DNA from: an uncultured Chloroflexia bacterium
GTDB lineage: Bacteria > Chloroflexota > Limnocylindria > Limnocylindrales > CSP1-4
Length of the DNA: 64,000 bases
Reading direction: 5' to 3'
Assembly (NCBI GenBank): GCA_963734535.1
Contig: CAVTHS010000008.1
Location: forward strand, 448,001-512,000
Shown here: positions 1 to 64,000 of the stretch, piece by piece
Layout of the letters: each line of letters opens with the position of its first letter
How positions within the stretch are numbered: the first letter of the stretch is position 1
Translations under genes and position numbers: made by a program
Notes under the pieces: generated by a model
The model's database searches: none
What the model saw: the letters and a program-made list of their open reading frames with translations, nothing else
Told to the model about the DNA's origin: nothing

Positions 1-2
1 GT

Positions 3-587
3 GGCTACCTTCAGCTCGAGCAGCCGTTCCGTTGGCTCCGGTCGCTGACGGTCGACGGACGATCAATCGACGTCGAGCTGGATCTGCTCGCCCCTATCAC
101 GCCGCGAACGGCATCCGACCACCGGCACGAGCGGATCGGCGGAGAGCCGCTGGCCCGCCGGACGGAGGGCGCCGAGCTCGTCCGGATCGGCCGTGTCGAG
201 CGCGAACTCGAAGGTGTGCTGCCCGACGGGCGGGCGAACCGAGTGGCGGTCCGCGTCGCCACACCGGCGGCCCTCGTGATCCTCAAGGCGCTGGCGATGG
301 GTCAACGGGACAAGCCGAAGGACGCCTACGACATCGACTACCTCCTCCGCCACGTCGGCGTCAAAGGGGTGGCGGCCGGGGTCGCCGAATTTGGCCAGCT
401 CGAGCCGGTCAAGAAAGCCCTGGGCGTCCTGGCCGAGAAGTTCAGGTCGATCGATGCGATCGGGCCGGCGAGCGTGGCCCTCTACCGGCGCGTTCCGCTC
501 GGCAGTTCGGAGGCCGACCAACTCCAGGCGCTCGCCTACGCCCGCGTCGATCAACTGTTGCGACGGCTACAGGACGAGACGTCCTGA
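3..587 (+). CDS. Nucleotidyltransferase-like protein (AbiEii/DUF1814-like), 5'-truncated by the window edge
   Basis: Frame is open from position 3. Contains IDVELDLL and the C-terminal 'RVATPAALVILKALAMGQRDKPKDAYDIDYLL' (K..A...R...KD..D) motif. Confidence 0.6.
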   Translation, partial: GYLQLEQPFRWLRSLTVDGRSIDVELDLLAPITPRTASDHRHERIGGEPLARRTEGAELVRIGRVERELEGVLPDGRANRVAVRVATPAALVILKALAMGQRDKPKDAYDIDYLLRHVGVKGVAAGVAEFGQLEPVKKALGVLAEKFRSIDAIGPASVALYRRVPLGSSEADQLQALAYARVDQLLRRLQDETS

Positions 588-642
588 TGGGGGGTCCCGC
601 CACATTTGCAGGCACCAATCACCAGGCCGCGTCTGCCGCTCC

Positions 643-900
643 CTATCGTCCAGATCGGCGCTTCCTGGCAGAGAGGTACGCCAGCCTCGTGAAGTAGGCC
701 CGCCTCGCCGCGTCGGCGCGGCGGTGGCGTTCATGTTCGGGGAGACGGCGGTCGGGGTCGACCTGGTCGAGGAAGCGCTCGTTGAAGGCGACGCGGGCGG
801 CCTTGGTTGTTTCGCGTGGGTCGTAGCGGGCGTGGAGCATGTAGGCGGCCATCCGGGCGCGCATCACACGCTCCGAGGGCGTGAGGGACTCGCGCCTCAT
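643..900 (-). CDS. Small basic conserved hypothetical protein (85 aa)
   Basis: MRRESLT...AARVAFNERFLDQVDPDRRLPEHERHRRADAARRAYFTRLAYLSARKRR resembles a small protein seen in actinobacterial mobile regions (from recall). Confidence 0.6.
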   Translation of the reverse strand: MRRESLTPSERVMRARMAAYMLHARYDPRETTKAARVAFNERFLDQVDPDRRLPEHERHRRADAARRAYFTRLAYLSARKRRSGR

Positions 901-1007
901 CGGAGCGACTGGTGCTCCAGATCGGGATCCACCCGAACGAGAGCATAGACGGAGGCGAGGGACGGGAAGGCCATCGCGGGACGCACGGACGCTCGGACGA
1001 GGCCGCG

Positions 1008-1610
1008 TCAGCCGGCCATCGCTCGCGCTTCTCCGGTGCGGCCGCCACGCTCGCGGAACGCCTTCACGAAGGCCACGATCTCGAGCCCGTCCGCCGTTCC
1101 GAGGTCGAGTCCTGCCGCAAGGAACCATGCGACGACGCGGGACAGGCGACGGAGGCGGTAGTACTCGGCGGGCGTGATGAGGACGCCGACGAACGTGCCG
1201 CTCGAGTAGATGGCGGCCGGGCGACCTTCGGTGACCTCATCGACGATGGAGGCGACCCGCCGCTGGATCTCGGTGATCCCGATCGGCCGCGGGATCTCGA
1301 GGACCTGCCGTACGGCACGCCCCAGCCGTCGGATGGCAGTCCCGGTTGGGCGGACCTCCCCGCCGACCAATGAGCCGAGCGCGCTCGTGTCGTCGGCGAG
1401 CTCCGGGTAGACATCGAGCCCGTGGAGCGTCGACAGCGCCCGCTCAATGGCGATCCAGCGCTCGACCTCGACGTTGGTGACGAGCACGACCGCCGGATCG
1501 CCGTGCTGGAAGACCATCACCGGCGTTCCCGCCGTTGCGTGGGCGATCGCCAGTCGAGCCTTGTCGCGGAGCTCGTGCACCGCCATCGTCCGCGGCTCGC
1601 CGTTGATCAC
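1008..1610 (-). CDS. Protein with two tandem Phd/YefM-like antitoxin DNA-binding domains
   Basis: Two Phd-like segments: 'MAVHELRDKARLAIAHATAGTPVMVFQHGDPAVVLV' and 'IGITEIQRRVASIVDEVTEGRPAAIYSSGTFVGVLITPAEY'. GTG start overlaps the upstream TGA (GTGA), with GGAGG SD. Confidence 0.7.
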   Translation of the reverse strand: MINGEPRTMAVHELRDKARLAIAHATAGTPVMVFQHGDPAVVLVTNVEVERWIAIERALSTLHGLDVYPELADDTSALGSLVGGEVRPTGTAIRRLGRAVRQVLEIPRPIGITEIQRRVASIVDEVTEGRPAAIYSSGTFVGVLITPAEYYRLRRLSRVVAWFLAAGLDLGTADGLEIVAFVKAFRERGGRTGEARAMAG

Positions 1611-1897
1611 GACTCGGCCTCCCAATCGGAGGCCGGTGACAGCGGTTCGAGAACTGCCATACCGTCGCCGCACCGGGTGATGAGGACGGGCTCGCGGTGG
1701 GTGGGCTCGAGGCTACACAGGTTCCGCCACGGCAACGTCGCCATGCAGCTTCGGAAAGCCTCTCTGTCTTGTGAAGGTCGCAGGACAGCGGTGGGGTGGC
1801 CGTGGCGCAGGACGAGGACCTTGTCTCCGCGCGAGACCCTTGCTAGACAGGCGTCCGGCTGCCGACGAATTGATACCGTGGAGATCGTCTGTTCCAT
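1607..1897 (-). CDS. Phd/YefM-like protein, apparently with a duplicated domain
   Basis: 'TISTVSIRRQPDACLARVSRGDKVLVLRHGHPTAVLRP' followed by 'REPVLITRCGDGMAVLEPL'. Confidence 0.6.
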   Translation of the reverse strand: MEQTISTVSIRRQPDACLARVSRGDKVLVLRHGHPTAVLRPSQDREAFRSCMATLPWRNLCSLEPTHREPVLITRCGDGMAVLEPLSPASDWEAES

Positions 1898-1928
1898 GCC
1901 CCGACCGTACGCTCGCGCGGCGCCTAAT

Positions 1929-1969
1929 TCAAGTGAGTTAAGTGTATTGTTCGGTGTACTTTCTCGGAA
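1929..1969 (-). promoter_or_regulatory. Putative sigma70-type promoter and operator for the Phd-domain operon
   Basis: Minus strand TTCCGA-17bp-TACACT in an AT-rich patch, overlapped by direct repeats ACACTTAA/TCACTTGA. Confidence 0.45.
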
Positions 1970-2094
1970 GAGCCCGGCGGGGGCGGAACAAGCCCGACTG
2001 TCAAGCCTCGGACAGCTGCCGGTCCCGGACCTCAACCCTTCGGACGTCCGCTACGTGCTCTTCAGGCCCGATGGGTCTCCGGTGATCGCGGAGC

Positions 2095-2721
2095 TCAGGA
2101 GGGCTCTGACGGCGAGAGCGCGAACCATCCCTGCGTCTCGGCGAGCGTGACCAGCTCTGTCCGGCTGAGGACTCCGTAGCGCCCGAACAGGCGCCGGAGG
2201 GAGCTCTCCACGCCGCGCGTGCCGATGCCTAGGCGAACCGAGACCTCATCGTTCGAATGGCCGCTCCGGACGAGCCGGATGACCTCCAGCTCCCGGTCCG
2301 AGGGTGGTCGAGGCGCGTGGGAGGCGCCGTGCGACGCGGACGTGGCGAACGCAGTGCCGCCCGCCGCCACGCGGCGAAGGGCCGCCACGATCTCGGGGAC
2401 GCCTGCGGTCTTCGGCAGATAGCCTGCGGCTCCAAGCTCGAGCGCACGCTGGTGGAACGCGGGGTAGTCGAACGAGCTGAAGAGAACGACCGCCGGACGG
2501 TCCGGTCGATCGCGGAGCCCTCGAAGGATCTCGAAGCCGCCGGGCTCGCCCTGGAGCTGCACGTCGCACAGCACCACCGAGGGTTGGAGCTCGCCGGCAA
2601 GTCGGAGCGCCTCCTCCACGTCACCGGCGACCCCAACGATGTCGATGTCGGTCTCCCGATCGAGGAGGGCGGCCAGGCCCGTCGCGGTCGACGGGTGGTC
2701 GTCGATCACGAGAAGGCGCAT
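2095..2721 (-). CDS. NarL/LuxR-family response regulator (ComA-like)
   Basis: REC domain (IDDH, CDVQL, YLPK) plus LuxR HTH (SDRELEVIRLVRSGHSNDEV). ATG overlaps the kinase TAA. Confidence 0.92.
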   Translation of the reverse strand: MRLLVIDDHPSTATGLAALLDRETDIDIVGVAGDVEEALRLAGELQPSVVLCDVQLQGEPGGFEILRGLRDRPDRPAVVLFSSFDYPAFHQRALELGAAGYLPKTAGVPEIVAALRRVAAGGTAFATSASHGASHAPRPPSDRELEVIRLVRSGHSNDEVSVRLGIGTRGVESSLRRLFGRYGVLSRTELVTLAETQGWFALSPSEPS

Positions 2722-4193
2722 TACGCCGGCCACCGAAGAAGTACCATCGTCCCACCGCCCGGCCGCGCCCCGATCTGGATGACGGCGCCGATCGCGGCCG
2801 CCCGGCCCCGCATGTCGATGAGACCCAGGTGGCCCGCGCGGAGCGCCCGCTGCTCGTCTCCGGCCTGGATGCCGACGCCGTCGTCTCTCACCTCGAGCTC
2901 GGCGTGGCCAGCGTCCACGTCAAGTCGAACCCGGATAGTCCGCGGGCGCGCGTGGACCAATGCGTTGTCGAGCGCCTGCTGGCAAATGCGATACGCCGCG
3001 AGCTCGACGTCTCGTGGCGGACGTGCTTCCGACCCGAGCGGCGCGTTTTCGACGTCCAGCTCGATGCGAACACCGGTCCGGGCCTCGACCTGCTCGACCA
3101 GCCCCTCGAGCGCGGGCACGAGCCCGAGCTCCTCGAGAACGCTCAGCCGCCGATCACCCATTAGGTCGCGGAGGTCCACGGCGATCCCGCGCAGCCGCTC
3201 GGCGGCGTCGACGGCGGAGCCTCCCTCCTCGATGGAGCGGATCGCAGCCGAGAGATCGGGGAGGACGTCCGCGTGAAGCTCGGTGGCGAGTCGAGCCCGC
3301 TCGCGCTCGATGGCCGTGAGGCGCGTCCGGGTTCGGCCGGGCACGAGCTCGTCGACGACCAGGCCCAGCGCTACGGCCGGTGCCAGGGTCGACAGGCCGG
3401 CTCCCGAGCGTGCTCGCGCGCGGGCGAACGCCGAGGCGACGGTCGCGGAGAATGCCACGGCAGCGATGCCGACGGTCAGGACGACTGACAGGTTCCGAAG
3501 GGCGACCCAGTCGTCCTGCGCCGTTGCATACGACACGGCCCAGCCGACGAGGTAGGCCGCGACCGCCCCGATCGCGGCGAACCGGGCAATACGTGCCCTC
3601 GGGCCCGCAGCAGCGACCACGTACAACGCTCCAACGACCGGTCCGGCCACCTCGATGGCCAGGCTGAGCGGCGGATCGACGACGAGGGTCGCGGCGAGCG
3701 ACGCCAGGATCGGCGGCAACAGGAGAAGCCACCAGGCGACCGACGGCACGACGCGGGAGGCGAGGATCGCGAGGCCAAGGGCCAGCAGCCCGGCGATCAG
3801 GGGTTGCGGTTCTGGTGGCAGGTCGTGGCGCTGGACCGTGATCCGGGCGACGCCGTCGGTGATCAACATCGATTCCCAGTCGCCGGACGGGAGCACGTCC
3901 GACGGGCTGATCCCGATGACCTCCATCCCGGGGCGAATGCCGCCGATCCAAGCGATGCCCCCAGGCGAGACGGTCGTCACGAGCCAGCGGTCGTCAGGCT
4001 GGTGCGTCACGCCGATGCTGAGCGTCGGCATTCCGACCAGGACCAGCCAGCCAAGTGCGAGCAGCGAGGCGATCGCAATGCCGATGGCCACGCCGAGGGC
4101 GCGGGTCGGCCGGGCTGTGCGGATCTGGGCGTCTCCCGGTGCTGCTAAAGACACGGTCGTTCCCTGCTTCTTGGCGGATCGGCCTCCGATCAT
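2721..4193 (-). CDS. Membrane sensor histidine kinase with PDZ-like extracellular domain (ComP-like, HisKA_3); start uncertain
   Basis: PDZ-like 'WLVTTVSPGGIAWIGGIRPGMEVIGI', several TM helices, H-box ERARLATELHA, N-box QQALDNALVHA, DDGVG and GHLGL. Confidence 0.88.
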   Translation of the reverse strand: MIGGRSAKKQGTTVSLAAPGDAQIRTARPTRALGVAIGIAIASLLALGWLVLVGMPTLSIGVTHQPDDRWLVTTVSPGGIAWIGGIRPGMEVIGISPSDVLPSGDWESMLITDGVARITVQRHDLPPEPQPLIAGLLALGLAILASRVVPSVAWWLLLLPPILASLAATLVVDPPLSLAIEVAGPVVGALYVVAAAGPRARIARFAAIGAVAAYLVGWAVSYATAQDDWVALRNLSVVLTVGIAAVAFSATVASAFARARARSGAGLSTLAPAVALGLVVDELVPGRTRTRLTAIERERARLATELHADVLPDLSAAIRSIEEGGSAVDAAERLRGIAVDLRDLMGDRRLSVLEELGLVPALEGLVEQVEARTGVRIELDVENAPLGSEARPPRDVELAAYRICQQALDNALVHARPRTIRVRLDVDAGHAELEVRDDGVGIQAGDEQRALRAGHLGLIDMRGRAAAIGAVIQIGARPGGGTMVLLRWPA

Positions 4194-4234
4194 ACGGGCG
4201 TTGAGATGGCTCGTCGTACGGACCAATCCGACCG

Positions 4235-4465
4235 TGACGTGATCCCACGCCGCCCGCCTAGCGTGATTCCACGCCTTGCATCGGCGCCGACAGGCTCGAC
4301 AGTGGTGGTGCGTCCCTGACCACCGGAACCGCAGTCGAGGTCGCGCGCCATGCATGGATCCAAAGGTCGTCGAGGGCGTTGGGTGATCGGATGGGCAGTG
4401 CTGGGCCTCCTCGCGCTGCCGGTGACGGTCTCGGCCGCACCAGCCACGAATGGGGGGTCGGCCCT
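4235..4465 (+). repeat. Cassette leader repeat, copy 1 (promoter plus 5' part of the crystallin-like gene)
   Basis: Aligns by eye with 5985-6215 and 9190-9420, then diverges abruptly at about 4465. Confidence 0.9.
4238..4303 (+). promoter_or_regulatory. Twin CGTG-N4-CACG dyads plus TTGCAT-16bp-GACAGT promoter (copy 1)
   Basis: CGTGATCCCACG at 4238 and CGTGATTCCACG at 4262, 24 bp apart, abutting the putative -35. Confidence 0.65.
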
Positions 4466-4493
4466 GAGCGCTGCTCTCACCCGATCCCGGTGA
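4350..4493 (+). CDS. 47-aa signal-peptide ORF, truncated paralog of the crystallin-like genes
   Basis: MHGSKGRRGRWVIGWAVLGLLALPVTVSAAPATNGGSALSAALTRSR*, with the same GAGG SD and ATG as copies 2 and 3. Confidence 0.55.
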   Translation: MHGSKGRRGRWVIGWAVLGLLALPVTVSAAPATNGGSALSAALTRSR

Positions 4494-4682
4494 CAGCCGC
4501 GCTGGCTAACCGCGCGACGTCGTCAGCTCCAGTCGGACCGGTTGTCGGCGTCCCAAAGGAGGGGTCCTCAAGAGAAGGGGACAACGGCGTTCCTTAGGGG
4601 ACGGGACTCTCCACTTGCTCCGCGGCGCACGACTGCGGGCACAACTTCACGGCACCAGGTAGATCCATCGAGAGGTGTACTC

Positions 4683-5228
4683 GTGAGAATTCGACGCGCG
4701 ACGGTTCTGTCGCTCGCCATGGCCGCCGCCTTGCTGCTTCCGGCCGCGCCGGTGGCGGCCACTTCACCTGCGTCGTCGATCATGTCCGTCACGGTCAACA
4801 GCCACCAGCTGCCCGATGGTACGCGAGTAGTTCTTAGCAAGGTGTGGACGACGAGCCCGGCCAATGCGATTCCGGCTGCGATCACGCCGATGTCCGCCGG
4901 GCAGTGGCACGCCGGATGCAATATGACCGGCTGGAGCGGCACCAACCGAATCTGGACCTTCACTGTCTGGCAGGACTTCTGGTCGAATGGGTCCTACATC
5001 ACGTACTTTCCGGACCCGCAGCCGGACGGGACGGGTTGGTTGGGCTGGGTCCAGAACTCCACCCCGCCTCCAACACACTGGTGGATCTCGTATCCGTACG
5101 CGGGCACCGCCTCGGGCAGGTACTCCTTCACGTACTACACCATCTACGGCCAGCCAGGGTCCTCAACCTCGGGTTACGTTCAGATCTACGTCAACTACCC
5201 AGGCACGTGGAGTTGTCAAGGCGCTTAG
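4683..5228 (+). CDS. Secreted aromatic-rich hypothetical protein (putative beta-rich, two Cys)
   Basis: GTG start after GAGG; signal peptide RIRRATVLSLAMAAALLLPAAPVAA; mature part rich in W, Y, T and G. Confidence 0.75.
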   Translation: MRIRRATVLSLAMAAALLLPAAPVAATSPASSIMSVTVNSHQLPDGTRVVLSKVWTTSPANAIPAAITPMSAGQWHAGCNMTGWSGTNRIWTFTVWQDFWSNGSYITYFPDPQPDGTGWLGWVQNSTPPPTHWWISYPYAGTASGRYSFTYYTIYGQPGSSTSGYVQIYVNYPGTWSCQGA

Positions 5229-5442
5229 TCCCGAAAGAGGCCCGCACCGAGCCCGCGGTTGGAGATGTCGTCCGGGCGTCGAATCATCGGGCGCCTTGGA
5301 TAGTTCGTTCCGCCACTGGGGGTTCGGTTCGAAGTCCCAGATCGAGGCGATCGGATCGTAGATCCGATCGCCTCGTTGAGCCGGAGCGGAGGCGCGGATC
5401 AATCGGCGCCTCTGCTCCGGTCGATCGAAAGGACGGAAGCGA

Positions 5443-5739
5443 ATGTACGACGGATCGATTAGCAGTCTTGTGGGTGCAGTCCTGTATGTGGTCGCGCCTG
5501 TTCTCCTGGTCGTCGTCTTGCTCTTGTTGCTCAGGGCGGTCATCGCGGGCGGGATTCGTGACGGGTTGCGAGCCGCGCGGACAGGCGAGGACCCGGACAC
5601 CATCCTGAAGCGGCGGTACGCCTTGGGCGAGATTGATGAGTCCGAATTCCAGCGTTGCCAGAGACTGCTGTCTACACCCCAGCATCCCTCATCCGACAAC
5701 AGCTCGCCGGGCGAGCATCCGTCGGCGCTCGACCCCTGA
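5443..5739 (+). CDS. Small membrane protein with SHOCT domain
   Basis: TM helix followed by 'DPDTILKRRYALGEIDESEF'. Confidence 0.75.
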   Translation: MYDGSISSLVGAVLYVVAPVLLVVVLLLLLRAVIAGGIRDGLRAARTGEDPDTILKRRYALGEIDESEFQRCQRLLSTPQHPSSDNSSPGEHPSALDP

Positions 5740-5984
5740 TCTGGCGTGGCCACCTTCACGACGACCGGCAAGGCAGCCGGCAACGTCCCGGGGCGCTCTC
5801 GGACGGGCGTTCCTGGACGCGGGAACAGGTGTGGACTCTGGGGAGACGCGACGTCCTGGGCCATTCGAGATGGGCACGACCAATCCGCGCCCAGCTGCCC
5901 ATGCGACCTCGCAGGGGTCGCCTCGGCTCGTTCGGGTCATGCCGACACCCCAAAGGCCGCCGGCCAGCACGGGCGAGTCAACCG

Positions 5985-6655
5985 TGACGTGATTCCAAGC
6001 CGTCCGGCAGGCGTGATCCCACGCCTTGCATCGGCGCCGACCGGCCTGACAGTGGTGGTGCGTCCCTGACCACCCCAACTGCAGTCGAGGTCGTGCCGCC
6101 ATGCATGGATATCAGGGACGTCGACCCTGCTGGGTGATCGGATTCGCGGTGCTGGGCCTCCTCGTGCTGCCGATGACGGTCTCGGCCGCGCCGGCCACGA
6201 ATGGGGCGCCGGCCGTCTACCTCGGTGGCCAGCGGATCGAGGGCCGCGCGGCAGCCAACCTCTTCTGTCACGACCGGGACTACCCCGTCATTCGCTGCTT
6301 CCGAACGGCAGCCGACCGGGCCACCAAGGAGGGCGGGCTCGCCGGGGCGCCGGATGGCGCGGTCGCCGGCAGCGTTGGTCAGCCCAACCTCCTGAGCCCG
6401 TACGTCCGCTGGTACCGCGATGCCAACTTCAGCGGTCCGAGCTTCGAAGCCTATGTCTACGAGCCGGACCTGGCCGCGATCGGCTGGGACAACCAGATCA
6501 GCTCCTTCCTGCCCCTCAACGGCGGCCATCCTCTGTGGTGGACGGGGCCGAACCGGACCGGCAACAGGTGGGACTGGGGCACCGCTTCGGCGGCCACCCT
6601 CGGCGCTGCCAACAACCAGTTCTCGAGCACGGACAAGGGCTGATCGGGGGTGAGG
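5985..6655 (+). repeat. Cassette leader repeat, copy 2 (promoter plus full crystallin-like gene)
   Basis: Near-identical to 9190-9860; dyads at 5988 and 6012, TTGCAT at 6026, GACAGT at 6048. Confidence 0.95.
6101..6643 (+). CDS. Secreted beta/gamma-crystallin-fold protein (peptidase inhibitor I36-like)
   Basis: Signal peptide plus two Greek-key-like motifs: 'WYRDANFSG...DLAAIGWDNQISS' and 'WWTGPNRTG...TLGAANNQFSS'. Confidence 0.75.
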   Translation: MHGYQGRRPCWVIGFAVLGLLVLPMTVSAAPATNGAPAVYLGGQRIEGRAAANLFCHDRDYPVIRCFRTAADRATKEGGLAGAPDGAVAGSVGQPNLLSPYVRWYRDANFSGPSFEAYVYEPDLAAIGWDNQISSFLPLNGGHPLWWTGPNRTGNRWDWGTASAATLGAANNQFSSTDKG

Positions 6656-6690
6656 TCATGCGACGTGGGGCACGGTAGAACGGGAAGCAA

Positions 6691-7641
6691 ATGGAGATTC
6701 CGATGAGATGTTCCTCCACGCATGTCCGAGCCGCGGGCCACTGTCACCCGCGCTTGCTCGGGCCCATCGCCGCCGTGGCGCTGCTCGCCATGACCGTCGG
6801 GTCGGTGAGCGCCGCCGGGCCAACCGTCGGCGCAGCCGGCGTGATGCGGTCCGCTACCTTCACCGACGACATGGCCCCGGCTTGGAAAACGCAGCTCTTG
6901 GCCCTACACACGAAGCGAGACGCCGGCATGATGACGGCGGCTGATGCCACCGCATGGAACAACATAATCGACGCCCAGGGGCTCGACCCGGCAGCACGGA
7001 TCTCAACAGCCGGTCCTTCGGCATCGGGCGGCATCGTCCCGATGGCGACTTCACGGGACCTCACCGGTACCCAGCAGCCGCAGACGCAGACGTACTACTG
7101 CGGACCCGCGTCGGGCCAGAGCATCGTGCTCGCCTGGCATAACGTGAATCCCGTCCTCTACCCGACGGCGTCGCAATGGGACGGCGCCAGCCTCAGCCAG
7201 GCACATTTGGGCACCGCAACCTACACCAACGCCGACAATAGTCACAGCACGGACTGGGGCGACGGCGACATGACGAGGGCGCTGAACCGGTGGATCTTCA
7301 ATGGCGGGGTCACGTACGTGCAGTACACGCCCACGTCTGCTGCGGCGCTCGCCAGCCACGTCACGACCGACATCGACCTCAACATGATGATGGCCGCGGG
7401 AACGGTGGAGTGGATCAATGGGAGCCACTTCAACTCCCACCCGAACCTGACCATCTACCACTGGACGACGATCCGCGGATACACGAGCTCAGGTTCGACG
7501 CTCGACCTCCAGGACTCCGCCGCCAACACGAGCGTCCTCGGCAGTGCCTGGGCAAACGTGCAACCGTATTTCTCGATGAGCTCGTCGAACGGCTACTACT
7601 ACCAGACGCAGAACGGCGCCACGTTCGGCATCGCCTGGTGA
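6691..7641 (+). CDS. Secreted C39-like (papain-fold) peptidase
   Basis: Signal peptide; QTQTYYCGPAS (Cys), YHWTTIRGY (His), LQDSA (Asp). Start codon uncertain. Confidence 0.8.
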   Translation: MEIPMRCSSTHVRAAGHCHPRLLGPIAAVALLAMTVGSVSAAGPTVGAAGVMRSATFTDDMAPAWKTQLLALHTKRDAGMMTAADATAWNNIIDAQGLDPAARISTAGPSASGGIVPMATSRDLTGTQQPQTQTYYCGPASGQSIVLAWHNVNPVLYPTASQWDGASLSQAHLGTATYTNADNSHSTDWGDGDMTRALNRWIFNGGVTYVQYTPTSAAALASHVTTDIDLNMMMAAGTVEWINGSHFNSHPNLTIYHWTTIRGYTSSGSTLDLQDSAANTSVLGSAWANVQPYFSMSSSNGYYYQTQNGATFGIAW

Positions 7642-8885
7642 GGTATCGGCTCGCCGCGCTGGCCGCCAGCGCGTGCCTCGTTGCGTCCTGCGGTGGGCCA
7701 GCCTCTCCTTCCGTGACGGGCGCGTCGACGCTCGTGCCCGTCACGCCCACGCCCGCCACGGCTACTCCCGTCGCCGCGACGGCCAGCGCCACTCCCTTCG
7801 TGACCGCGACGCCGCGGCCGTCGCCCGACGCCGCGGCCTGCCGCCTGTCTGACCCGGTCGGGGTGACCGCGCCGGCAAGCCTCACACGCTTCACTCGCGT
7901 CGGCGGGGGGGTGATCGGCGTCACCGACCGGGGCGAGTTGATCGTCGCCCAGTCCCATCTGCTCGGCTTCACCGACACCCTGAGTCTGTTCGACCCGCGG
8001 ACGGGGACCGTCACGCCGGTGGTCTCGCGGCCGACCCCGAAGAACCCGGAGGCGGCGACGTCCGCGATCGGGGGATTCGTAACCGGGAACGCCGACTGGG
8101 TCGTGTGGGAAGAGGTCGGCTTCTGGCTCGAGCACTCGGACTGGCGGATGTGGGCGCTTGACCGCGCCACCGGAAAGGTCCGCGAGGTCGCCTCGTTCGA
8201 ACCCGGTACCGACGGTCAGGTCGCACCAGGCTGGGCGAGCGATCTATCCCTGCTGGGCGACATCGTCACCTGGTCGGCCCCGGCGATGCTCGGTCCGAAC
8301 CGGGCCGGGCAGCGGATCTACGTGGCGGACCTGCGCGCCGGGACCGTCCGGCGGCTCGACATGGAGGCGAACTGGCCTTCGATGATGTCCGCGCTCGAGA
8401 TCAGTGCCGCCACGGAGGTGGGCACCGACCCCGCCACCGGCAAGGTGCTCGGTCTGCCGACGACGATCAGCCTTCCCGGCGGCAAGGCGACGCCGCAGGA
8501 CTGGATGAAGCCCGCGGTCCTCCTTTCTCAGGCTTCCAGCCCAGCGGGAACGGTCGTGACGCGCCTGCTGAGGCAGGCGACGGCGGACGACTCCGTGGCC
8601 ATCGCCGATGTGATGACGCACGATGCTTCCGGACTCACCCGGACGTTCGCCCTGCCGAACGGCTGGGGACCCGTCGTAGCCGGGCTGGGCTTCCTCGCGT
8701 GGGCCGATCAGCAGCACCTCTGGATCCTGCCGTCCGGGCAGGCCGAGCCGACGGTGCTCCTCGAGACGCCGGACGACTCAGCCCAAGTCCAGGTACTCGC
8801 CAATGGGGCCTTCGTGTTCTGGCGATCTGTCGGCCACGAGTACGACTGGACCACCAACAGGGTGGCGAGCGTGATCTGCCCGTGA
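7638..8885 (+). CDS. Lipoprotein, putative beta-propeller
   Basis: GTG overlaps the upstream TGA; lipobox LVASC, P/T-rich linker, propeller-like segments (DWVVWEE...WRMWALDRATG). Confidence 0.75.
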   Translation: MRYRLAALAASACLVASCGGPASPSVTGASTLVPVTPTPATATPVAATASATPFVTATPRPSPDAAACRLSDPVGVTAPASLTRFTRVGGGVIGVTDRGELIVAQSHLLGFTDTLSLFDPRTGTVTPVVSRPTPKNPEAATSAIGGFVTGNADWVVWEEVGFWLEHSDWRMWALDRATGKVREVASFEPGTDGQVAPGWASDLSLLGDIVTWSAPAMLGPNRAGQRIYVADLRAGTVRRLDMEANWPSMMSALEISAATEVGTDPATGKVLGLPTTISLPGGKATPQDWMKPAVLLSQASSPAGTVVTRLLRQATADDSVAIADVMTHDASGLTRTFALPNGWGPVVAGLGFLAWADQQHLWILPSGQAEPTVLLETPDDSAQVQVLANGAFVFWRSVGHEYDWTTNRVASVICP

Positions 8886-9189
8886 CGGCGGGCAAGTGAC
8901 CACCCGCTCGCCGTAGCTGACCCTCGTGCGCTCGCGCGAGGGCGCTTCATTGCACCGATGTCGCCTCCAACTGCCGCGGGACCCCGCACGCCCAGGGCCG
9001 CGATCGTGTTCGTCGAGTGACGGCCCATGGGCGGCTGCACGTGCCGGAACCGGAGGCGTACAAGCTTGGGTGTCCTCGACAGTCTGTAGATCGGCCGCCG
9101 GCATGCTCACTGACGCCCTCTCAACGGCGCTGCATGACCATCGGAAACGTCTCGGGATCGGCTCGACGCCCTGCAACTGGTCCCGACCC

Positions 9190-9860
9190 TGACGTGACTC
9201 CACGCCGTCCGGCAGGCGTGATCCCACGCCTTGCATCGGCGCCGACCGGCCTGACAGTGGTGGTGCGTCCCTGACCACCTATACCGCAGTCGAGGTCGCG
9301 CCGCCATGCATGGATATCAGGGACGTCGATCCCGCTGGGTGATCGGATTCGCGGTGCTGGGCCTCCTCGCGCTGCCGATGTCGGTCTCGGCCGCGCCGGC
9401 CGCGAATGGGGTGCCGGCCGTCTACCTCGGTGGCCAGCGGATCGAGGGCCGCGCGGCAGCCAACCTCTTCTGTCACGACCGGGACTACCCCGTCATTCGC
9501 TGCTTCCGAACGGCAGCCGACCGGGCCACCAAGGAGGGCGGGCTCGCCGGGGCGCCGGATGGCGCGGTCGCCGGCAGCGTTGGTCAGCCCAACCTCCTGA
9601 GCCCGTACGTCCGCTGGTACCGCGATGCCAACTTCAGCGGTCCGAGCTTCGAAGCCTATGTCTACGAGCCGGACCTGGCCGCGATCGGCTGGGACAACCA
9701 GATCAGCTCCTTCATGCCCCTCAACGGCGGCCATCCTCTGTGGTGGACGGGGCCGAACCGGACCGGCAACAGGTGGGACTGGGGCACCGCTTCGGCGGCC
9801 ACCCTCGGCGCTGCCAACGACCAGTTCTCGAGCACGGACAAGGGCTGATCGGGGGGGAGG
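9190..9860 (+). repeat. Cassette leader repeat, copy 3
   Basis: Near-identical to copy 2; dyads at 9193 and 9217, TTGCAT at 9231. Confidence 0.95.
9306..9848 (+). CDS. Secreted beta/gamma-crystallin-fold protein (I36-like), paralog of 6101-6643
   Basis: Differs from the first copy at 8 of 180 residues, 6 of them in the first 36 residues. Confidence 0.75.
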   Translation: MHGYQGRRSRWVIGFAVLGLLALPMSVSAAPAANGVPAVYLGGQRIEGRAAANLFCHDRDYPVIRCFRTAADRATKEGGLAGAPDGAVAGSVGQPNLLSPYVRWYRDANFSGPSFEAYVYEPDLAAIGWDNQISSFMPLNGGHPLWWTGPNRTGNRWDWGTASAATLGAANDQFSSTDKG

Positions 9861-10091
9861 TGAACCACCGCTGAGGAGGTGCCGCAAGCCTGATCTTCCG
9901 ACAATGATGTCCCAGTCAGATTCACCGGTCCTGAAGTGCGTACATGCGTTCGGAGCCGTGCGCGGAGGATTGTTCGCCGGTCGATGTTCTGCCGAACGGG
10001 CGACGATCGCCACTTTGTCAATCCGGAAGGGAGTCCCCCAGCAGGTCGACGAAGGCTCCTTCTGGTTGTTGTTACGAACAAGGAGTCAACA

Positions 10092-11471
10092 ATGTACAGA
10101 ACGATAGCTGCGTGGCTTCTCGTCGTCACAACCGTCGGTTCGGCGGTGACTTCACTAACGCCTTTGCGGGTGCAGGCGGGTGCACCCGACGCGCTCAGCA
10201 GCCCCGACGTGAGCCATTCAAAGACAACCGATTGCACAACCTTGACGGCTGCCGGACAACAGGATCTCGTCTGTCGCGACCTGCTGTTTCGACTCACGTT
10301 CGGCTACAACACCGACCTCGCGGTGATCAAGGCCCTGCGAGCTGATCCGGCGTCCGCGCCTTCGATCAAGACATATGGCATCGCATTGACACCCGACGAG
10401 GCCGCCGACTTCGGAGCGCGCCAGGCAGAGCAGGACATGATCGCGAACCTGCGCGAACGAGCTGCCGGCCTTGCCGGGTTCGCAGGTCTCTACGTCGACC
10501 AGGCCCATGGGGGCCAGGTCGTGCTGCTCGTGACGCCATCCGACACCGATGCGGCGGCGACGCTGTTGGCACAGGCGCAAACGCGCCTCTCAGGCCGAGT
10601 CGTCACGGCAACGCGAACGTACACAGAGCTCGAAGGCACGGCTGCCGCAATCGAAGGCCGCCGGCTTGTCATCGAGGCGGGCGGGTCCACCATCACCTAT
10701 CTCGGCATCGGCGAGGTCGAGAACCAGGTCGTCGTGGGCATCGACCCTTACTCTGAGGTCGTGGCAGCGGCTCTATGGAAGGCATTCGGAGACTCCGTCC
10801 AGACCATCGCGCGTGTGGCGCCCGAGCCTGCGACGTGCAGTCGAGACAATTGCGCCAATCCGCTGAAGGGCGGGCTGACGATCTACGACAGCGCGGGCGC
10901 GATGTGCACGTCGAACTTCGTCTACAGAGACGCGTCCAGCAACCCCTTTCTCGTGACCGCTGGCCACTGCGCATCTGGGTCGTTCCGCCACAACGGCGTC
11001 TCCATCGGGTCGACGGCGTCAGGATCCCGTCAGTGGTACGACTACTCGCCGGCGGACGCCCAGGCCATCACGATCGCCAGCGCGCAGAAGAGCAATTACG
11101 TCATGACAGATACTGGAGTACCTCCGACGCTCGATTTCGTGACCGGCCGCCGAACCAGTGACTACGTGGGAATGACGGTGTGCACACAGAGTTGGCGGGT
11201 CGGCCGCAGCTGCGGAATGATCTCCGGCATCGAGATCACGGTCTGCTACGGCGACCCGTGCTCGATCCACATCACCCATATGCGCCAGGCGACGTTCGAA
11301 GCGTACGCTGGCGATAGTGGAGGGCCTGTGTTCGACTATTGGGCGCTGGGGCTGGAAGCGACTGGAATCATGTCCGGCGCCACCTCTGACGCGCACATCA
11401 ACTACTACAGTCCGATCTGGTACGTCACCGGCGGGCGGACGCCATGTCTCAACAGCTCATGCTCGAGCTAG
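10092..11471 (+). CDS. Secreted S1 (alpha-lytic/streptogrisin-like) serine protease with prodomain
   Basis: AAGGAG SD; signal peptide; catalytic motifs FLVTAGHC, ADAQAI and GDSGGP. Confidence 0.9.
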   Translation: MYRTIAAWLLVVTTVGSAVTSLTPLRVQAGAPDALSSPDVSHSKTTDCTTLTAAGQQDLVCRDLLFRLTFGYNTDLAVIKALRADPASAPSIKTYGIALTPDEAADFGARQAEQDMIANLRERAAGLAGFAGLYVDQAHGGQVVLLVTPSDTDAAATLLAQAQTRLSGRVVTATRTYTELEGTAAAIEGRRLVIEAGGSTITYLGIGEVENQVVVGIDPYSEVVAAALWKAFGDSVQTIARVAPEPATCSRDNCANPLKGGLTIYDSAGAMCTSNFVYRDASSNPFLVTAGHCASGSFRHNGVSIGSTASGSRQWYDYSPADAQAITIASAQKSNYVMTDTGVPPTLDFVTGRRTSDYVGMTVCTQSWRVGRSCGMISGIEITVCYGDPCSIHITHMRQATFEAYAGDSGGPVFDYWALGLEATGIMSGATSDAHINYYSPIWYVTGGRTPCLNSSCSS

Positions 11472-11974
11472 ACGCCCGCCTGCCGGGCGCGGCGCCTCTT
11501 GCAACGGCCGCGTCGACGACGACCGGCCAGGCCTGTCGTGTCCCGTCTCTCGTCCTGCTCGTTGCGTCCATATTGGCCTCTGCAACTGCTTGCGTTGACC
11601 GGGGACCGAGCCCATCGCCCTCCCCCTCCGGATGGCCGACTAGGACGCCCTTCCCACTGCCATCCGGTGCGGTCGATGTCCCCATCCCTACTGCTTCGCC
11701 CGCGACATCCGAGCCCGCGGTCTGGGCCTGCGCAGCGTCCATCCTCGCGCCCGTGACCGTGGAATGGAACGCCGCGAGTCACGTCCTCAGTTTCGGTGGC
11801 CGCAGCCTTATTTGGCCACGGGGCTTCTCAGCACGGGAGTACAACGGCCGCCTCGAGATCGTGGAGCCGGACGGCAGCGTGATCGGCCGAGCTGGCGACC
11901 TGCTCAGCGAACTCGGCGGCGACGATGGCGGGATTTGCTCGGTGAATCTCAAGGTCTACGGGCCCGCCCAGTAG
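11444..11974 (+). CDS. Putative lipoprotein (start uncertain)
   Basis: Hydrophobic LVLLVASILASATAC lipobox-like stretch, P/S-rich linker, 'WPRGFSA...DGSVIGRAGD' domain. Confidence 0.65.
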   Translation: MSQQLMLELDARLPGAAPLATAASTTTGQACRVPSLVLLVASILASATACVDRGPSPSPSPSGWPTRTPFPLPSGAVDVPIPTASPATSEPAVWACAASILAPVTVEWNAASHVLSFGGRSLIWPRGFSAREYNGRLEIVEPDGSVIGRAGDLLSELGGDDGGICSVNLKVYGPAQ

Positions 11975-12118
11975 GTGCCGTTGCCGCGATCCGCCCTGTT
12001 CGAGCGCGCCAACAGATGGCACCGGCCCGTGTGGAGCGTAGCGAGTCGGGTTTCGGGCCCGCCTCGAGTTGAGCACGATCCGGTGTCGCGCTCATCGTCA
12101 GCCTGGCGTCGTGTATGG

Positions 12119-12154
12119 CGTTAGGGAGCGCGTTACGGAGCGCGTTGAGGAGCG
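12119..12154 (+). repeat. Three tandem 12-bp repeats CGTTxxGGAGCG
   Basis: cgttagggagcg cgttacggagcg cgttgaggagcg. Confidence 0.8.
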
Positions 12155-12564
12155 CGACAGTGTCGTGACCCTCAACACTCACTCGGCCCACTCGCCTCTC
12201 CCGACGTTCAGGGCGCCGAGCCGGGCCGCCCTCCCGAACAACCCTCGCGGGGGGACCGCACCGGGGGAGGTCCGTGTTCAGTAGTGCGGGCAGTACCTCA
12301 AGAGCGACGTCCCGGGCCCGCGTCCTCGGCCGAGATCCGGGGGTCTACTGGCATCCGCGCGCTTGAGTCCTGTCAGCCCTACGACCGTCCCCCGCGGCCA
12401 GTCATCTTGATCGTCGCCGAGCTGCCAGAACGCCGTGTTCGGCTCGCGAAAATTATGCGCTGAAGGCCAGTTTCACGCTCTCGGCCGCAGCGCCTAACTT
12501 GGCCAGAATCAGCCAGTTCGTGCGGGGATTCTGAGTTCAGAGCACAGCGCTCGACAAAGGGAGA

Positions 12565-12603
12565 CTTGGAAGGCTGCCGCTCTGCCAGCTGAGCTACTCC
12601 CGC
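12565..12603 (-). tRNA. tRNA-Gly(TCC), 5' half only (nt 1-39), interrupted after the anticodon loop
   Basis: GCGGGAGTAGCTCAGCTGGCAGAGCGGCAGCCTTCCAAG gives acceptor 5' strand, D-arm and anticodon TCC at 34-36. The expected CTGC and T-arm do not follow. TGC-TACGCT -10-like element upstream (12629-12637). Confidence 0.85.
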
Positions 12604-12784
12604 CCGCGGTTTCTCGAGGCGCCGAGAGAGCGTAGCACGGGTGTGAGCACGGCCGCCGGCGAGTGCGGCCGCCGGCGAGAGACGGCGTGTTTCTGCGCGG
12701 CTCCGGCGGCGCCGCAGAGGCGAGCGCGCGACGCGCGACGCTCGCTCGGGAGCAACTCCGGCCCCGACGCGCGATCATCTCGCG

Positions 12785-13339
12785 ATGATTGCGCCTCGGC
12801 TGACCGGCACCCACCTGAGCCTCCGGATCGTGGAGGAGGCCGACCGTCCGCGACTCCTGTCGATCCTCCGCGAGCCGAGCGTCACCCGGTGGTGGGGATC
12901 GCGGACGGCGGAGGAGGCTGTCGACGACCTGTTCGAGCCATACCAGACCACCTTCGTGATCGAGGTGGATGGCGAGGTGGTTGGGAGCATCCAGGTCGCC
13001 GAGGAAGACGAGCCCGACTACCGCCATGCCGGGATCGACCTGTTCGTCGATACCGGACACCAGGGCAGGGGGATCGGGCCCGAGGCGATCTGGCTCGTCG
13101 CGCGGTACCTGTTCGAGGCCCGCGGGCATCATCGCCTCACCATCGACCCGGCGGCCGCGAACGCGCGCGCAATCCGGGCCTACGAACGCGTCGGGTTCCG
13201 GCCGGTCGGGGTCATGCGGGATTACGAGCGCGGCCGCGACGGCACGTGGCACGACGGGCTGCTGATGGACCTCCTCACCGGCGAGCTTCAGGAGCCGCAA
13301 CCCGCCGGCGAACGTCGAGGATCCGTTCGGAGAGACTAG
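12785..13339 (+). CDS. GNAT N-acetyltransferase (AAC(6')/RimJ-like)
   Basis: HAGIDLFVDTGHQGRGIG; HHRLTIDPAAANARAIRAYERVGF. Confidence 0.88.
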   Translation: MIAPRLTGTHLSLRIVEEADRPRLLSILREPSVTRWWGSRTAEEAVDDLFEPYQTTFVIEVDGEVVGSIQVAEEDEPDYRHAGIDLFVDTGHQGRGIGPEAIWLVARYLFEARGHHRLTIDPAAANARAIRAYERVGFRPVGVMRDYERGRDGTWHDGLLMDLLTGELQEPQPAGERRGSVRRD

Positions 13340-14113
13340 CGCTGCGCCATCCTGAGCAGGCCGAAGACCGCGCCCTGCGGGTCGCCGACGATCGCGAACC
13401 TGCCGCCCGGGAAGTCGCGGGGAGGCAGCATCTCGCGCGCCCCGGCGCCGAGCGCCTTCTGGTACGTCGCCGTCGACGTCCTCCACGCCGAAGTACACCA
13501 TCCAGTAGCTGGGCACCTCGGCGGGGACCATCGGGCTCATCTCCATGCCACCCGCGAGGCTGACGCCGGCGAGCTGGAACTCCGTGTAGTCCCCCATGCC
13601 CTCGCCCATCGGCTGTGTCTTCTGGGTCCAGCCGAACACGTGGTTGTAGAACGGGATGACCTTCTCGATGCCGCGGGAGTTCAGCTCGGCCCAGCCGAAC
13701 GTGTTCGGCGCGCCGCTGACGAACCCGGACATGGTCGTGGGCTGCCAGGCCGAGATGAAGGCGCCCGCGGGATCCTGGAAGACGGCCATGCGGCCCTGGT
13801 CCCCGACGTCGAACGGCGGCGCGACGACGGTGCCACCCGCGGCCCGCACCTCCGTGGCCAGGCTCTCGGCGTCCGGGGTGCCGATGTAGAGCATCCAGGC
13901 GGTCGGCGCCCCGGGCGACTGGGTTGGCCCGATGCCGGCGACGTCCTTGTCGCCGATCTTCGCCATCGCGTACCCGCCGTATTGCGGGTCCGGCGAGACC
14001 GCGATGTCCCAGCCGAAGAGCTTCGCGTAGAACTCGCGCGATCCCGCCGGATCAGCGCTCGAGAGGTCGACCCAGGTCGGCTTGTTCACGATCGTCGTCG
14101 CCGCGTTTGCCAT
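13336..14113 (-). CDS. Two-domain VOC/glyoxalase family protein, frameshift near 13471
   Basis: PTWVDLSSADPAGSREFY...GRMAVFQDPAGA; the C-terminus GRFAIVGDPQGAVFGL continues in another frame. Confidence 0.85.
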
Positions 14114-14468
14114 GACGCCCCCTTCGGACTGCGCTGGACGCTCCCGCCGTCGCGAGAGGATTTCGGCGCATGGTAGCAGCGACTCCTGCGAGCGGCTCCC
14201 GCCGTGCGGCCGGTTCCGACCGGGACCGGTTCGGCGACGACCCGGCTACGGCGCGGTCGTGTGATCGTTGCCCGCACAGGTGGCCGGCGACCAGAGCCCG
14301 CTCAGCGCCGCGCGCCGTTGCACCGATTCTGCGCGCTCCCGTGCCGGCTCGGCTGGCACGGCGCGGAGGAGTTGCACGTCACCGCCCGGAGGCGCGCTCC
14401 GCACCCGGAGTGGCGCTGCCACGGGGGACGTCGCGCTGCCATCGCAGGCGTCGCGCTACCATCGGAGC

Positions 14469-14774
14469 ATGTGCCGAAGCATTCGCCCGCTCCGCGTCGC
14501 GGAGCCGCCCACGACCGATGGCGACGTTCGCGCCGCCGCGCTCCAGTACGTCCGCAAGGTGAGCGGCGCGCGGACGCCCCCGCGTCGAAACCCCGAGGCC
14601 TTCGAGGCCGCGATCGCCGAGGTGGCCGCGGCGACGGCGCGGCTCCTGGCGGCGCTGGGCACCCCGGCCGTCGCCGGCGAGGCGACCCCGCCCGCCCTCT
14701 GGCCGCGATCGGGTCGCCGGCGCGAGGAGTGGCGGGACCGCGGACGGCCGTCCGGTCCGGAACCCACCGCGTGA
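14469..14774 (+). CDS. DUF2277 family protein
   Basis: MCRSIRPLR...AAALQYVRKVSG...NPEAFEAAIAEV. Confidence 0.85.
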   Translation: MCRSIRPLRVAEPPTTDGDVRAAALQYVRKVSGARTPPRRNPEAFEAAIAEVAAATARLLAALGTPAVAGEATPPALWPRSGRRREEWRDRGRPSGPEPTA

Positions 14775-15531
14775 CCGACGACGCGACCCGGACGCAGTGG
14801 GCCGCGGTCGCCGAGCAGTACGGCGCGGGCTGGAAGCAGGCGAACGCGCCCGACCTGGGCTGGCTCGTCGCCGCGCTCGACCCGGCACGGACGGACCGCG
14901 CTCTCGACGTCGGGACGGGCGGCGGCCATGCCGCGCTCGCGCTCGCCCCGTCGGTCGCAGCGGTCGTCGGGATCGATCCGACGCCCGAGATGCTGGCCGT
15001 CGCGACTCGCCTCGCCGCGGAGCGTGGCATCCCGAACGTCACGTTCACGCTGGCGGGCGCGGACGCGCTCCCCTTCCCCGACGCGACCTTCGACTGTGCG
15101 ATCAGCCGGTTCTCGATCCACCATTGGCCGCGGCCCGGGGCTGCATTCCGCGAGATCGGCCGGGTGGTCCGGCCGGGTGGGCGGCTCGCGCTCGTCGACC
15201 TGCTGGCACCGGAGGACGGGCCGCTCGACACGTTCATCAACACCGTCGAGCTGTTGCGCGACCCCTCGCACGCCCGGACGCTCCGGGCCTCGGAATGGCT
15301 GGCGCTCCTGGAGGCGGCCGGCTTCGCTGCCGAGGTCGAGCGCAGGTGGGAGCTGGAGCACGACGTGGAGTCGTGGCTTGCCACCGACGGCGCCCGCGCC
15401 CTGGCGCGCGGAGGCGGTCCGGGCGATGCTCCGCGACGCGAGCCCCGCGGCGCGGGAGGCACTTCGGGATCGCGCCGGACGCGGACTCGCTCCGCGTCGA
15501 GTGCGGGCTGATCGTCGCCTCGCGCGCCTGA
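14771..15531 (+). CDS. Class I SAM-dependent methyltransferase (UbiE-like), two apparent frameshifts (~15388, ~15458)
   Basis: ALDVGTGGGH, ALPFPDATFD, VRPGGRL, ELLRDPSH; the C-terminus is spread over three frames. Confidence 0.8.
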
Positions 15532-15631
15532 CCCCGGCGCAGCCACGGCCGCCGGCACATCCACGGCCCGCGGCACGGAGACTGCCGGCGGCACGACCCG
15601 CGCGGACGCCGGGCCAGCCTGCCGGCCTTCC

Positions 15632-17114
15632 CTACCCCGGCGCTGCCCGTCGCAGCGCGATCGCGCGCTGGAAGAGGGCCGCGTACAGCGGCGCCGACGA
15701 CGACTCCCAGGCCCAGTCGACCGCCATCCCGCGGGCGACGAGCGCGCTCCACGGTCCCCGGTCGGCCGCCGTGAAGACCCGGAGCGCCCGGTCCACCGCG
15801 GCGATCAGCGCCTCTGGCGTGGCCTGGTCGAAGAGGAACCCGGTGCCGGCCGCCGGATCGATGCCGAGGTCGACGATCGTGTCGGCAAGGCCGCCGGTGC
15901 GATGGGCGATCGGCGGCGTGCCGTAGCGCATCGCGATCATCTGGCCCTGCCCGCAGGGCTCGAATCGCGACGGCATCAGGAACAGGTCCGCGCCCGCGTA
16001 GATCCGTCGCGAGAGCTCACGGTCGAAGCGCTCGACGATGGCGATCCGGCCGGGCGATCGGATCGCCTCGCCACGAAGCCCGTCGAGCAGCGTCGCGTCG
16101 CCGCTGCCGAGCACCACCAGCCGCGCACCGCGCGCCACGAGCCGCCGCGCCGCACCGGCCACCAGGTCGAAGCCCTTCTGCGGGTCCAGGCGGCCGATGA
16201 CGCCGAGGACGGCCGACGGGTCGGCAGGATCGAGGCCGACGCGGGCGAGCAGGTCCGCCCGGCAGGCCGCCTTTCCGGCCAGGCTCGCCGCGTCGTACGG
16301 CGTCGCGAGCGCCGCATCCGTGGCCGGGTCCCAGACCTCCTGGTCGAGGCCGTTGAGGATCCCGGTGAACCGGTCGCCGCGCGCCACGAGATCGCCGTCG
16401 AGGCCCATCCCGAAGGCCGGGAGGAGGACCTCGCGGGCATAGGTCGGGCTCACCGTGTTGACGGTCTCGGCCCGCCGGATCCCCTCGCCCAGGAGGTCGA
16501 TCCCCCACGCGTCGCCGACCGTCGCGCCCGCCGCCCCCAGGCCGAGCTGGTCGACCCGATCGCGGGGCGTCCACCCGTGATAGGCGAGGTTGTGGATCGT
16601 CAGCGAGACCGCCGCACGACCGACGACCGGGTCGTCGGCGTACTGCACGTCGCGCAGGAGCGCGACCGGGCAGGCATGCCAGTCATGGATCGCGATGACG
16701 TCCACCGGGCGTCGCTCGGCGCGCCGCGTCTCGAGGGCGGCGCGTCCCAGGAGGGCGAAGCGCCGGGCGTTGTCCGGGAAGTCGCCCGAGGCGTCGCCGT
16801 AGAAACCGGCCCGATCGTAGGCGGCCGGGTGGTCGACCAGCCGCAGGCGATACCCGTTCGCGTCGAAGGAGCGGATCGTCACGTCGCTCGTGCCGCCGGG
16901 CGCCAGTGGATCGGGCACCCGGACCTCCAGGTCGTCGACCGCGGCCGACGGCGGCACCTGCGACGCTTCGATAGCGCGGCAGGAAGACCTCGACCGGGCC
17001 GTCGACGGCGCCCGGGATCCGTCCCAGCGCCCGCGCAAGGGCGTCCACGACGTCGCCGAGGCCGCCGGTCTTGGCCCACGGCTCGCATTCGGCGGCGACG
17101 AAGATCACGCGCAT
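15632..17114 (-). CDS. glgA: Glycogen synthase (GT5), frameshift near 16965
   Basis: [43 protein letters not shown]. Confidence 0.93.
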
Positions 17115-17200
17115 GGTGGGCGATGGTAGCCCGGCAGACGCGCGCGCGCCACTAAACCGGTTCACGACCCTGCGGCCCCTCCGGTATCATCGCGGCCCAT

Positions 17201-19410
17201 ATGGTCCCGCTCGTCCGCGTCCCCACCCAGCCCGGCCCCCCGTTCCGGGTCCCTCCCCAGTTCGACGGCCTGCGCACGCTCGCCTACAACCTGTGGTGGA
17301 TGTGGCATCCCCGTGCCGCGATGCTCTTCAGCCGGCTGGAGCCGAACGCGTGGTCGCGCTACCGGAACCCGGTGGCCCTCCTCCAGACCGCGATCAACTG
17401 GAGAGCCGCTCGTCGAGGATCCGGTCTTCATCACCGAGTACCACGACGTGATGGCGGCGTTCGAGCACTACCTGGCGAACGGGGCGGATCACTGGTTCAA
17501 CCGCCGCCATGCGGGCCAGCTGACGGGGCCGATCGCCTACTTCTGCGCCGAGTACGGCTTCCACGAGTCGCTGGGCATCTACTCCGGCGGGCTCGGCGTC
17601 CTCGCCGGCGACCACATGAAGTCGGCCAGCGACATGGCGCTGCCGCTGGTGGGCGTGGGGCTCCTCTACCGCAAGGGCTACTTCCGCCAGACGATCGACG
17701 CGGACGGCCACCAGGAGCACGAGTACCCCGACTTCGACCTGGGGCGCCTCCCCTTCCTGCGGGTGCTCGACCCGATGGGCGACCCGCTGTCGGTCCCGGT
17801 CGAGCTGCCCGGCCGGGTGGTCTCCGCCGCTGTCTGGCTGCTCCAGGTGGGCCGCGTCCCGGTCCTCCTGCTCGACACGGACCACTCGGGCAACGACGAT
17901 GCGGATCGCCCGATCACCCACATCCTGTACGTCCGCGGGCGCGAGATGCGGCTGCACCAGGAGCTGGTCCTGGGCGTTGGCGGCGTCCGCGCGCTTCGGT
18001 CGCTCGGCCTGGCGCCGGGCGTCTGGCACCTGAACGAGGGCCACTCCGCGTTCCTGCTCGTGGAGCGGGTCCGCGAGCTCGTCGCGGCCGGGATGCCGCT
18101 CGCGGACGCCTGGGCCGCCGTGCGCCGGTCGAGCGTCTTCACGATCCACACGCCGGTCTCGGCCGGCAACGAGCGCTTCGACGCGGGCCTGGTCCGGCGT
18201 CTCGCCGGGCCCGTTCTGCGAGGGGGACGGCGCGCCGGGCGGCGGCGTGCCGCTCGACGAGATCCTCCGCCTCGGCCTCGGCGTGGACGGCGACGCCGGG
18301 CAGTTCGACATGACCGCCTTCAGCCTCCGCCTCTCGAACGGGGCGAACGCCGTCTCCCGGCTCCACGCGGAGACCGCCAACGACACGTGGGAGCCGATCC
18401 TGGGCACGCGGGCGATCCTGGGGATCACGAACGGCATCCACACGCCGACCTGGGTGGGTCGCGCAACGCGCGAGCTGTTCGAGCGCCACCTCGACGCCGA
18501 CCTGGACGACCTGGACGGCCAGACCGACGCGGCGCACTTCTGGGAGCGCGTCGGGCGCGTCCCCGACCGCGACCTCTGGGATGCGCACCAGTACCAGAAG
18601 CTGGAGCTGGCCGTCTTCGGCCGGCAGCGGCTCCGATCGCAGCTTGCACGGCACGGCGAGTCCCCGGCGACGCTCCTCGAGCTCGACAGCGCGCTGGACC
18701 CGGCCATCCTCACGATCGGGTTCGCCCGCCGGTTCGCCACCTACAAGCGGGCACAGCTCCTGTTCACCGACATGGAGCGCCTCCGCCGCCTGGTCTGGAG
18801 CGCGGACCGACCGGTCCAGTTCGTGTTCGCCGGGAAGGCACACCCGGCAGACCGGCCGGGGCAGCAGGTCATCCAGGCGATCTTCGAGCGGAGCCGCTCC
18901 GCGGAGCTGCGCGGGCGCGTCTTCGTCCTCGAGGACTACAGCATGCGGGTCGCGAAGCTCCTCGTGCGCGGCGTCGACGTCTGGCTGAACAACCCGCGCC
19001 GCCCGCTGGAAGCGTCGGGGACCTCGGGCATGAAGGCCGCCGCGAACGGCATCGTCAACCTGTCCGTGCTCGACGGGTGGTGGGACGAGGGCTGGACCGG
19101 CGACAACGGCTGGGCAATCGGCGGCCGCGTCACGAACCCCGACGAGGGTGCCCAGGACTGGGCCGACGCGCTGGACCTCTACCGCATCCTCGAGGACGAG
19201 GTCGTGCCCCGCTACTACGAACGGACCGCTGCGGGGCTCCCGCGCGAGTGGCTGGCGCTCATGAAGCGGTCCATGGCCACCACCATCTGGCGGTTCTCCA
19301 CGACGCGCATGCTGCACGAGTACGCGGAGCAGCTCTACCTGCCGGCCGCCGGGGTCGACCTCTCCGGGCCGACGGCGAGCAGGCGGCAGCTGGTCACCGA
19401 GGCGGGCTGA
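17201..19410 (+). CDS. glgP: Alpha-glucan phosphorylase, frameshifts near 17402 and 18220
   Basis: LAYNLWWMW, YSGGLGVLAGDH, HLNEGH, FARRFATYKR, EASGTSGMK. Confidence 0.93.
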
Positions 19411-19459
19411 GCTGCCCGCCGATCGTCGGAGGTTCGGGCCGACAGGCACAGGAGGACTC

Positions 19460-21653
19460 GTGGCGCCGCGGATCTCGCTGGCACTCGCGCTGCACAACCA
19501 CCAGCCGGTGGGCAACTTCGGATGGGTCTTCGGCGACGTCTACGATGCCGCCTACCGGCCCATGCTCGACGCGCTGGACCGCCACCCGGGCGTCCGCCTG
19601 GCCCTCCACTACACCGGCCCCCTGCTCGACTGGTTCAGCGACGAGCGCCCGGAGTTCATCGAGCGCCTCGCCGGGATCGTCGCCCGCGGACAGGTGGAGC
19701 TCCTCGGGGGCGGCTACTACGAACCCGTCCTGGCCTCGCTCCCGGAGCGCGACCGCGTCGGGCAGCTGCACAAGATGGCGGACGAGATCCAGCGGATCAC
19801 CGGACGCCGGCCACGCGGCGCGTGGCTCGCCGAACGCGTCTGGGAGCCGGACCTGCCGACCGCCCTGGTCGAGGGCGGCTATGGCTGGACCATCCTGGAC
19901 GACAACCACTTCCGGGCCGCCGCGATCCCGGAGGAGAAGCTCTGGGGCCCCTACACGACCGACGACCAGGGCAGCATCCTGACCGTCTTCGGGACGGAGA
20001 AGGGGCTCCGGTACCGGATCCCGTTCGGGGACGTCGACGACGTCATCGGCTACCTCCGCGAGCATGCCACCGAGGCGGGCGACCGGGTCGGGATGATGGG
20101 CGACGACGGCGAGAAGTTCGGGTCGTGGCCCACGACATGGGATCACTGCTGGGGCACCAATCGCTGGGTCGACCGGTTCTTCGAGGCGCTCGAGGCGAAC
20201 GCGGGCTGGCTCACCACCACGACCCCGTCCGATTGGCTGGACCGGAACCTGCCCATCGGCCGCGTGTACATCCCCACGGCCTCGTACGCGGAGATGGGCG
20301 AGTGGTCGCTGCCGCCCGGCGAGAGCCGCGTCTTCACCTCCCTCCTGCACGCGGCCGAGGCGGCCGGACGGCCCGAGGCCCGGTACCTGCGGGGCGGGTT
20401 CTGGCGCAACTTCCAGATCAAGTACCGCGAGGTCAACGACCTCCACAAGCAGATGCTGCGCACGTCCGCGAAGGTCGACGAGATGCCGCCCGGCCCGGCC
20501 CGCTCCGCGGCCCTGGACCACCTCTTCCAGGGCCAGTCGAACAACTGCTACTGGCATGGCCTGTTCGGCGGGATCTACATCAGCCACATGCGCCTCGCCA
20601 CGTACGAGCACCTGATCGCGGCGGAGGACGCCGCCGACCGCGCGGCTCGCACCGCGGGCGCGACGCCCGGCCCGGATGGCGTCGTGGCGGCCGACGTCGA
20701 CCTCGACGGGATCGACGAGCTGGTCCTGTCGACCCCGGGTCAGGTCGTGGTCGTGAAACCATCGGAAGGGGCCGGGATCGGGAGCTGGGACGTGCGCGCC
20801 GTGCGCCACGCGCTCGGCGCGGTGCTCCGCCGGCGGCCGGAGGCATCCCACGAGACGCTCGTCCAGCACGAACGGGCGCTCGCCGCGCAGGAGGGCGGGA
20901 CCGGCGCCGGTGCGGGCGTCGGCTCGATCCACGACCGCGTCGCCACCAAGGAATCCGGGCTCGCTGGTCTGCTCAGCTACGACCGCTACGAGCGCCGCTC
21001 CGGCCTGGTCCACGTGCTCCCGGCGGGGACCACGCCCGAGGCGTTCGCGCGGGCGGAGGTCGACGAGCTCGCCGACGTCGTCGACGAGCCCTACCGGGTG
21101 CTGGAGACACGGGCCACGAGCGGCGGCGGCCACGTCCGCCTGGAGCGCCACGGATCGGCCCTGATGGCGGCCGGCCCGGTGCCCATCCGCGTCGAGAAGC
21201 GCATCGAGGTCGGGGGCGACCGCCGCGGCCCGACGCTCACCCTGGACGTGACGCTCGAGAACCTTGGCATCGCGCCGGTACGCGGCCTCCTCGCGGTCGA
21301 GTGGGTCGCCACGATGCTCGGCGGCGGGTCGAACCCGGCCGCCTACTACGTCCTCGACGGCGAGCGCATCGCCCACGACCGCGCGGACCGCCGCGCCGGC
21401 GCTCGCGACGCTCCATTCGGGCAACGACTACGTGGGCCTCGACGTCGCGACCACCGCCACGCCCCCGACGGATGCCTGGATCTCGCCGATCGAGACCGTC
21501 TCGAACTCGGAGGCCGGCTTCGAGCGCGTCTACCAGGGTTCGGCGCTGGTCCTCACGTGGCCGCTCGACCTGGCGCCCGGCGCGCGCATGTCCGTCCGCG
21601 TGGAGCACGTCGTCTCCACCAGCCGCGACCGAGCCGAGGAGGAAGGGCTCTAG
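19460..21653 (+). CDS. GH57 alpha-amylase/4-alpha-glucanotransferase (DUF1925/1926), frameshift near 21392
   Basis: HNHQPVGNF, WLAERVWEP, DDGEKFG, YWHGLFGGIY, ETVSNSEAGFERVYQG. Confidence 0.88.
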
Positions 21654-21682
21654 GCGCTGCGCGCCCGCCGGCCCCACGTCCC

Positions 21683-23126
21683 ATGACACGAGGTCGCCTC
21701 GCGATCCACGGGCACTTCTACCAGCCGGAGCGGCGCGACCCCTTCACGGGCCGGCTCCCGGACGACCCGGCCGCGGCGCCGTTCGCGAACTGGACGGCTC
21801 GCGTCACGGCGGAGTGCTACCGGCCCAACGCCGAGCGCGGGAACCTGGACCGGATCAGCTTCGACGTGGGGCCCACGCTGACATCCTGGCTGGCGGCCGA
21901 GGAGCCCGCGACGCTCGCCCGCATCGTCGCGGCGGACCACGCCCAGAACGCCGTGGCGCAGGGCTTCCACCACGCGATCCTCCCGCTCGCGTCGGCGCGG
22001 GATCGCGCCACGGAGATCCGCTGGGGGCTGCGCGACTTCGCGCTCCGTTTCGGCCGCCCGGCGCGCGTCATGTGGCTGCCCGAGACCGCCGTCGACCTGC
22101 CCGACGCTGCGGGAGATGGCCCGCCAGGGCGTCCACGCCACGATCCTCGCGCCGTGGCAGGCGTCGACGCCCGGCCTGGAAACGCGGCGCCCGCACCGCG
22201 TCGAGCTCGGTGGCGGCCTCGAGATGCTCGTCGCGTTCTACGACGGGCCGCTGTCCGGGGCGGTCTCGTTCCAGCCCGAGGTCACCGCCGACGCCGATCG
22301 GTTCGCCCGGGACCACGTCCTGCCGGCCCTCGCGGCGCCCCTCCACCGCGATGGGTCCCACCGGCGCGAGCCCGGTGCACCGCTCGTCCTGGTCGCCACC
22401 GACGGCGAGCTCTACGGCCATCATCAGCGCTGGCGCGACCTGTTCCTCGCCCGTCTCACGAACCCGGAGGAGGATCGCGGCTTCGACGTCGTGTCGCTCG
22501 GCGCGGCCCTCGCCGCCGAGGACCCGGCGACCCTCCCGCTGGCGCGGATCGCCGATCGGACGTCCTGGAGCTGCCACCACGGGGTGCTGCGCTGGTCGGG
22601 CGAGTGCCCCTGCGCCACGGACGGTCGGTGGAAGGGGCCGCTCCGGGCGGCGCTGGATCGCCTGGCCGCGGGCGTGGACGCGCTCACCGAGCTGCTGGCC
22701 GGGGAGCTCCGCGGCCGCGGAGAGGTCCCCCGCGAGCGGGTCCCGCTGGATCCGTGGGAGGCCCGGGACGCCTACGTGGACGTCGTGACCGGCGCCGTGG
22801 CGCCTGCGGAGTTCGCGGCTGCGCGGCTCGCGCCGAGGTCCGCCGACGACGCCGGCCCACGGCTCCTCGACCTGATGGAGGCGCAGCGCTGGCGGCTCGC
22901 GATGTTCGCCTCGGATGGCTGGTACTGGGACGACCCGGCCCGTCCGGAGACGAAGCACGTCCTGCGCTGCGCGGCCCGGGCGGCGCGGATGCTGGACCGG
23001 CTGGCCGGCTCGCATCTCGAGCGCCGGCTCGAGGAGGACCTCGCGCTGTTCGTCTCCCCGTCACGCGGGATCGACGGCCACGGCCTCTACCGGGAGGCCC
23101 TCGCCGACGTCGGCCGGCCCGGCTGA
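21683..23126 (+). CDS. GH57 family (DUF3536-like) protein, frameshift near 22101
   Basis: IHGHFYQPER, WLPETAVD, ATDGELYGHH, SWSCHHG, MFASDGWYWDD. Confidence 0.85.
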
Positions 23127-23233
23127 CCGGCATGAATCGATGAACCGCCGGCCGGGGGCCGACGGTTCATCGTGCTCGGTCTGGCGAGGAGTGGGGAGGG
23201 AGGGGAGCCTCGCCGAGCGGGAACGCGCGAAGG

Positions 23234-23365
23234 TCAGTGAGCGCCGTGGAGCGGCGCGTGGGAGTCCTCGATATCGAAGCGGGAGTCGACGCCGACCTCG
23301 ACCGCAGTGGCGTCGAGCACCGCGAGACCGACCAGGACGGCAAGGATGAGAAGCAGGAACTCCAT
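23234..23365 (-). CDS. 43-aa single-TM small protein with GVDSR motif (not in ORF track)
   Basis: MEFLLLILAVLVGLAVLDATAVEVGVDSRFDIEDSHAPLHGAH*, with GAGG SD upstream. Confidence 0.65.
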   Translation of the reverse strand: MEFLLLILAVLVGLAVLDATAVEVGVDSRFDIEDSHAPLHGAH

Positions 23366-23403
23366 CGGATTCGTGGCCTCGTACCCGCGGCCCCGTGGCC
23401 GCG

Positions 23404-23460
23404 AATTGATATAGTCAACTAAGACATGTGCAGCATAGTTGGACTATCGGGCTATGTCAA
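23404..23460. promoter_or_regulatory. AT-rich divergent promoter with imperfect inverted repeat (candidate GntR operator)
   Basis: ATAGTCAACTA (23411-23421) and TAGTTGGACTAT (23436-23447). Confidence 0.55.
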
Positions 23461-23570
23461 TGGGTGAGACGTCCCGGAGTGTCCATCGCCCGCGGTGGCG
23501 CGACGATCCGTCGGTCGGCCGCGATGCGCGGCACCCGGCGGCCGCGGCGGCCCCCGGGACCGTGACGGGC

Positions 23571-24575
23571 ATGGCGTCGGCCGCGGCAGGCGGCGCCCTC
23601 GACATCTCCCGCGACTCCGACGTTCCGATCTCCACCCAGCTCTACTGGCAGCTTGCCTACCAGATCGACACCGACCGGCTCCATCCCGGATCCCGCCTGC
23701 CCACCGTGCGCGAGCTCGGCGCGATCCTCCACGTGAACCCGAACACGGTCCGCGCCGTCTACAAGCGGCTCGCAGAGGCCGGCTATGTTGTCTCGCGCCA
23801 GGGGGCCGGCACCCGGGTGACGGCCCGGGCTTCCCAGCGCCGAACCTCGGGCGCCCTCGAGGGCCTCGTCGCCGAGCTGCTCCGCTCGGCCGCGCGGTCG
23901 GGCTACTCCGCGGACGAGGTCGCATCGGCCGTCTACGCGGTGGCGGCCGCGCGGAAACGGCCCGGTCCTCGCGTCCAGATCCTGTTCGTGGAATGCACGG
24001 CCGCCGACGCGCAGCGGGCGGCCGAGCGGATCGCCGACACGTTCGAGGGTCTCGCGGATGCGGACGGTGTCCTGATCGACCGGGTCGACGAGCGGCTTGG
24101 ACGCTTCCATTACGACCTGGTGGCCACGTCGACGTTCCACGCGGACGAGGCGATTGCCCTCGTGGACGGACGCGCCCCGGTCATCGCGATGCTGGCCGCG
24201 CCGTCGTACGCGGAGCTCCTCGACGAGGTCCGCGCGCTCCCCCGGGGAAGCACGGTCGGGCTGGTTTGTGCGACCGAGCGGAGCACCCAGAACATCGCGC
24301 AGTGGCTCCACGAGTCGGGCACCGAGGGCGTCGAGCTGCTGACCGCGCTCCAGGGTGACGAGACCGCGCTGGACCGGGCCGACAGGACCGCCGACCTCCT
24401 GCTCCTGACCCGCGAGGCGCTCGAGATCGGCCTGGCGGCCCGGTTCGGGCGCCACGACCGGATCCGCGAGTGGACCTACGACCTGGATGCGGCGGGCCTG
24501 GAGCTGCTCCGGCGCGCGGTCGAGCGCATCCGAGCGGCCCGCGGCCCGGAGGTCGCGACAGCGTCGCGCGCCTGA
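23571..24575 (+). CDS. GntR (YtrA-like) regulator with long C-terminal extension
   Basis: PISTQL...RLPTVRELGAILHVNPNTVRAVYKRL...RQGAGT. Confidence 0.88.
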   Translation: MASAAAGGALDISRDSDVPISTQLYWQLAYQIDTDRLHPGSRLPTVRELGAILHVNPNTVRAVYKRLAEAGYVVSRQGAGTRVTARASQRRTSGALEGLVAELLRSAARSGYSADEVASAVYAVAAARKRPGPRVQILFVECTAADAQRAAERIADTFEGLADADGVLIDRVDERLGRFHYDLVATSTFHADEAIALVDGRAPVIAMLAAPSYAELLDEVRALPRGSTVGLVCATERSTQNIAQWLHESGTEGVELLTALQGDETALDRADRTADLLLLTREALEIGLAARFGRHDRIREWTYDLDAAGLELLRRAVERIRAARGPEVATASRA

Positions 24576-24591
24576 GTGGCGACGGTCCCTC

Positions 24592-26346
24592 TCAGCCCAG
24601 CAGGATCCGGCGGAGGGCAGGGATCGGCGGCGTTCCGTGCGCCAGGACCGCAGCGAGATGCTCCCGGTACGTGAAGCCTGGCGTCGACGCATAGCCGCCG
24701 ACGACGCGCGGCGCGGGAACGGCGGCGGTTCCTCGGGGGTCGCCGGAGGCGGCGGCGAACCGGCGGCGCCGCTCGTTCTCGAGGTCCCACATCGCCACCG
24801 ACCCCACGAAGTACTCGGAGAGCTGCGTCGACGAGAGCCGCGCGCGCTCGTACTTCGCGACCGCCGCGGCGCGCTCCTGGAAGCCGCCTTCGACCATGAG
24901 CCCGACGGCCTCCTCCTCGGTCATCCCGCGGGCGTGGACCCCGACGTCGATGAGCGCGTTCGTGATCGTCCGCAGGTAGAACTTCCAGTGCGTCAGGAGG
25001 AGGCCGGGATCGTCGGCGCCGTAGCCCAGGTCCATCATCACCTGTGTCACGTAGACGGCCCAGCCCTCTGCGAACACGCCCGAAGCGAATGCGGCACGGA
25101 CCAGTGACGGCGACCGGTTCGCGTGGGCCAGCTGGAGGTAGTGGCCCGGCACCGCTTCGTGGATCGTGAGGAGCCGGAGCATCCGGTCGTTGTCCTCGCG
25201 CAGGGACGACTCCACTTGCTCCGGCGTCCAGTCGGCGGGCATCGGGGTCACGAAGAAGAAGCTGCCCAGGCCGCGGTCCAGCGGCCCCGGGGAGAGCAGC
25301 ATCGCCCCCGCGAACGACCGCAGGAAGGGCGGCGTCCACTCGATCGCCAGCGGATCGGCGGGAAGGTCCACCACGTCGTGCTCGCGGCAGAAGGCCTCGA
25401 TCCGGGCGAGCTCCGAGCGGCAGAAGTCGAGCAGTCGGTCCGGCGGCTGGTGCAGGACGGCGACGTGGTCGAGCATCGCCCGGACCACCCCGGCATCGTC
25501 GTCCGGGCCGGCCTCGGCACCCCGGACCGCGGACCACATCGCTCGTGCGATCCGGACCATCTCGGCGCGCACGACCTCGAACTCGCGCCTGGCGCGTTCC
25601 TCCAGCTCGTCCGGCGTCATCTCGATCCGCAGCGTGTGGCGGAGCTTCGCCGCGTAGAGGTCCGGGCCAAGCCGGCCCTCGCCGTCCGCCGCCGGCCCCA
25701 CGACGTCCAGCAGGTGCCGCCTGAGGCGCTCGAGCGCGTCGCGGGCTGCCGGGATTCCCGATTCGAGGCGCGCCCGCACGCCCGACAGCTCGCCGTCCCG
25801 GTCGGCGACCGTGGCGGCGGCGAGCGCTGCATCGAGCAGGTCGGCCGTTCCCGGCAGGTCGCGCAGCGCGATCTCGAGATGGAGCCTCGATACGGGGCGG
25901 CCGGGCAGGCCCGTGAGCCGGGCGGACGCGGCGGCGAGGAGGTGCGGGATCCCCTCGATTCGGCCGGCGGCCGCGGCAAGCCGCACCCCCAGCGGGGCGT
26001 ATTCGCGGGCCAGGAGCGTGTGCAACCCGGACCCGAGCAGGTAGACCGTCGAGAGCGGATCCCAGGCTTCCTCGCAGAGGACGGATTCCGAGAAACGCAG
26101 GGCCGCCAGCTCGCCGAGGACGATCTCCCGGTCGATCGATTGGTCCGGTCGAAGCTCCGCCTCCGGGAGCGCGGCGAACGCCTCCGACCAGCGGTCGATC
26201 AGCGCGATGCGGGCGGCCGTGCCCGACGGGGACAGGTCCGGCCACTCCCCGTCGTGGTCGTGATTGCCGAGGGCCGTGGCCAGGACCGGGTAGGCCCGGA
26301 ACAGGTCCGCAAAGAACGGCGGGACGAGGTCGCGGTAGGTGGACAC
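24592..26346 (-). CDS. DUF885 family protein
   Basis: TIHEAVPGHYLQ, FAEGWAVY, QLSEYFVG. Confidence 0.88.
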   Translation of the reverse strand: MSTYRDLVPPFFADLFRAYPVLATALGNHDHDGEWPDLSPSGTAARIALIDRWSEAFAALPEAELRPDQSIDREIVLGELAALRFSESVLCEEAWDPLSTVYLLGSGLHTLLAREYAPLGVRLAAAAGRIEGIPHLLAAASARLTGLPGRPVSRLHLEIALRDLPGTADLLDAALAAATVADRDGELSGVRARLESGIPAARDALERLRRHLLDVVGPAADGEGRLGPDLYAAKLRHTLRIEMTPDELEERARREFEVVRAEMVRIARAMWSAVRGAEAGPDDDAGVVRAMLDHVAVLHQPPDRLLDFCRSELARIEAFCREHDVVDLPADPLAIEWTPPFLRSFAGAMLLSPGPLDRGLGSFFFVTPMPADWTPEQVESSLREDNDRMLRLLTIHEAVPGHYLQLAHANRSPSLVRAAFASGVFAEGWAVYVTQVMMDLGYGADDPGLLLTHWKFYLRTITNALIDVGVHARGMTEEEAVGLMVEGGFQERAAAVAKYERARLSSTQLSEYFVGSVAMWDLENERRRRFAAASGDPRGTAAVPAPRVVGGYASTPGFTYREHLAAVLAHGTPPIPALRRILLG

Positions 26347-26466
26347 GCTTGCTCCGCTGGAGAGGGCCGCGGCTGCGGGACGTGAGTCTAGAACCGCGCC
26401 CAACCGCCTGCCGGGCGCAGGAGACTCCGGGCAGGCGAGCGATGTGCCCCGGTAGACTTCCCGGCG

Positions 26467-27072
26467 ATGGTTGACGTCGCCGCCTGGACCCACAGCCCCG
26501 TGCTCGAGGGCGAGCGGGTCCGCCTGGAGCCGCTCCACGCGCGCCACGTCCCGGGCCTCCTCGAGGCGGCCGCCGACCCCGCGACGTGGACGTGGCTCTT
26601 CGGGCGGCTCGACGACGAGGCTGCCCTTCGGGCGTGGCTGGCCGACGCGTTTCGCGCACGGGACGCCGGCACGGAGATCCCGTTCGCGACCCTCGACGCG
26701 AAGACGGGCCGCGTGGTGGGGAGCACCCGGTACCTGGCGATCGTGCCGGCCCACCGGCGCATGGAGATCGGCTGGACGTGGCTCGCTCCGGCGACCTGGG
26801 GAACCGGGATCAACGTCGAGGCGAAGCTGCTCCTGCTGGCGCATGCCTTCGACGAGCTGGGTGCGATGCGGGTCGAGCTCAAGACCGACGCCCGGAACGA
26901 GCGATCACGGGCGGCCATCCTGGCCCTCGGCGCCCAGTTCGAGGGCGTCTTCCGCAAGCACATGCGGATGCCCGACGGCCGGATCCGCGACTCGGCCTGG
27001 TACGCGATCACGGACGACGACTGGCCCTCGGTGCGAACGCGGCTCGAGGCCCGGCTGGCGGCATCGAGATGA
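26467..27072 (+). CDS. GNAT family (RimJ/RimL-like) N-acetyltransferase
   Basis: MEIGWTW, INVEAKLLLLAHAF, RVELKTDARNERSR. Confidence 0.9.
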   Translation: MVDVAAWTHSPVLEGERVRLEPLHARHVPGLLEAAADPATWTWLFGRLDDEAALRAWLADAFRARDAGTEIPFATLDAKTGRVVGSTRYLAIVPAHRRMEIGWTWLAPATWGTGINVEAKLLLLAHAFDELGAMRVELKTDARNERSRAAILALGAQFEGVFRKHMRMPDGRIRDSAWYAITDDDWPSVRTRLEARLAASR

Positions 27073-28184
27073 CGGCTCACGACGCCGGGCGACTCGGGCG
27101 GGCCAGCCGGATCCACGACCACCTCCCGCCGGCCGAGCCGGTCCCCGATCCCCTGCTCCCCGGCGGCCTGGAGGTCACCACCGTCGACTACCACGCGGGG
27201 GGCGAGCCGTTCAGGATCGTGACGGGCGATGTCGGGGAGATCACGGGTGCCACGCTCCTCGGGAAGCGGCGCTGGGTCGCCGCGAACCTCGACCACGTGC
27301 GCAGGCTCCTGGTGAACGAGCCGCGGGGGCACGCCGACATGTATGGCTGCTTCGTGGTCGAGCCCGACGATGACGGCGCGGACCTGGGCGTCCTCTTCTT
27401 CCATAACGAGGGCTACTCCACCGCCTGCGGCCACGGCACGATCGCGCTCGTGACGTGGGCGCTCGAGAGCGGTCGCCTGCCGATGAGCGGTCCGGAGACG
27501 AGCGTCGTGGTGGACGTCCCGTCCGGCCGCCTGGCCTGTGTTGCGCGCTGCGACGTCGAGGCTCACCGGGTCCTCGGCGTGCGGTTCCGGAACGTGCCGT
27601 CGTTCGTGCTCGCGGAGGGCGTCACGGTGGCCACATCGGCCGGCTCCATCCGGGTCGACGTGGCCTACGGTGGGGCGTTCTACGGGAGCGTGGACGTCCG
27701 GTCGTCGATCGGCCTGTCCGTCGATCGAGCCAGCCTGCCCCGGCTCATCGCGCTCCAGCGCGAGCTGCGGCCCGCCCTCGACGCGGCGCTGGACGTGGTG
27801 CACCCGGACGAACCCGAGCTGCGCGGCATCTACGGCATCACCTGGTGGCAGGACGAGACGTCCGCCGCGGGCCACGAGGCGGCGCTGACCCAGCGCAACG
27901 TGACCGTCTTCGCGGATGGCGAGGTGGACCGCTCGCCGTGTGGCAGCGGGACATCGGCGCGGCTCGCGATCCTGCATGCGCAGGGCCGGCTGCGGACCGG
28001 CGAGGAGCTCCGCCACCTGAGCATCGTCGATTCGGTCTTCACCGGTCGTGTCGTCGGTGCGGCGCTGGTCGCCGGGCGGCCAGCGGTGGTCACCGAGGTG
28101 GAGGGGCGCGCCCACCCGACCGGGCGCCACACGTTCGTCCTCGACCCGGCAGACCCGATCGGGACCGGCTTTCTCCTCCGCTGA
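27069..28184 (+). CDS. Proline racemase/hydroxyproline epimerase family protein
   Basis: DYHAGGEPFR, EPRGHADMYG, STACGH, DRSPCGSGT (Cys/Cys pair). Confidence 0.9.
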   Translation: MTAHDAGRLGRASRIHDHLPPAEPVPDPLLPGGLEVTTVDYHAGGEPFRIVTGDVGEITGATLLGKRRWVAANLDHVRRLLVNEPRGHADMYGCFVVEPDDDGADLGVLFFHNEGYSTACGHGTIALVTWALESGRLPMSGPETSVVVDVPSGRLACVARCDVEAHRVLGVRFRNVPSFVLAEGVTVATSAGSIRVDVAYGGAFYGSVDVRSSIGLSVDRASLPRLIALQRELRPALDAALDVVHPDEPELRGIYGITWWQDETSAAGHEAALTQRNVTVFADGEVDRSPCGSGTSARLAILHAQGRLRTGEELRHLSIVDSVFTGRVVGAALVAGRPAVVTEVEGRAHPTGRHTFVLDPADPIGTGFLLR

Positions 28185-28336
28185 GCCGGACCGGCGATCG
28201 GCGCCGCTGACCCACGGCGCGGGATTCGGTGACTCTCGCGCCAGCCTCCGTGCTGGCCGTGAGCCTGGCGTGGGATGATCCCCGGACGACCGCCCGGCAT
28301 CAGCCCGGCGTCGCGGCCATCGCAGGAGGGACCAGC

Positions 28337-28747
28337 GTGAAGGGGTTCGTCGCCAGCCTCATCGCCACGGGCATCGCCCTCTGGGTGACCGCGCGGTTCG
28401 TCACGGGAATCACGATCCCCTCGTCCGCCTTCCACAAGCTCCCCGGCGACCTGGTCACCTTCGCGCTCATCGCGATCGTGTTCGGCATCGCGAACGGGCT
28501 CGTCAAGCCCGTGGTGAAGATGCTCTCGTTTCCGATCACGCTCCTGACGCTGGGCCTGGCCGGGATCGTCATCAACGCGGTGCTCTTCCTGGCCGCCGCC
28601 TGGGTCACGAACCAGGTCGGCGGCGATGTCAAGGTGGGCGACTTCCCCCCGACCCTGCTGACGCAGGCCACCGTGGTGGCCGCGCTGATCGGCTCGATCG
28701 TCCTCGGCGTCGTCTCGGCAGTCGCCCGAATGGTCATCCCGGACTGA
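28337..28747 (+). CDS. Phage-holin-family (YvlD-like) membrane protein
   Basis: NGLVKPVVKMLSFPITLLTLGL..IVINA; GGAGG SD. Confidence 0.85.
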   Translation: MKGFVASLIATGIALWVTARFVTGITIPSSAFHKLPGDLVTFALIAIVFGIANGLVKPVVKMLSFPITLLTLGLAGIVINAVLFLAAAWVTNQVGGDVKVGDFPPTLLTQATVVAALIGSIVLGVVSAVARMVIPD

Positions 28748-28751
28748 CCGA

Positions 28752-30320
28752 GTGGATCTCCGCGCTCATGACGCGGCCGGCGACCGCCTGACGGCGCTCG
28801 CTCCGGCCCTTCGGGCGATCGCGCGGCGGTTCGGAACGCCGACCTACGTCACCGACATCGTCGCGCTCGAGGCGGCCGCCGGCGCGGTCGGCGCGGCCTT
28901 CCCGCCACCCTGGGAACGACGCTACTCTCTGAAGGCGAACGACCTCCCGGCCATCGTTGCCCGGCTTGCCGGGCTGGGGTTCGGCGCGAACGTCGTGTCG
29001 CGCGGGGAGTGGGCCCTCGCGACGAGGGCCGGCATCCCGAACGCCGACATCACGCTCGAGGGGATCGGCAAGACGGATGCGGACCTGGCCGCCGCGGCCC
29101 GGGCCGCCGCCGCGGGCGTGCCGCTCCACTGGATCGCCCTGGAGTCGGCGGACGAAGCGGCCGCGCTGGCCCGTGCCGTCCTGGCCGTCCGGGCGGGCCC
29201 GCTCGCGGGACACCAGCCGAGCCCGGACGCGGCCGACGGCCGCAGTCCAGGTGCGGCCGGCCTGGCGCTCCGCGTCGATGTGCTCCTGCGGCTCAACCCC
29301 GAGGTGGATCCGGAGACGCAGCGCGGCCTGGCCACCGGCGTATCTGCCTCGAAGTTCGGGATGACCGCTGACGAGGTCGCGGCCGCGATCGAGGCGGTCG
29401 GCGGCCCGGACGGGCCGCTTCGGTTCCGCGGCCTCCACCTCCACGTGGGGTCCCAGCTCGGCGCCGCGGACGCGTGGCGGGACGCGGTCCGGCGAGCGCT
29501 GGCGCTGCTGGCGCTCCTGCGCGGGGGGCTGCCAACGTTCGACACGCTCGACGTGGGCGGCGGATTCCCCGTCGCGCCGCTCGGCGTGCCGGTCCCCGGC
29601 CCGGGCCGCTTCGCGCGTGAGATGCCCGCGCTCCTCGCCGCCATCCCCGCCGACCGCCGACCCGATCGCCTGGCCGTCGAGCCGGGCCGCATGCTCGTGG
29701 CGCGCGCGGGCTGGATCGTGGCGCGCGTCCTCCACGTCCGGGAGCGCATCGGCCCCTCCGCGGAGCCGGCCCGGCTCGAGCGGTCGGGGCCGTTGAGCCT
29801 CGCGGTGGTGCCGCGCGACGCACGCACGGAGGATCGAGCGGAGCGGCTGGTGGTGATCGACGCCGGGATGACCGAGCTGCTGCGGCCTGCCCTCTATGGG
29901 GCCGAGCACGGGGTCGTGGCGCTCACGTCGCGAGGACGCGCCGTGCGTCCGGCGCCGGAGGCCGTCCACGTATCCGCGTCCGCTGGGTGGAGCGCGGCGG
30001 TGGCCGATCGACGAGCGATCCGCGCGGCCCGCGACTCGGCCGCCGGGCTCTCGCCGCGGCTGGACGAGGCCGGCGTCGCGACCGGCTGGCCACTTGTTCG
30101 CGTCGACGGCCCGATCTGCGAGTCGACCGACACGTTCGGCGAGCATCGCCTGCCACCCCTCCGGCGCGGCGACCTCGTGGCCATCCGCGACACGGGCGCG
30201 TACGGCGCCGCGATGCGCTCGGCATACAACGGCCGGCCGCGGCCCCCGGAGATCTTCGTCGAACCCGACGGGACGCTCACGCGCGCCCGAAGGCGTGGCG
30301 GCCTCGCAAGCCTCGGCTGA
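28752..30320 (+). CDS. lysA: Diaminopimelate decarboxylase-like PLP enzyme with low-complexity insertions
   Basis: YSLKAN, SKFG, HVGSQ, DVGGG, EPGR, GPICESTD, TGAYG, YNGRPRP. Confidence 0.8.
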   Translation: MDLRAHDAAGDRLTALAPALRAIARRFGTPTYVTDIVALEAAAGAVGAAFPPPWERRYSLKANDLPAIVARLAGLGFGANVVSRGEWALATRAGIPNADITLEGIGKTDADLAAAARAAAAGVPLHWIALESADEAAALARAVLAVRAGPLAGHQPSPDAADGRSPGAAGLALRVDVLLRLNPEVDPETQRGLATGVSASKFGMTADEVAAAIEAVGGPDGPLRFRGLHLHVGSQLGAADAWRDAVRRALALLALLRGGLPTFDTLDVGGGFPVAPLGVPVPGPGRFAREMPALLAAIPADRRPDRLAVEPGRMLVARAGWIVARVLHVRERIGPSAEPARLERSGPLSLAVVPRDARTEDRAERLVVIDAGMTELLRPALYGAEHGVVALTSRGRAVRPAPEAVHVSASAGWSAAVADRRAIRAARDSAAGLSPRLDEAGVATGWPLVRVDGPICESTDTFGEHRLPPLRRGDLVAIRDTGAYGAAMRSAYNGRPRPPEIFVEPDGTLTRARRRGGLASLG

Positions 30321-30372
30321 CGGCGGGCGCCGTTCGGCAGGTGCGACGCATCTTCCACGCTAGGATGGCGAG

Positions 30373-32448
30373 GTGAGCGCCGGTGTCGATCCCCGCCATG
30401 TGCCCGCGTCGGAGCGCGACCGGTTTCGGGCGCGCCTCGCCTCGAGGCCGCTGGTCGCGGACGGCGCCACGGGGACGCTCCTCTTCTCGCGCGGGATTCC
30501 GCAGCGAGCCTGCCTCGACGAGCTGGTCCTCTCGCGGCCGGATCTCGTCGGCACCATCCACCGCGAGTACCTCGAGGCAGGCGCCGATCTCATCGAGACG
30601 GCCACGTTCGGCGCGAACCGGGTCCGTCTCGCGGGCTGGGGCCTGGGCGACCTCGCCGCGCGGATGAACAGGCGCGCGGCCCAGCTCGCGCGCGAAGCAC
30701 GCGACGTCGCGGGGCGCGACTCCCTGGTCGCCGGGTCGATCGGGCCCCTCGGCCGTCCTGCGCACGGCGACCTGGGAGTCGGTGATGCGGGTGCCCGGGC
30801 CGCGTTCCGCGAGCAGCTCGACGGGCTCCTGGAGGGGGGCGTGGACCTGCTCATCCTCGAGACCTTCCACGACCTCGACCAGCTCCTCCTGGCGATCTCC
30901 GAGGTCCGCGCCGCGACCGGCCTCCCGATCGTCGCCTCGATGACGTTCGGCGAGGAGCTCGGTCTGGCGGATGGTCGAACCCCGGAGCAGGCCGCGGCGC
31001 TCCTTGCCCGATCCGACGTCGACGTGGTCGGCGTCAACTGCGGGGTGGGCCCCAGCGCCTCGCTCGACGCACTGGGCCGGATCGACCCGCGAAGCCACGA
31101 CCTGCCGGGGTCGTTCATGCCGAACGCGGGCCTGCCCCAACGGATCGAGGGGCAGTTCGTCTACGCGGCGAACCCGGCCTGGTTCGGCGAGGTCGTGCCC
31201 CTCGCCGTCGCCGCCGGTGCGCGCATCGTGGGCGGTTGCTGCGGGACCACGCCGGCCCACGTCGCCGCCATGCGTGTGGCCGTCGACCGCCTGAGCGCCG
31301 TTGCGGGAGCCCCGGTCGAGGGCAGTGCCGAGCGGTCCGGGGAAGCCTCGGGCCCCGACGGCGTTGCTCCAACCTCGCACCCGGCACGCCGGCCGGCGCT
31401 GGTCGAGACGCCGCGCGCGACGCCACCTCCGGGAATCGAATCCGCCGCAGTCGATGCGCCCAGCCCGACGGCGCTCCTCCGGAAGCTCCGCGGCGGCCGG
31501 TACGTGATCTCCGTCGAGATCGATCCTCCTCGCTCAGTCCGGATCGAGCGAACCGTCGAGGCGGCGCGACTCCTGGCCGCGGCGGGCACCGACTGCGTCA
31601 ACATCAGCGACTCGGCGATGGCGCGGGTTCGCATGGGGGCACTGGCCGTCGCGTTCGGGATCCAGCACGACCTCGATCTCGAGTGCGTCGTCCACCTGAC
31701 CACCCGCGACCGGAACCTGATGGCCCTCGAATCGGAGCTGCTCGGTGCGCACGCGCTCGGCGTCCGGAACATCCTTGCCCTGACCGGCGACCCGCCGCGC
31801 GTCGGCGACTACCCGACCGGGACCGGCGTCTGGGACGTCGACTCGATCGGGCTCGTGCGGATCCTCGCCCGGCTCAACCGGGGCGAGGACGAGGCGGGTG
31901 CTCCGATCGGGGGACCGGCAGGGTTCACGATCGCCTGCGCGCTGGACCCCACGGCGGAGGAGCCCGCTCGCGAGTGGGACCGGCTCGAGGAGAAGCTGTC
32001 GGCGGGTGCCCATCTCGTCATGACGCAGCCCCTCTACGACGCCGCGCAGGTCGAGGCGATGCTCCGCGAGGCACGGCGCAGGTTCGGGCCGGGCGGCTTC
32101 CCGGTCCCGGTGCTCCTCGGCATCCTGCCGCTGCAGTCGAGCCGGCATGCCGAGTTCCTCCACCACGAGGTTCCCGGGATCACGATTCCCGACTCGACGC
32201 GGGCAGCGATGCGCGGCGCGGGCGAGGCCGCGGCGGAGGTCGGCCTGGAGACCGCCCTGGCACTGCTCCGCGACGTCGGGAACGAGGTGGCTGGAACCTA
32301 CGTGATGCCGTCCTTCGGGCGCTACGAGCAGGCGGCGGAGCTGGTTCGTCGCCTGCGTGCCGAATCACGCCCGGTCGCGCCGGACGCCGGGCAGGCCGTC
32401 GCGCCGTCCGTCGAACCGGGTGCCGCGCGCCCCGCCGCGCTCGGCTAG
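30373..32448 (+). CDS. Bifunctional homocysteine S-methyltransferase / methylenetetrahydrofolate reductase (YitJ-like)
   Basis: DGATGT, GVNC, PNAGLP and GGCCGTTP, then EIDPPR, TRDRN, ALTGDPP and MTQPLY. Confidence 0.92.
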   Translation: MSAGVDPRHVPASERDRFRARLASRPLVADGATGTLLFSRGIPQRACLDELVLSRPDLVGTIHREYLEAGADLIETATFGANRVRLAGWGLGDLAARMNRRAAQLAREARDVAGRDSLVAGSIGPLGRPAHGDLGVGDAGARAAFREQLDGLLEGGVDLLILETFHDLDQLLLAISEVRAATGLPIVASMTFGEELGLADGRTPEQAAALLARSDVDVVGVNCGVGPSASLDALGRIDPRSHDLPGSFMPNAGLPQRIEGQFVYAANPAWFGEVVPLAVAAGARIVGGCCGTTPAHVAAMRVAVDRLSAVAGAPVEGSAERSGEASGPDGVAPTSHPARRPALVETPRATPPPGIESAAVDAPSPTALLRKLRGGRYVISVEIDPPRSVRIERTVEAARLLAAAGTDCVNISDSAMARVRMGALAVAFGIQHDLDLECVVHLTTRDRNLMALESELLGAHALGVRNILALTGDPPRVGDYPTGTGVWDVDSIGLVRILARLNRGEDEAGAPIGGPAGFTIACALDPTAEEPAREWDRLEEKLSAGAHLVMTQPLYDAAQVEAMLREARRRFGPGGFPVPVLLGILPLQSSRHAEFLHHEVPGITIPDSTRAAMRGAGEAAAEVGLETALALLRDVGNEVAGTYVMPSFGRYEQAAELVRRLRAESRPVAPDAGQAVAPSVEPGAARPAALG

Positions 32449-32458
32449 ACTCCGGTCC

Positions 32459-32791
32459 ATGGGAGCCACCGACACGATGGAGCTGTTCTTCGAGCAGCTG
32501 AACGGGGGGTCGCGCGAGGGCGCGGTCGCGCTGATGGACGAGCGGATCGAGATGCGGATCCACGTGGGCGAGAACGCCCGGACGCTGCGGGGCCTGGACC
32601 AGGTGAGCGGCTGGTTCCTCCGTGCCGACGCCGGCCTGAAGATGATCCCGGGTGCCGTCCAGGACATGGGCAACACCTACCAGGCGGACCTGCTCGTCGT
32701 GCGGCCCGGCGCCGAGTCGCAGCATCTCGACGCCGCGTTCCGTGTCGAGGCAGGCAAGATCACCTCGATCAACCTGACGCCGCGGCGCTGA
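32459..32791 (+). CDS. Small hypothetical protein (SnoaL/NTF2-like)
   Basis: High-GC3 ORF with an NTF2-like pattern. Confidence 0.6.
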   Translation: MGATDTMELFFEQLNGGSREGAVALMDERIEMRIHVGENARTLRGLDQVSGWFLRADAGLKMIPGAVQDMGNTYQADLLVVRPGAESQHLDAAFRVEAGKITSINLTPRR

Positions 32792-32887
32792 GGCGACTGC
32801 GGGGGGAGTCCGCCGCGCCAGGCTGGTCGCCCGCGCCGGCAGCCGCGAATGCGCACCGAGAGCCGCGTGCGCCCGGGCTTCGAGTCG

Positions 32888-34262
32888 CTACGGGGCGGGT
32901 GTGATCGCCCCATCGGTGATCGCCGGCGCGACGGCCGGCGGGATCACGAGCTGATCGCCGAGGTTCAACCTGTCCGGGTTCTTGATCTGCGGGTTGGCCT
33001 TCACGATGTCGTCGACCGTGACCCCGAACTTCACGGCAAGCCGCGAGAGCACGTCGCCCGCCTTGACGACGTAGATGGTGGGGCTCGGTGACGGGACCGG
33101 CGTGATCGACGGTGCCACGGTCGCGGCGGCCGAGGCGCTCGCGGCAGGTGTCGGGCTGGACGAGGCGCCATCGCCGCTCGTGAAGATGCGCAGCACGAAG
33201 GGTGTCGCGAAGAGCGCCACGCCGACGATCAGCACGATGAGCCCGTAGAGGACGGGGCGCGGCAGCGCTGCGACGCGCCCGCCGCTCGACTTGAGGGACG
33301 GATACGCCTCGAACCGCCGGGGCCGTTCCCAGGAAGGCGCCGAGGGATCGGTCATGACCCGCTCGGGGCCGGGGCCGACGGCCCGATCGGCGCCGCGTTC
33401 GGGTCCTCGATCCCGGCCGCGGCCGGCCCCCGCGATCGGCCGTCGCGTCGGTTCGCCGGGGATCGAACCCGCTGCCCCCGGCCAGGCCCGTTCGGTCGCG
33501 GGCCTCGCGTGGAGTCCGACCGCCTCGCCCGGCAGGTCGACGCCTTCGCTCGCGCGGACGGGTCGCGCGGCGCGGCCCGCGAGGAACGCGGGCGTGGCCG
33601 GCTCCGCCGGGATCGGTCCGAGCTCCCGATCAGCGCCGGCGGCGGCATCCGACGGACGGGCCGCCTGGCCGCTGGACGGGCCGCCGGCGCCTGCGAGGGC
33701 ACCGAGCGCCGAACCGGACCACGCACCGAGGCCTGCGCTCTCGGCCCCCGCGAATCCGGCCTCGTCTTCCACCTCGGAGATCTCGTCACGCAGTGGACCG
33801 CGAGTCCGGACGGCCGACCGGCTCGTCTTCGAGGTCGGCCTCGCCGGCGCCAACGACGGCGCCCGCATCTGGGGCCCATGGCGGCGGCGCCGTCCACTCG
33901 GCCCGTCGCTGGCGACCCGACGTCGTCGATGCGGCCTGGGGCGCTATGGGCCGGCCCCCCGCCGGAGCGGCTCGGTCGGCGTCGCGGCGCGCCGTCGGCG
34001 CCTCGCGGAGCGTCCGGATCGGCTCGTCCTTCGGTGGTGCGGCCTCGCGTCGCGCCCAATCCATGAACGTCGGGCAGCCCGCGAACGCGGACGAGAGGCA
34101 ATAGGCGGCCTGGTGGGCGAGCGCCCGCGAGGCCGCCGGGCTCTCCGCGAAGCAGCGGTGCCGGTGATCGGGCACGGTCGACCGGAAGTCGCGATCCTCG
34201 TCGTACGCGACGAACGGACAGACGAACCCCTGCTCGGTTCCCATGGCGCTGCGCTCGGTCAT
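32888..34262 (-). CDS. Membrane LysM protein with N-terminal Cys/His cluster, apparent frameshift near 33795
   Basis: N-terminal VCPF...RC...HQAAYCL...GCP; TM helix; C-terminal YVVKAGDVLSRLAVKFGVTVDDIVKANPQI. Confidence 0.75.
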
Positions 34263-34320
34263 CCCGCCGATCATACCGGGGATGCCGGCGCACGGACGGC
34301 CCGGGCGCGGCCGCCCGGAC

Positions 34321-35256
34321 CTAGTGGGCGCCCTCCACGATCTCGTCGCAGACCTGGTCCATCGCGGCCGGCAGCGTGCAGGTGATCTTGAGGGCCGACG
34401 GGAAGTCCGTGCCCGAGCCGGCTGCGCCGGTGCCCGGGTCGAACACCAGCAACCCGAGCGCCCGGTACCGACCCCCGGAAGGTTCCCCTGTGCCGGCTAC
34501 GCCGGGCGGGTCCTCGAAGACGGCGGACCTCGGGACCGGCCTGCTGATCAGCTCGCCGGCCGGCGAGCTGGTCGGGCAGGATGAGCCGGGCTGCTCGAAC
34601 AGCTTCCAGGCTTCCGGAAACAGGCCACATGCCATCGTCGCGATGCAGCCGACGCAGGCGCCCCCGGTATACGCGGTCACCGCCTGGTGGTCCGGCGGAG
34701 GGCTTCCGGTCGGGGTCGCCTGGCCCGGCGGCGTGATCGTCATGCTCGAGGATCCGTCGACGCCGACCGCGGCCTCGCAGTGCCAGCCCTTCGGGCCCAG
34801 GAGCGTTCGCGTCCCGTTGCTGTAGAAGGTGACCTCCGCGGCCACCGCCGTTGACACGGTGGCGGTCATCGTCGAGGGCACGGGTGCCATCGTCTCGTCG
34901 GGGAGCCCGAACGTGGTCGGGCACGTCACGACCGGGATGTGGGCGGTCCGCGACGTCTCTGGTGTCGGGGCTGCCAGGCTTGCGATGGGGCCGGACGCGG
35001 CCGGCGAGACGCCGGGCGTTGCGGCGGGCGATGCCGCGAGTGTCGCGCTCGCCGACGTGGGGGAAGCATTCGGAGCCGAAGCTCCCGCCGGAGCGGAGGT
35101 GGCGGCCGGCGTCGGTGCCAGCGTCGGCCCGGAGCTCCCGCACGCCGCGACGACCAGGACGACAGCGACGAAGAGGCCCGGGACGAACCGGTGGAACCGC
35201 CCGGGACGGCGCTCGTGGTCGGCACGCTCGGGGGATCCGCGAAGCGGGACGTCCAT
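34321..35256 (-). CDS. Putative Cys-containing lipoprotein
   Basis: VVLVVAAC lipobox, A/P/T linker, 'VVTCPTTFG...GPKGWHCEAAVGVDGS'. Confidence 0.7.
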   Translation of the reverse strand: MDVPLRGSPERADHERRPGRFHRFVPGLFVAVVLVVAACGSSGPTLAPTPAATSAPAGASAPNASPTSASATLAASPAATPGVSPAASGPIASLAAPTPETSRTAHIPVVTCPTTFGLPDETMAPVPSTMTATVSTAVAAEVTFYSNGTRTLLGPKGWHCEAAVGVDGSSSMTITPPGQATPTGSPPPDHQAVTAYTGGACVGCIATMACGLFPEAWKLFEQPGSSCPTSSPAGELISRPVPRSAVFEDPPGVAGTGEPSGGRYRALGLLVFDPGTGAAGSGTDFPSALKITCTLPAAMDQVCDEIVEGAH

Positions 35257-35317
35257 GTCCGGGATGGTACGCCCGCCGCGGTCAACCGGACATGTCGATC
35301 GTCCCGCGGGCGCGGCG

Positions 35318-36136
35318 CTACCCCTTGCGGCGGTAGGTCCAGATGGCGAGGGGCGCAAAGATCGCCACGATCCCGCCGATCCAGCCGAACGCGAGAAGGA
35401 CCGTGCCGGCATCGGGTGTTCCCAGGATGAGCCCGCGCGCTGCGTTCACCACGATGGTCACCGGGTTCGCCTCCGCGATCGGGCGGAGCCAGTCCGGCAT
35501 CGTTGCCACCGGCACGAATGCCGAGCTGGCGAAGGTGAGCGGGAAGACGGGGATGAAGATCGCCCCCTGGGCGGCCTGGGCCGACTTCGCTCGCAGGCCG
35601 ATGTTCGCCGACAGCCAGCTGATCGCGTAGCCGAACAGGGTCACCAGCCCGAGGGCGAGCAGGAACTCCGGGATGCTCCCTGCGAAGCGAAACCCGATCA
35701 GGAAGCCCACCACGGTCATGACCGCGACGGTGTAGGCGTTCCGCAGGAGATCCGCGAACGTCCGGCCGATCAGCACCCCGGAGGGCGCCATCGGGAGCGA
35801 GCGGAAGCGGTCGATGATTCCCTTCTGGAGGTCCTCGGCGAGGCCGATCGCAGTGCCGGTCCCGCCGAACACCACGGTCTGGACGAAGATTCCGGGCATC
35901 AGGAACGTGACGTAGTCGATCCCGGGTGTCTTGATCGCGCCGCCGAAGACGAATGCGAACAGCAGCACGAACATGATCGGCGTGATCGTGTCGACGACCA
36001 GGAGCTGCGGGTTCCGGACGACCGCCAGCATGTTCCGCCAGGCGAGCGTGATCGAGTCGGTGACGATCCACATGGGCCGGCGACGGCTCTGCGGGATCGG
36101 GCGGCCGCCGGTGGCGGGGGCGGCGATGGCGGTCAT
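35318..36136 (-). CDS. ABC-2 permease (DrrB-like)
   Basis: PIMFVLLFAFVFGG, YVTFLMPGI, GIIDRFRSLPM, MPDWL...NPVT. Confidence 0.92.
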   Translation of the reverse strand: MTAIAAPATGGRPIPQSRRRPMWIVTDSITLAWRNMLAVVRNPQLLVVDTITPIMFVLLFAFVFGGAIKTPGIDYVTFLMPGIFVQTVVFGGTGTAIGLAEDLQKGIIDRFRSLPMAPSGVLIGRTFADLLRNAYTVAVMTVVGFLIGFRFAGSIPEFLLALGLVTLFGYAISWLSANIGLRAKSAQAAQGAIFIPVFPLTFASSAFVPVATMPDWLRPIAEANPVTIVVNAARGLILGTPDAGTVLLAFGWIGGIVAIFAPLAIWTYRRKG

Positions 36137-37164
36137 GCGGCGTTCCTCTTCGCTGGGCGGCCGAACCGTCGGCGCGGAATGGCGGTTCCCGGGTCGCCGC
36201 TGACGTCTGCCGCGGGCCCATCCTCGGCGCGATGGCCCGTCAGCGCCAGGAACACGTCGTCCAGGCTGGGCCGGTGGAGCGACAGCTCCGCGATCTCCAG
36301 CCCGGCCCCGTCGACGCGGCGAACCACCTCGGCCAGGGTCCCCGCGCCGTGGTGGACGGGGAGGTGGATTCGGCCTTCGACGGCATTCGCCCGCGGCTCG
36401 GCGGCCGTGAGCGAGCGCAGGAGCTCCATCGCCTCGGCGGTACGGGCGGGATCCGCGACGCGAACATCGACGACGTCCTCGCCCAGGCGGTCCTTGAGCT
36501 CGTTGGCAGTCCCTTCCGCGATCAGGAGGCCGTCGTCGATGACGGCGATGCGGTTCGCCAGCCTGTCGGCCTCTTCCAGGTACTGCGTGGTCAGGAGGAT
36601 TGTCGTCCCGTCCATGACGAGGCCCTCGATGACATCCCATAACCCGAGCCGGCTGGCCGGATCGAGCCCGGTCGTCGGCTCGTCGAGGAAGAGGACCTGC
36701 GGGCGGCCCACCAGGCTCGCAGCAAGGTCCAGGCGGCGGCGCATGCCGCCGGAGTAGGTACGGGCGGGTCGGCCGCCGGCGGCGAGCAGGTCGAACGTCG
36801 CGAGCAGCTCGTCGGCGCGAGTCCGCGCGGCGGGCCCGCCGATGTGAAGCAGGCGGCCGACCATCTCGAGGTTCTCGTGGCCGGTGAGGTTCTCGTCGAC
36901 GGCTGCGAACTGTCCGCTGAGGCCGATGGCCGCACGAACGGCATCCGGCTCGTGCACCACGTCGTGACCGGCGACGGTCGCCCGGCCGCCGTCGGGGTGC
37001 AGGAGCGTGCTGAGGATTCGGACCGCGGTCGTCTTCCCGGCGCCGTTGGGGCCGAGCAGGCCGAGGATGGTGCCGGCCGGCACGGCCAGGTCGATCCCCC
37101 GCAGCGCGTGGACGTCACCGTAGGACTTGCGAAGTCCGTCGGCGGAGATGGCGAGCTCGAGCAT
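36133..37164 (-). CDS. ABC ATP-binding protein (DrrA-like)
   Basis: GPNGAGKTT, YSGGMRRRLD, FLDEPTTGLDP, TTQYLEEAD. Confidence 0.95.
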   Translation of the reverse strand: MLELAISADGLRKSYGDVHALRGIDLAVPAGTILGLLGPNGAGKTTAVRILSTLLHPDGGRATVAGHDVVHEPDAVRAAIGLSGQFAAVDENLTGHENLEMVGRLLHIGGPAARTRADELLATFDLLAAGGRPARTYSGGMRRRLDLAASLVGRPQVLFLDEPTTGLDPASRLGLWDVIEGLVMDGTTILLTTQYLEEADRLANRIAVIDDGLLIAEGTANELKDRLGEDVVDVRVADPARTAEAMELLRSLTAAEPRANAVEGRIHLPVHHGAGTLAEVVRRVDGAGLEIAELSLHRPSLDDVFLALTGHRAEDGPAADVSGDPGTAIPRRRFGRPAKRNAA

Positions 37165-37247
37165 GTGGTCCTCGTGGTCTGACGTCGTCGATGTGCGGCC
37201 GTCACTCCTTCGTTCGGTCGACACGGTCGCGCGGATGGCGATGCCGC

Positions 37248-37270
37248 GTCATGACGGCCCGTAATGACGG
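37248..37270 (-). promoter_or_regulatory. Candidate operator, ATGACG-N7-ATGACG / GTCATGAC motif, copy A
   Basis: GTCATGACGGCCCGTAATGACGG; 20/23 identical to 50426-50448. Confidence 0.5.
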
Positions 37271-37521
37271 TCCGGGGTTGTGCGGAGAAACTGCCCGGAC
37301 CTCGGGGGGCACTGCCGTGCAGGCACGAGCCGCGCTCGCCGTGTACGCACGAGCCGCGGTCGCCGCACGATCGAGCCGCGGTCGCGAGAGGGGAGAAACG
37401 CCATGCCACAGCCACCATCGACGCTCAGCTGGAGCTAGCCGAGTCCAGCCACCTCCCGCTGCGTCCGCGCTGCGCCCGCCCGGCGCGCCTGGCCCGCAGC
37501 GCTGCGCCCGCTGCATCTGCG

Positions 37522-37596
37522 CTGCCCTGCCCTGCTCTGCCCTACCCTGCTCTGCCCTGCTCTGCCCTGCTCTGCCCTGCTCTGCCCTGCCCTGCT
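37522..37596 (+). repeat. Pentanucleotide microsatellite (CTGCY)15
   Basis: 15 units of CTGCC/CTGCT, one of them CTACC; intergenic. Confidence 0.95.
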
Positions 37597-37861
37597 AGAT
37601 ATCGGCTCGGCCGATCGGATCCGGGACCTCGAGCGTGGAATCGCGCCGAACGTCGACGTTGGCCGCGACCCGGAGCGTGGAGAGCGTGATCCTCATCGGC
37701 AGGCCCGATATCCGCGCGATTTCGACTCGGCGAGCGCCTGGCGCGCCTCGACTCGGCGCCCGACCCGTCGAGCGACTGGCGTGCCGCCCGGGTGATGCGC
37801 GGAGCGCCCCCAGGGCGCACGGCGGCTGTGCCCGCGCGTCCCCGCCCCGGGTGACGTGCCG

Positions 37862-37885
37862 AGCAAATGACGCGGCGTCATGACG
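37862..37885 (+). promoter_or_regulatory. Candidate operator, copy B (opposite orientation)
   Basis: ATGACG at 37867 and 37880 (13-bp period) with a CGTCATGACG palindrome. Confidence 0.4.
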
Positions 37886-37985
37886 AGGCGGCAGCGGGGC
37901 GCGACACTCGCCGACGCCACCGGAACGCTCTTGTCGCACCTTTGAGACCGGCCCGCTCCGTGCATGCGCACCCGGGGAGACGGAC

Positions 37986-39344
37986 ATGCCACAGCCCCTG
38001 CCGCAACCTCCATCCTCGCTGAGCTGGAGCAATCGAACCCGCGGACGACCCATCCGCATCGCCGCCGTCCTCGCCGGCGTCGCCCTCCTCGTCGCGAGCT
38101 GCGGCACGAACGCCGGCACCTCCGGGCCGGGCGCATCCGCCAGCCAGGGCGCCGCCAGCCAGGGCGCCGCCAGCCAGGCGCCGGCCATCAGCCCGGCCGC
38201 GGCGGTCAGCGGGACGCTGACGGTCTGGGCCATGGGCAACGAGGGGGTCAAGCTCAAGGACCTGGCCGCCACGTTCATGAAGGACAACCCGGGCACGACG
38301 GTCAACGTGACGCCGGTCGACTGGGGCCAGGCCGTCGCGAAGCTCCAGACCGCCATCGCCGGCCACCAGACGCCCGACGTGAGCCAGATGGGCACCGACA
38401 TGATGGGCCAGTTCGCGGCCACCGGCGCCCTCGAGGCCGTCCCGGCCAACTTCCAGGCCAGCACCTTCTTCACGAGCGCCTGGAACACCAACATCGTCAA
38501 CGGCACGGTGTACGGCGTTCCGTGGTACGTCGAGACACGGGTCCTCTACTACCGCACGGACATCGCTGCGAAGGCCGGCATCACGACGCCCCCCGCGACG
38601 TGGGACGACCTGACGGCGATGGCCACCGCGATGCAGGCAAAGGGCGGCGCGAAGTGGGGCATCTCGCTGGGTACGCAGAACTGGCAGGAGTACCTGCCCT
38701 TCCTGTGGTCGAACGGCGGCGACGTCATGGACGCGTCGGGCCAGTTCCAGCTGAACAGCCCGCAGGCCGTCGAGGCACTGACCTACTACGAGTCGTTCTT
38801 CAAGGCAGGCCTGACCCCGACGTCGGTGCCCGCAGGGTTCGACATCACGCCGGCGTTCGTGGCCGGGACGAACCCGATGTTCTTCTCGGGTCCGTGGCAC
38901 CTGGGCCTGATCAAGACCGCGGGTGGCGCGGGCTTCGACTCCAAGTGGGCGATCGCGCCGATGCCGAAGAAGGTCAGCTCGACCTCGTTCGTGGGCGGCG
39001 GGAACATGGTCGTCTACAAGGACAGCCAGAACAAGGACCTCGCCTGGAAGTTCGTCCAGTACCTCTCCGACCCCAAGACGCAGCTGGCGTGGTACGCGGA
39101 CGTCACCGACCTTCCCGCCGTCCAGGCGGCCTGGGACGACCCGGCCCTCAAGGCTGACGCGAACGTCGCGCTGTTCGGCGAGCAGCTGAAGGACACCAAG
39201 GCGCAGCCGGCAACCTCCACGTGGAGCCAGCTGGCAACCGCGCTCAACGGAACGCTCGAGAAGATGACGACCGGCGGCATGGACCCGAAGGCCGCGGCCG
39301 ACGAGATGCAGCAGGAGGCAACGACGATCGGGACGGGCCAGTGA
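37986..39344 (+). CDS. Sugar ABC transporter substrate-binding lipoprotein
   Basis: LVASC lipobox; TPDVSQMG, YGVPWYVETRVLYYR. Confidence 0.92.
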   Translation: MPQPLPQPPSSLSWSNRTRGRPIRIAAVLAGVALLVASCGTNAGTSGPGASASQGAASQGAASQAPAISPAAAVSGTLTVWAMGNEGVKLKDLAATFMKDNPGTTVNVTPVDWGQAVAKLQTAIAGHQTPDVSQMGTDMMGQFAATGALEAVPANFQASTFFTSAWNTNIVNGTVYGVPWYVETRVLYYRTDIAAKAGITTPPATWDDLTAMATAMQAKGGAKWGISLGTQNWQEYLPFLWSNGGDVMDASGQFQLNSPQAVEALTYYESFFKAGLTPTSVPAGFDITPAFVAGTNPMFFSGPWHLGLIKTAGGAGFDSKWAIAPMPKKVSSTSFVGGGNMVVYKDSQNKDLAWKFVQYLSDPKTQLAWYADVTDLPAVQAAWDDPALKADANVALFGEQLKDTKAQPATSTWSQLATALNGTLEKMTTGGMDPKAAADEMQQEATTIGTGQ

Positions 39345-39345
39345 G

Positions 39346-40284
39346 GTGACAGTCCCTGCGCTCGCCCAGCGCAGAACGGCGGAGGCGGCACCGTCCGCCT
39401 CCCGCCGGCCGTGGCGAGACGACCTGGTCGGTTGGGCGTTTGCCGCCCCCTTCGTGATCCTGTTCGTCGTCTTCCTCGCGTTCCCGATCCTGGCCTCGTT
39501 CCTCCTCAGCTTCACGAGCTTCGGCCTCCGGGACATCGCCAACCCGGTCGGGACGAGCGTCATCGGGATCAAGAACTACGTCGACCTCTTCGCCGATCCG
39601 AAGTTCTGGAAGGCGCTGTTCAACACGTTCTACTTCGTGGTGGTCGGCGTGCCCGTGACGCTCGCCATCGGGCTGCTGATCGCGACGGCCCTGAGCCGCG
39701 GGGTGACCCGCTTCCGGACGGCATTCCGGGTCGGCTACTACCTGCCGGTCATCACCAGCATCGTCGCGATCGCGGTCGTCTGGCGGTTCCTACTCAACCC
39801 GGACGCGGGCCTGATCAACATGCTGCTGGGCGGCCTCGGCATCAAGGGGCCGGCCTGGCTGGCCGACCCTGTCTTCGCGATGCCGTCGATCATCGCGATG
39901 GCCGTCTGGCGCAACCTCGGCTTCGCGATGGTCGTCTTCCTGGCCGGCCTGCAGACGATCCCGGCATCTCTCTACGAGGCGGCGGGCATCGATGGGGCCG
40001 GTCGCTGGCAGGCATTCCGGTACGTGACCATCCCGATGCTCCGGCCGACGATCCTGTTCATGACGGTCATCACCACGATCGGCTACCTGCAGCTGTTCGA
40101 GGAGCCGTTCGTGATGACCAAGGGCGGACCGCTCGACGCGACGCTCTCGATCACGATGTACATGTACCAGCAGGGCTTCACCTTCTTCCACCAGGGCTAC
40201 GCCTCCGCCATCGCCTACGTGCTGTTCGTCATCGTCGCGCTGATCGCCTTCCTCCAGTTCAAGTTCCTCCGGTCGGACGAATGA
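39346..40284 (+). CDS. Carbohydrate ABC permease (MalF-like)
   Basis: EAA motif LYEAAGIDGAGRWQAFRYVTIP. Confidence 0.93.
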   Translation: MTVPALAQRRTAEAAPSASRRPWRDDLVGWAFAAPFVILFVVFLAFPILASFLLSFTSFGLRDIANPVGTSVIGIKNYVDLFADPKFWKALFNTFYFVVVGVPVTLAIGLLIATALSRGVTRFRTAFRVGYYLPVITSIVAIAVVWRFLLNPDAGLINMLLGGLGIKGPAWLADPVFAMPSIIAMAVWRNLGFAMVVFLAGLQTIPASLYEAAGIDGAGRWQAFRYVTIPMLRPTILFMTVITTIGYLQLFEEPFVMTKGGPLDATLSITMYMYQQGFTFFHQGYASAIAYVLFVIVALIAFLQFKFLRSDE

Positions 40285-40297
40285 GGAGGGCCGCACG

Positions 40298-41176
40298 ATG
40301 ACTGCCATCCCGGCTGCCGCGCCGGCCCCCGCTGCTCCGCTCTCGGCGCCCGGTCGCGGCCGGACGACGCCGAACCGGTGGATCTACCTCCTCCTCGTCG
40401 GTGGGCTCGTGCTCATGGTCGGGCCGTTCCTGTGGATGCTCCTCGGCTCGATCAAGCCCCAGGCCGACTTCCTCACCGCGCCGACGCTCCTGCCGTCGGT
40501 GCCGACAACCGACAACTACAGCCGCCTGTTCGACCAGCTCGACTTCCCGCGCTTCTTCTTCAACTCGTCCCTCATCGCGCTGGCCGTCACGATCGGCAAT
40601 CTCGTCTTCTGCCCGATGCTGGGCTACGCGCTGGCAAAGCTGCGCTGGCGCGGCAAGCGGGTGATCATGGGCCTGGTCCTGGCCACGCTCATGGTTCCGG
40701 CCGGGATCACGCTCATCCCGAACTTCATCCTGATGAGCAAGCTCGGGTTCGTGAACACCTACCCCGGCCTGATCCTGCCGTTCCTCGCCGGGCCGTTCGG
40801 CGTGTTCCTCATGCGCCAGTTCATGTACGGCGTACCGAACGAGCTGCTCGAGGCGGCACGCATGGACGGTGCCAACGAGTTCCGCGTCTTCTGGTCGGTC
40901 GTCGTCCCGATCGCGACGCCGGTCCTCGCCACGCTCGGCATCCTCACCTTCCTGGGCAACTGGAACAGCTTCCTCTACCCGCTGGTCATGGCCCAGGAGC
41001 CCCAGATGTACACGCTGCCAGTTGCGCTCGCGACGTTCGCGACGGGCCAGTACCAGGCCGACCACGGGATGCTCATGGCGGGCTCGGTGATCCTGGTCGT
41101 ACCCGTGCTCATCGTCTTCATCCTCTTCCAGCGCTGGATCACGGAAGGAATCGCCACGACCGGCCTCAAGGGCTGA
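40298..41176 (+). CDS. Carbohydrate ABC permease (MalG-like)
   Basis: ELLEAARMDGA, WNSFLYPL. Confidence 0.93.
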   Translation: MTAIPAAAPAPAAPLSAPGRGRTTPNRWIYLLLVGGLVLMVGPFLWMLLGSIKPQADFLTAPTLLPSVPTTDNYSRLFDQLDFPRFFFNSSLIALAVTIGNLVFCPMLGYALAKLRWRGKRVIMGLVLATLMVPAGITLIPNFILMSKLGFVNTYPGLILPFLAGPFGVFLMRQFMYGVPNELLEAARMDGANEFRVFWSVVVPIATPVLATLGILTFLGNWNSFLYPLVMAQEPQMYTLPVALATFATGQYQADHGMLMAGSVILVVPVLIVFILFQRWITEGIATTGLKG

Positions 41177-41238
41177 ACGCGGCGACGGCGGCGAACGCCC
41201 GCGGTGAGAACCGCGACGACCGACAACGGAGGTTTCTG

Positions 41239-42804
41239 ATGCCCATCCGTCGGCGCGTGCCCCGGCCAGTCGCGTTCATCGTCGGTCTCATCGCGGTCGT
41301 GCTGGTCCTGCCCAACATCTCGCTGGCCGCGACTCCCGTCCCGAGACCGGCGAGGTCCGCCGTCTTCAGCGTGACCGGGCAGGCGCGGGATCAGCAGACC
41401 CTGCTCCGGTACGCCCGCGCAACCTGGGCGTCATTCGTCGCAATGACAGATCCGAAGAGCGGCCTGCCGGCCGACAGCCTCTCGTCGGACGGCACGACCA
41501 GCGTCCAGACGTCCACGACGAACATCGGCGCCTACCTGTGGAGCACCGTTGTCGCCGACAGGCTCGGGATCATCACCCACGCCGACGCGGTGAAGCGTCT
41601 CAGGCGAACGCTCGCCTCGCTCGAGACGATGGAGCGCTACTGGCCCGGCGGCCAGTACTACAACTGGTACGACCACACGACGGGTGCCAAGCTCACACTC
41701 TGGCCGCCGACCGGCCTGCCGATCAACCCGCCGAATGGCCCGATCCTGTCGTCCGTCGACAACGGCTGGCTCGCCACCGGCCTGCAGGTCGTGGCGAACA
41801 GCGTCCCGGAGGTCGCGGCGCGCGCCGGGGCGCTCTTCGACAGCATGGACTTCGGCTTCTACTACCGGCCGGCCGTCAACCGGATTGCCTTCTTCTATGC
41901 GCCCGGCAACGGTGCATCGGACTGCTGCTACGACACGATCGTGAGCGAGAGCCGGATCTCGAGCTACATCGGGATCGCCACGGGGAAGATCCCCCCGAAG
42001 GAGTACTACGGCTCCTGGCGGACGTTCCCGGACACCTGTGACTGGAGCTGGCAGGAGACGAAGCCGATCGGCGTCACGCGGACGTATCTCGGCGTGAGCG
42101 TCTTCGAGGGGGCCTACCCGTACGACGGGATGCGCATCGTCCCGGGCTGGGGCGGCAGCATGTTCGAGGCGCTCATGCCGGACCTCTTCGTGCCCGAGGA
42201 CCAATGGGGGCCGAAGAGCTGGGCGATCAACCATCCCCTCACCGTGGCCGCCCAGATCCACCACGGGCTCGTGGACGCCGGCTACGGCTACTGGGGCTTC
42301 TCCCCTGCCAACATCCCCGAGGGCGGCTATCACGAGTACGGCGTCGATGCGCTCGGACTGAACCCCAGCGGCTATCCCTCGAACGAGGACGGCACGTTCG
42401 TCGATCCGGGCTTCGCAGGCTGTCCCGGTCGCGACCCGGCGCCGGACCCGAAACCGAAGGCCTACACCAACGGCGTGGTCACCCCTCACGCATCGTTCCT
42501 CGCCCTGCGCTTCGCGCCAGCCGCCGCGATCGCGAACCTGGCCAGGCTCGAGCGCAACTTCGCGATCTACGACAAATGGGGCTTCCACGACTCGGTGAAC
42601 GTGGGGACGGGGAGGGTCTCGGACTCGTACCTGTCGCTCGACCAGGGCATCATCATGGCTGCGATCGGTAACGCGCTTGGTGGCGACATGCTGCGCCGCG
42701 CGTTCGCGACCCGGCAGTTCCAGCGGGCGCTGGAGCCGGTGATCTCCATCGAGCAGTTCAACGCCAGCGCGGGCGACCGCGTCACCCAGCTCGTCCTCCC
42801 GTAG
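41239..42804 (+). CDS. Secreted DUF3131/glycoamylase-domain protein, putative beta-1,2-glucanase clan
   Basis: Signal peptide; TSTTNIG, SSVDNGWL, SESRI, WGGSMFEALMP, YWGFSP, VVTPHAS, LDQG. Confidence 0.8.
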   Translation: MPIRRRVPRPVAFIVGLIAVVLVLPNISLAATPVPRPARSAVFSVTGQARDQQTLLRYARATWASFVAMTDPKSGLPADSLSSDGTTSVQTSTTNIGAYLWSTVVADRLGIITHADAVKRLRRTLASLETMERYWPGGQYYNWYDHTTGAKLTLWPPTGLPINPPNGPILSSVDNGWLATGLQVVANSVPEVAARAGALFDSMDFGFYYRPAVNRIAFFYAPGNGASDCCYDTIVSESRISSYIGIATGKIPPKEYYGSWRTFPDTCDWSWQETKPIGVTRTYLGVSVFEGAYPYDGMRIVPGWGGSMFEALMPDLFVPEDQWGPKSWAINHPLTVAAQIHHGLVDAGYGYWGFSPANIPEGGYHEYGVDALGLNPSGYPSNEDGTFVDPGFAGCPGRDPAPDPKPKAYTNGVVTPHASFLALRFAPAAAIANLARLERNFAIYDKWGFHDSVNVGTGRVSDSYLSLDQGIIMAAIGNALGGDMLRRAFATRQFQRALEPVISIEQFNASAGDRVTQLVLP

Positions 42805-42816
42805 CGCCTCGCTCAG

Positions 42817-44787
42817 ATGCCGAGGCACCGTCTCCCTCGCCGGCCGGAGGGCAACACCGCCCCGGGCCCGGATTCCGCGACTGGCGCGCTTCCCGAGGGC
42901 CTGGGGCCATCGGCCAGCTCGGCCCGCATCGCCTGGTTCGCCACGCTCGGGGCACGAACCGAGCGCGACCGGCCGGCGCCGCCCATCTCGCTTCCGCCGC
43001 CTGGGCACGTTCGGGCCGTGCGCGGGCGCGGCCAGGTGACGATCGACTGGTCGCCGGTGGCGGGCGCGGCCGGCTACCTGGTCCACTTCGGCTCGTCGGC
43101 CGACGGCCCGTTCGAGCCGATCGACCAGGGCGGCGGCGACGTCCTCGCCGTCCCCCACGGACCGTACCTCGACACGACGCGCCGGCCGCACGGGAAGGCA
43201 AAGGCGCGGGGACGGGCGTGGTATGCCGTCTCGAGCCTGCCGACGATCGAGGCGGAGGGAGGCGCGCTCTCGACGCCCGTCCGACCCCGAAAGGGCCCGG
43301 CCGACGCGGCCGTCACGATCCGCGTGAACGCGAGCCAGGCCATCGGGCCCGTCGCGAAACCCTGGCGCCCGATCATCGGCTCGGAGCACCTCGCCATGCT
43401 GCTCCGGGGGCCGGGACCTGGCGGCCACGACGTCGGCGCAGAGCTGGCCGAGGCGTTCCGGATCGCTCGTCGCGAGCTCGGCACGGAGGCCGTGCGGGCG
43501 CACGCCATCCTCGACGACTCGCTCGCGGTCTACCGAGACGCGGGCGACCGGGCCGACCACGACTTCTCGACGGTTGACCAGGTCCTGGACCGGCTGCTCG
43601 AGACCGGCGTCCGGCCGATCGTCGAGCTCTCGTTCATGCCGCGCGACCTCGCGGCCGAGCCCGGGAAGACCGTGTTCGACTACGGCGCGATCATCTCGCA
43701 GCCGCACGACCTCGGTCGGTGGGCCGCCCTCGTGCGCGACCTCGCCGCCCACCTGGCCGATCGATACGGCCACGAGGAGGTGCGCCGCTGGGCATTCGAA
43801 GTCTGGAACGAGCCGAACCTCTGCGTCTTCTGGGCCGGCGCCGAGTCCGACTACCTCCAGCTCTACGACGCGAGCGTCCGGGCCGTGAAGTCCGTTGACC
43901 AGGGATTCCGCGTCGGCGGCCCGGCGACCGCGGCCGCGGGCTGGATCGACGATCTGCTCGAGCATTGTCGGGCGAACGACGTCCCCATCGACTTCATCTC
44001 CACCCACACGTACGGCCTTCCGCCGCTGGATCTCCGGCCGGTCACCGCCCGCTTCGGAACGCCCGACATGCCGCTGTGGTGGACGGAGTGGGGCGTCAGC
44101 CCGCGAGATGGCGCTGCGATCAACGACAGCGCCTGGGCCGCGCCGCTCGTCGCGCGGGGCATGCGTTCGGCCGCCGGCCGGCTCGAGGCGCTCGCCTACT
44201 GGGTCGCGTCGGACCACTTCGTCGAGGGCGGCGACGCACCGAGGCTCTTCCACGGCGGGTTCGGCCTGCTCACGATCGGCAACCTCCGCAAGCCCCGATT
44301 CTGGGCGATCGCGATGCTCGACCGGCTCGGCCAGGACGAGCTTGCGTGCGACCTCGAGGGGGACGGCGCGGGCTCGCTGGTGGAAGCGTGGGCCTCCCGC
44401 GACCCCGACGGCAGGATCGCGATCGCCCTCTGGAACGGGACGCTCGACCAGTCCCGGGGCGCGGTGGTGCGGACGCTCCGTCGGTCGGTCACCCTCCGGG
44501 TCGACGGGCTGCGACCGGGCCGGTACGAGCTCCGGCACCGCCGGGTTGACGCCCGGCACTCGAACATCGCCCGGACCTGGAAGCGACTCGGGCGGCCCGA
44601 CTGGCCCGACGACGCGGGCTGGGCGCGTCTCCGCGCGGCCGACCATCTCGAGACCATCGGGAAGAAGCACACCGTTCGCGCCAAGCGGGGACGCCTGACC
44701 CTGGAGCTCGAGCTGCCGATGCCGGCGATCTCGCTCGTCGAGCTCGTCCCGATCAAGCGCTGGAGCGACCGTGTCGCTGGTCGCTGA
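42817..44787 (+). CDS. GH39 glycosidase with N-terminal Fn3-like segment
   Basis: PIVELSFMP, FEVWNEPN, VGGPA, FISTHTY, WTEW, FHGGFGL. Confidence 0.85.
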   Translation: MPRHRLPRRPEGNTAPGPDSATGALPEGLGPSASSARIAWFATLGARTERDRPAPPISLPPPGHVRAVRGRGQVTIDWSPVAGAAGYLVHFGSSADGPFEPIDQGGGDVLAVPHGPYLDTTRRPHGKAKARGRAWYAVSSLPTIEAEGGALSTPVRPRKGPADAAVTIRVNASQAIGPVAKPWRPIIGSEHLAMLLRGPGPGGHDVGAELAEAFRIARRELGTEAVRAHAILDDSLAVYRDAGDRADHDFSTVDQVLDRLLETGVRPIVELSFMPRDLAAEPGKTVFDYGAIISQPHDLGRWAALVRDLAAHLADRYGHEEVRRWAFEVWNEPNLCVFWAGAESDYLQLYDASVRAVKSVDQGFRVGGPATAAAGWIDDLLEHCRANDVPIDFISTHTYGLPPLDLRPVTARFGTPDMPLWWTEWGVSPRDGAAINDSAWAAPLVARGMRSAAGRLEALAYWVASDHFVEGGDAPRLFHGGFGLLTIGNLRKPRFWAIAMLDRLGQDELACDLEGDGAGSLVEAWASRDPDGRIAIALWNGTLDQSRGAVVRTLRRSVTLRVDGLRPGRYELRHRRVDARHSNIARTWKRLGRPDWPDDAGWARLRAADHLETIGKKHTVRAKRGRLTLELELPMPAISLVELVPIKRWSDRVAGR

Positions 44788-47700
44788 GCCGCGAGCACCG
44801 GTTGCCGAGGCGCGACCGAGGGTCGCCGACCGACGGCGCACGGGGGACCCGCGCCCGCCCATGGCCGCCGAGCTGCGAAATCGGTCGGGCCTCTCCATCG
44901 AGCTCCTCGAGAACGGCGCGGTCTTCGCGATCCGCCACCGCGAGATCCTGGTCAGCCAGGTGCTCGGGAGCCCCGTCGAGGGCGGCCTCGGCAACATCTA
45001 CCTCCGTCGCCGGACACCCGACGGCATCACCGCCTTCCCGTTGCTGGGGCCCGCAGCGCCGGGCAGCTTCCGGGCGTCCCGCCACGGCGCGGTCTGGGCG
45101 GGATCGGTGGACGGGCTCGACTACTCGTGCACGCTGCGTCTCGCAGCGCACCAGCCGACATGGTTCTGGACCCTGCGGCTCGCCAACGCCACCACCCGGC
45201 GCCTGCGCCTCGACGCCGTGCTCGCCCAGGACCTGGGGATCGCGAACAAGGCCGCGGTTCGGAGCAGCGAGCTGTACACCAGCCAGTACATCGATCACAC
45301 GATCCTCGAGGACGAGGGCCTCGGGTTCCTGGTCTGCTCGCGACAGAACCTTCCCCAGGGCGACGCGTATCCGTGGATCATGCACGGCTGCCTCGATGGC
45401 GCGGTCGGGTACCTGACCGACGGGTTCCAGCTCTACGGCCTCGGCTACCGGGCAACGAACGTTCCGGCTGCCCTCGTCCGCCCGAAGCTGCCGAACCGGA
45501 ACTACCAGCACGAGTTCGCGCTGCCGACGCTCCAGTCGGCGAGGCTGTCGCTCGCGCCCGGGGGGATCGGCGAGATCACGTTCTTCGCTGCCTTCGAACC
45601 GGACCACCCGGACGCCACGAGCGCCGCAGACGCGGGACGCGTCATCGCGGCCCGGGCCGCGTTTGCGAGCCGTCGCTCCGGCACGATCCCCCGGACACCG
45701 CGTCCCCGCCCGGCCGGCCTCTTCGATTCTCCGGTCATGTTCGAGAGCGAGGATCTCGGGGAGGCCGATCTCGAACGCTACTTCGGGCCGGAGTGGCGTC
45801 ACGTGGAGAAGCGCGACGGGACGCTCCTCTCGTTCTTCCACGGACGCCAGCAGCACGTCGTGCTCAGGGCGAAGGAGCTCCTCGTGGAGCGACCGACCGG
45901 GCACATCATGCAGTCCGGGCGGAACCTGTTCCCGAGCGATGACATCCTGTCCGCCACGGCCTGGATGTGCGGCGTCTTCGGCTCCCAGGTCACGATCGGC
46001 AACACGTCGTTCAACAAGCTCCTGGGCGCGTGTCGCAATCCGCTCAACGTGCTCAAGACCAGCGGCCAGCGCATCTTCGTGAAGGCCGAGCGGGGCTGGG
46101 AGCTGCTGGGCCTCCCGTCGGCATTCGAGATGGGACCGACGAGCGCACGCTGGATCTACCGGGGCGGGCGGACGACCATCTCCATCCGCGTCGCCGTCGC
46201 GCTCGACGCGCCTGCCTGCCGCCTGGCCGTGGAGGTCGAGCGCGGCGGCCCGCTCGAGCTTCTCATCAGCCACGACGTGGTCCTCGGCTCGAACGAGCAC
46301 GACGCGAAGGGACAGGTGATCACGGACGCGGCCGCCGGATTCGTCGAGCTGCGACCCGCGCCCGACGGGCAGCTCAGCCGGCACTATCCCGCGGCGACCT
46401 TCTTCATCGTCTCTCCGGACGCGGAGCAGATCGAGGTGATGGGCGGGGACGAGCTCCTCCGAGATGGCGAGGTTGATCGCGGCGGATCACACGTCGTCGT
46501 GAAGACCAGGCCCGTCTCGCGCTTCTCGCTCGTCCTCACCGGCAGCATCCTGGGCCGGGAGCGGGCCGCCGAGCTGGCGACGGAGTACGGCCACGAACCG
46601 GACCCAGGACCGGACCTGGACGGCGACGCGAACGACTCCTCGTCGGTCGTGGGGCGGCGGGCGGTGCTCGGAGGCGCAACCGGGCGGTGCGCCGACGACC
46701 TGGCGCGCCTCGACGACGTGCTGCGCTGGTACGTCCACGACGCGATGATCCACTACACCACTCCGCACGGGCTCGAGCAGTCGAACGGGGCGGCGATGGG
46801 CCTGCGCGACGTCTGCCAGGGCCCCGTGGAGCTCCTGGTCGCGACGCGAAACCTGCGACCGCTGCGCGACCTGATCCGGCTCATCTACGAGCACCAGGAC
46901 AGGCGGACCGGCGACTGGCCGCAGTGGTTCATGTTCGACCGGTACCGCGAGGTGCGGGCCGACGGCAGCCACGCCGACATCATCCACTGGCCGATCAAGG
47001 CGCTGTGCGATTACGTGGAGGCGTCGGGCGACCTCTCGATCCTCGACGAGCAGGTCGCCTGGACGGATGCCCGGACGAAGACGGTATCAGCCGAGACCGA
47101 GACGATCCTCGCCCACACGGAGCGGCAGATCGCCCGGATCGAGGACGACTGCATCCCGGGCACGGCGCTCCCGGTCTTCGCCGGGGGCGACTGGGAGGAC
47201 ACGCTCCAGCCGGCCGACCCGGCGATGGCCCTGCGGCTGGTCAGTGCCTGGACCGTCGAGCTCGCCTACCAGACGCTCGGCCGGTATCGAGCGGTCTGCG
47301 CCCGGGCGGGACGGGGTGCAGTCGTGGAACGTCTTGCCGGCATCTGCGGGCGGATGCGGTCGGACTTCAACCGCCACCTCGTCCCCGGCGGCGTGGTCGC
47401 CGGGCTGGCCTGGTTCGGCCCGGACGGCGTCGAGTACTTCCTCCACCCGCGCGATCGCAGGACCGGCGTTTCGTATCGGCTGCTGCCGATGACGCGGGGA
47501 ATCATCAGCGGGATGTTCAGCCCAGAGCAGGCCCGCCGGCATGTCGCGCTGATCGAGCGCCATCTCTCGTTCCCGGACGGCGTGCGGCTGATGAACCGGC
47601 CGATGGACTATCACGGCGGCACGTCGCGCATCTTCAAGCGCGCCGAGAGCGCGGCGTGCTTCGGGCGGGAGGTCGGGCTCCAGTATGTCCACGCCCACAT

Positions 47701-48262
47701 TCGCTACGTCGAGGCGATGGCGCGGATCGGCCGGCCCGACGAGGCGTTCCGGGGCCTCCTGGCCGTCTGCCCGATCCTGCCCGACCTCGACGTGCCAGCG
47801 GCCCTCCCCCGCCAGGGCAACGCCTACTTCAGCAGCTCCGATGCCGCGTTCATGGACCGCCGCCAGGCGAGCCGCCAGTTCGGCCGCATCCGGACCGGGC
47901 GGGTGGGAGTCCGGGGTGGGTGGCGCGTCTACTCCAGTGGACCCGGCATCTGGATCAACCAGGTGATCTCGAATGTGCTGGGCGTGCGAACCTCGTTCGA
48001 CGACGTGGTGCTCGACCCGGTGCTTCCCCGGCGAGCCGACGGGTTGACCTTCGACTTCGAGTACGAAGGCCGCCCGGTCCGCTACCTCTACCACGTCGCC
48101 GGAGATGGGTTCTCGCCCCGGGAGGTCCGCGTCAACGGCCGGCCAGTGCAAGGCGGCCGGTACGCGGAGAATCCCTATCGACCGGGCGGCATGCTCATCG
48201 CGAAATCCTCCTTCGGGGCGGGGCTCGATCGCCACGAGAACCTGGTCGAGATCTTCGTCTGA
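44771..48262 (+). CDS. GH94 phosphorylase, 1,2-beta-oligoglucan phosphorylase-like
   Basis: YTSQYIDH, HGLEQ, RDVCQGP, DWPQWFMFD, GDWEDTLQP, REVGLQYVHAHIR, GWRVYSSGPG. Confidence 0.85.
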   Translation: MSLVAEPRAPVAEARPRVADRRRTGDPRPPMAAELRNRSGLSIELLENGAVFAIRHREILVSQVLGSPVEGGLGNIYLRRRTPDGITAFPLLGPAAPGSFRASRHGAVWAGSVDGLDYSCTLRLAAHQPTWFWTLRLANATTRRLRLDAVLAQDLGIANKAAVRSSELYTSQYIDHTILEDEGLGFLVCSRQNLPQGDAYPWIMHGCLDGAVGYLTDGFQLYGLGYRATNVPAALVRPKLPNRNYQHEFALPTLQSARLSLAPGGIGEITFFAAFEPDHPDATSAADAGRVIAARAAFASRRSGTIPRTPRPRPAGLFDSPVMFESEDLGEADLERYFGPEWRHVEKRDGTLLSFFHGRQQHVVLRAKELLVERPTGHIMQSGRNLFPSDDILSATAWMCGVFGSQVTIGNTSFNKLLGACRNPLNVLKTSGQRIFVKAERGWELLGLPSAFEMGPTSARWIYRGGRTTISIRVAVALDAPACRLAVEVERGGPLELLISHDVVLGSNEHDAKGQVITDAAAGFVELRPAPDGQLSRHYPAATFFIVSPDAEQIEVMGGDELLRDGEVDRGGSHVVVKTRPVSRFSLVLTGSILGRERAAELATEYGHEPDPGPDLDGDANDSSSVVGRRAVLGGATGRCADDLARLDDVLRWYVHDAMIHYTTPHGLEQSNGAAMGLRDVCQGPVELLVATRNLRPLRDLIRLIYEHQDRRTGDWPQWFMFDRYREVRADGSHADIIHWPIKALCDYVEASGDLSILDEQVAWTDARTKTVSAETETILAHTERQIARIEDDCIPGTALPVFAGGDWEDTLQPADPAMALRLVSAWTVELAYQTLGRYRAVCARAGRGAVVERLAGICGRMRSDFNRHLVPGGVVAGLAWFGPDGVEYFLHPRDRRTGVSYRLLPMTRGIISGMFSPEQARRHVALIERHLSFPDGVRLMNRPMDYHGGTSRIFKRAESAACFGREVGLQYVHAHIRYVEAMARIGRPDEAFRGLLAVCPILPDLDVPAALPRQGNAYFSSSDAAFMDRRQASRQFGRIRTGRVGVRGGWRVYSSGPGIWINQVISNVLGVRTSFDDVVLDPVLPRRADGLTFDFEYEGRPVRYLYHVAGDGFSPREVRVNGRPVQGGRYAENPYRPGGMLIAKSSFGAGLDRHENLVEIFV

Positions 48263-48454
48263 ACGCGGGGGCTGCAGCGCGGCCGCGCGGCCGTCCTCGG
48301 TCCACGACGAATCCCCCAGTTGGGGCATGCCGCATCCCCCGGGCAGGGTCTTCACGCCACGCGCGATCCCTGCGGAAATAGGCGCAGCCGCCGACGATCC
48401 GGGCGCCCGGGCGACCGGGGCCGTCAGGCACCTGGCAACGGGGAGGCACCCCCC

Positions 48455-48661
48455 ATGGTCACGCCATTCGAGCCGATCCCGAACCCCGCCCTGCGCCGTC
48501 GCGCAGCGTCCGCATTCGGCATTCCCGTCGTCTGCACGGATTGCCGCCGACCCTTCGACCCGGCCGATCCGCACCGCCGCCTGCAGACCCTCCAGGACCA
48601 GCTCGCGCTGTGCAGTCAGTGCACCTGGCACCTGGAGCACCCGGACGAGGCGCGCGGCTGA
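48455..48661 (+). CDS. Small CxxC...CxxC zinc-finger-like protein
   Basis: GGGGAGG SD; CTDC...CSQC. Confidence 0.65.
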   Translation: MVTPFEPIPNPALRRRAASAFGIPVVCTDCRRPFDPADPHRRLQTLQDQLALCSQCTWHLEHPDEARG

Positions 48662-48782
48662 CGTCCTCCGCGGTCTTCCCGGTTGAGCCTCTGGCGCGGG
48701 TTGCCCGCGGATCTCCGACGCACGCACCCGCCCTGTCGTCGACGACGATCGCCGACGACCGGGGACGAGGTCGCCCGGGTCC

Positions 48783-49073
48783 TCAGTAGGTCCTGCTCTC
48801 GACGACGTCGACGATGCGCGCCCGCGGCGTGCCGCCCAGGACCAGTGCTGCCTGGGGCGACCGCCAGAGGTCCTCGAGCCCGACCTTGAACGCTTCGGCC
48901 TCACCGCGGCTGTCGAACTCCAGGTCCACCCCGATGAACCTCGCGTCGTCGACCGGCCGGTAGACCTGGTACCGCTGGACCCCGCCGGCGTCCCGGCGCG
49001 CCGCTTCGCGGTCGAAGGCAGCCTTCCAGGCCTCGAAATCGCGGACGGGATGTTCGATCTGCAGGACGGGCAT
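48783..49073 (-). CDS. Small dimeric alpha/beta-barrel-like hypothetical protein
   Basis: HPVRDFEAWKAAFD...GVQRYQVYRPVDD...LEFD. Confidence 0.75.
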   Translation of the reverse strand: MPVLQIEHPVRDFEAWKAAFDREAARRDAGGVQRYQVYRPVDDARFIGVDLEFDSRGEAEAFKVGLEDLWRSPQAALVLGGTPRARIVDVVESRTY

Positions 49074-49101
49074 GGCGGTTCCCCCGGTTGGTGGACTGGT
49101 G

Positions 49102-49140
49102 AATACAGTGAGACTGTATCAATACTGTGATACTGTACTT
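49102..49140. promoter_or_regulatory. TetR operator (tandem palindromes)
   Basis: ATACAGT-GAG-ACTGTAT (49103-49119) and a degenerate second copy (49122-49138) between divergent genes. Confidence 0.75.
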
Positions 49141-49142
49141 AC

Positions 49143-49880
49143 ATGACAGATCCTGTCAAGCCACCGCGCCCCGTCGACTTTCCGCGGCGTCGCGAACGGG
49201 CGCGGGCGACCCGCCTTCGCGTGCTCGAGGCCGCCCGTGCGCTCTTCGTGGAGCGCGGCTACGTCGCGACGACGATCGATGCGATCGCCGAGCGCGCGGA
49301 CGTGTCTCCCGAGACGGTCTACTCGAGGTTCGGCAACAAGCGAACGATCCTCTCGGACCTCGTGGACGTCTCGATCGCCGGCGACGATGTCGCGGCGCCG
49401 GTCCTCGAGCGGGAATGGGTGCGGGAGATGCGCGACCAGCCCGATCCCCACCACCGCCTCCGGATGCTCGCCGGGGGCGGGAGTTCGATCCTCGAGCGCC
49501 GCGCGGCCGTGGACGAGGTCGTCAGCGGCGCCGCAGCGGCCGATCCGGACATCGCCGCGCTCCGCCGGGCCGGCAAGACCCAGCGCCACGCGGGCCAGCG
49601 GGAGCTGCTGCGGATGGTGGTCGGTGCCGGCGGCCTGCGGGAGGGCCTGGACCTGGAGACCGCGGCCGACATCCTGTATGCCATTGGGAGCCCCGAGACG
49701 TATCAGCTCCTGGTCACGGACCGCGGCTGGAGCCCCGCCCGGTTCGAGGCCTGGTACGGCGAGACGCTGGACCGCCTGCTGCTATCGCCGGAAGATCACC
49801 CCGATCAGGCCCCTCAGGAATCCGAGCGCGGCAGCCAGCGCCACCAGGACGACAAGGCCCACGACCAGCAGCGGCCATAG
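49143..49880 (+). CDS. TetR/AcrR family regulator
   Basis: VLEAARALFVERGYVATTIDAIAERADVSPETVYSRFGNK. Confidence 0.92.
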   Translation: MTDPVKPPRPVDFPRRRERARATRLRVLEAARALFVERGYVATTIDAIAERADVSPETVYSRFGNKRTILSDLVDVSIAGDDVAAPVLEREWVREMRDQPDPHHRLRMLAGGGSSILERRAAVDEVVSGAAAADPDIAALRRAGKTQRHAGQRELLRMVVGAGGLREGLDLETAADILYAIGSPETYQLLVTDRGWSPARFEAWYGETLDRLLLSPEDHPDQAPQESERGSQRHQDDKAHDQQRP

Positions 49881-49943
49881 CGGGAGCGGAACCAGGACGA
49901 ACAGCAGGACGACGAGGAGCCCGACGATCAGGCAACCGCACAT
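49782..49943 (-). CDS. 53-aa hydrophobic membrane protein (not in ORF track)
   Basis: MCGCLIVGLLVVLLFVLVPLPLWPLLVVGLVVLVALAAALGFLRGLIGVIFRR*, with GGAG SD. Confidence 0.6.
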   Translation of the reverse strand: MCGCLIVGLLVVLLFVLVPLPLWPLLVVGLVVLVALAAALGFLRGLIGVIFRR

Positions 49944-50107
49944 GGCTACGTGCTCCGGTCCAGTGCCGGTCGTCGGATCATCGCATCACGCTCGCCGGTC
50001 ATCATGCCGCGCCACTTGGCGGCGAACTCGGTCGGGGTCATGCGTCGAAATGTACGGCAGTGCAGGTCCGGCACCGAGTGGCGGGCCGCGTCGCCGGCAC
50101 CGGGGAG

Positions 50108-50392
50108 TCAGGGGCGGACGGTGAGGCAGCGACAGCCGAGCGTTGCCAGGTCTCCCGCCGCGAGGGCGGCCCGATATGCCTGGATCGTGGTCGCGGCGCA
50201 GTAGTGCTCCCGGATCTCGATGAGCAGGTTCCTTACCGTCGCCGCGGCGATGCCGGTGGTCGCGGCGGTGAGCTCGTAGGTGCCTGCTTCCGAGTAGGCA
50301 TCGAGGACGGCAAGCTGTCGCATCGTCGGCTCGTTCGGTCGGATGGTCGCCGCGGCCGGGGCGCACGCGATGAGACGGGGTTGCTTTCGCAT
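50108..50392 (-). CDS. Small LuxR-like HTH protein
   Basis: PTMRQLAVL...TYELTAATTGIAAATVRNLLIEIRE...TTIQA...AGDL. Confidence 0.55.
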   Translation of the reverse strand: MRKQPRLIACAPAAATIRPNEPTMRQLAVLDAYSEAGTYELTAATTGIAAATVRNLLIEIREHYCAATTIQAYRAALAAGDLATLGCRCLTVRP

Positions 50393-50425
50393 TGCCGCGC
50401 CACGGTAGACCTGTCCGGATGGCAT

Positions 50426-50448
50426 GTCATGACGGCCCTTCATCACGG
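50426..50448 (-). promoter_or_regulatory. Candidate operator, copy C
   Basis: GTCATGACGGCCCTTCATCACGG. Confidence 0.5.
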
Positions 50449-50524
50449 CGCTGATGGGGCCCGGTCATCGGCCGGACCCGCCATAATGGCAAGACCCTCG
50501 CTCGCAACGTGGAGGTGAGTCGCG

Positions 50525-51304
50525 ATGGACGGACGCGTGAAATCACCCCCTATCGAAGCCCGCCGAGCCCTGCTGCTCCACGATCGCCCGCTGATGGTGA
50601 ATCTCATCACCCTGACGCTGAACCACGGCGTGTTCGACGTCCGGGCCGCGAGCAGTTTCGCCGAGGCGAAGGCGATCATGGCGGAGTGGCGCCCGAACAT
50701 CTCCCTGATCGACATGGACCACGACGACAGCACGGCGCTCCTCAAGCTCCTGGGCGCCTCCAACGCGATGCGGAGAATCGGGACGCCGGTCCTCGGGCTG
50801 ACCACGAGGGGCGACCTCAGGACGAAGCTCGCAGCGTTCGACCTCGGCGTCGACGACATCCTGGCAATACCCTTCTCGCCCGAAGAGCTGCTCGCGCGCA
50901 CCATCGTGATCACGAGGAGGTCGTTGGGCGTCGACCTGCCGCTCATTCCCGTCATCCGGCTCGGCGAGATCGACGTCGACATCGTCAACCGCGAGGTGCG
51001 CGCGGGCACCTCGGTCGTGCAGCTGACACCGATCGAGCAGAGCCTGCTCTACCTCCTGGCCAGCTGCGGTGGTCGCGTCGTGACGCACGAGGAGATCCTC
51101 GACGCGATCTGGGGCACCGACTTCGTGGCCGAGAGCAACATCGTCGACCGCCACGTCCGGAGCCTGCGCGTCAAGCTCCATGACGACTACAGGCATCCGC
51201 GCTTCATCGCGACGGTCCAGAACAAGGGCTACCGCTTCATCCCAACGTTTTCCGACGCCGGGTCGGGTGAGGCGCCGCACGCGAGCGGGCACGCCCGCAA
51301 CTGA
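50525..51304 (+). CDS. Orphan OmpR-family response regulator with atypical receiver
   Basis: Winged helix (LTPIEQSLL, SNIVDRHVRSLRVKL, FIATVQNKGY). Receiver has HD at the acidic pocket and lacks the conserved Lys (DDILAIPF). Confidence 0.85.
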   Translation: MDGRVKSPPIEARRALLLHDRPLMVNLITLTLNHGVFDVRAASSFAEAKAIMAEWRPNISLIDMDHDDSTALLKLLGASNAMRRIGTPVLGLTTRGDLRTKLAAFDLGVDDILAIPFSPEELLARTIVITRRSLGVDLPLIPVIRLGEIDVDIVNREVRAGTSVVQLTPIEQSLLYLLASCGGRVVTHEEILDAIWGTDFVAESNIVDRHVRSLRVKLHDDYRHPRFIATVQNKGYRFIPTFSDAGSGEAPHASGHARN

Positions 51305-51373
51305 GCACCGCCCGCGCCGCGAACCGCCGCCCGGGACCTGCCGCGCGCGTGCGCTGCCCGGCGGACGAGCCGG

Positions 51374-51937
51374 CTACCTCGCCACGCGGTAGCGGAGGTA
51401 GACGACGCTCGAGCCGAAGGTGCGGGTCTCGACGAGCTCGAGATCCACCCGGCGCTCGCGCTGCGGAAAGAACGGAATGCCACCGCCAACCAGCACCGGG
51501 TAGACCATTGCCCGGTACTCGTCGATCAGACCCAACGCGGCAGCCTCGGCGGCCAGCGTCGCGCCGCCGATCGCGATGTCGCCCTCCCCCGGCTCGGCTC
51601 GCAACCGCTCGATCTCCTCCGCCAGGCCGCCGGAGGCCAGGCGGGCATTGCCCTGCACCGCCGACAGCGTGGTGGAGAACACCACCTTGGGGAGCGGCTT
51701 CCAGAGCGCGGCCCACTCGACCTCTGCGTCGTCGAGCGATTGATCCTCGTCGGCGGTCTCCCAGTACAGCATCGTCTCGTACAGCCGTCGTCCCATCAGG
51801 TGGACGCCGACCTCTCGAATCTCGTCGATCCAGAAGCGAAAGACCTCCCCGTCGGGCACGGTCCAGTCGAAGCCGCCGTCCGGCCCGACGATGTAACCGT
51901 CAAGCGAGACGCCCATCGAGTAGGTCACGCTGCGCAT
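51374..51937 (-). CDS. Dihydrofolate reductase/RibD C-terminal family protein
   Basis: SLDGYI, LMGRRLYE, KVVFSTTL, GLIDEY...YPVLVGGG. Confidence 0.9.
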   Translation of the reverse strand: MRSVTYSMGVSLDGYIVGPDGGFDWTVPDGEVFRFWIDEIREVGVHLMGRRLYETMLYWETADEDQSLDDAEVEWAALWKPLPKVVFSTTLSAVQGNARLASGGLAEEIERLRAEPGEGDIAIGGATLAAEAAALGLIDEYRAMVYPVLVGGGIPFFPQRERRVDLELVETRTFGSSVVYLRYRVAR

Positions 51938-52092
51938 CGGAGTCCTCCTTGGTGAGGGTTCGACAATACGACCGCCCGACGCCGCAGCTATGCGGCGGCC
52001 GCCTGAGAATCCGGCCGATCTGACCCCACCGGCGGGGCATCCCGTGGCTGAATCTGCGCAGGCCATTGCCGCGATGGCGCTTGTGCTCGACG

Positions 52093-52416
52093 CTACGGGC
52101 CGGCGGTGGGCGCGGGAAGAGTCGTGTCGCGGCGTCCGTCGCTGAACTCGATGAGCAACCATGCCAGGTCTGCGGGGATGAGATACCAGCCTCCGATGAA
52201 GCCGAGCAGGAGCAGGACAGGCAGCAGGAAGGCTGGGAGTCTCATCCGCTCACGTCGGCCTGCAGGGTGATGCTCTCGCGTGACGATCCACGGGACGATC
52301 AGCAGGACGCCCCACAGGACCACGTAGGGCCAGCCAACGAAATTGCCCGCGAGCATGGGAAGGCCAAGTCCCGCGACCGCGAGGATCCAGGGAACGGATC
52401 GAATGCCAGGTCGCAT
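52093..52416 (-). CDS. Hypothetical membrane protein
   Basis: Several hydrophobic segments; GAGGTG SD. Confidence 0.55.
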   Translation of the reverse strand: MRPGIRSVPWILAVAGLGLPMLAGNFVGWPYVVLWGVLLIVPWIVTREHHPAGRRERMRLPAFLLPVLLLLGFIGGWYLIPADLAWLLIEFSDGRRDTTLPAPTAGP

Positions 52417-52555
52417 AGCCCCACCTCGTCGGCGGTGATCAAACGCGGTCAGTCAGTCCGGCAGCAGGCAGAGATGTTGGGTGCTGAAGCCAGCATCATT
52501 CCGGAGGGTGTCGTCACTCGGATCGAGGCGGTCGATCGCCTGACGGGGAGTCTCG

Positions 52556-52789
52556 TCAGGGCAGGTGTCGGTTGAACGGGGATCCCGGCCCGACCTCGCG
52601 GGCGTTCGGATCAAGCCGATGTGTGTACTCGCGGCTGTAACGCTCGGAGATCGGCCAACCCGCCGCGCCGATCAGGGCGAGGACCGCGAGATACCAGAAC
52701 CCCGCGATGACCAGGGCCAGGGCGAACACCACGAGCGTGAGCCCGAACACCCACTTCACGCGGACCTTGATCGCAGCCTCCTGGCGCAC
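52556..52789 (-). CDS. Hypothetical small membrane protein
   Basis: Two TM-like segments. Confidence 0.5.
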   Translation of the reverse strand: MRQEAAIKVRVKWVFGLTLVVFALALVIAGFWYLAVLALIGAAGWPISERYSREYTHRLDPNAREVGPGSPFNRHLP

Positions 52790-52981
52790 CTGCGCCGTTC
52801 GAGCCCATCGATGAGATTCTCGGTCTCCGCTGGCGCGAAGGCAAGCGAAACCGGCCGCACGGCGAGCGGTTCGGCGGCTGTCCCGGTTCGTTCCTCCAAC
52901 GCGGTTCCCTCGAGCACTCTACCCCGACTCGTTTGCCGTCAAGGTCAGGGACGTACCAACCGGCTCAGACGCAAGAGACGC

Positions 52982-53014
52982 TTGACATGTGACTATTTCA
53001 TCACGTATTGTGAC
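52982..53014 (+). promoter_or_regulatory. Promoter with overlapping ArsR-type operator
   Basis: TTGACA...TATTGT with an ATGTGA-N8-TCACGT dyad, just upstream of the ATG. Confidence 0.6.
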
Positions 53015-53018
53015 GGGC

Positions 53019-53774
53019 ATGGACCCGGTGTTCAAGGCGCTTGCCGATCCCACGCGGCGGAGCCTGCTCGACGAGCTCTTCCGTGAGGATGGGCAGACCC
53101 TGAGCGCGCTCGAAGGGCGCTTCTCGATGTCGCGCTTCGGCGTGATGCGGCACCTGCGATTGCTCGAGGAGGCGGGCCTGATCGTCACCCGGCGACGCGG
53201 CCGCGAGAAGCTTCACTTCCTGAACCCGGTCCCGATCCGGCTCGTCCACGACCGGTGGGTGAGCAAGTACGCCGAGCCCTGGGCGAGTGCGCTCAGCGAC
53301 CTCAAGAGCAGATTGGAGCGTCCCATGGAAAAGGTGTTCGAGATCTACATCAAGACGACCCCGGAGCGCCTCTGGGAGGCGATCACCGATCCCGAGATCC
53401 GGAGCAAGTACAACTTCGGCGCGCGGATCGAGTCCGACTTCACGGTCGGGTCGACCATGCGGCAGCTCACGCCGATCGGTGCCGTGCTCGGCGAGGGCGT
53501 GAATCTCGAGGTGGACCCGCCGCGCCGGCTCGTCCAGAGCATGGTCGCGCTGTGGGGCGAGGACGTGAAAGCCGAAGGCACATCACGGATCACGTGGGAG
53601 ATCCAGCCGATCGCGCCCGACTCGTGCCGGCTGACCGTAACCCATGACCAGCTGCGCGAGGGCGCCAACGAGCAGCTCTACGGCGGCTGGCCGATGATCC
53701 TCTCGGGCCTGAAGACGTGGCTCGAGTCCGGCGAGCTTCTCACCACGCCGGGGTCGCTTCTGTACGCCGGCTGA
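53019..53774 (+). CDS. ArsR HTH-SRPBCC fusion regulator
   Basis: VFKALADPTRRSLLD...HFLNPVPI, followed by IYIKTTPERLWEAITDP...GWPMILSGLKT. Confidence 0.9.
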   Translation: MDPVFKALADPTRRSLLDELFREDGQTLSALEGRFSMSRFGVMRHLRLLEEAGLIVTRRRGREKLHFLNPVPIRLVHDRWVSKYAEPWASALSDLKSRLERPMEKVFEIYIKTTPERLWEAITDPEIRSKYNFGARIESDFTVGSTMRQLTPIGAVLGEGVNLEVDPPRRLVQSMVALWGEDVKAEGTSRITWEIQPIAPDSCRLTVTHDQLREGANEQLYGGWPMILSGLKTWLESGELLTTPGSLLYAG

Positions 53775-53829
53775 GCCGGCAACCGCCGCGGGCGCGCCGT
53801 TCGGCACCGCCGCGTAGTGCAGACGTGGC

Positions 53830-54441
53830 TCAGCTGCCCGCCGGCGGTGCCGTCCCGGGTTCCACCATGACGAGGTCATACGAACCATCGGCGTACTGCC
53901 GGACGATCGTGACCCGCGCCGAGCCGGTCACCTTCGGACCGTGGTCGTCCCACTCCACCGATTGCTCGCCGGCATCGGCGAGGATCCTCCGGCAGTCCGC
54001 AGCGGTGATCGTCCCCTCGACCTTCCCGCGCCGCCCCATCCACGAGCGGACCGCGCGGACTGCCTGGATCGCCCCGATGACCTGGATCACGAACTGGACC
54101 GGGTCGGACCGGAGGACCTGCTCGGTGGCCCCGATCGCCTGGACCAGGAGGTCGAGCGAGCCCGGGCTCGCGTCCACCACGCGGAATCCCGCCTCGCCGA
54201 TCCGGAGCGGCCGCGGGCGGTCGTCCGCCTGGTCGGCGCCACGCCCCGTCTCGCGCCGCGCCTCCCGGTCGAACTCGATCAGCCGGTAGCCCACCTCCGA
54301 GAGCAGCGGCGGATCGAACTCCCAGAACAGGTACGTCTCCGCCGGGCCCTGATCACGCATCGCGCGATCGAGCTGCGCCGCCCGGGCGAGCAGGGCGTCG
54401 GCAACGCGGCTCGGCTGCCGCGGCCGCTCGTCGCCGGTCAC
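53830..54441 (-). CDS. Hypothetical protein
   Basis: Protein-like ORF with high GC3; no recognised motif; start uncertain. Confidence 0.6.
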   Translation of the reverse strand: MTGDERPRQPSRVADALLARAAQLDRAMRDQGPAETYLFWEFDPPLLSEVGYRLIEFDREARRETGRGADQADDRPRPLRIGEAGFRVVDASPGSLDLLVQAIGATEQVLRSDPVQFVIQVIGAIQAVRAVRSWMGRRGKVEGTITAADCRRILADAGEQSVEWDDHGPKVTGSARVTIVRQYADGSYDLVMVEPGTAPPAGS

Positions 54442-54662
54442 CGCTTCGCCCAATTGTCATCGCGCGCGGTGCTGGCCGCGAGCGCCGCCGCGATCTCGAG
54501 TCCCGGCGCCACCGACCCGCTGTCACCCGCGAGCACCTGGTGGTGCCCCGGTGCGACGTAGCTGATCCGCTGCTTGCCCGTCACTGGTGCCTCCCCGATT
54601 CGCCTGGTCGCGGCGTGGGCGCCATCGTAAGATCGTCGGGCCCGGGGAGCGAGGAGGAATTC

Positions 54663-55526
54663 ATCGCACGCATCGCCGTCGTCACCGATTCCACTGCCGA
54701 CCTGGCGCCCGCTGCCGCTGCGGCCGCCGGGATCCGGGTGGTGCCGCTGTTCGTGCGCTTCGGGACCGACGAGCTCCGGGTCGGGGTGGACATCACCACG
54801 GAGCAGTTCTGGGCACGGATGCTCGCGCCCGGAGCTCCCTTCCCGGCGACCGCGGCGCCGTCCCCGGGCACCTTCGGGGAGACGTTCGAAGCGTGCTTCG
54901 CGGAGGGCGCCGAGGCGATCATCTGCCCCACGATCGGCTCGAAGCTGTCGGCCACGTTCCAGAGCGCAACGCTGGCCGCCCAGGCGCTTCCGGATCGCGA
55001 GATCCACGTCATCGACACCGGATCGACGTCGATGTCCACCGGGATCCCGGCGCTGCTCGCGGTCGAGATGGCGGCGGCCGGCGCGTCGGGAGCCGAGATC
55101 GCAGCGCGCGTCCGCGACCGCCTTCCCGATGTCGACCTCTACGTCGCCGTCGACACGCTCGACTATCTCCGGAAGGGCGGCCGTCTCTCGCCGGCACGCG
55201 CCGCCATCGGCACGCTCCTTTCGGTCAAGCCGATCATCACCGTGATCGACGGGCTCGTGGTGATGGCCGAGCGGCCGCGGACCCGGGCCAGGGCCCGCGA
55301 ACGCGTCGTGGAGCTCATCACCGCAGCGCCGATCGAGCGGATCGCCTTCCTCCACACGTCGACCAGCACGCCGGACGAGATCCGGGCGTTCTGCGACCGG
55401 GTCCTCGCGCGGATTCCCGGCGGCGTCGACCCGGACCGCATCTCCGCCGGCCTGATCGGGGCGTCAACCGGTCCGCATCTCGGGCCGGACCTCATGGGCG
55501 CCGCGTTCCTTCGTCGGCGAACGTAG
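54663..55526 (+). CDS. DegV family fatty-acid-binding protein, apparent ATC start
   Basis: RIAVVTDSTADL, SKLSATFQSA, YLRKGGR, LLSVKPI, HLGP; GAGGAGG SD 5 nt before ATC. Confidence 0.9.
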   Translation: MARIAVVTDSTADLAPAAAAAAGIRVVPLFVRFGTDELRVGVDITTEQFWARMLAPGAPFPATAAPSPGTFGETFEACFAEGAEAIICPTIGSKLSATFQSATLAAQALPDREIHVIDTGSTSMSTGIPALLAVEMAAAGASGAEIAARVRDRLPDVDLYVAVDTLDYLRKGGRLSPARAAIGTLLSVKPIITVIDGLVVMAERPRTRARARERVVELITAAPIERIAFLHTSTSTPDEIRAFCDRVLARIPGGVDPDRISAGLIGASTGPHLGPDLMGAAFLRRRT

Positions 55527-55569
55527 CCGTCCGGGGGCGCCGCCGCGAAGGAAGCAGGGGAGGTGATGC

Positions 55570-55614
55570 GTCCGGGTCGGCGAAACGTCCGGGGTCGGCG
55601 AAACGTCCGGGGTC
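55570..55614 (+). repeat. Short ~18-bp tandem repeat between convergent genes
   Basis: GTCCGGG(G)TCGGCGAAAC, about 2.5 copies. Confidence 0.75.
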
Positions 55615-55617
55615 TGC

Positions 55618-56010
55618 CTAGCCGGCGCCGGGAACCGGTCCCTCGCGGAGGCCGAACACATTGCCGTCCGGGTCCGCGAACCAGGCTCCGCGAGCCGGAC
55701 CGATCTGGGCGATGAAGTTGACCGTCTTCGGCGTCTCGTATTCCTCGAAGGTGACGCCGCGCGAGGTCAGGTCGCCGATGATCGCCTCGAGGTCGTCGAC
55801 CTCGAAGTGGGCCACCGTCTGGCCGGCGTTCGGCTGGCCGCGCCTGACGCCGATCTGCGACCCCTTCCCTGCGCCAAGGCGGAAGGAGAACGGCGTGTCC
55901 TCGAGCAGAGGCAGGCCCACCTGCTCCGTGAAGAATTGCTTCGCGCGGTCAAGGTCGGTCACGGCGACGGTTGGAACCACGAGTGAGTCGGTAAGCACGG
56001 TGTCTTTCAC
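55618..56010 (-). CDS. VOC/glyoxalase family protein
   Basis: VTDLDRAKQFF, FEVDDLE, AWFADPDGN. Confidence 0.88.
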   Translation of the reverse strand: MKDTVLTDSLVVPTVAVTDLDRAKQFFTEQVGLPLLEDTPFSFRLGAGKGSQIGVRRGQPNAGQTVAHFEVDDLEAIIGDLTSRGVTFEEYETPKTVNFIAQIGPARGAWFADPDGNVFGLREGPVPGAG

Positions 56011-56055
56011 CTCGGGAAGATGCGAGCCTTCAGCAGGCGGCGTGGGTCTCGCGGC

Positions 56056-56349
56056 CTAGCCTGTCCGGGCCACGATCGACGCCATCGCGTCTGCGTCGAA
56101 GGCGCGCATCGTGGTCGTCCGGAGGTTGCCGGCCGAGCCGAGCGCGAGCGCGAACGCCGTCGCCGATTCCTCGTCCGGGAACTCCGTGACGGAGACCAGG
56201 TCGTACGGCCCGATGGTCCACCAGATCGACTCGATGCGGCCGCCGAACTTCGCGGCCAGCCCGTTTGCTGCGCTGGCCCTCGCGACCGTGTCCTTGTAGT
56301 CCTTGATCCCCTTCTCGGTCCAGTTGATCAGCGAGACATACCTGGCCAT
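56056..56349 (-). CDS. GYD domain protein
   Basis: YVSLINWTEKG, WTIGPYD, GNLRTTTMRAF. Confidence 0.88.
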   Translation of the reverse strand: MARYVSLINWTEKGIKDYKDTVARASAANGLAAKFGGRIESIWWTIGPYDLVSVTEFPDEESATAFALALGSAGNLRTTTMRAFDADAMASIVARTG

Positions 56350-56464
56350 GATCGGGACCCCCCACTGGCGCCGTCAGAGGGACGCGGCGCGCTCGCGAGA
56401 TCCTGCGCGAACGCGACCCCGAAGTCCAGCGGGTGATCCACCACGCGCTGTCGCTCGATCGGCG

Positions 56465-58135
56465 TCAGCGCTTCGATTGCCCGCCCCAGTGGGACCCGCC
56501 CGTCGTGTCGAGCCGCACGACCCACGTCGCGTTCGCGACGTCGTGGAGGAGCGGCACCAGGAGGACCGTCCCGGCCACCGAGGGGGTGTCGATCTCGTAT
56601 CCGGCGAACGACGATGCCGGGAGGTCGCCGCCGCTGTGAAGGACGACCTGGCCGACGGGGGGCCCACTCTGCCCGGGATCGAACCGCGTCGGGTCGGTCG
56701 CGACGAGCCGCGTCAGGGGCACATCGAGGTCGAGGGCGAGCCGCGCACGGATGTTGCCGGGCACCGAGAAGATGTCCGGTCGCTCGCGGTCGCCGAGCGG
56801 CGCGGTCCCCGGCCAATCGCGCGCCGAGAGGAAGCCCGCGAGCTCGTGCCGCAGCACCGGCTCCGCGATGTCCGCCGATCGGGCCAGTGCCTGGAACCGC
56901 GCGAGCGTCGCCTGGGTCGGCGCGTCGAGGGGGCCGAGCGTCGGTGACCCGATGAGGGCCGCGCCGGCACCGACCACCACCAGGGCGCACGCTGCGATGA
57001 CCCGGGCCGTGAAGCCCCGGCCCGGGACGAGCGCCGCTCGGTGTGCCCGGGCGTCCGTGCGCCCCCGACGGTCCCACCATCGCCGCAGCCCAGCACCGGC
57101 GAGCGACGCGAGCGAGCCGATCCCGATGGCCGCCGCGACGAGGATGACGGCCTGGATCGGAAGGAGGTAGCGCGGATCCGCGAATCGCCCGCTCGCGGCG
57201 ATGGCGATGAGGAACACCCCCATGCCCGGGCCGAGCGCGACGAGCGCGACGAGGATCGGCCACGCCCGTCGACGGATGAGAGCGACGACGCCGACCACGG
57301 CGAGGACGGACAGGATGGGCAGCCCCAGCGGGACGCCGATCACCTGCCGCGCGGCGCTCCACGCATCCGGGAGCGCGCCGGCTCGCGCCAGCGCATCGCC
57401 ATAGGCCGCCGAGACACGCGCCCAGTAGAGCGGGTCGCCGGTCAGCAGGGCGTCGTGGACGAGCATCACGGGCAGCGCGAAGAGGCCGATCCCGATCCGC
57501 CAGGATCCGGGTGGAACGGCTGCGCGCAGCCGGGCTCGACCGGCGGACCAATTCCGAGGCCAGCCCAGGCCGTCGCGGCTGGCCAGCCAGCGAACGAGGA
57601 CCGCGCCCAGGGCGAGCCCGATGAGCAGCACCGTCTCGAGCCGGGCGAGGGTGGCGAGGCCGAGCAGGAGCCCGGCGAGGCCCCAGCGCGGTCGGGGTGC
57701 GAGCACCGCGAGCGCCGCCGCGAACCAGAGGCCGAGCGCCCACGGGCTCGCGAGGCCCCACGCCGTCTCGAGGAGGAGCGCGGGCGACGTGACGAGGAGG
57801 GCGCCCATGGCGGCACCACCCGCGATCCCGGCGAAGCGCGCTGCGAGCGCGGTCCCCAGCCCGACTGCGCTCGCCCAGGCGAGGATCGAGACGATGGATA
57901 CCAGCAGCCACCCGCCGGCCGCGTGGGCGAGGCCGAGCGCGAGCGTCAGGAGCGGCTTCGGTGTCGTACCGAGGCCTCCCTCGAGATGGCGTCCGCTGAC
58001 GAGGCGATCGAAATGGAGCACGGATGCGAACGTGTCATAGGCGAGCGGCGGCCCGAGCGTCGGCCGGATAGCGGCCAGCGCGACGACGACGGCGACGCCC
58101 GCTGCGCCGATCGCGAGCAGGTGGCTCGTCCGCAT
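56465..58135 (-). CDS. Polytopic membrane protein, possible GT-C glycosyltransferase-like; start uncertain
   Basis: Many TM helices; YD, PKPL, LATLARLE and RYLLP motifs. Confidence 0.6.
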   Translation of the reverse strand: MRTSHLLAIGAAGVAVVVALAAIRPTLGPPLAYDTFASVLHFDRLVSGRHLEGGLGTTPKPLLTLALGLAHAAGGWLLVSIVSILAWASAVGLGTALAARFAGIAGGAAMGALLVTSPALLLETAWGLASPWALGLWFAAALAVLAPRPRWGLAGLLLGLATLARLETVLLIGLALGAVLVRWLASRDGLGWPRNWSAGRARLRAAVPPGSWRIGIGLFALPVMLVHDALLTGDPLYWARVSAAYGDALARAGALPDAWSAARQVIGVPLGLPILSVLAVVGVVALIRRRAWPILVALVALGPGMGVFLIAIAASGRFADPRYLLPIQAVILVAAAIGIGSLASLAGAGLRRWWDRRGRTDARAHRAALVPGRGFTARVIAACALVVVGAGAALIGSPTLGPLDAPTQATLARFQALARSADIAEPVLRHELAGFLSARDWPGTAPLGDRERPDIFSVPGNIRARLALDLDVPLTRLVATDPTRFDPGQSGPPVGQVVLHSGGDLPASSFAGYEIDTPSVAGTVLLVPLLHDVANATWVVRLDTTGGSHWGGQSKR

Positions 58136-58548
58136 GACGCTCGGGACGGCAATCCCGAAGCCGACGCGGAATGGGGCGAAGCGGCGCTCGAAGCTCGACA
58201 GGACGATCACCCGCGCTGAGGTTGGAGGAGGTGCAGGGGCGGACCTCGGGCCGCCAGCCGCTCTGACCGGCTCCTCCCCGCCAATCGGCCCGGCGCAGTT
58301 CCGGCGGTCCCGGCAGGCCGCGTCAAAGCCTACCGCGTGGCGACTCCGGTCGTGCGACTGGCGGTCTCACGATCGGAACCGCGTCGGCAGCTCGGCGCTG
58401 GACCGGGCAACCCGGGCCGTGCGAAGCACGGGCGTCATGGTGAAGGCGCGAGCGCTTCGCCAGGCTCAGCGCACGCCTGGAACCCCGGCCTGACAGCAAT
58501 GGGGCGCGGAATGGGCCCTGCGCCGGCTGCCGCGCCCGACAGTGAGCA

Positions 58549-58968
58549 TCAGCCGGCCCGCGTCACATCCTCCTTCAGCTCCAGGACCAGCTGCATCAGT
58601 CGATCCACGGATGGGTCGAGGAGGTCGTGGAGCACGGGGTCGACGTCGCCGAGCCCCCCCAGTCGCTCGACACGGACATCGCCGAGGCCTTCCCAGGTGA
58701 TGCCCAGCAGCCCGCTGATCCTTCGCGCCGCGTCCTGCTCCTCGCTCTGGAGGTGGAACGTGTCGGCCACTCGGGCGATTTCCGCCCGAATCTCGTCGAT
58801 CAACGCCTCCATCCGGACCCGCTGCTCGGCAGAGAACGGCGCGCGATCGCGACGATAGAGACGCCCGAAAGCGTCTTCATCCATCAGGCGGCGCACCGTC
58901 GCAAGGCGCTCCTCGAGCAGCCGCAACCTGATCGTTACGGCCCGCTCCTGGCCGGGGTTGAGGTTCAT
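58549..58968 (-). CDS. Hypothetical alpha-helical protein downstream of the MutS-like pair
   Basis: MNLNPGQERAVTIRLRLLEERL...RLGGLGDVDP. Confidence 0.7.
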   Translation of the reverse strand: MNLNPGQERAVTIRLRLLEERLATVRRLMDEDAFGRLYRRDRAPFSAEQRVRMEALIDEIRAEIARVADTFHLQSEEQDAARRISGLLGITWEGLGDVRVERLGGLGDVDPVLHDLLDPSVDRLMQLVLELKEDVTRAG

Positions 58969-59026
58969 GCGACGCCAATGGTCGCGGGCGCAAGGCCGTG
59001 GCCCGGGCCTGCATCTCGCAACGCGC

Positions 59027-60555
59027 TCACGCGGCCTCGCCGGAGTCGGCGCTGTCAAGTCCGTCGTGGCCGAAGACCCGGCGGTAGACGTCCCGCCCGA
59101 AGCTCGTCGGCAGCGGCGGCGCTTCGCGGAGCAGGAACGGCCGCTCGCCGTCCGTCCCTCGTTCCGCCCGGAGGAAGAGAGCGTCGGGCATCCCGAGTTG
59201 ATGGAAGGTCTCGGCGAGGTCGTAGAGGTGGGTGACATAGGCGACCTTCACCCCGTGCTCGAGGAGCGCGAGCACGATTCCTCGGGCGATCTGCGAGCCT
59301 TCGCGCTCGTTTGTCGCCGAGAGCGACTCGTTGAGGAGGACGAGGCTCCGGCCGCTCACGTGATCGATGACCTCGCTCATCCGCGCGAGCTCCTCGTCGA
59401 GCTTGCCTCGCTCCAGCGTCGGGTCCTCCTCCCGCCGGAAGTGGGTCAGCACCGCGTCCCGGACATCCGCGCGATACGCGTCGGCGGCAACGAACATCCC
59501 CGCCTGCATCATGAGCTGCGCGATCCCGATGGCGCGCAGGAGCGTGGACTTTCCTCCCCCATTGGCGCCCGTGATGACCAGGAGTGCCTTGCCATCCCCA
59601 GCAACGTCGTTCCCGATCGCACGTCCGTCGATCCTGAGGCTGAGGGCCGGGTCGTAGAGCCCGCGGGCTGTGAGCGTCGCCGACCCCACGGCGGGCGGGC
59701 CAGGGAAGCACAGGGGCTCACCCTTCGCGGCGAGCACTGCGTGGAGGTTGAGACAGCCAACGTAGAAGGCGAGCTCGGTCCGAAGCTGCTCGAAGAACCT
59801 GTGGACGTGCTCGGTCGACTCGGCGAGCGCCGCCGCTGCCGATGCGAGCCCCGCATCGCGGATCTCGCTGAGCGTGTGCATCCCGGCGTCGTCGCGCGCG
59901 ACCGACCTCGTAGGCGAAGCTGCGCCGCTCCTCGAGCCCGATCCACTCGCGCCAGGTCCGGCCGTCGCGGTGCCGCCGCCGCAGCACGAGGTCGGCCGCC
60001 CGCCCTTCCGGTCCGAGACGTGCGCTCACGAGCACCCCGCGTTCGATCGCTGAGCCGTTTCACGTGCTGCTCGACGGATCGAAGGTACGTGTCGTCAAGC
60101 TCTGCTTCGACGGTCTCGAAGAAGCGGCGGAACCCCTCCGACGAGAATCGGGCGGCATGCGCCGCGGAGATCGCGCGCAGCCGTCGAAACGACCCGAGGT
60201 AGACGACGAGGGCCGCCACGGACCGGTGGACCACGGCGTCCGGGGAGCGCAGCCCGTAGCCCCAGACCTTGCGACGCTCGCCTTCCTGCGTCTCGAGCGT
60301 GAGCTGGTAGAGCTCCCGGATGACCGCCTCCTCGGCGAGCGCGTCGCGGAGCACGTCCTGCCGGTACGCGATCGAGGCGGGATCACCGGGCGCGGCGAGC
60401 AGGATGTCCCGCGCCACTTCCGCCAGGAGGCCGTCGCGCCCCGCCATCGCGCCGATGACCGTCTCGAGCTCGAGGTCGGCAATGACGGATGCGAGATGGG
60501 CGGCCGGCCGCGCGAGGACGAGGTCGCCGTCGCGGGCGGTCAGGTGCGGCCTCAC
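59027..60555 (-). CDS. MutS-related ATPase (domain V, no mismatch-binding domain), frameshifts near 60045 and 59900
   Basis: ITGANGGGKST, AQLMMQAGMFV, THFRREED, GKLDEEL, LLNES, YVTH; GTG overlaps the upstream TGA. Confidence 0.85.
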
Positions 60556-62111
60556 GCGGCGACCCGCCCCTTCACGAGCTCGTACGTCAGCCCGTGCTTG
60601 CGAGCGATCGCCTCCGCATACGCAAGGCCGTCGGCGGGCCGGCGTTCGAGCTTGAACGTCCGCCGACCAGGATCGGCGGGGTCCACCGCGGCAACGAGGC
60701 TTACGGTGGTGGCCGTCAGGGACGCGAGCTCGTCGAGGAAGGTGACGACGACCGCGAGCAGGTCGAGCCGGACGGCCGCGCCGAGGATCGCCTCGTTGAG
60801 GAAGAGCGCGTCGCTCACCGTCGTCGAGCTGAAGCTCTCGTTCATCACCAGGAGGGTCCGCGGCGTTGCCGCACCGAGGATCCGGCGGATCCGCTGCAGA
60901 TCATCCTCGAGCTTGCCGGCCAGGTTCCCCAGGTCTTCCGAGCGCTCGAAGTGCGTGTGGATCGCATCGACGAGGAAGACCCGTGCCTCCGTGCCGGGCA
61001 CGGGGCAGCCGAGCCGGGCGAGGTGATGGAGCTGGCCGACCGCCCGCGCGAATGTCGTCTTGCCGCCCTGGTTCGGGCCGGTGACGACGACGATCCGATC
61101 TGTCCCCGCGAGATCGAGGTCGTTCGTGATGATGGCGCGGCCGGGGACCGCGAGCTTCGCGGCGAGTGCGAGGTCGAACACCTCGCGCACGCACGTCGCC
61201 TTCGAGTCGGCCGACACCTCCGGATAGCAGAACTCGAGCCCGTGGGGCCGGAGGTCGTCGATCCGCTCGCGGTACGCAAGGTAGAACTGGATCTCGCGGT
61301 CGAACCCAGCCAGGGTCGGGTCCATGAAGCCGCCGTGGTCGGCGGCGAACGCGATCAGTGCCGCGAAGGCGTCGGGATGCATCCGGGCGACGCCCTCGAG
61401 CACGGCTGCCTCCACGTGATCGAGGGCTCCCTTCGACGGCATCGAGAACTCGGGTGGCGCCACATCGGCTGCCCGGAAGCGCGCGAACGTGGCGCGCAGC
61501 TCCACGCCGTAGTCGGGCTCGGCCTCGTAGGAGCTGACGACGACCCGGCGTCCGGAGATCCGGAGCCGAACGTCGAGCGCGTCCAGCGCGGCGAGGACAC
61601 GTCGGGCATCCGAGCCGAGCGTCGCGAAGGCATCCGAACCAACGTAGCCCCGCAGATGGTCGGCGATCTGCCTGAGGCCGCGCGAGCGCGGGCCGGCCGC
61701 GTCGAGCGTGTCGGCGAGGGCGACGATCGTCGGGACGTAGACCCGCACGGCCTCCAGGAGCCAGCGCTCCCGTTCGTATCGATGGCGGCTGGCTGACGAA
61801 CGCGCCATCCTGCCGCGGACGAGCCGCATCGCGTCCGCGAACGACCGGAGCGAGGCCGTCAATTCGCTGGACTCGAGGTCCCGGAAGACCTCGTGCCGAA
61901 AGGCGACCGCTTCGACATCAGGACACGGCGCGAAGAAGAACCCCCGCAGGTCGTACTCGTCGCGCCGCCACGTGAGCCACGATGCGATCTCGTCGAGGTG
62001 GAGATCAACGACGAAGTCGCCGGACTGGGCCGCCGGCCAGCGGTCGGGAGCGCGGTCGAAGAGGACGCTCACGGCGCCCGGACCTGCCGCCGGGCGTGGA
62101 TCCTCGGTCAT
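60552..62111 (-). CDS. MutS-related ATPase (MutS4-like partner)
   Basis: VTGPNQGGKTT, GCPVP, THFERSED, GKLEDDL, MNESFSSTT, AYAEAIARKHGL. Confidence 0.88.
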   Translation of the reverse strand: MTEDPRPAAGPGAVSVLFDRAPDRWPAAQSGDFVVDLHLDEIASWLTWRRDEYDLRGFFFAPCPDVEAVAFRHEVFRDLESSELTASLRSFADAMRLVRGRMARSSASRHRYERERWLLEAVRVYVPTIVALADTLDAAGPRSRGLRQIADHLRGYVGSDAFATLGSDARRVLAALDALDVRLRISGRRVVVSSYEAEPDYGVELRATFARFRAADVAPPEFSMPSKGALDHVEAAVLEGVARMHPDAFAALIAFAADHGGFMDPTLAGFDREIQFYLAYRERIDDLRPHGLEFCYPEVSADSKATCVREVFDLALAAKLAVPGRAIITNDLDLAGTDRIVVVTGPNQGGKTTFARAVGQLHHLARLGCPVPGTEARVFLVDAIHTHFERSEDLGNLAGKLEDDLQRIRRILGAATPRTLLVMNESFSSTTVSDALFLNEAILGAAVRLDLLAVVVTFLDELASLTATTVSLVAAVDPADPGRRTFKLERRPADGLAYAEAIARKHGLTYELVKGRVAA

Positions 62112-62246
62112 GGCTCGTTCTCACCTGCGACCAGCCGGTCGGTCCCGCGACCGGAGGGTCAACGCTGCGCTCGACTCGGCGCGATCGGAGGTGGTGCTCC
62201 CGACCCTCTTGCTCCCGGATACACGAATGGCTCCTGGAACTGGGTC

Positions 62247-62293
62247 CAGAAGCCATCACCCGCGAACGGGATACGGCGCGAGCTTCATCGCGC
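62247..62293 (-). ncRNA. Fluoride (crcB) riboswitch upstream of the MutS-like pair
   Basis: GCGCGA-UGAAGC-UCGCGC (P1), CCCG-UUCG-CGGG (P2), UGAUGGCUUCU; pseudoknot GAAGC/GCUUC. Confidence 0.8.
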
Positions 62294-62309
62294 GATCGGT
62301 TGTCACCCA

Positions 62310-62338
62310 AGCATGGGCCCAAGCGTGAAGCCCGTCAA
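62310..62338 (-). promoter_or_regulatory. sigma70-type promoter (leftward)
   Basis: TTGACG-17bp-CATGCT just upstream of the riboswitch. Confidence 0.7.
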
Positions 62339-62361
62339 ACAACCGTCTTGCGGGCCGCGCG

Positions 62362-62390
62362 TTGACGGTCGGGCAGGGAGGTCCTACGCT
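62362..62390 (+). promoter_or_regulatory. sigma70-type promoter (rightward)
   Basis: TTGACG-17bp-TACGCT, 8 nt before the riboswitch. Confidence 0.75.
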
Positions 62391-62398
62391 CGCGCCAC

Positions 62399-62462
62399 GG
62401 CGATGGTGTCCGCCGAGACGCTGGTGCGTCTGAACCGCCCGGTATGGGCTGATGGCCCCTCG
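62399..62462 (+). ncRNA. Fluoride (crcB) riboswitch upstream of the PPase-like fusion gene
   Basis: GGCGAUGGUGUCCGCC, an extra hairpin AGACGC/GCGUCU, then AACC-GCCC...GGGC-UGAUGGCCCCU. One pseudoknot mismatch. Confidence 0.8.
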
Positions 62463-62509
62463 ACTGCATCGGCAGACGTGGGGCTTCTTCTTGCCCCGGA
62501 CGGAGGCAC

Positions 62510-63889
62510 ATGACGGCCGACGCCGCGACCCTCGGGCCAGACTCGGGGCATGCTCCGGCACGGCTCCGTATCGAGGTCGTCGAGGCGCTCGGCCCGGGCC
62601 TCGAGCTCGCACACGACCAACGCACGGGTGGCCTCGTTGCTGCGCGCGCCCGGTCCGGCGGCCTGTGGCTCGGGTTCGATCGCGGGGCCCTGGTGGACTC
62701 CGACGACGGGTCCGGCCGCTCAGTGCCCGTCATCGTCGCGGTTCCCGGCTCGACATGGCCAGGCTGCCAGGTCGACGCGGAGATCGTGGGCGCCCTGGCG
62801 GCTGGCGGTCGGACGATCCTCGTCGCGAGGATCAGTGGAGTCCCCGAACCGCTGCCGGCGGTCGCACGCGTCGTCGCCCAGGTGCCCGAAGGGGCGTGGC
62901 TCGACGCGGCAACGGCAGCCGGGATCGCAGCCGCTGCCCGTCGCGAACACCGGCGGCGCCAGGCGATGGACCGGATCGTCGGTGGCCGGGCGTGGGAGGC
63001 GTCGGGGGCAACGCCCGAGGCCGCCCGCTTCACGACCCCGCACTCGCTCGCCGAGTACTCCCTCGGACGGCTACCGCCGCGGTTCCTCCGTGGCCTTCGG
63101 GATCTGCTCGACCCAGGCGAGCGGATCCTCTACTCGATCGAGCGCCCCGGGATCACCGCTACGGGCTTCATCGGGCAGGTCCCACGGCAGGACCGGCGGA
63201 GCGCACTCCTGGTCCTGACCGATCGCCAGGTCGCCTGGCTCGTCGACCACGCGGACCCTGACCGCTACCTCTCGGACTGGGGCATCGATGCCGAGACGAT
63301 CCCGATCGAGCTCGTGACCGCCGCCCGCGTGGTCGAGTCGGGTCGCTGGTGTCGACTCGTCATTGCCACCGACCGTGGCCAGACCGAGGCGCGGCTTCCG
63401 GCCGAGCTCTCATCCGAAGTGGGGGTCGCCGCCCAGCTGATCGAGCGGTTCATCCCGGCCGCGGACGTGCGCCTCCCGCGCCGGCGGTACGTCGTCGAGC
63501 GCCGCAACATCGACTGGTCTCGGCTCGATGCGTTCAGCGGGGGAACGGACGTCCGTTCGCTGACGAGGCAGCTCGATGCCGATGCGGTCGCATGGCTCCT
63601 CGGCCCAGCGCGCCAGGGCCACCCTCGCGCCGAGGCGTGCGCGCTCACCCCCGACTCGATCGCCTTCATCTCCGGTCGCCGCCGTCACGATGTTCCGCTC
63701 GGTGCTGTCCATGCCTTCCGGATCGCCCTCTCGCCTCTCGTCGGGAGGTTCGAGGTCGTCGGGTCGCGGGTGCTGGGCGCGATGACGTTCCCGGCGCCGT
63801 TCGGCGACCTTGCGGGTACGTTCGTCCGCTCGGCGGGCCGCCTGACCGCCACCGTGCCGGGCGTGAGGCACCAGCCATCGCCGACCTGA
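62510..63889 (+). CDS. Hypothetical protein: degenerate family-I pyrophosphatase-like N-domain plus putative PH-like domains
   Basis: GGAGG SD. N-terminal spacing mirrors PPase (IEVVE...AHDQRTGGL...DDGSGRSVPVIV...WPGCQVDAEIVGAL). 'LLDPGERIL...LLVLTDRQV...IPIELVTAA' is bPH-like. Confidence 0.65.
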   Translation: MTADAATLGPDSGHAPARLRIEVVEALGPGLELAHDQRTGGLVAARARSGGLWLGFDRGALVDSDDGSGRSVPVIVAVPGSTWPGCQVDAEIVGALAAGGRTILVARISGVPEPLPAVARVVAQVPEGAWLDAATAAGIAAAARREHRRRQAMDRIVGGRAWEASGATPEAARFTTPHSLAEYSLGRLPPRFLRGLRDLLDPGERILYSIERPGITATGFIGQVPRQDRRSALLVLTDRQVAWLVDHADPDRYLSDWGIDAETIPIELVTAARVVESGRWCRLVIATDRGQTEARLPAELSSEVGVAAQLIERFIPAADVRLPRRRYVVERRNIDWSRLDAFSGGTDVRSLTRQLDADAVAWLLGPARQGHPRAEACALTPDSIAFISGRRRHDVPLGAVHAFRIALSPLVGRFEVVGSRVLGAMTFPAPFGDLAGTFVRSAGRLTATVPGVRHQPSPT

Positions 63890-64000
63890 GCCGATGTGCC
63901 TGGCGGCCATCGAATGCGCCGGGGTGGGCGGAGCGCGGCCGTCACGACGCTATCGGCTCTTGACGGGCGTGCGGCTGATCAACGACTGTCCGACGAGCAG

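Follow-up and report, generated by a model that had tools for sequence, protein, structure and literature searches.

A probable three-gene kinase, regulator and beta-gamma-crystallin module with an array of secreted-hydrolase operons in a Chloroflexota genome

Why would one stretch of DNA stand three times in tandem, each time ahead of different genes for secreted proteins? The window, that is the whole 64-kb stretch of DNA analyzed, contains three direct repeats (4228-4463, 5978-6655 and 9183-9860) with unrelated cargo behind each. In the repeat unit, a pair of 16-nt palindromes at 24-nt spacing is followed by a weak promoter-like stretch and the gene of a secreted 180-aa protein. A repeat search of the window returned families at 4228-4346/5978-6096/9183-9301 (87-88% identity), 4346-4463/6097-6214/9302-9419 (84%) and 5981-6280/9186-9485 (95%). 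When the 678-nt unit was searched against the whole 3.2-Mb assembly, it was found in three places only, all in the window array (100%; 97% over 675 nt; 85% over 234 nt); an additional 58-nt match (78%, E 8e-5) is probably due to chance. Copies 2 and 3 are alike from 5978 and 9183 to about 12 nt beyond the stop codon, with random-level identity on either side. They differ at 10 of 123 upstream bases against only 8 of 181 codons, with no synonymous change among the latter. In copy 1 the likeness is limited to the control region and about 38 initial codons; its frame (4350-4493, forward strand) stops after 47 codons and encodes little beyond the signal peptide, with 73% identity over residues 1-40. 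A preliminary description of this DNA had placed cassettes from about 4235, 5985 and 9190, with copy 1 truncated and identity ending right after the crystallin-like gene, and these positions and limits agree with the repeat families, the assembly search and the frames.

The two intact genes, copy 2 (6101-6643) and copy 3 (9306-9848), both on the forward strand, encode 180-aa proteins that are 96% identical. The copy 2 protein displays a signal peptide, an N-terminal domain with a Cys56-Cys66 pair and a C-terminal beta-gamma-crystallin domain. Its structure model (pLDDT 85.1) matched 2bv2_B (VIA Z 14.8, rmsd 1.4 A, 80 residues) and 3hz2 (Foldseek E 1.3e-6). More generally, the C-terminal 80 residues resemble Ca2+-binding beta-gamma-crystallins, namely Protein S (1nps/1prs), clostrillin (3i9h), M-crystallin (3hz2) and the Ciona crystallin (2bv2), at Z 13-15 and rmsd 1.4-1.8 A. 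The crystallin-like identity first proposed for this gene is borne out by these matches, and the confident model argues for a small N-terminal domain followed by a true beta-gamma-crystallin domain. The Ca2+-binding motif of beta-gamma-crystallins is N/D-N/D-x-x-S/T-S, which both Greek-key motifs of the window protein (D-N-Q-I-S-S / N-D-Q-F-S-S) fit. Among 110 family members, 60 match Inhibitor_I36 in Pfam, 42 Crystall and 19 Crystall_3.

A two-component system is encoded on the reverse strand, divergently from the array. The first gene, for a sensor histidine kinase of 477 aa (2721-4154, GTG start at 4154; HATPase_c E 4.1e-11), corresponds to the called protein P0190, with 100% identity. A 544-aa kinase frame extending up to 4355 was rejected as an artefact, running backwards across the promoter block. 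The kinase starts with TM1, followed by a PDZ ectodomain (residues ~42-118), several more TM helices, an H-box and HATPase_c, and its NCBIfam matches are of the NarQ/NarX/UhpB/LiaS class. The match to PDZ_6 is weak in the window kinase (E 0.013-0.03) and clear in relatives, where 16 of 28 ectodomain sequences matched (best 3e-8); the top PDB matches of the ectodomain are DegQ and site-2-protease PDZ domains (6e-6). The second gene, a 212-aa frame (2095-2733), encodes a NarL/LuxR-type response regulator (Pfam Response_reg E 2.9e-19, GerE E 6.8e-9); translation probably begins at the ATG at 2721, in contact with the stop codon of the kinase gene. The best NCBIfam models of the regulator are all NarL-class, all far below their cut-offs.

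Is the proximity of this system to the crystallin gene fortuitous? The crystallin family is present in 47 of the 301 genomes of the window organism's Chloroflexota family, and 31 of these 47 have the gene in single copy. A kinase gene lies divergently upstream of the crystallin gene at all 29 loci examined in other genomes (L024-L053), recognized by tblastn similarity in 27 and by a frame with TM helix and PDZ motif in 2. The same pairing was found in L014, L015, L017 (two modules), L018, L078, L079, L082, L083 and L085-L089, and is kept across sequences diverged to 26-45% identity. Judged from these neighborhoods, the crystallin gene belongs with the kinase and regulator genes to a conserved module of three, which the preliminary description had missed. 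Compared with microbial beta-gamma-crystallins, the window family has an additional N-terminal domain, conserved and bearing a Cys pair, and is strictly paired in the genome with a PDZ kinase; no description of either feature was found in the literature searched. In many single-copy genomes nothing recognizable as cargo follows the crystallin gene, and at distant loci the genes behind it are often ordinary neighbors (hydrogenase, ABC transporters, regulators). Therefore the term "cargo" fits only part of the crystallin family. The initial calls of a PDZ-type kinase and a NarL-family regulator hold on the domain matches given above. The idea of the constant leader as a plug-in promoter is plausible for the shared control block, but the crystallin gene is more than a leader: it is the conserved partner of the kinase-regulator pair, mostly single-copy and often without cargo.

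All control elements of the array were read on the forward strand. Operator pair 1 (4236-4275) consists of GACGTGATCCCACGCC and AGCGTGATTCCACGCC, 24 nt centre to centre, within a 195-nt region shared with the kinase gene. It is followed by a promoter-like stretch and 5' leader (4276-4349) containing TTGCAT (4276-4281), a 16-nt spacer, GACAGT (4298-4303), a conserved GCGTCC and a GAGG ahead of the ATG. Control block 2 (5978-6100) has its operator pair at 5986-6001 and 6010-6025, and control block 3 (9183-9305) at 9191-9206 and 9215-9230, each before a promoter-like stretch. Since a consensus scan of 4100-12400 revealed no sigma-70-type promoter, these promoters are putative and read from the sequence only. 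The operator pattern has 6 matches in the 64-kb window, all inside the three blocks, where 0.22 would be expected by chance. Genome-wide, all 5 exact matches and 1 of 7 one-mismatch matches fall in these blocks; the other 6 are isolated singles, and no paired-palindrome site exists elsewhere in the genome. Since the palindromes occur nowhere else as a pair, co-regulation of the cassettes by the adjacent two-component system would be the natural reading. Equal pairs with 24-nt spacing precede crystallin genes in L079, L081, L082 (three pairs), L083, L021 and L022, and covarying palindromes were detected in more distant relatives. At the 29 distant loci, GGG-AT-CCC palindromes have a density of 3.4 per kb within the 300 nt preceding the crystallin gene and of 0.26 per kb elsewhere, an enrichment that may be partly due to AT-richer intergenic DNA; 18 loci have at least one, and under the pattern used the motif is absent from the other 11.

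The cargo genes, all on the forward strand, are unrelated between cassettes. Cargo 1a (4683-5228) encodes a secreted 181-aa protein outside known families, with no match in Pfam, NCBIfam, PDB or PADLOC; homologues lie behind the crystallin gene in L021 (35%) and L078 (36%, E 6e-18). Cargo 1b (5443-5739) encodes a small membrane protein whose C-terminus resembles SHOCT, at a score that does not reach the cut-off (21.4 against 27 bits, E 2e-4), and L021 has a SHOCT protein at the equivalent place. In the second cassette, cargo 2a (6691-7641) is a secreted C39-like (papain-fold) cysteine peptidase of 316 aa. Its match to Peptidase_C39_2 is below the cut-off (E 0.024) and spans profile positions 8-142 of 143; it obtained a language-model atlas score of 0.97, its ten best named clusters all being of the C39-like family. 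The GTG start of cargo 2b (7638-8885), a 415-aa lipoprotein with a lipobox, overlaps the peptidase stop codon (GTGA). Cargo 2b has no family match in Pfam or PDB, and the atlas provides only a lead towards a PD40-type beta-propeller. Cargo 3a (10092-11471) encodes a secreted S1 serine protease of streptogrisin/alpha-lytic type that has a pro-region at its N-terminus. It passes the Pfam cut-off for Trypsin (27 bits against 20.6) but not that for Pro_Al_protease (E 0.0028), matches PDB 2sfa at E 2.6e-5 and has TAGHC and GDSGGP motifs. It is overlapped at its 3' end by the gene of a small lipoprotein, cargo 3b (11444-11974), for which no family match was found.

The operator-promoter-crystallin unit is multiplied in the window's subclade, and its contents differ among close relatives. 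Comparable arrays are present in L014, L015, L017, L021/L022, L059 (genome G208), L079 and L082. In the close relative L022, the cassettes stand in a different order and the peptidase gene is truncated. In L015, the duplicated segment takes in 272 codons from the 5' part of the kinase gene. This duplication, the reordered L022 cassettes and the differences between copies 2 and 3 support the earlier proposal of the repeat as a recombination anchor, and the sequences show signs consistent with ongoing recombination at it. The other early claims fared similarly: the common control block has its palindrome pair confined to the three cassettes, the cargo behind the constant unit varies among cassettes and close relatives, and the S1 protease, C39-like and SHOCT-like calls hold, the latter two below Pfam cut-offs. 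Base composition and distribution suggest that the cargo was acquired: when the 64 kb are divided into 1-kb windows, 7 of the 10 with the lowest GC fall in 4501-11500, and the C39-like gene is present in 3 of the 301 family genomes. As in integron cassette and polymorphic effector-immunity arrays, tandem units combine a constant part with variable cargo, with contents differing among close relatives. Toxin-antitoxin genes and an integrase remnant also lie near the window array. The window array departs from both kinds in that every unit has a promoter of its own and an entire constant gene, and in that the constant part is not an effector N-terminus. A search of the unit borders found no attC-like hairpins, and the only tyrosine-recombinase gene nearby, about 3.5 kb past the regulator gene, is a fragment of 143 aa.

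The signalling genes also have known counterparts. Their layout resembles that of ComP-ComA type systems, known for the ComQXPA gene order and the ComA box: a NarL/LuxR-type regulator is joined to a multi-pass kinase of the NarL-partner class, the gene order is kinase then regulator, and a secreted-product gene adjoins the kinase gene. In the Cpx system, cpxP is divergent from cpxRA. According to the excerpt consulted (PMC3353171), a PDZ-bearing ComP-like kinase was noted in mutans streptococci; here as there, one TM helix precedes an extracytoplasmic PDZ domain and several more TM helices. However, the gene beside the window kinase specifies a crystallin-family protein that is folded, measures 15 kDa and carries a Sec signal peptide, where the Com systems have a small modified peptide, and the window locus is without a ComQ-like modifying enzyme. 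Excerpts on CpxP, a secreted accessory protein of CpxA-CpxR (PMC4160245), and on ExoR with ExoS-ChvI (PMC10659215) describe a secreted protein encoded beside a sensor-regulator pair and probably under its control, as in the window. ExoR is modulated by a protease and a lipoprotein, in that excerpt, and these are two cargo kinds of the window (PMC10659215). Nevertheless, the crystallin domain of the window protein is unrelated in fold to those accessory proteins, and those systems are of Proteobacteria and this one of Chloroflexota.

Could the array serve antagonism? The cargo enzymes, as hydrolases of cell walls or surface proteins, would be weapons secreted against neighboring cells, cognate immunity would come from the lipoproteins or membrane proteins whose genes overlap theirs, and all would answer to one sensor. 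We regard this as a possibility, though a doubtful one; it is compatible with the signalling-module explanation, to which it would add a purpose. An overlapping lipoprotein gene lies behind each secreted hydrolase, and both pairs recur as overlapping genes in other genera: the C39-like/lipoprotein pair in G066 (45-63% and 52%), and in G208 an S1 gene whose end is overlapped by a lipoprotein gene similar to cargo 3b (43% over 54 aa, E 2e-5). The patchy, low-GC cargo and the Amidase_6 gene and further secreted proteins behind the unit in relatives point the same way. However, no domain known from toxins, immunity proteins or delivery systems was found, the partners are without any PADLOC, Pfam or PDB match, and feeding is an equally possible use of secreted proteases.

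Alternatively, the PDZ kinase might have its ligand or negative modulator in the secreted crystallin-family protein or in a fragment released from it by cargo proteases. In that case the unit would regulate itself, either through positive feedback, as in peptide quorum sensing, or through negative feedback of the CpxP kind, and extra copies would raise the dose. The strict divergent pairing with a shared control region across such sequence divergence is consistent with this role, as is the finding that conservation in the family alignments peaks at the N-terminal motif CHDxxYPxIRCF, which is specific to the family; PDZ domains bind peptides, according to the excerpt consulted (PMC3353171). Nevertheless, we consider it unlikely. 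The C-termini in the family alignment are short, variable and without hydrophobic consensus, which argues against the simplest mode of PDZ binding, and a plain target gene would adjoin the kinase too.

A role as I36-type protease inhibitor or folding helper, made together with each secreted protease to protect the producer, would account for each protease operon having its own crystallin copy. Peptidases indeed follow both intact window copies, S1 proteases recur behind the gene (the window, four genes in G208, L038 and L047), and more than half of the family matches Inhibitor_I36. However, the match of the window protein to I36 does not reach the cut-off (E 0.015), and the model of this protein reaches Z 10-15 against canonical crystallins and only 2.6 against SMPI (1bhu), the sole solved I36 inhibitor. 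By tblastn, a protease lies behind the gene at only 2 of the 29 L024-L053 loci (L038 and L047), against a kinase adjoining it at every one, and the intact copy of L078 precedes the non-protease cargo 1a. We find this role rather improbable. Finally, that the repeats are collapsed or chimeric joins is barely credible: the genome is metagenome-assembled (89.9% complete, 7.1% estimated contamination), but the copies differ mutually (97% and 85%) and have unique flanks within a 553-kb contig, arrays like it are found in at least seven further, independent assemblies from other organisms, and short-read assemblies break exactly at the repeat (two contigs of G153 start at the same gene base), the behavior of a true multi-copy repeat.

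Altogether, the observed anatomy, folds, kinase-crystallin pairing, operator footprint and array variability are best described, we think probably correctly, by a lineage-specific three-gene signalling module to which extra secreted-hydrolase operons are attached, the array having grown by homologous recombination at the repeat. Growth at the constant unit may have occurred, for example, by a single crossover integrating a unit with foreign cargo, and later deletions could have truncated copy 1. With the copy beside the kinase gene broken in the window genome, the module cannot depend on that one; the close relative L078 keeps an intact gene there. The module would consist of a membrane histidine kinase, with the PDZ domain as its only extracytoplasmic part, a NarL-type regulator and the divergent gene of a secreted two-domain beta-gamma-crystallin, which may be a feedback modulator or co-sensor of the kinase, or the main structural output. 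The phosphorylated regulator would bind the two 16-nt palindromes, which abut a weak -35-like hexamer, and switch on the crystallin gene plus whatever is transcribed behind it. With the operator-promoter-crystallin unit present three times in tandem, one signal would therefore drive three operons, for a secreted protein outside known families with a SHOCT-like membrane protein, a C39-like cysteine peptidase with a lipoprotein, and an S1 protease with a lipoprotein.

The window has a GC content of 70.8% and lies on a 553-kb contig of a 3.2-Mb MAG (14 contigs, 89.9% complete, 7.1% contamination). On the minus strand, a NarL/LuxR-type response regulator gene (2095-2733) touches the stop codon of a histidine kinase gene (2721-4154), which has a GTG start and encodes 477 residues. 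A longer, 544-aa kinase frame reaching 4355 was rejected as the gene, because its first 67 codons run backwards over the promoter block. Three direct copies of a unit consisting of a control block and a crystallin-family gene are located on the plus strand. Copy 1 (4228-4463) is 84-88% identical to the other two and ends inside the gene; copies 2 (5978-6655) and 3 (9183-9860) share 97% identity across 675 nt. Left of 5978 and 9183 the similarity falls to the random level, as it does from about 12 nt past the stop codon. The preliminary description had reported three same-strand repeats, each followed by unrelated cargo and the first one shortened; this was borne out by the identities of 84-97% and by the sharp borders of copies 2 and 3. 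A similarity search of the whole assembly detected no further copy of the unit.

Each repeat opens with a pair of 16-nt palindromes (GGCGTG-ATyC-CACGCC) whose centres are 24 nt apart. These pairs, one per repeat (4236/4260, 5986/6010 and 9191/9215), are putative operators. The pattern matched six times in the 64-kb window, at exactly these positions, where 0.22 matches were expected by chance. Genome-wide, all five exact matches and one of the seven one-mismatch matches fell in the three blocks; the remaining six were isolated singles, and the reversed pattern, used as a control, gave two matches. TTGCAT directly abuts the second palindrome, GACAGT lies 16 nt further on, and a conserved GCGTCC follows. 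Scanning the region for the sigma-70 consensus returned no promoter and one terminator-like site on the wrong strand. Judging from its sequence, the TTGCAT/GACAGT stretch might be a weak, activator-dependent promoter. Block 1 sits in the 195 nt separating the kinase start codon from the first repeat gene, and could therefore serve both directions. The opposite strand of the promoter block (minus strand; 4155-4355, 5978-6102 and 9183-9307) is open as a long frame, for instance at 5689-6102 (137 aa). This frame is conserved only because the block itself is, and it produced spurious 'kinase' matches in similarity searches wherever the block occurs.

Copy 2 and copy 3 each specify a protein of 180 aa with a signal peptide, and the two proteins share 96% identity. 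Pfam and NCBIfam searches with the window protein gave nothing above threshold, and no Crystall match. A word-indexed search recovered 43 relatives, all metagenomic, and an exhaustive profile search 334 cluster representatives at E <= 0.001, most of them 165-195 aa long and matched over their full length; a few long multi-repeat proteins matched in the C-terminal half only. A first structure model, based on 38 close relatives, was poor (pLDDT 61, Foldseek matches not significant). This was mended by an alignment of 110 sequences, which led to a confident model (pLDDT 85 overall, 95-98 in both folded parts). In this model, residues ~100-180 are predicted to form a beta-gamma-crystallin domain with two Greek-key motifs. 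Compared by VIA, the domain matched the Ciona crystallin 2bv2_B with a Z of 14.8 (rmsd 1.4 Å, 80/83 residues). In total, 22 chains were retrieved at Z >= 8, nearly all of them crystallin-fold domains, including spherulin 3a (1hdf), Protein S (1nps), a Flavobacterium johnsoniae crystallin domain (3hzb) and clostrillin (3snz) at Z 13-14. Foldseek retrieved 3hz2 (E 1.3e-6; TM 0.80 on the target), and crystallins ranked first when the family profile was compared with the PDB (E 0.0097).

Pfam analysis of the 110 relatives (E <= 0.01) assigned Inhibitor_I36 to 60, Crystall to 42 and Crystall_3 to 19 of them. The window protein scored below the cut-off of the I36 model PF03995 (E 0.015; 15.6 bits vs 21.1), and SMPI (1bhu), the sole I36 inhibitor with a solved structure, gave a Z of 2.6 (rmsd 3.4 Å), whereas ordinary crystallins gave 10-15. 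The Greek keys carry the sequences D-N-Q-I-S-S and N-D-Q-F-S-S, which we take to fit the Ca2+-binding motif of microbial crystallins. Residues ~37-80 are modelled as a small strand-helix domain, which contains the most conserved motif of the family, CHDxxYPxIRCF, whose two cysteines are invariant. This N-terminal domain, which the fold searches barely probed, returned no match of its own.

Matches to Response_reg (69.7 bits) and GerE (35.7 bits) in the regulator and to HATPase_c (43.7 bits) in the kinase were above their Pfam cut-offs. HisKA_3 was not matched in the kinase at E <= 0.01; His294 of its ELHADV motif is invariant in 26 kinases. Sequence features thus place the pair among two-component systems of the NarL class, with a receiver and a LuxR/GerE helix-turn-helix in the regulator, and HATPase_c and an H-box in the kinase. 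The kinase is ordered as one TM helix, about 77 extracytoplasmic residues, several more TM helices, the H-box and the ATPase domain. Its ectodomain matched PDZ_6 below the cut-off of 27 (E 0.013-0.03, 14.5-15.7 bits). Among 28 ectodomains from related loci, PDZ_6 was matched by 16 (best 3e-8), PDZ by four and PDZ_2 by three, and the top PDB matches to a profile of these 28 sequences were PDZ domains from DegQ, DegP and site-2 proteases (6.4e-6). A PDZ-bearing, ComP-like kinase with the same order of parts has been reported from mutans streptococci (PMC3353171). Prediction of a complex between ectodomain residues 42-118 and the mature crystallin protein gave a score of 0.00, which speaks neither for nor against binding. 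A canonical PDZ ligand was sought at the C-terminus of the crystallin protein and was not seen; the C-termini are variable, which argues against the simplest form of PDZ binding.

The crystallin-family gene and its neighbourhood were traced in related genomes. By profile search, the crystallin family was present in 47 of the 301 genomes from the same Chloroflexota family, with one match in 31 and two to four in 16. Within the window's own genus, it was found in 1 of 18 other genomes drawn. When 401 genomes were drawn across the phylum, full-length matches came from the window's family only; other families gave partial matches, restricted to the crystallin domain. At 27 of 29 loci fetched from other genomes, tblastn located the kinase gene immediately upstream and in divergent orientation; the other two loci have an upstream frame with the same TM helix and PDZ motif. 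The same kinase-crystallin arrangement is seen at loci L014, L015, L017 (two modules) and L018, and in the metagenome contigs L078, L079, L082, L083 and L085-L089. Gene order and sequence in these relatives indicate that the kinase, regulator and crystallin-family genes form a conserved module.

The operator footprint extends to relatives as well. The same palindrome pairs at 24-nt spacing occur in contigs L079, L081, L082, L083, L021 and L022, and in more distant members the palindromes covary (for example GGGGGGAATCCCC and GCGGGATTCCCCGC). Upstream of distant members, a generic search for paired similar 14-mers was too noisy in this GC-rich DNA, and was replaced by a specific palindrome pattern. 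The density of GGG-AT-CCC was 3.4 per kb in the 300 nt preceding the gene vs 0.26 per kb in the rest of the loci, an enrichment that may be partly due to base composition. It was present at least once in 18 of the 29 loci, and as pairs 23 nt apart in four.

The genes behind the three repeats, all on the plus strand, were then assigned. Copy 1 is followed by a secreted 181-aa protein without known family (cargo 1a, 4683-5228) and a SHOCT-like membrane protein (5443-5739). Between these two genes lies a perfect 15-bp inverted repeat with a 3-nt loop (CGAGGCGATCGGATC / GATCCGATCGCCTCG, 5343-5375), the strongest hairpin in an inverted-repeat scan of 4400-12400, which might act within cassette 1 as a terminator, attenuator or processing site. 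Behind copy 2, a C39-like cysteine peptidase gene (6691-7641) has its stop codon overlapped by the GTG start of a lipoprotein gene (7638-8885). The peptidase was tentatively recognized from a below-cut-off match to Peptidase_C39_2 (PF13529; E 0.024, 15.6 bits, cut-off 24) covering nearly the whole profile, and from a language-model atlas (score 0.97, 202 of 256 features in common); its sequence contains YYCGPAS and, later, YHW. Copy 3 precedes an S1 protease gene (10092-11471), the end of which is overlapped by a small lipoprotein gene (11444-11974). The protease matched Trypsin at 27 bits (cut-off 20.6) and 2sfa at E 2.6e-5, with TAGHC and GDSGGP aligned. The same alignment suggests the position of the catalytic Asp, and the match to the pro-region was below cut-off (18.1 vs 23.4 bits). 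On this sequence basis, the protein was assigned to peptidase family S1, streptogrisin/alpha-lytic group. PDB sequence searches gave no match for the C39-like peptidase, both lipoproteins and cargo 1a. The locus corresponds to no known anti-phage defence system among the PADLOC models: eight of nine locus proteins were without match, and the regulator alone matched SduA, weakly, via its receiver domain.

Several of these cargo genes recur elsewhere. The pair of C39-like peptidase and lipoprotein was found in a genome of another genus (G066: 45-63% and 52% identity), and the S1 protease with its small lipoprotein in genome G208, where the genes overlap again (32%, E 1e-32; 43% over 54 aa, E 2e-5). 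Homologues of cargo 1a (35-36%) lie behind the crystallin gene in contigs L021 and L078. These sequence matches indicate that the enzyme-lipoprotein pairs and cargo 1a are not accidents of the window genome. Each overlapping pair might combine an enzyme with its cognate inhibitor or immunity protein. Further S1 protease genes lie behind the crystallin gene at loci L038 and L047, and there are four in G208; the C39-like gene is rare (3 of 301 genomes). Cargo DNA is compositionally odd, seven of the ten lowest-GC 1-kb windows of the 64 kb lying in 4501-11500.

In the wider family, Pfam analysis of 73 frames behind the gene at all loci yielded ABC_tran (four), DUF3892 (three), SHOCT, Trypsin and hydrogenase (two each), and many singletons or nothing; no shared cargo family emerged. 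The downstream genes are thus mixed and often look like ordinary neighbours, indicating that the module is the constant part and the cargo an addition in some lineages. Reading of the frames also suggests a small protein directly behind the crystallin-family gene at three distant loci (L033, 2184-2495; L045, 1175-1498, minus strand; L051, 1931-2293). Genes for an ABC-transporter ATPase and permease follow the gene in L016 (2010-4707), L018 (5207-7062) and the downstream frames of L025 and L026, and recall sensor-linked export or detoxification modules.

At least two control blocks or gene copies on one contig were found in L014, L015, L017, L059 (from G208), L079 and L082. L017 combines a remnant and an intact copy with a second module in inverted orientation; L059 has two copies and a 69-nt remnant; L082 has three operator pairs within 8.4 kb. 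In the same-genus MAG G153, contigs L021 and L022 share their first base, which lies within the gene; a short-read assembly interrupted by a true repeat is expected to behave in this way. The DNA that G153 shares with the window is ~88-90% identical, and the cassette order differs. The G153 array begins within the gene. Behind the 3' end of that gene come, in order, a secreted protein of 264 aa, a block whose gene is cut short near codon 43, a unique stretch of 770 nt, the C39-like gene (3' part) with its lipoprotein gene, and the same right flank as in the window. In contig L078, whose regulator is 91.5% identical to that of the window, an intact gene adjoins the kinase gene and precedes the cargo-1a homologue, which makes the shortening of copy 1 in the window a loss that came later. 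The left flank of L078 is unrelated to that of the window from ~88 nt beyond the regulator stop codon.

How such arrays grow was considered from L015, which has two identical copies, each with the first 272 codons of the kinase gene. The order there (complete kinase gene, block, gene, cargo A, then the 5' part of the kinase gene, block, gene, cargo B) is the one expected if a circular DNA with the homologous segment and new cargo integrated into the chromosome by a single crossover. From this order, we infer that single crossover is the most likely route of array growth. It needs no recombinase, and no recombinase gene lies within the array. Cargo may also have been added behind the regulator gene through homology to it: in G208 (contig 2, L062), on the other side of the module, a 254-nt perfect duplicate of the regulator gene 3' end (9028-9281 and 10294-10547) lies just ahead of another S1 protease gene. 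In the window, 10 of the 123 bases upstream of the gene differ between copies 2 and 3; in their coding parts (6101-6643 vs 9306-9848), 8 of 181 codons differ, none synonymously, and six of these changes are in codons 9-36, within the signal peptide. Gene conversion that homogenised the coding part explains this unusual pattern better than plain divergence following duplication; selection on the signal peptides is another possible cause.

An integron was rejected, since the sole nearby recombinase is a 143-aa fragment and the cassette borders are without attC hairpins: the scan of 4400-12400 gave nine inverted-repeat pairs, and none at 5740-5977, 8886-9182 or from 11975 onward except short GC palindromes. 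Located ~3.5 kb past the regulator gene, this tyrosine-recombinase fragment (profile positions 36-170 of 172) has as neighbours an AbiEi/AbiEii pair (type IV toxin-antitoxin) and a frame for an antitoxin of the Phd/YefM type. The left flank holding these genes (8148-8579 of L095, the sequence reaching left of the window, ~1.4-1.9 kb left of the window start; window 1-587 and 1008-1673) resembles a mobile-island remnant. Further out, L095 3365-6607 (minus strand; -6635 to -3393 in window numbering) encodes a regulator of 1080 aa that combines an AAA_16 ATPase domain with a LuxR/GerE helix-turn-helix at its C-terminus.

From the anatomy, the folds, the kinase-crystallin pairing, the operator footprint and the variable arrays, a working mechanism can be proposed. 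The PDZ kinase would sense something outside the membrane and phosphorylate the regulator, which would bind the paired palindromes and activate the crystallin gene and the genes behind it. The three operons of the window genome would then respond together. The crystallin protein could be a feedback modulator or co-sensor of the kinase, by analogy with CpxP, a secreted accessory protein for CpxA (PMC4160245), and with ExoR-ExoS, where a protease and a lipoprotein act on the accessory protein (PMC10659215). It could also be the main, Ca2+-dependent structural output, or an inhibitor or helper for the proteases. As the pairing with the kinase is strict whether proteases are nearby or not, the modulator/co-sensor and structural-output roles are favoured over the inhibitor/helper role.

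None of the parts of the locus is new in kind: it combines a two-component system with PDZ and crystallin domains, peptidases of the S1 and C39-like types, and lipoproteins. Many two-component systems are known to have a secreted accessory or target protein, and the placing of a secreted target next to a sensor pair is an established design. Full-text literature searches gave nothing comparable to a PDZ-ectodomain kinase paired with a secreted beta-gamma-crystallin protein, and nothing relevant on crystallin or I36 together with two-component systems. Within the scope of these searches, three features appear new: a kinase with a PDZ ectodomain that is constantly paired with a secreted crystallin-family protein, the confinement of this pairing to one Chloroflexota family, and the multiplication of a whole operator-promoter-gene unit as the head of differing secreted-enzyme operons. 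We regard the finding as of moderate interest.

A bolder reading, which we consider unlikely, is that the kinase, regulator and crystallin protein constitute a new type of protein-based extracellular sensing loop and, separately, that the unit is a recombinase-free landing pad. The PDZ ectodomain would respond to the condition of the secreted crystallin protein, namely its folding, its Ca2+ binding or its cleavage by the co-expressed proteases, and any DNA carrying the promoter-plus-gene unit would insert by one crossover. If so, strains would collect and swap self-regulated pairs of secreted enzyme and partner, on an integron-like platform relying on homologous recombination alone.

To our knowledge, bacterial crystallins are mostly without known role, and the fixed genetic tie to a sensor kinase gives this crystallin family a testable one. 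The arrays illustrate how copying a regulated promoter and first gene puts foreign secreted enzymes under an existing signal, without a dedicated recombinase. Finally, the hosts are uncultured freshwater or soil Chloroflexota with a poorly understood ecology, and sensor-driven secreted proteases with putative cognate lipoproteins would bear on their lifestyle, whether protein scavenging or attack on neighbours.

Follow-up and report, generated by a model that had tools for sequence, protein, structure and literature searches.

Two back-to-back fluoride-type riboswitches in a divergent region with MutS-like and pyrophosphatase-fold genes

Fluoride riboswitches define the fluoride stress regulon, and a Mg-F cluster is the established bound form of the ion in this class. 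Pyrophosphatase is a classical fluoride target; in the family I enzymes, a metal-binding DxDxxD motif is followed by an Asp/Asp/Lys loop. The catalogued aptamer family, RF01734 (the crcB RNA motif, exemplified by the transcriptional ON switch of the Bacillus cereus crcB leader), combines a GAUGG-type P1 loop, P2, a UGAUG element, a pseudoknot, a linchpin pair and an overlapping terminator, and all of these recur in both aptamers described below. PMC8752731 describes the A-U linchpin pair as essential for fluoride locking and the ion as held via backbone phosphates and Mg2+. Pyrophosphatase genes are named among the commonest partners of these riboswitches in the review PMC11139923, where MutS and Nudix have 0 occurrences. 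Fluoride riboswitches upstream of MutS-like genes were reported in 2010 (Weinberg 2010, PMC2864571), an association that the original prediction for this DNA had noted.

For ways of handling fluoride other than export, the uncommon targets of these riboswitches offer the most promising clues. Here we describe positions 58549..63889 of the window (the whole 64,000-nucleotide stretch that was analysed), a divergent region in which two fluoride-type riboswitches lie back to back, with a MutS-like gene pair on one side and a 459-aa protein on the other. What is new is the variant aptamer class found here, the family of the 459-aa protein and the genes associated with each; a literature search, limited in reach, returned no description of such a fluoride-riboswitch variant. 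The features of the region are as follows.

58549..58965, minus strand: small helical protein of no known family, 138 aa, last gene of the left operon; open reading frame with coding GC3
59027..60555, minus strand: MutS-like ATPase 2 (paralogue), split over three frames in the assembly; MutS_V 2e-18 on the C-terminal part
60552..62111, minus strand: MutS-like ATPase 1, 519 aa, MutS2-core-like, domains III-V only; MutS_V (PF00488) 8e-15
62217..62257, minus strand: terminator-like hairpin, 13 bp (62257-62226), plus a partly U-rich tail; MFE fold
62248..62292, minus strand (read 62292-62248): variant fluoride-type aptamer; RF01734 14.7 bits, descriptor match with 5/5 pseudoknot pairs, conserved in relatives and metagenomes
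62310..62338, minus strand: left-operon promoter, -35 TTGACG 62338-62333, 17-nt spacer, -10 CATGCT 62315-62310; by direct reading
62362..62390, plus strand: right-gene promoter, -35 TTGACG 62362-62367, 17-nt spacer, -10 TACGCT 62385-62390; by direct reading
62399..62460, plus strand: canonical fluoride riboswitch aptamer; RF01734 37.7 bits, cut-off 34, E 7.5e-7 over the whole window
62454..62492, plus strand: intrinsic terminator, imperfect hairpin 62454-62485, then UCUUCUU; MFE fold
62510..63889, plus strand: 459-aa protein, pyrophosphatase-fold domain about 13-157, PH-like domains about 180-325 and 352-454

Two aptamers flanking divergent promoters

The original prediction placed two mirror promoters inside 81 bp, each leading to its own fluoride-type riboswitch, and both statements hold. 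The outer limits of the promoters, 62310-62390, span 81 bp, with TTGACG and a 17-nt spacer on both strands; the plus-strand riboswitch is borne out by its RF01734 score and the minus-strand one by architecture and conservation. A sigma-70 promoter scan of the region returned 0 sites, as both -10 boxes agree with TATAAT at only 3/6 positions, and a simple terminator scan likewise returned 0. In an alignment of seven sequences (A3), the minus-strand boxes are identical in 7/7 and the plus-strand boxes in 6/7, namely the six with the canonical aptamer, and the gap separating the two -35 boxes ranges from about 13 to 60 nt. More distant relatives carry TTGACA-N17/18-AACAAT at the position equivalent to the left-operon promoter. 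Separately, contigs of a relative (90-95% alike) in RNA run X20 cover both leaders and parts of both genes; these are at most a weak hint at expression, as transcript starts, ends and strand are not readable from contigs.

An RF01734 search of the aptamers had been named beforehand as a test, with a sub-threshold score counting against them, and its outcome was divided. The plus-strand aptamer exceeds the gathering score of 34 bits and is thus a member of the family; relative to RF01734, it carries an extra 15-nt hairpin inserted 3' of P1. The 5' arm of its terminator, GGCCCC, is in the MFE fold the 3' strand of the aptamer pseudoknot. The minus-strand aptamer remained below the cut-off (14.7 bits, E 0.032, in an 81-nt search) and was unlisted at E<=10 in an 801-nt Rfam search. 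The two are both of crcB-type architecture, as predicted, but they are not equivalent copies, the minus-strand one being an overlooked, sub-threshold variant.

The variant consists of P1 (CGCG/CGCG), the loop AUGAAGCU, a short A/U linker, P2 (CCCG/CGGG), UGAUG, the pseudoknot strand GCUUC and then U. P1 pairs at 4/4 positions, P2 has 4 bp and a 5/5 pseudoknot joins the 8-nt P1 loop to the 3' tail; pair counts for P1 and the pseudoknot across comparative rows are partly circular because those rows were picked by a pairing descriptor. Both GAUG elements are retained. Both aptamers have the linchpin A (of UGAUG) and U (3' of the pseudoknot strand), as does every variant row of a second alignment (A2). 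The variant departs from RF01734 in a flipped outer P1 pair, in two compensated pseudoknot positions and in its P1-P2 linker, where AACC is missing and replaced by GUAU at this locus and by A/U-rich sequence in 58 distinct cores. Of the 11 matches that our descriptor gave genome-wide, only these two neighbouring aptamers are compact, on which ground we rejected a chance occurrence. The 5' arm of the minus-strand terminator hairpin consists of UGAUG and the pseudoknot 3' strand of the variant; its tail is moderately U-rich in the window, and about 110 nt of structured leader then precede the start codon. Relatives have an equivalent hairpin 3' of the variant, with clearer U-tracts. Despite the sub-threshold score, this comparative evidence shows that the variant is a real, conserved aptamer with the RF01734 architecture.

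Fluoride is the putative ligand of both aptamers. That the two share a ligand is likely, given that MutS-like gene 1 and the 459-aa family elsewhere lie behind canonical or canonical-like aptamers. We consider it probable that the region works as a divergent pair of transcription-termination ON fluoride switches. Each sigma-70-type promoter would fire into one riboswitch; with fluoride absent, the pseudoknot 3' strand of each aptamer would pair downstream to form the terminator hairpin, and with fluoride present as the Mg-F cluster, the pseudoknot and the A-U linchpin would lock, blocking the terminator and allowing read-through. The canonical switch on the plus strand would thereby drive a single gene, that of the 459-aa protein, and the variant on the minus strand two paralogous MutS2-core-like ATPases and a small helical protein.

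The encoded proteins

The MutS-like pair that had been predicted on one side is indeed made of two MutS_V proteins. The model of MutS-like ATPase 1 (pLDDT 86.5) has as its best fold match the MutS2 core of Thermus thermophilus (PDB 7vuf; E 5.7e-18, TM 0.60/0.67), with which it shares, in a full-length match, the lever/clamp helices and an ABC-type ATPase domain V with its Walker A. In contrast to the MutS family and MutS2, the locus proteins are only about 510 aa, a Pfam search of the pair found no mismatch-binding domain I, connector domain II or Smr nuclease, and their genes are predicted to be riboswitch-induced; TIGR01069 mutS2, whose cut-off is 400 bits, gives them 49 and 69. The MutS2 core to which the whole model of ATPase 1 aligns likewise has no domain I or II. 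The long-unexplained "mutS" association of fluoride riboswitches can thus now be described as MutS2-core-like ATPase pairs that have neither mismatch-binding nor nuclease domains.

Gene 2 of the pair shifts frame near 60043/60044 and 59899-59904 when compared with an intact orthologue (L011), and DNA contigs of run X1 have one base fewer at 59899 and at 60044/60046. Side-by-side paralogues recall heterodimeric MutS homologues, and the two ATPases probably form a heterodimer, with their genes translationally coupled. Their role might be that of a clamp, driven by ATP, on a nucleic acid or nucleoprotein; we put this forward as a weak guess. The 138-aa protein that closes the operon matches none of the Pfam and NCBIfam families, and homologues of it lie downstream of MutS-like pairs in metagenome loci.

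On the other side, the predicted pyrophosphatase-fold fusion proved to be that fold followed by two PH-like domains. In the model of the 459-aa protein (pLDDT 81), residues about 13-157 match pyrophosphatases by Foldseek (E 1e-7) and by VIA-align (Z 12.6-12.7, rmsd 3.0-3.3 over 116-124 residues), and the PH-like domains align to PH domains with Z 6.3-8.2. The fold is common to this protein and to the family I soluble inorganic pyrophosphatases (PF00719); unlike those, the 459-aa protein is fused to PH-like domains and, searched as a single sequence or as a profile, has no Pfam, NCBIfam or PDB sequence match, with PF00719 absent even at E<=10. A protein atlas offered only sub-0.9 leads, bPH_3 and DUF4429.

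When the family was aligned by hhalign with the genome's own pyrophosphatase, a separate and normal enzyme encoded elsewhere (C3), S68, R70 and P73 fell at the three Asp of DxDxxD and the later loop was missing. The catalytic constellation thus appears to be lost from the fold, according to this profile alignment, which is of low confidence (probability 21%); the family retains a conserved [DE]xDDGxGR stretch. With pyrophosphatase being a classical fluoride target, the 459-aa protein could be a decoy, a sensor or a fluoride-tolerant relative. That it is a non-catalytic binder of Mg/PPi/F-type ligands is likewise a weak guess. The family is of interest as a conserved pyrophosphatase fold with no apparent catalytic motifs behind canonical fluoride aptamers, which lie upstream of it in many relatives, and its standing as a consistent riboswitch target there is supported. 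The suggestion that the right operon might continue past the window found no support: there is no visible continuation, and the next genes are a Ni-superoxide dismutase, named from its HCDIPCGIYDP motif and not from a family search, and its peptidase.

Fluoride export in the genome and its relatives

The original prediction noted that no Fluc or CLC-F exporter lies in the window, and the absence extends further, with no Fluc or CLC-F-like exporter found genome-wide. CrcB (PF02537) has 0 matches in the source genome (89.9% complete, 7.1% contamination), and its single CLC belongs to the chloride type, with a best PDB match to 1kpl at 96 bits versus 38 bits, partial, to the CLC-F 6d0j. CrcB was not found in any of the 12 genomes of the genus that were searched, the source genome included. 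It is likewise found in 0/17 genomes carrying the variant, compared with 115/384 other genomes of the class. We infer that the encoded proteins mitigate the intracellular effects of fluoride and do not export it. The depletion of CrcB in the carriers makes exporter-free bacterial fluoride tolerance testable with defined genes.

The strongest competing explanation is that the locus is an accessory of an ordinary export response, whose exporter is either encoded in the tenth of the genome that is missing from the assembly or a member of a family not yet recognised. We give this nearly an even chance. The incompleteness and contamination of the genome leave room for it, and CrcB is about as frequent among MutS-like carriers as in the background (7/24 versus 108/377). 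In addition, four metagenome contigs with the variant also carry a Na+/H+ exchanger-CrcB-DUF190 operon, and two genomes (G035 and G347) have the 459-aa gene together with CrcB. Further observations also speak for it: an MFS transporter lies 3' of the variant as the first gene in three contigs and after a small protein in one more, and other genomes of the genus encode a divergent CLC-like protein, for which neither a PDB sequence match nor, with our descriptor, an aptamer was found. Against a hidden exporter stand the absence of CrcB in 12/12 genus genomes and in all 17 variant carriers, the far closer resemblance of the only CLC to the chloride type, and the fact that no close homologue of the riboswitch-linked MFS was found in the source genome. 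The predicted "export-independent" character of the system is therefore only partly supported: the genome and the 17 carriers agree with it, but the four contigs that pair the variant with a CrcB operon, and the background rate of CrcB among MutS-like carriers, do not.

Distribution and partners of the variant aptamer

The exact variant pattern occurs in 17/401 genomes of the class, with 0 matches for a reversed control, and in 90 metagenome stretches. Among all loci there are 58 distinct cores, in which P1 and the pseudoknot are invariant because the sets were selected by these sequences, so that covariation within the class is confined to P2, whose inner pair alternates between U-A and C-G. 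In the 90 metagenome stretches, the first gene 3' of the variant is most often MutS-like (41) or Nudix (23), and less often encodes a small Trp-rich protein (8), MoxR (3) or MFS (3); crcB is never directly 3' of it in these stretches, and at our locus too the minus-strand gene set differs from RF01734 in having no exporter directly downstream. Behind the variant, the gene following Nudix belongs to the 459-aa family or encodes MoxR, and some contigs accordingly read variant, Nudix, 459-aa family.

In the genomes of the class, the variant is conserved upstream of MutS-like gene 1. The association is not universal, as no riboswitch was found at the MutS-like homologues L051, L058 and L060-L064. 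Canonical aptamers in the carrier genomes precede textbook fluoride genes (CrcB, Na+/H+ exchanger, NuoH-like, DUF190-CBS). The 459-aa and MutS-like families, carried by 25 and 24 of the 401 genomes, occur together in 15, and in several genomes their genes are neighbours or share an operon.

Could the variant be a functionally distinct subclass, which uses the same scaffold to sense another fluoride range or another small ligand and serves intracellular enzymes, leaving exporters to canonical aptamers? Its lack of the AACC linker, its very uniform sequence and the absence of crcB among its first downstream genes would fit. So would the arrangement of neighbouring aptamers: variant and canonical types lie back to back in 13/90 stretches, so that both types are kept, and in three of the four contigs with a CrcB operon the descriptor finds a canonical aptamer before that operon on the other strand (L138 and L154 among the contigs with crcB and an aptamer). 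Nonetheless, its targets overlap the canonical ones in sister genomes. At six loci (L044, L050, L055, L056, L057, L065), MutS-like gene 1 lies behind a canonical or canonical-like aptamer, and canonical ones are also found before the 459-aa family and MoxR. Furthermore, every element tied to fluoride locking (PMC8752731) is retained; the fluoride contacts are backbone phosphates and Mg2+, so that base changes need not alter specificity, and the sequence difference between back-to-back aptamers could simply avoid a long inverted repeat. We therefore regard a distinct subclass as quite improbable.

A broader reading is speculative and, in our estimate, unlikely. On it, the variant would be a separate crcB-motif subclass missing from the catalogues, with P1 and pseudoknot sequences fixed and an A/U linker in place of AACC, maintained alongside canonical aptamers, possibly with a different threshold or ligand, and dedicated to a cytoplasmic regulon of Mg-dependent phosphoryl transfer comprising MutS2-core-like ATPase pairs, Nudix with or without the pyrophosphatase-fold protein, MoxR and metallophosphoesterase. 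This subclass and the 459-aa pseudo-pyrophosphatase would then make up an intracellular response to fluoride damage, able to replace Fluc in lineages where no exporter is found.

The least plausible alternative, that the minus-strand element is a decayed relic and the MutS-like operon constitutive, could appeal to the low Rfam score and the frameshifted gene 2, but we rejected it given the pairing kept in all 58 cores, the near-perfect conservation among relatives beside a diverged flanking spacer, the conserved terminator and the X1 DNA contigs, which have no extra bases at either frameshift site. With the preferred reading, a conserved fluoride-type switch, the low score has a practical consequence: the variant is missed by Rfam-based annotation, and part of the regulon is therefore invisible in these Chloroflexota.

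A divergent pair of riboswitches

Two genuine, well-formed fluoride-type riboswitches lie here as a divergent pair. Their kind is already known; the minus-strand aptamer is a new variant. The features are as follows:

62292 to 62248, minus strand: variant fluoride-type aptamer, ahead of MutS-like genes 1 and 2 and a gene for a 138-aa protein
62399 to 62460, plus strand: canonical fluoride riboswitch
62510 to 63889, plus strand: gene for a 459-aa protein

The original prediction of two back-to-back fluoride riboswitches was checked with the Rfam fluoride riboswitch family (RF01734, cut-off 34 bits) on both strands, and only one aptamer passed. The plus-strand aptamer, which carries a 15-nt hairpin inserted after P1, scored 37.7 bits, and neither the rest of the window nor the rest of the genome (3.2 Mb, 72% G+C, 14 contigs, 89.9% complete, 7.1% contaminated) held another match above the cut-off. 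The minus strand gave no RF01734 match at E ≤ 10 in an Rfam search of 801 nt; searched alone (81 nt), the variant had RF01734 as its best family but stayed below the cut-off (14.7 bits; E 0.032), and the model skipped the P2 part. Read directly on its strand, the variant comprises gCGCG-AUGAAGCU-CGCGc, a GUAU linker, P2 (CCCG-UUCG-CGGG), and UGAUG-GCUUC-U. It differs from the RF01734 consensus in a flipped outer P1 pair, in matching changes to both partners at two pseudoknot positions, which let all five pairs form, and in lacking the conserved AACC linker. Both aptamers hold the UGAUG adenine and the uridine that follows the pseudoknot strand; the equivalent nucleotides of the B. cereus riboswitch make up the A40-U48 linchpin, essential for fluoride locking (PMC8752731).

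Our own aptamer descriptor (P1 4/4, two GAUG elements, at least four of five pseudoknot pairs, and P2) matched 11 times on both strands of the 3.2-Mb genome. The only compact matches were the two neighboring aptamers of the window, the other nine being longer (57–141 nt versus 44 and 61 nt), and of these two, the minus-strand aptamer alone formed all five pseudoknot pairs.

Direct reading of the sequence agreed with the mirror promoters described originally, in their hexamers, their spacers, and the 81-bp span. A consensus promoter scan of the region returned no sites, because both -10 boxes are weak. The window was aligned with four metagenome contigs and the matching regions of two related genomes: the minus-strand boxes were unchanged in all seven sequences and the plus-strand boxes in the six with the canonical aptamer, and the stretch separating the two -35 boxes ranged from about 13 to 60 nt. 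Distant relatives carry TTGACA-N17/18-AACAAT ahead of the variant, at the distance seen in the window. In related strains, the promoter spacer is replaced and both aptamers are kept. Around window positions 62302–62398, DNA contigs from sequencing runs X1 and X7 match the two aptamers and leave the 91–95 bases between them unaligned.

Both leaders would follow a classical ON design, in which the bound ligand withholds the 5′ arm of the terminator. In the plus leader, the pseudoknot 3′ strand GGCCCC pairs with GGGGCU in an imperfect hairpin (62454–62485) that is followed by UCUUCUU, then by GGAGG and the ATG at 62510. In the minus leader, a hairpin (62257–62226) pairs GAUGGCUUCUGGA with UCCAGGAGCCAUU and has the tail CGUGUAUCC; relatives show the same hairpin and then clear U-tracts, for example GUUUUCGUUUCC. 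Metatranscriptome contigs of run X20, 90–95% alike, lie over 62135–62304, 62446–62584, 62971–63228, and 60742–61090; they come from a relative, and starts and strands cannot be read from them.

Recurrence and targets of the variant

The exact two-part variant pattern was found in 17 of the 401 genomes sampled from the class (reversed control, 0 matches) and in 90 metagenome stretches. Thirteen of these 90 hold back-to-back variant and canonical aptamers, and thus the layout of the window is a recurrent design. Across all loci holding the pattern, the 58 distinct cores have an A/U-rich linker, a variable P2 loop, and an inner P2 pair that alternates between U-A and C-G; covariation inside the variant class is visible in P2 only, since selection was by the P1 and pseudoknot sequences. 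P1 and the pseudoknot were 96.5% paired over 38 canonical and variant rows (39–52% in slid controls), with compensatory changes at four of the nine P1/pseudoknot pairs, figures that are supportive and not independent because the rows came from a pairing descriptor.

First genes 3′ of 90 metagenome variant copies, named by Pfam
MutS-like 1: 41
Nudix: 23 (next gene 459-aa family in 10, MoxR in 9)
Small Trp-rich protein: 8 (next gene metallophosphoesterase or MFS)
MoxR: 3
MFS: 3
None recognized: 4
Too little sequence: 8

An RF01734 search of 27 carrier genomes placed canonical aptamers ahead of the 459-aa family (7), MutS-like gene 1 (5, including the variant once, at 22.6 bits), Na+/H+ exchangers (4), the fluoride exporter CrcB (2), MoxR (2), a NuoH-like subunit, and a DUF190-CBS protein. 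RF01734 matches also stood directly ahead of the 459-aa family at loci L011, L012, L016, L028, L030–L033, L037, and L038. Within the class, MutS-like gene 1 had in its leader the variant in the window's genome and at L042, L043, L046, L049, L052, L053, and L054, a canonical or canonical-like aptamer at L044, L050, L055, L056, L057, and L065, and an odd form at L047 and L059; nothing recognizable was found in this leader at L051, L058, and L060–L064. Because variant and canonical targets overlap, fluoride would be the parsimonious ligand of the variant too. The canonical-like aptamers of L044, L055, and L056 are a further sequence variant, in which UGACG replaces the nearly invariant UGAUG and the pseudoknot is still complementary; they score 24–26 bits, below the Rfam cut-off.

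The small Trp-rich protein (L134 2066–2476, L138, L140, L144, L145, L154) has repeated W..QW and FSGFG motifs and no Pfam family; the next gene encodes either a calcineurin-like metallophosphoesterase or an MFS transporter. An MFS transporter is also the first gene behind the variant in L132 (568–1800), L141, and L170; in L115, one comes after the small Trp-rich protein. The riboswitch-linked MFS could be a fluoride-related transporter so far unrecognized; the window's genome holds no close homolog. In L096, L109, L110, L152, and L153, homologs of the 138-aa gene lie 600–1400 nt upstream of a further variant aptamer, which drives Nudix-MoxR or MoxR (MoxR alone in L110); some relatives thus cluster several riboswitch-controlled operons.

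The crcB motif was reported upstream of mutS in 2010 (PMC2864571). A 2024 review names exporters, Na+/H+ antiporters, pyrophosphatase, enolase, HAD phosphatases, and formate hydrogenlyase as targets, and MutS and Nudix do not occur in its text (PMC11139923). No description of the variant was found in the literature searched; early gene lists and supplements (2012) may still contain such genes or variants. New here are an aptamer variant that scores below the threshold and has targets of its own, largely cytoplasmic ones, and a pyrophosphatase-fold/PH-like family as a regular riboswitch target.

Fluoride exporters among carriers

The original reading of the locus as exporter-less and possibly export-independent stood in part. 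CrcB had no match in the window's genome, and the sole CLC there scored 96 bits to the chloride-type 1kpl versus 38 bits, partial, to the fluoride exporter CLC-F (6d0j). Searches of 12 genomes within the genus, the window's included, found no CrcB in any of them; in the class, CrcB was found in 115 of 401 genomes (113/399 without the unpublished genomes G087 and G159). None of the 17 variant carriers has CrcB, versus 115/384 other genomes (Fisher p = 0.0045); the figures were 2/25 versus 113/376 for 459-aa family carriers (p = 0.02) and 7/24 versus 108/377 for MutS-like carriers (p = 1.0), p-values that overstate the depletion because kin genomes are not independent. This CrcB depletion among carriers is likewise new. 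However, metagenome loci L134/L144, L138, and L154 hold the variant plus a Na+/H+ exchanger-CrcB-DUF190 operon on the opposite strand, and genomes G035 and G347 have the 459-aa gene and CrcB together. Our descriptor placed a canonical aptamer ahead of the CrcB operon in L138 and L154, and none in L134/L144.

Five genomes of the same genus (G407, G297, G408, G410, and G200; loci L179–L183) encode a CLC-like protein that is divergent (about 455 aa; Pfam, 67–84 bits) and has GPEGG in place of GREGP. Its sequence matched nothing in the PDB, and our descriptor found no aptamer with it. The two within the class searches, G297 and G200, have neither 459-aa nor MutS-like genes.

Proteins encoded behind the two aptamers

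The family of MutS-like protein 1 is very large (7931 of 8000 scored candidates at E ≤ 0.001, with source names "MutS" and "MutS-related protein"). Its model (pLDDT 86.5, pTM 0.84) best matched the T. thermophilus MutS2 core over the whole length (7vuf, E 5.7e-18), and Pfam and NCBIfam searches of the MutS-like proteins found no domain I, domain II, or Smr. As the fold matches include the B. subtilis MutS2-collided disome complex (7qv3), it is conceivable that the protein acts on a nucleoprotein substrate other than mismatched DNA. MutS-like gene 2 starts 4 nt before the gene 1 stop and lies in three frames relative to the intact L011 ortholog, with breaks at 59899–59904 and 60043–60046. Exactly at the two breaks (59899 and 60044/60046), the short-read DNA contigs of X1 are one base shorter, and the breaks are therefore probably assembly indel errors or polymorphism. 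No Pfam or NCBIfam family was found for the third gene (138 aa).

The 459-aa protein has at least 185 homologs, none with a Pfam domain, and its family is present in 25 of the 401 class genomes. The pyrophosphatase-fold fusion originally proposed was borne out by the fold of residues ~13–157 and the PH-like domains fused to it, the latter with middling values. In the AlphaFold model (43 sequences, mean pLDDT 81.4), residues ~13–157 match family I pyrophosphatases (Foldseek E 1e-7, TM ~0.55 on the target; VIA-align Z 12.6–12.7, rmsd 3.0–3.3 Å, 116–124 residues), and residues ~180–325 (Z 7–8.2) and 352–454 (Z 6.3) match PH domains by VIA-align. When profiles were aligned, at a probability of only 21%, with the pyrophosphatase that the genome itself encodes (C3), S68, R70, and P73 fell where the metal-binding DxDxxD motif would be, and the Asp/Asp/Lys loop that comes after it was missing. 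A [DE]xDDGxGR stretch is invariant in the family alignment. At L120 (276–2057), Nudix and the 459-aa protein, adjacent genes elsewhere, form one 594-aa frame behind the variant.

The suggestion that the right operon might run past the window gained no support: the next plus-strand genes, a Ni-superoxide dismutase and its peptidase, lie at least 236 nt after the 459-aa gene stop, and the right-hand unit would consist of the 459-aa gene alone. In L010 (2174–3232, window coordinates 64174–65232), the Ni-type superoxide dismutase, named by eye from its N-terminal HCDIPCGIYDP motif, is followed by a signal-peptidase-like maturation protease, also named by eye.
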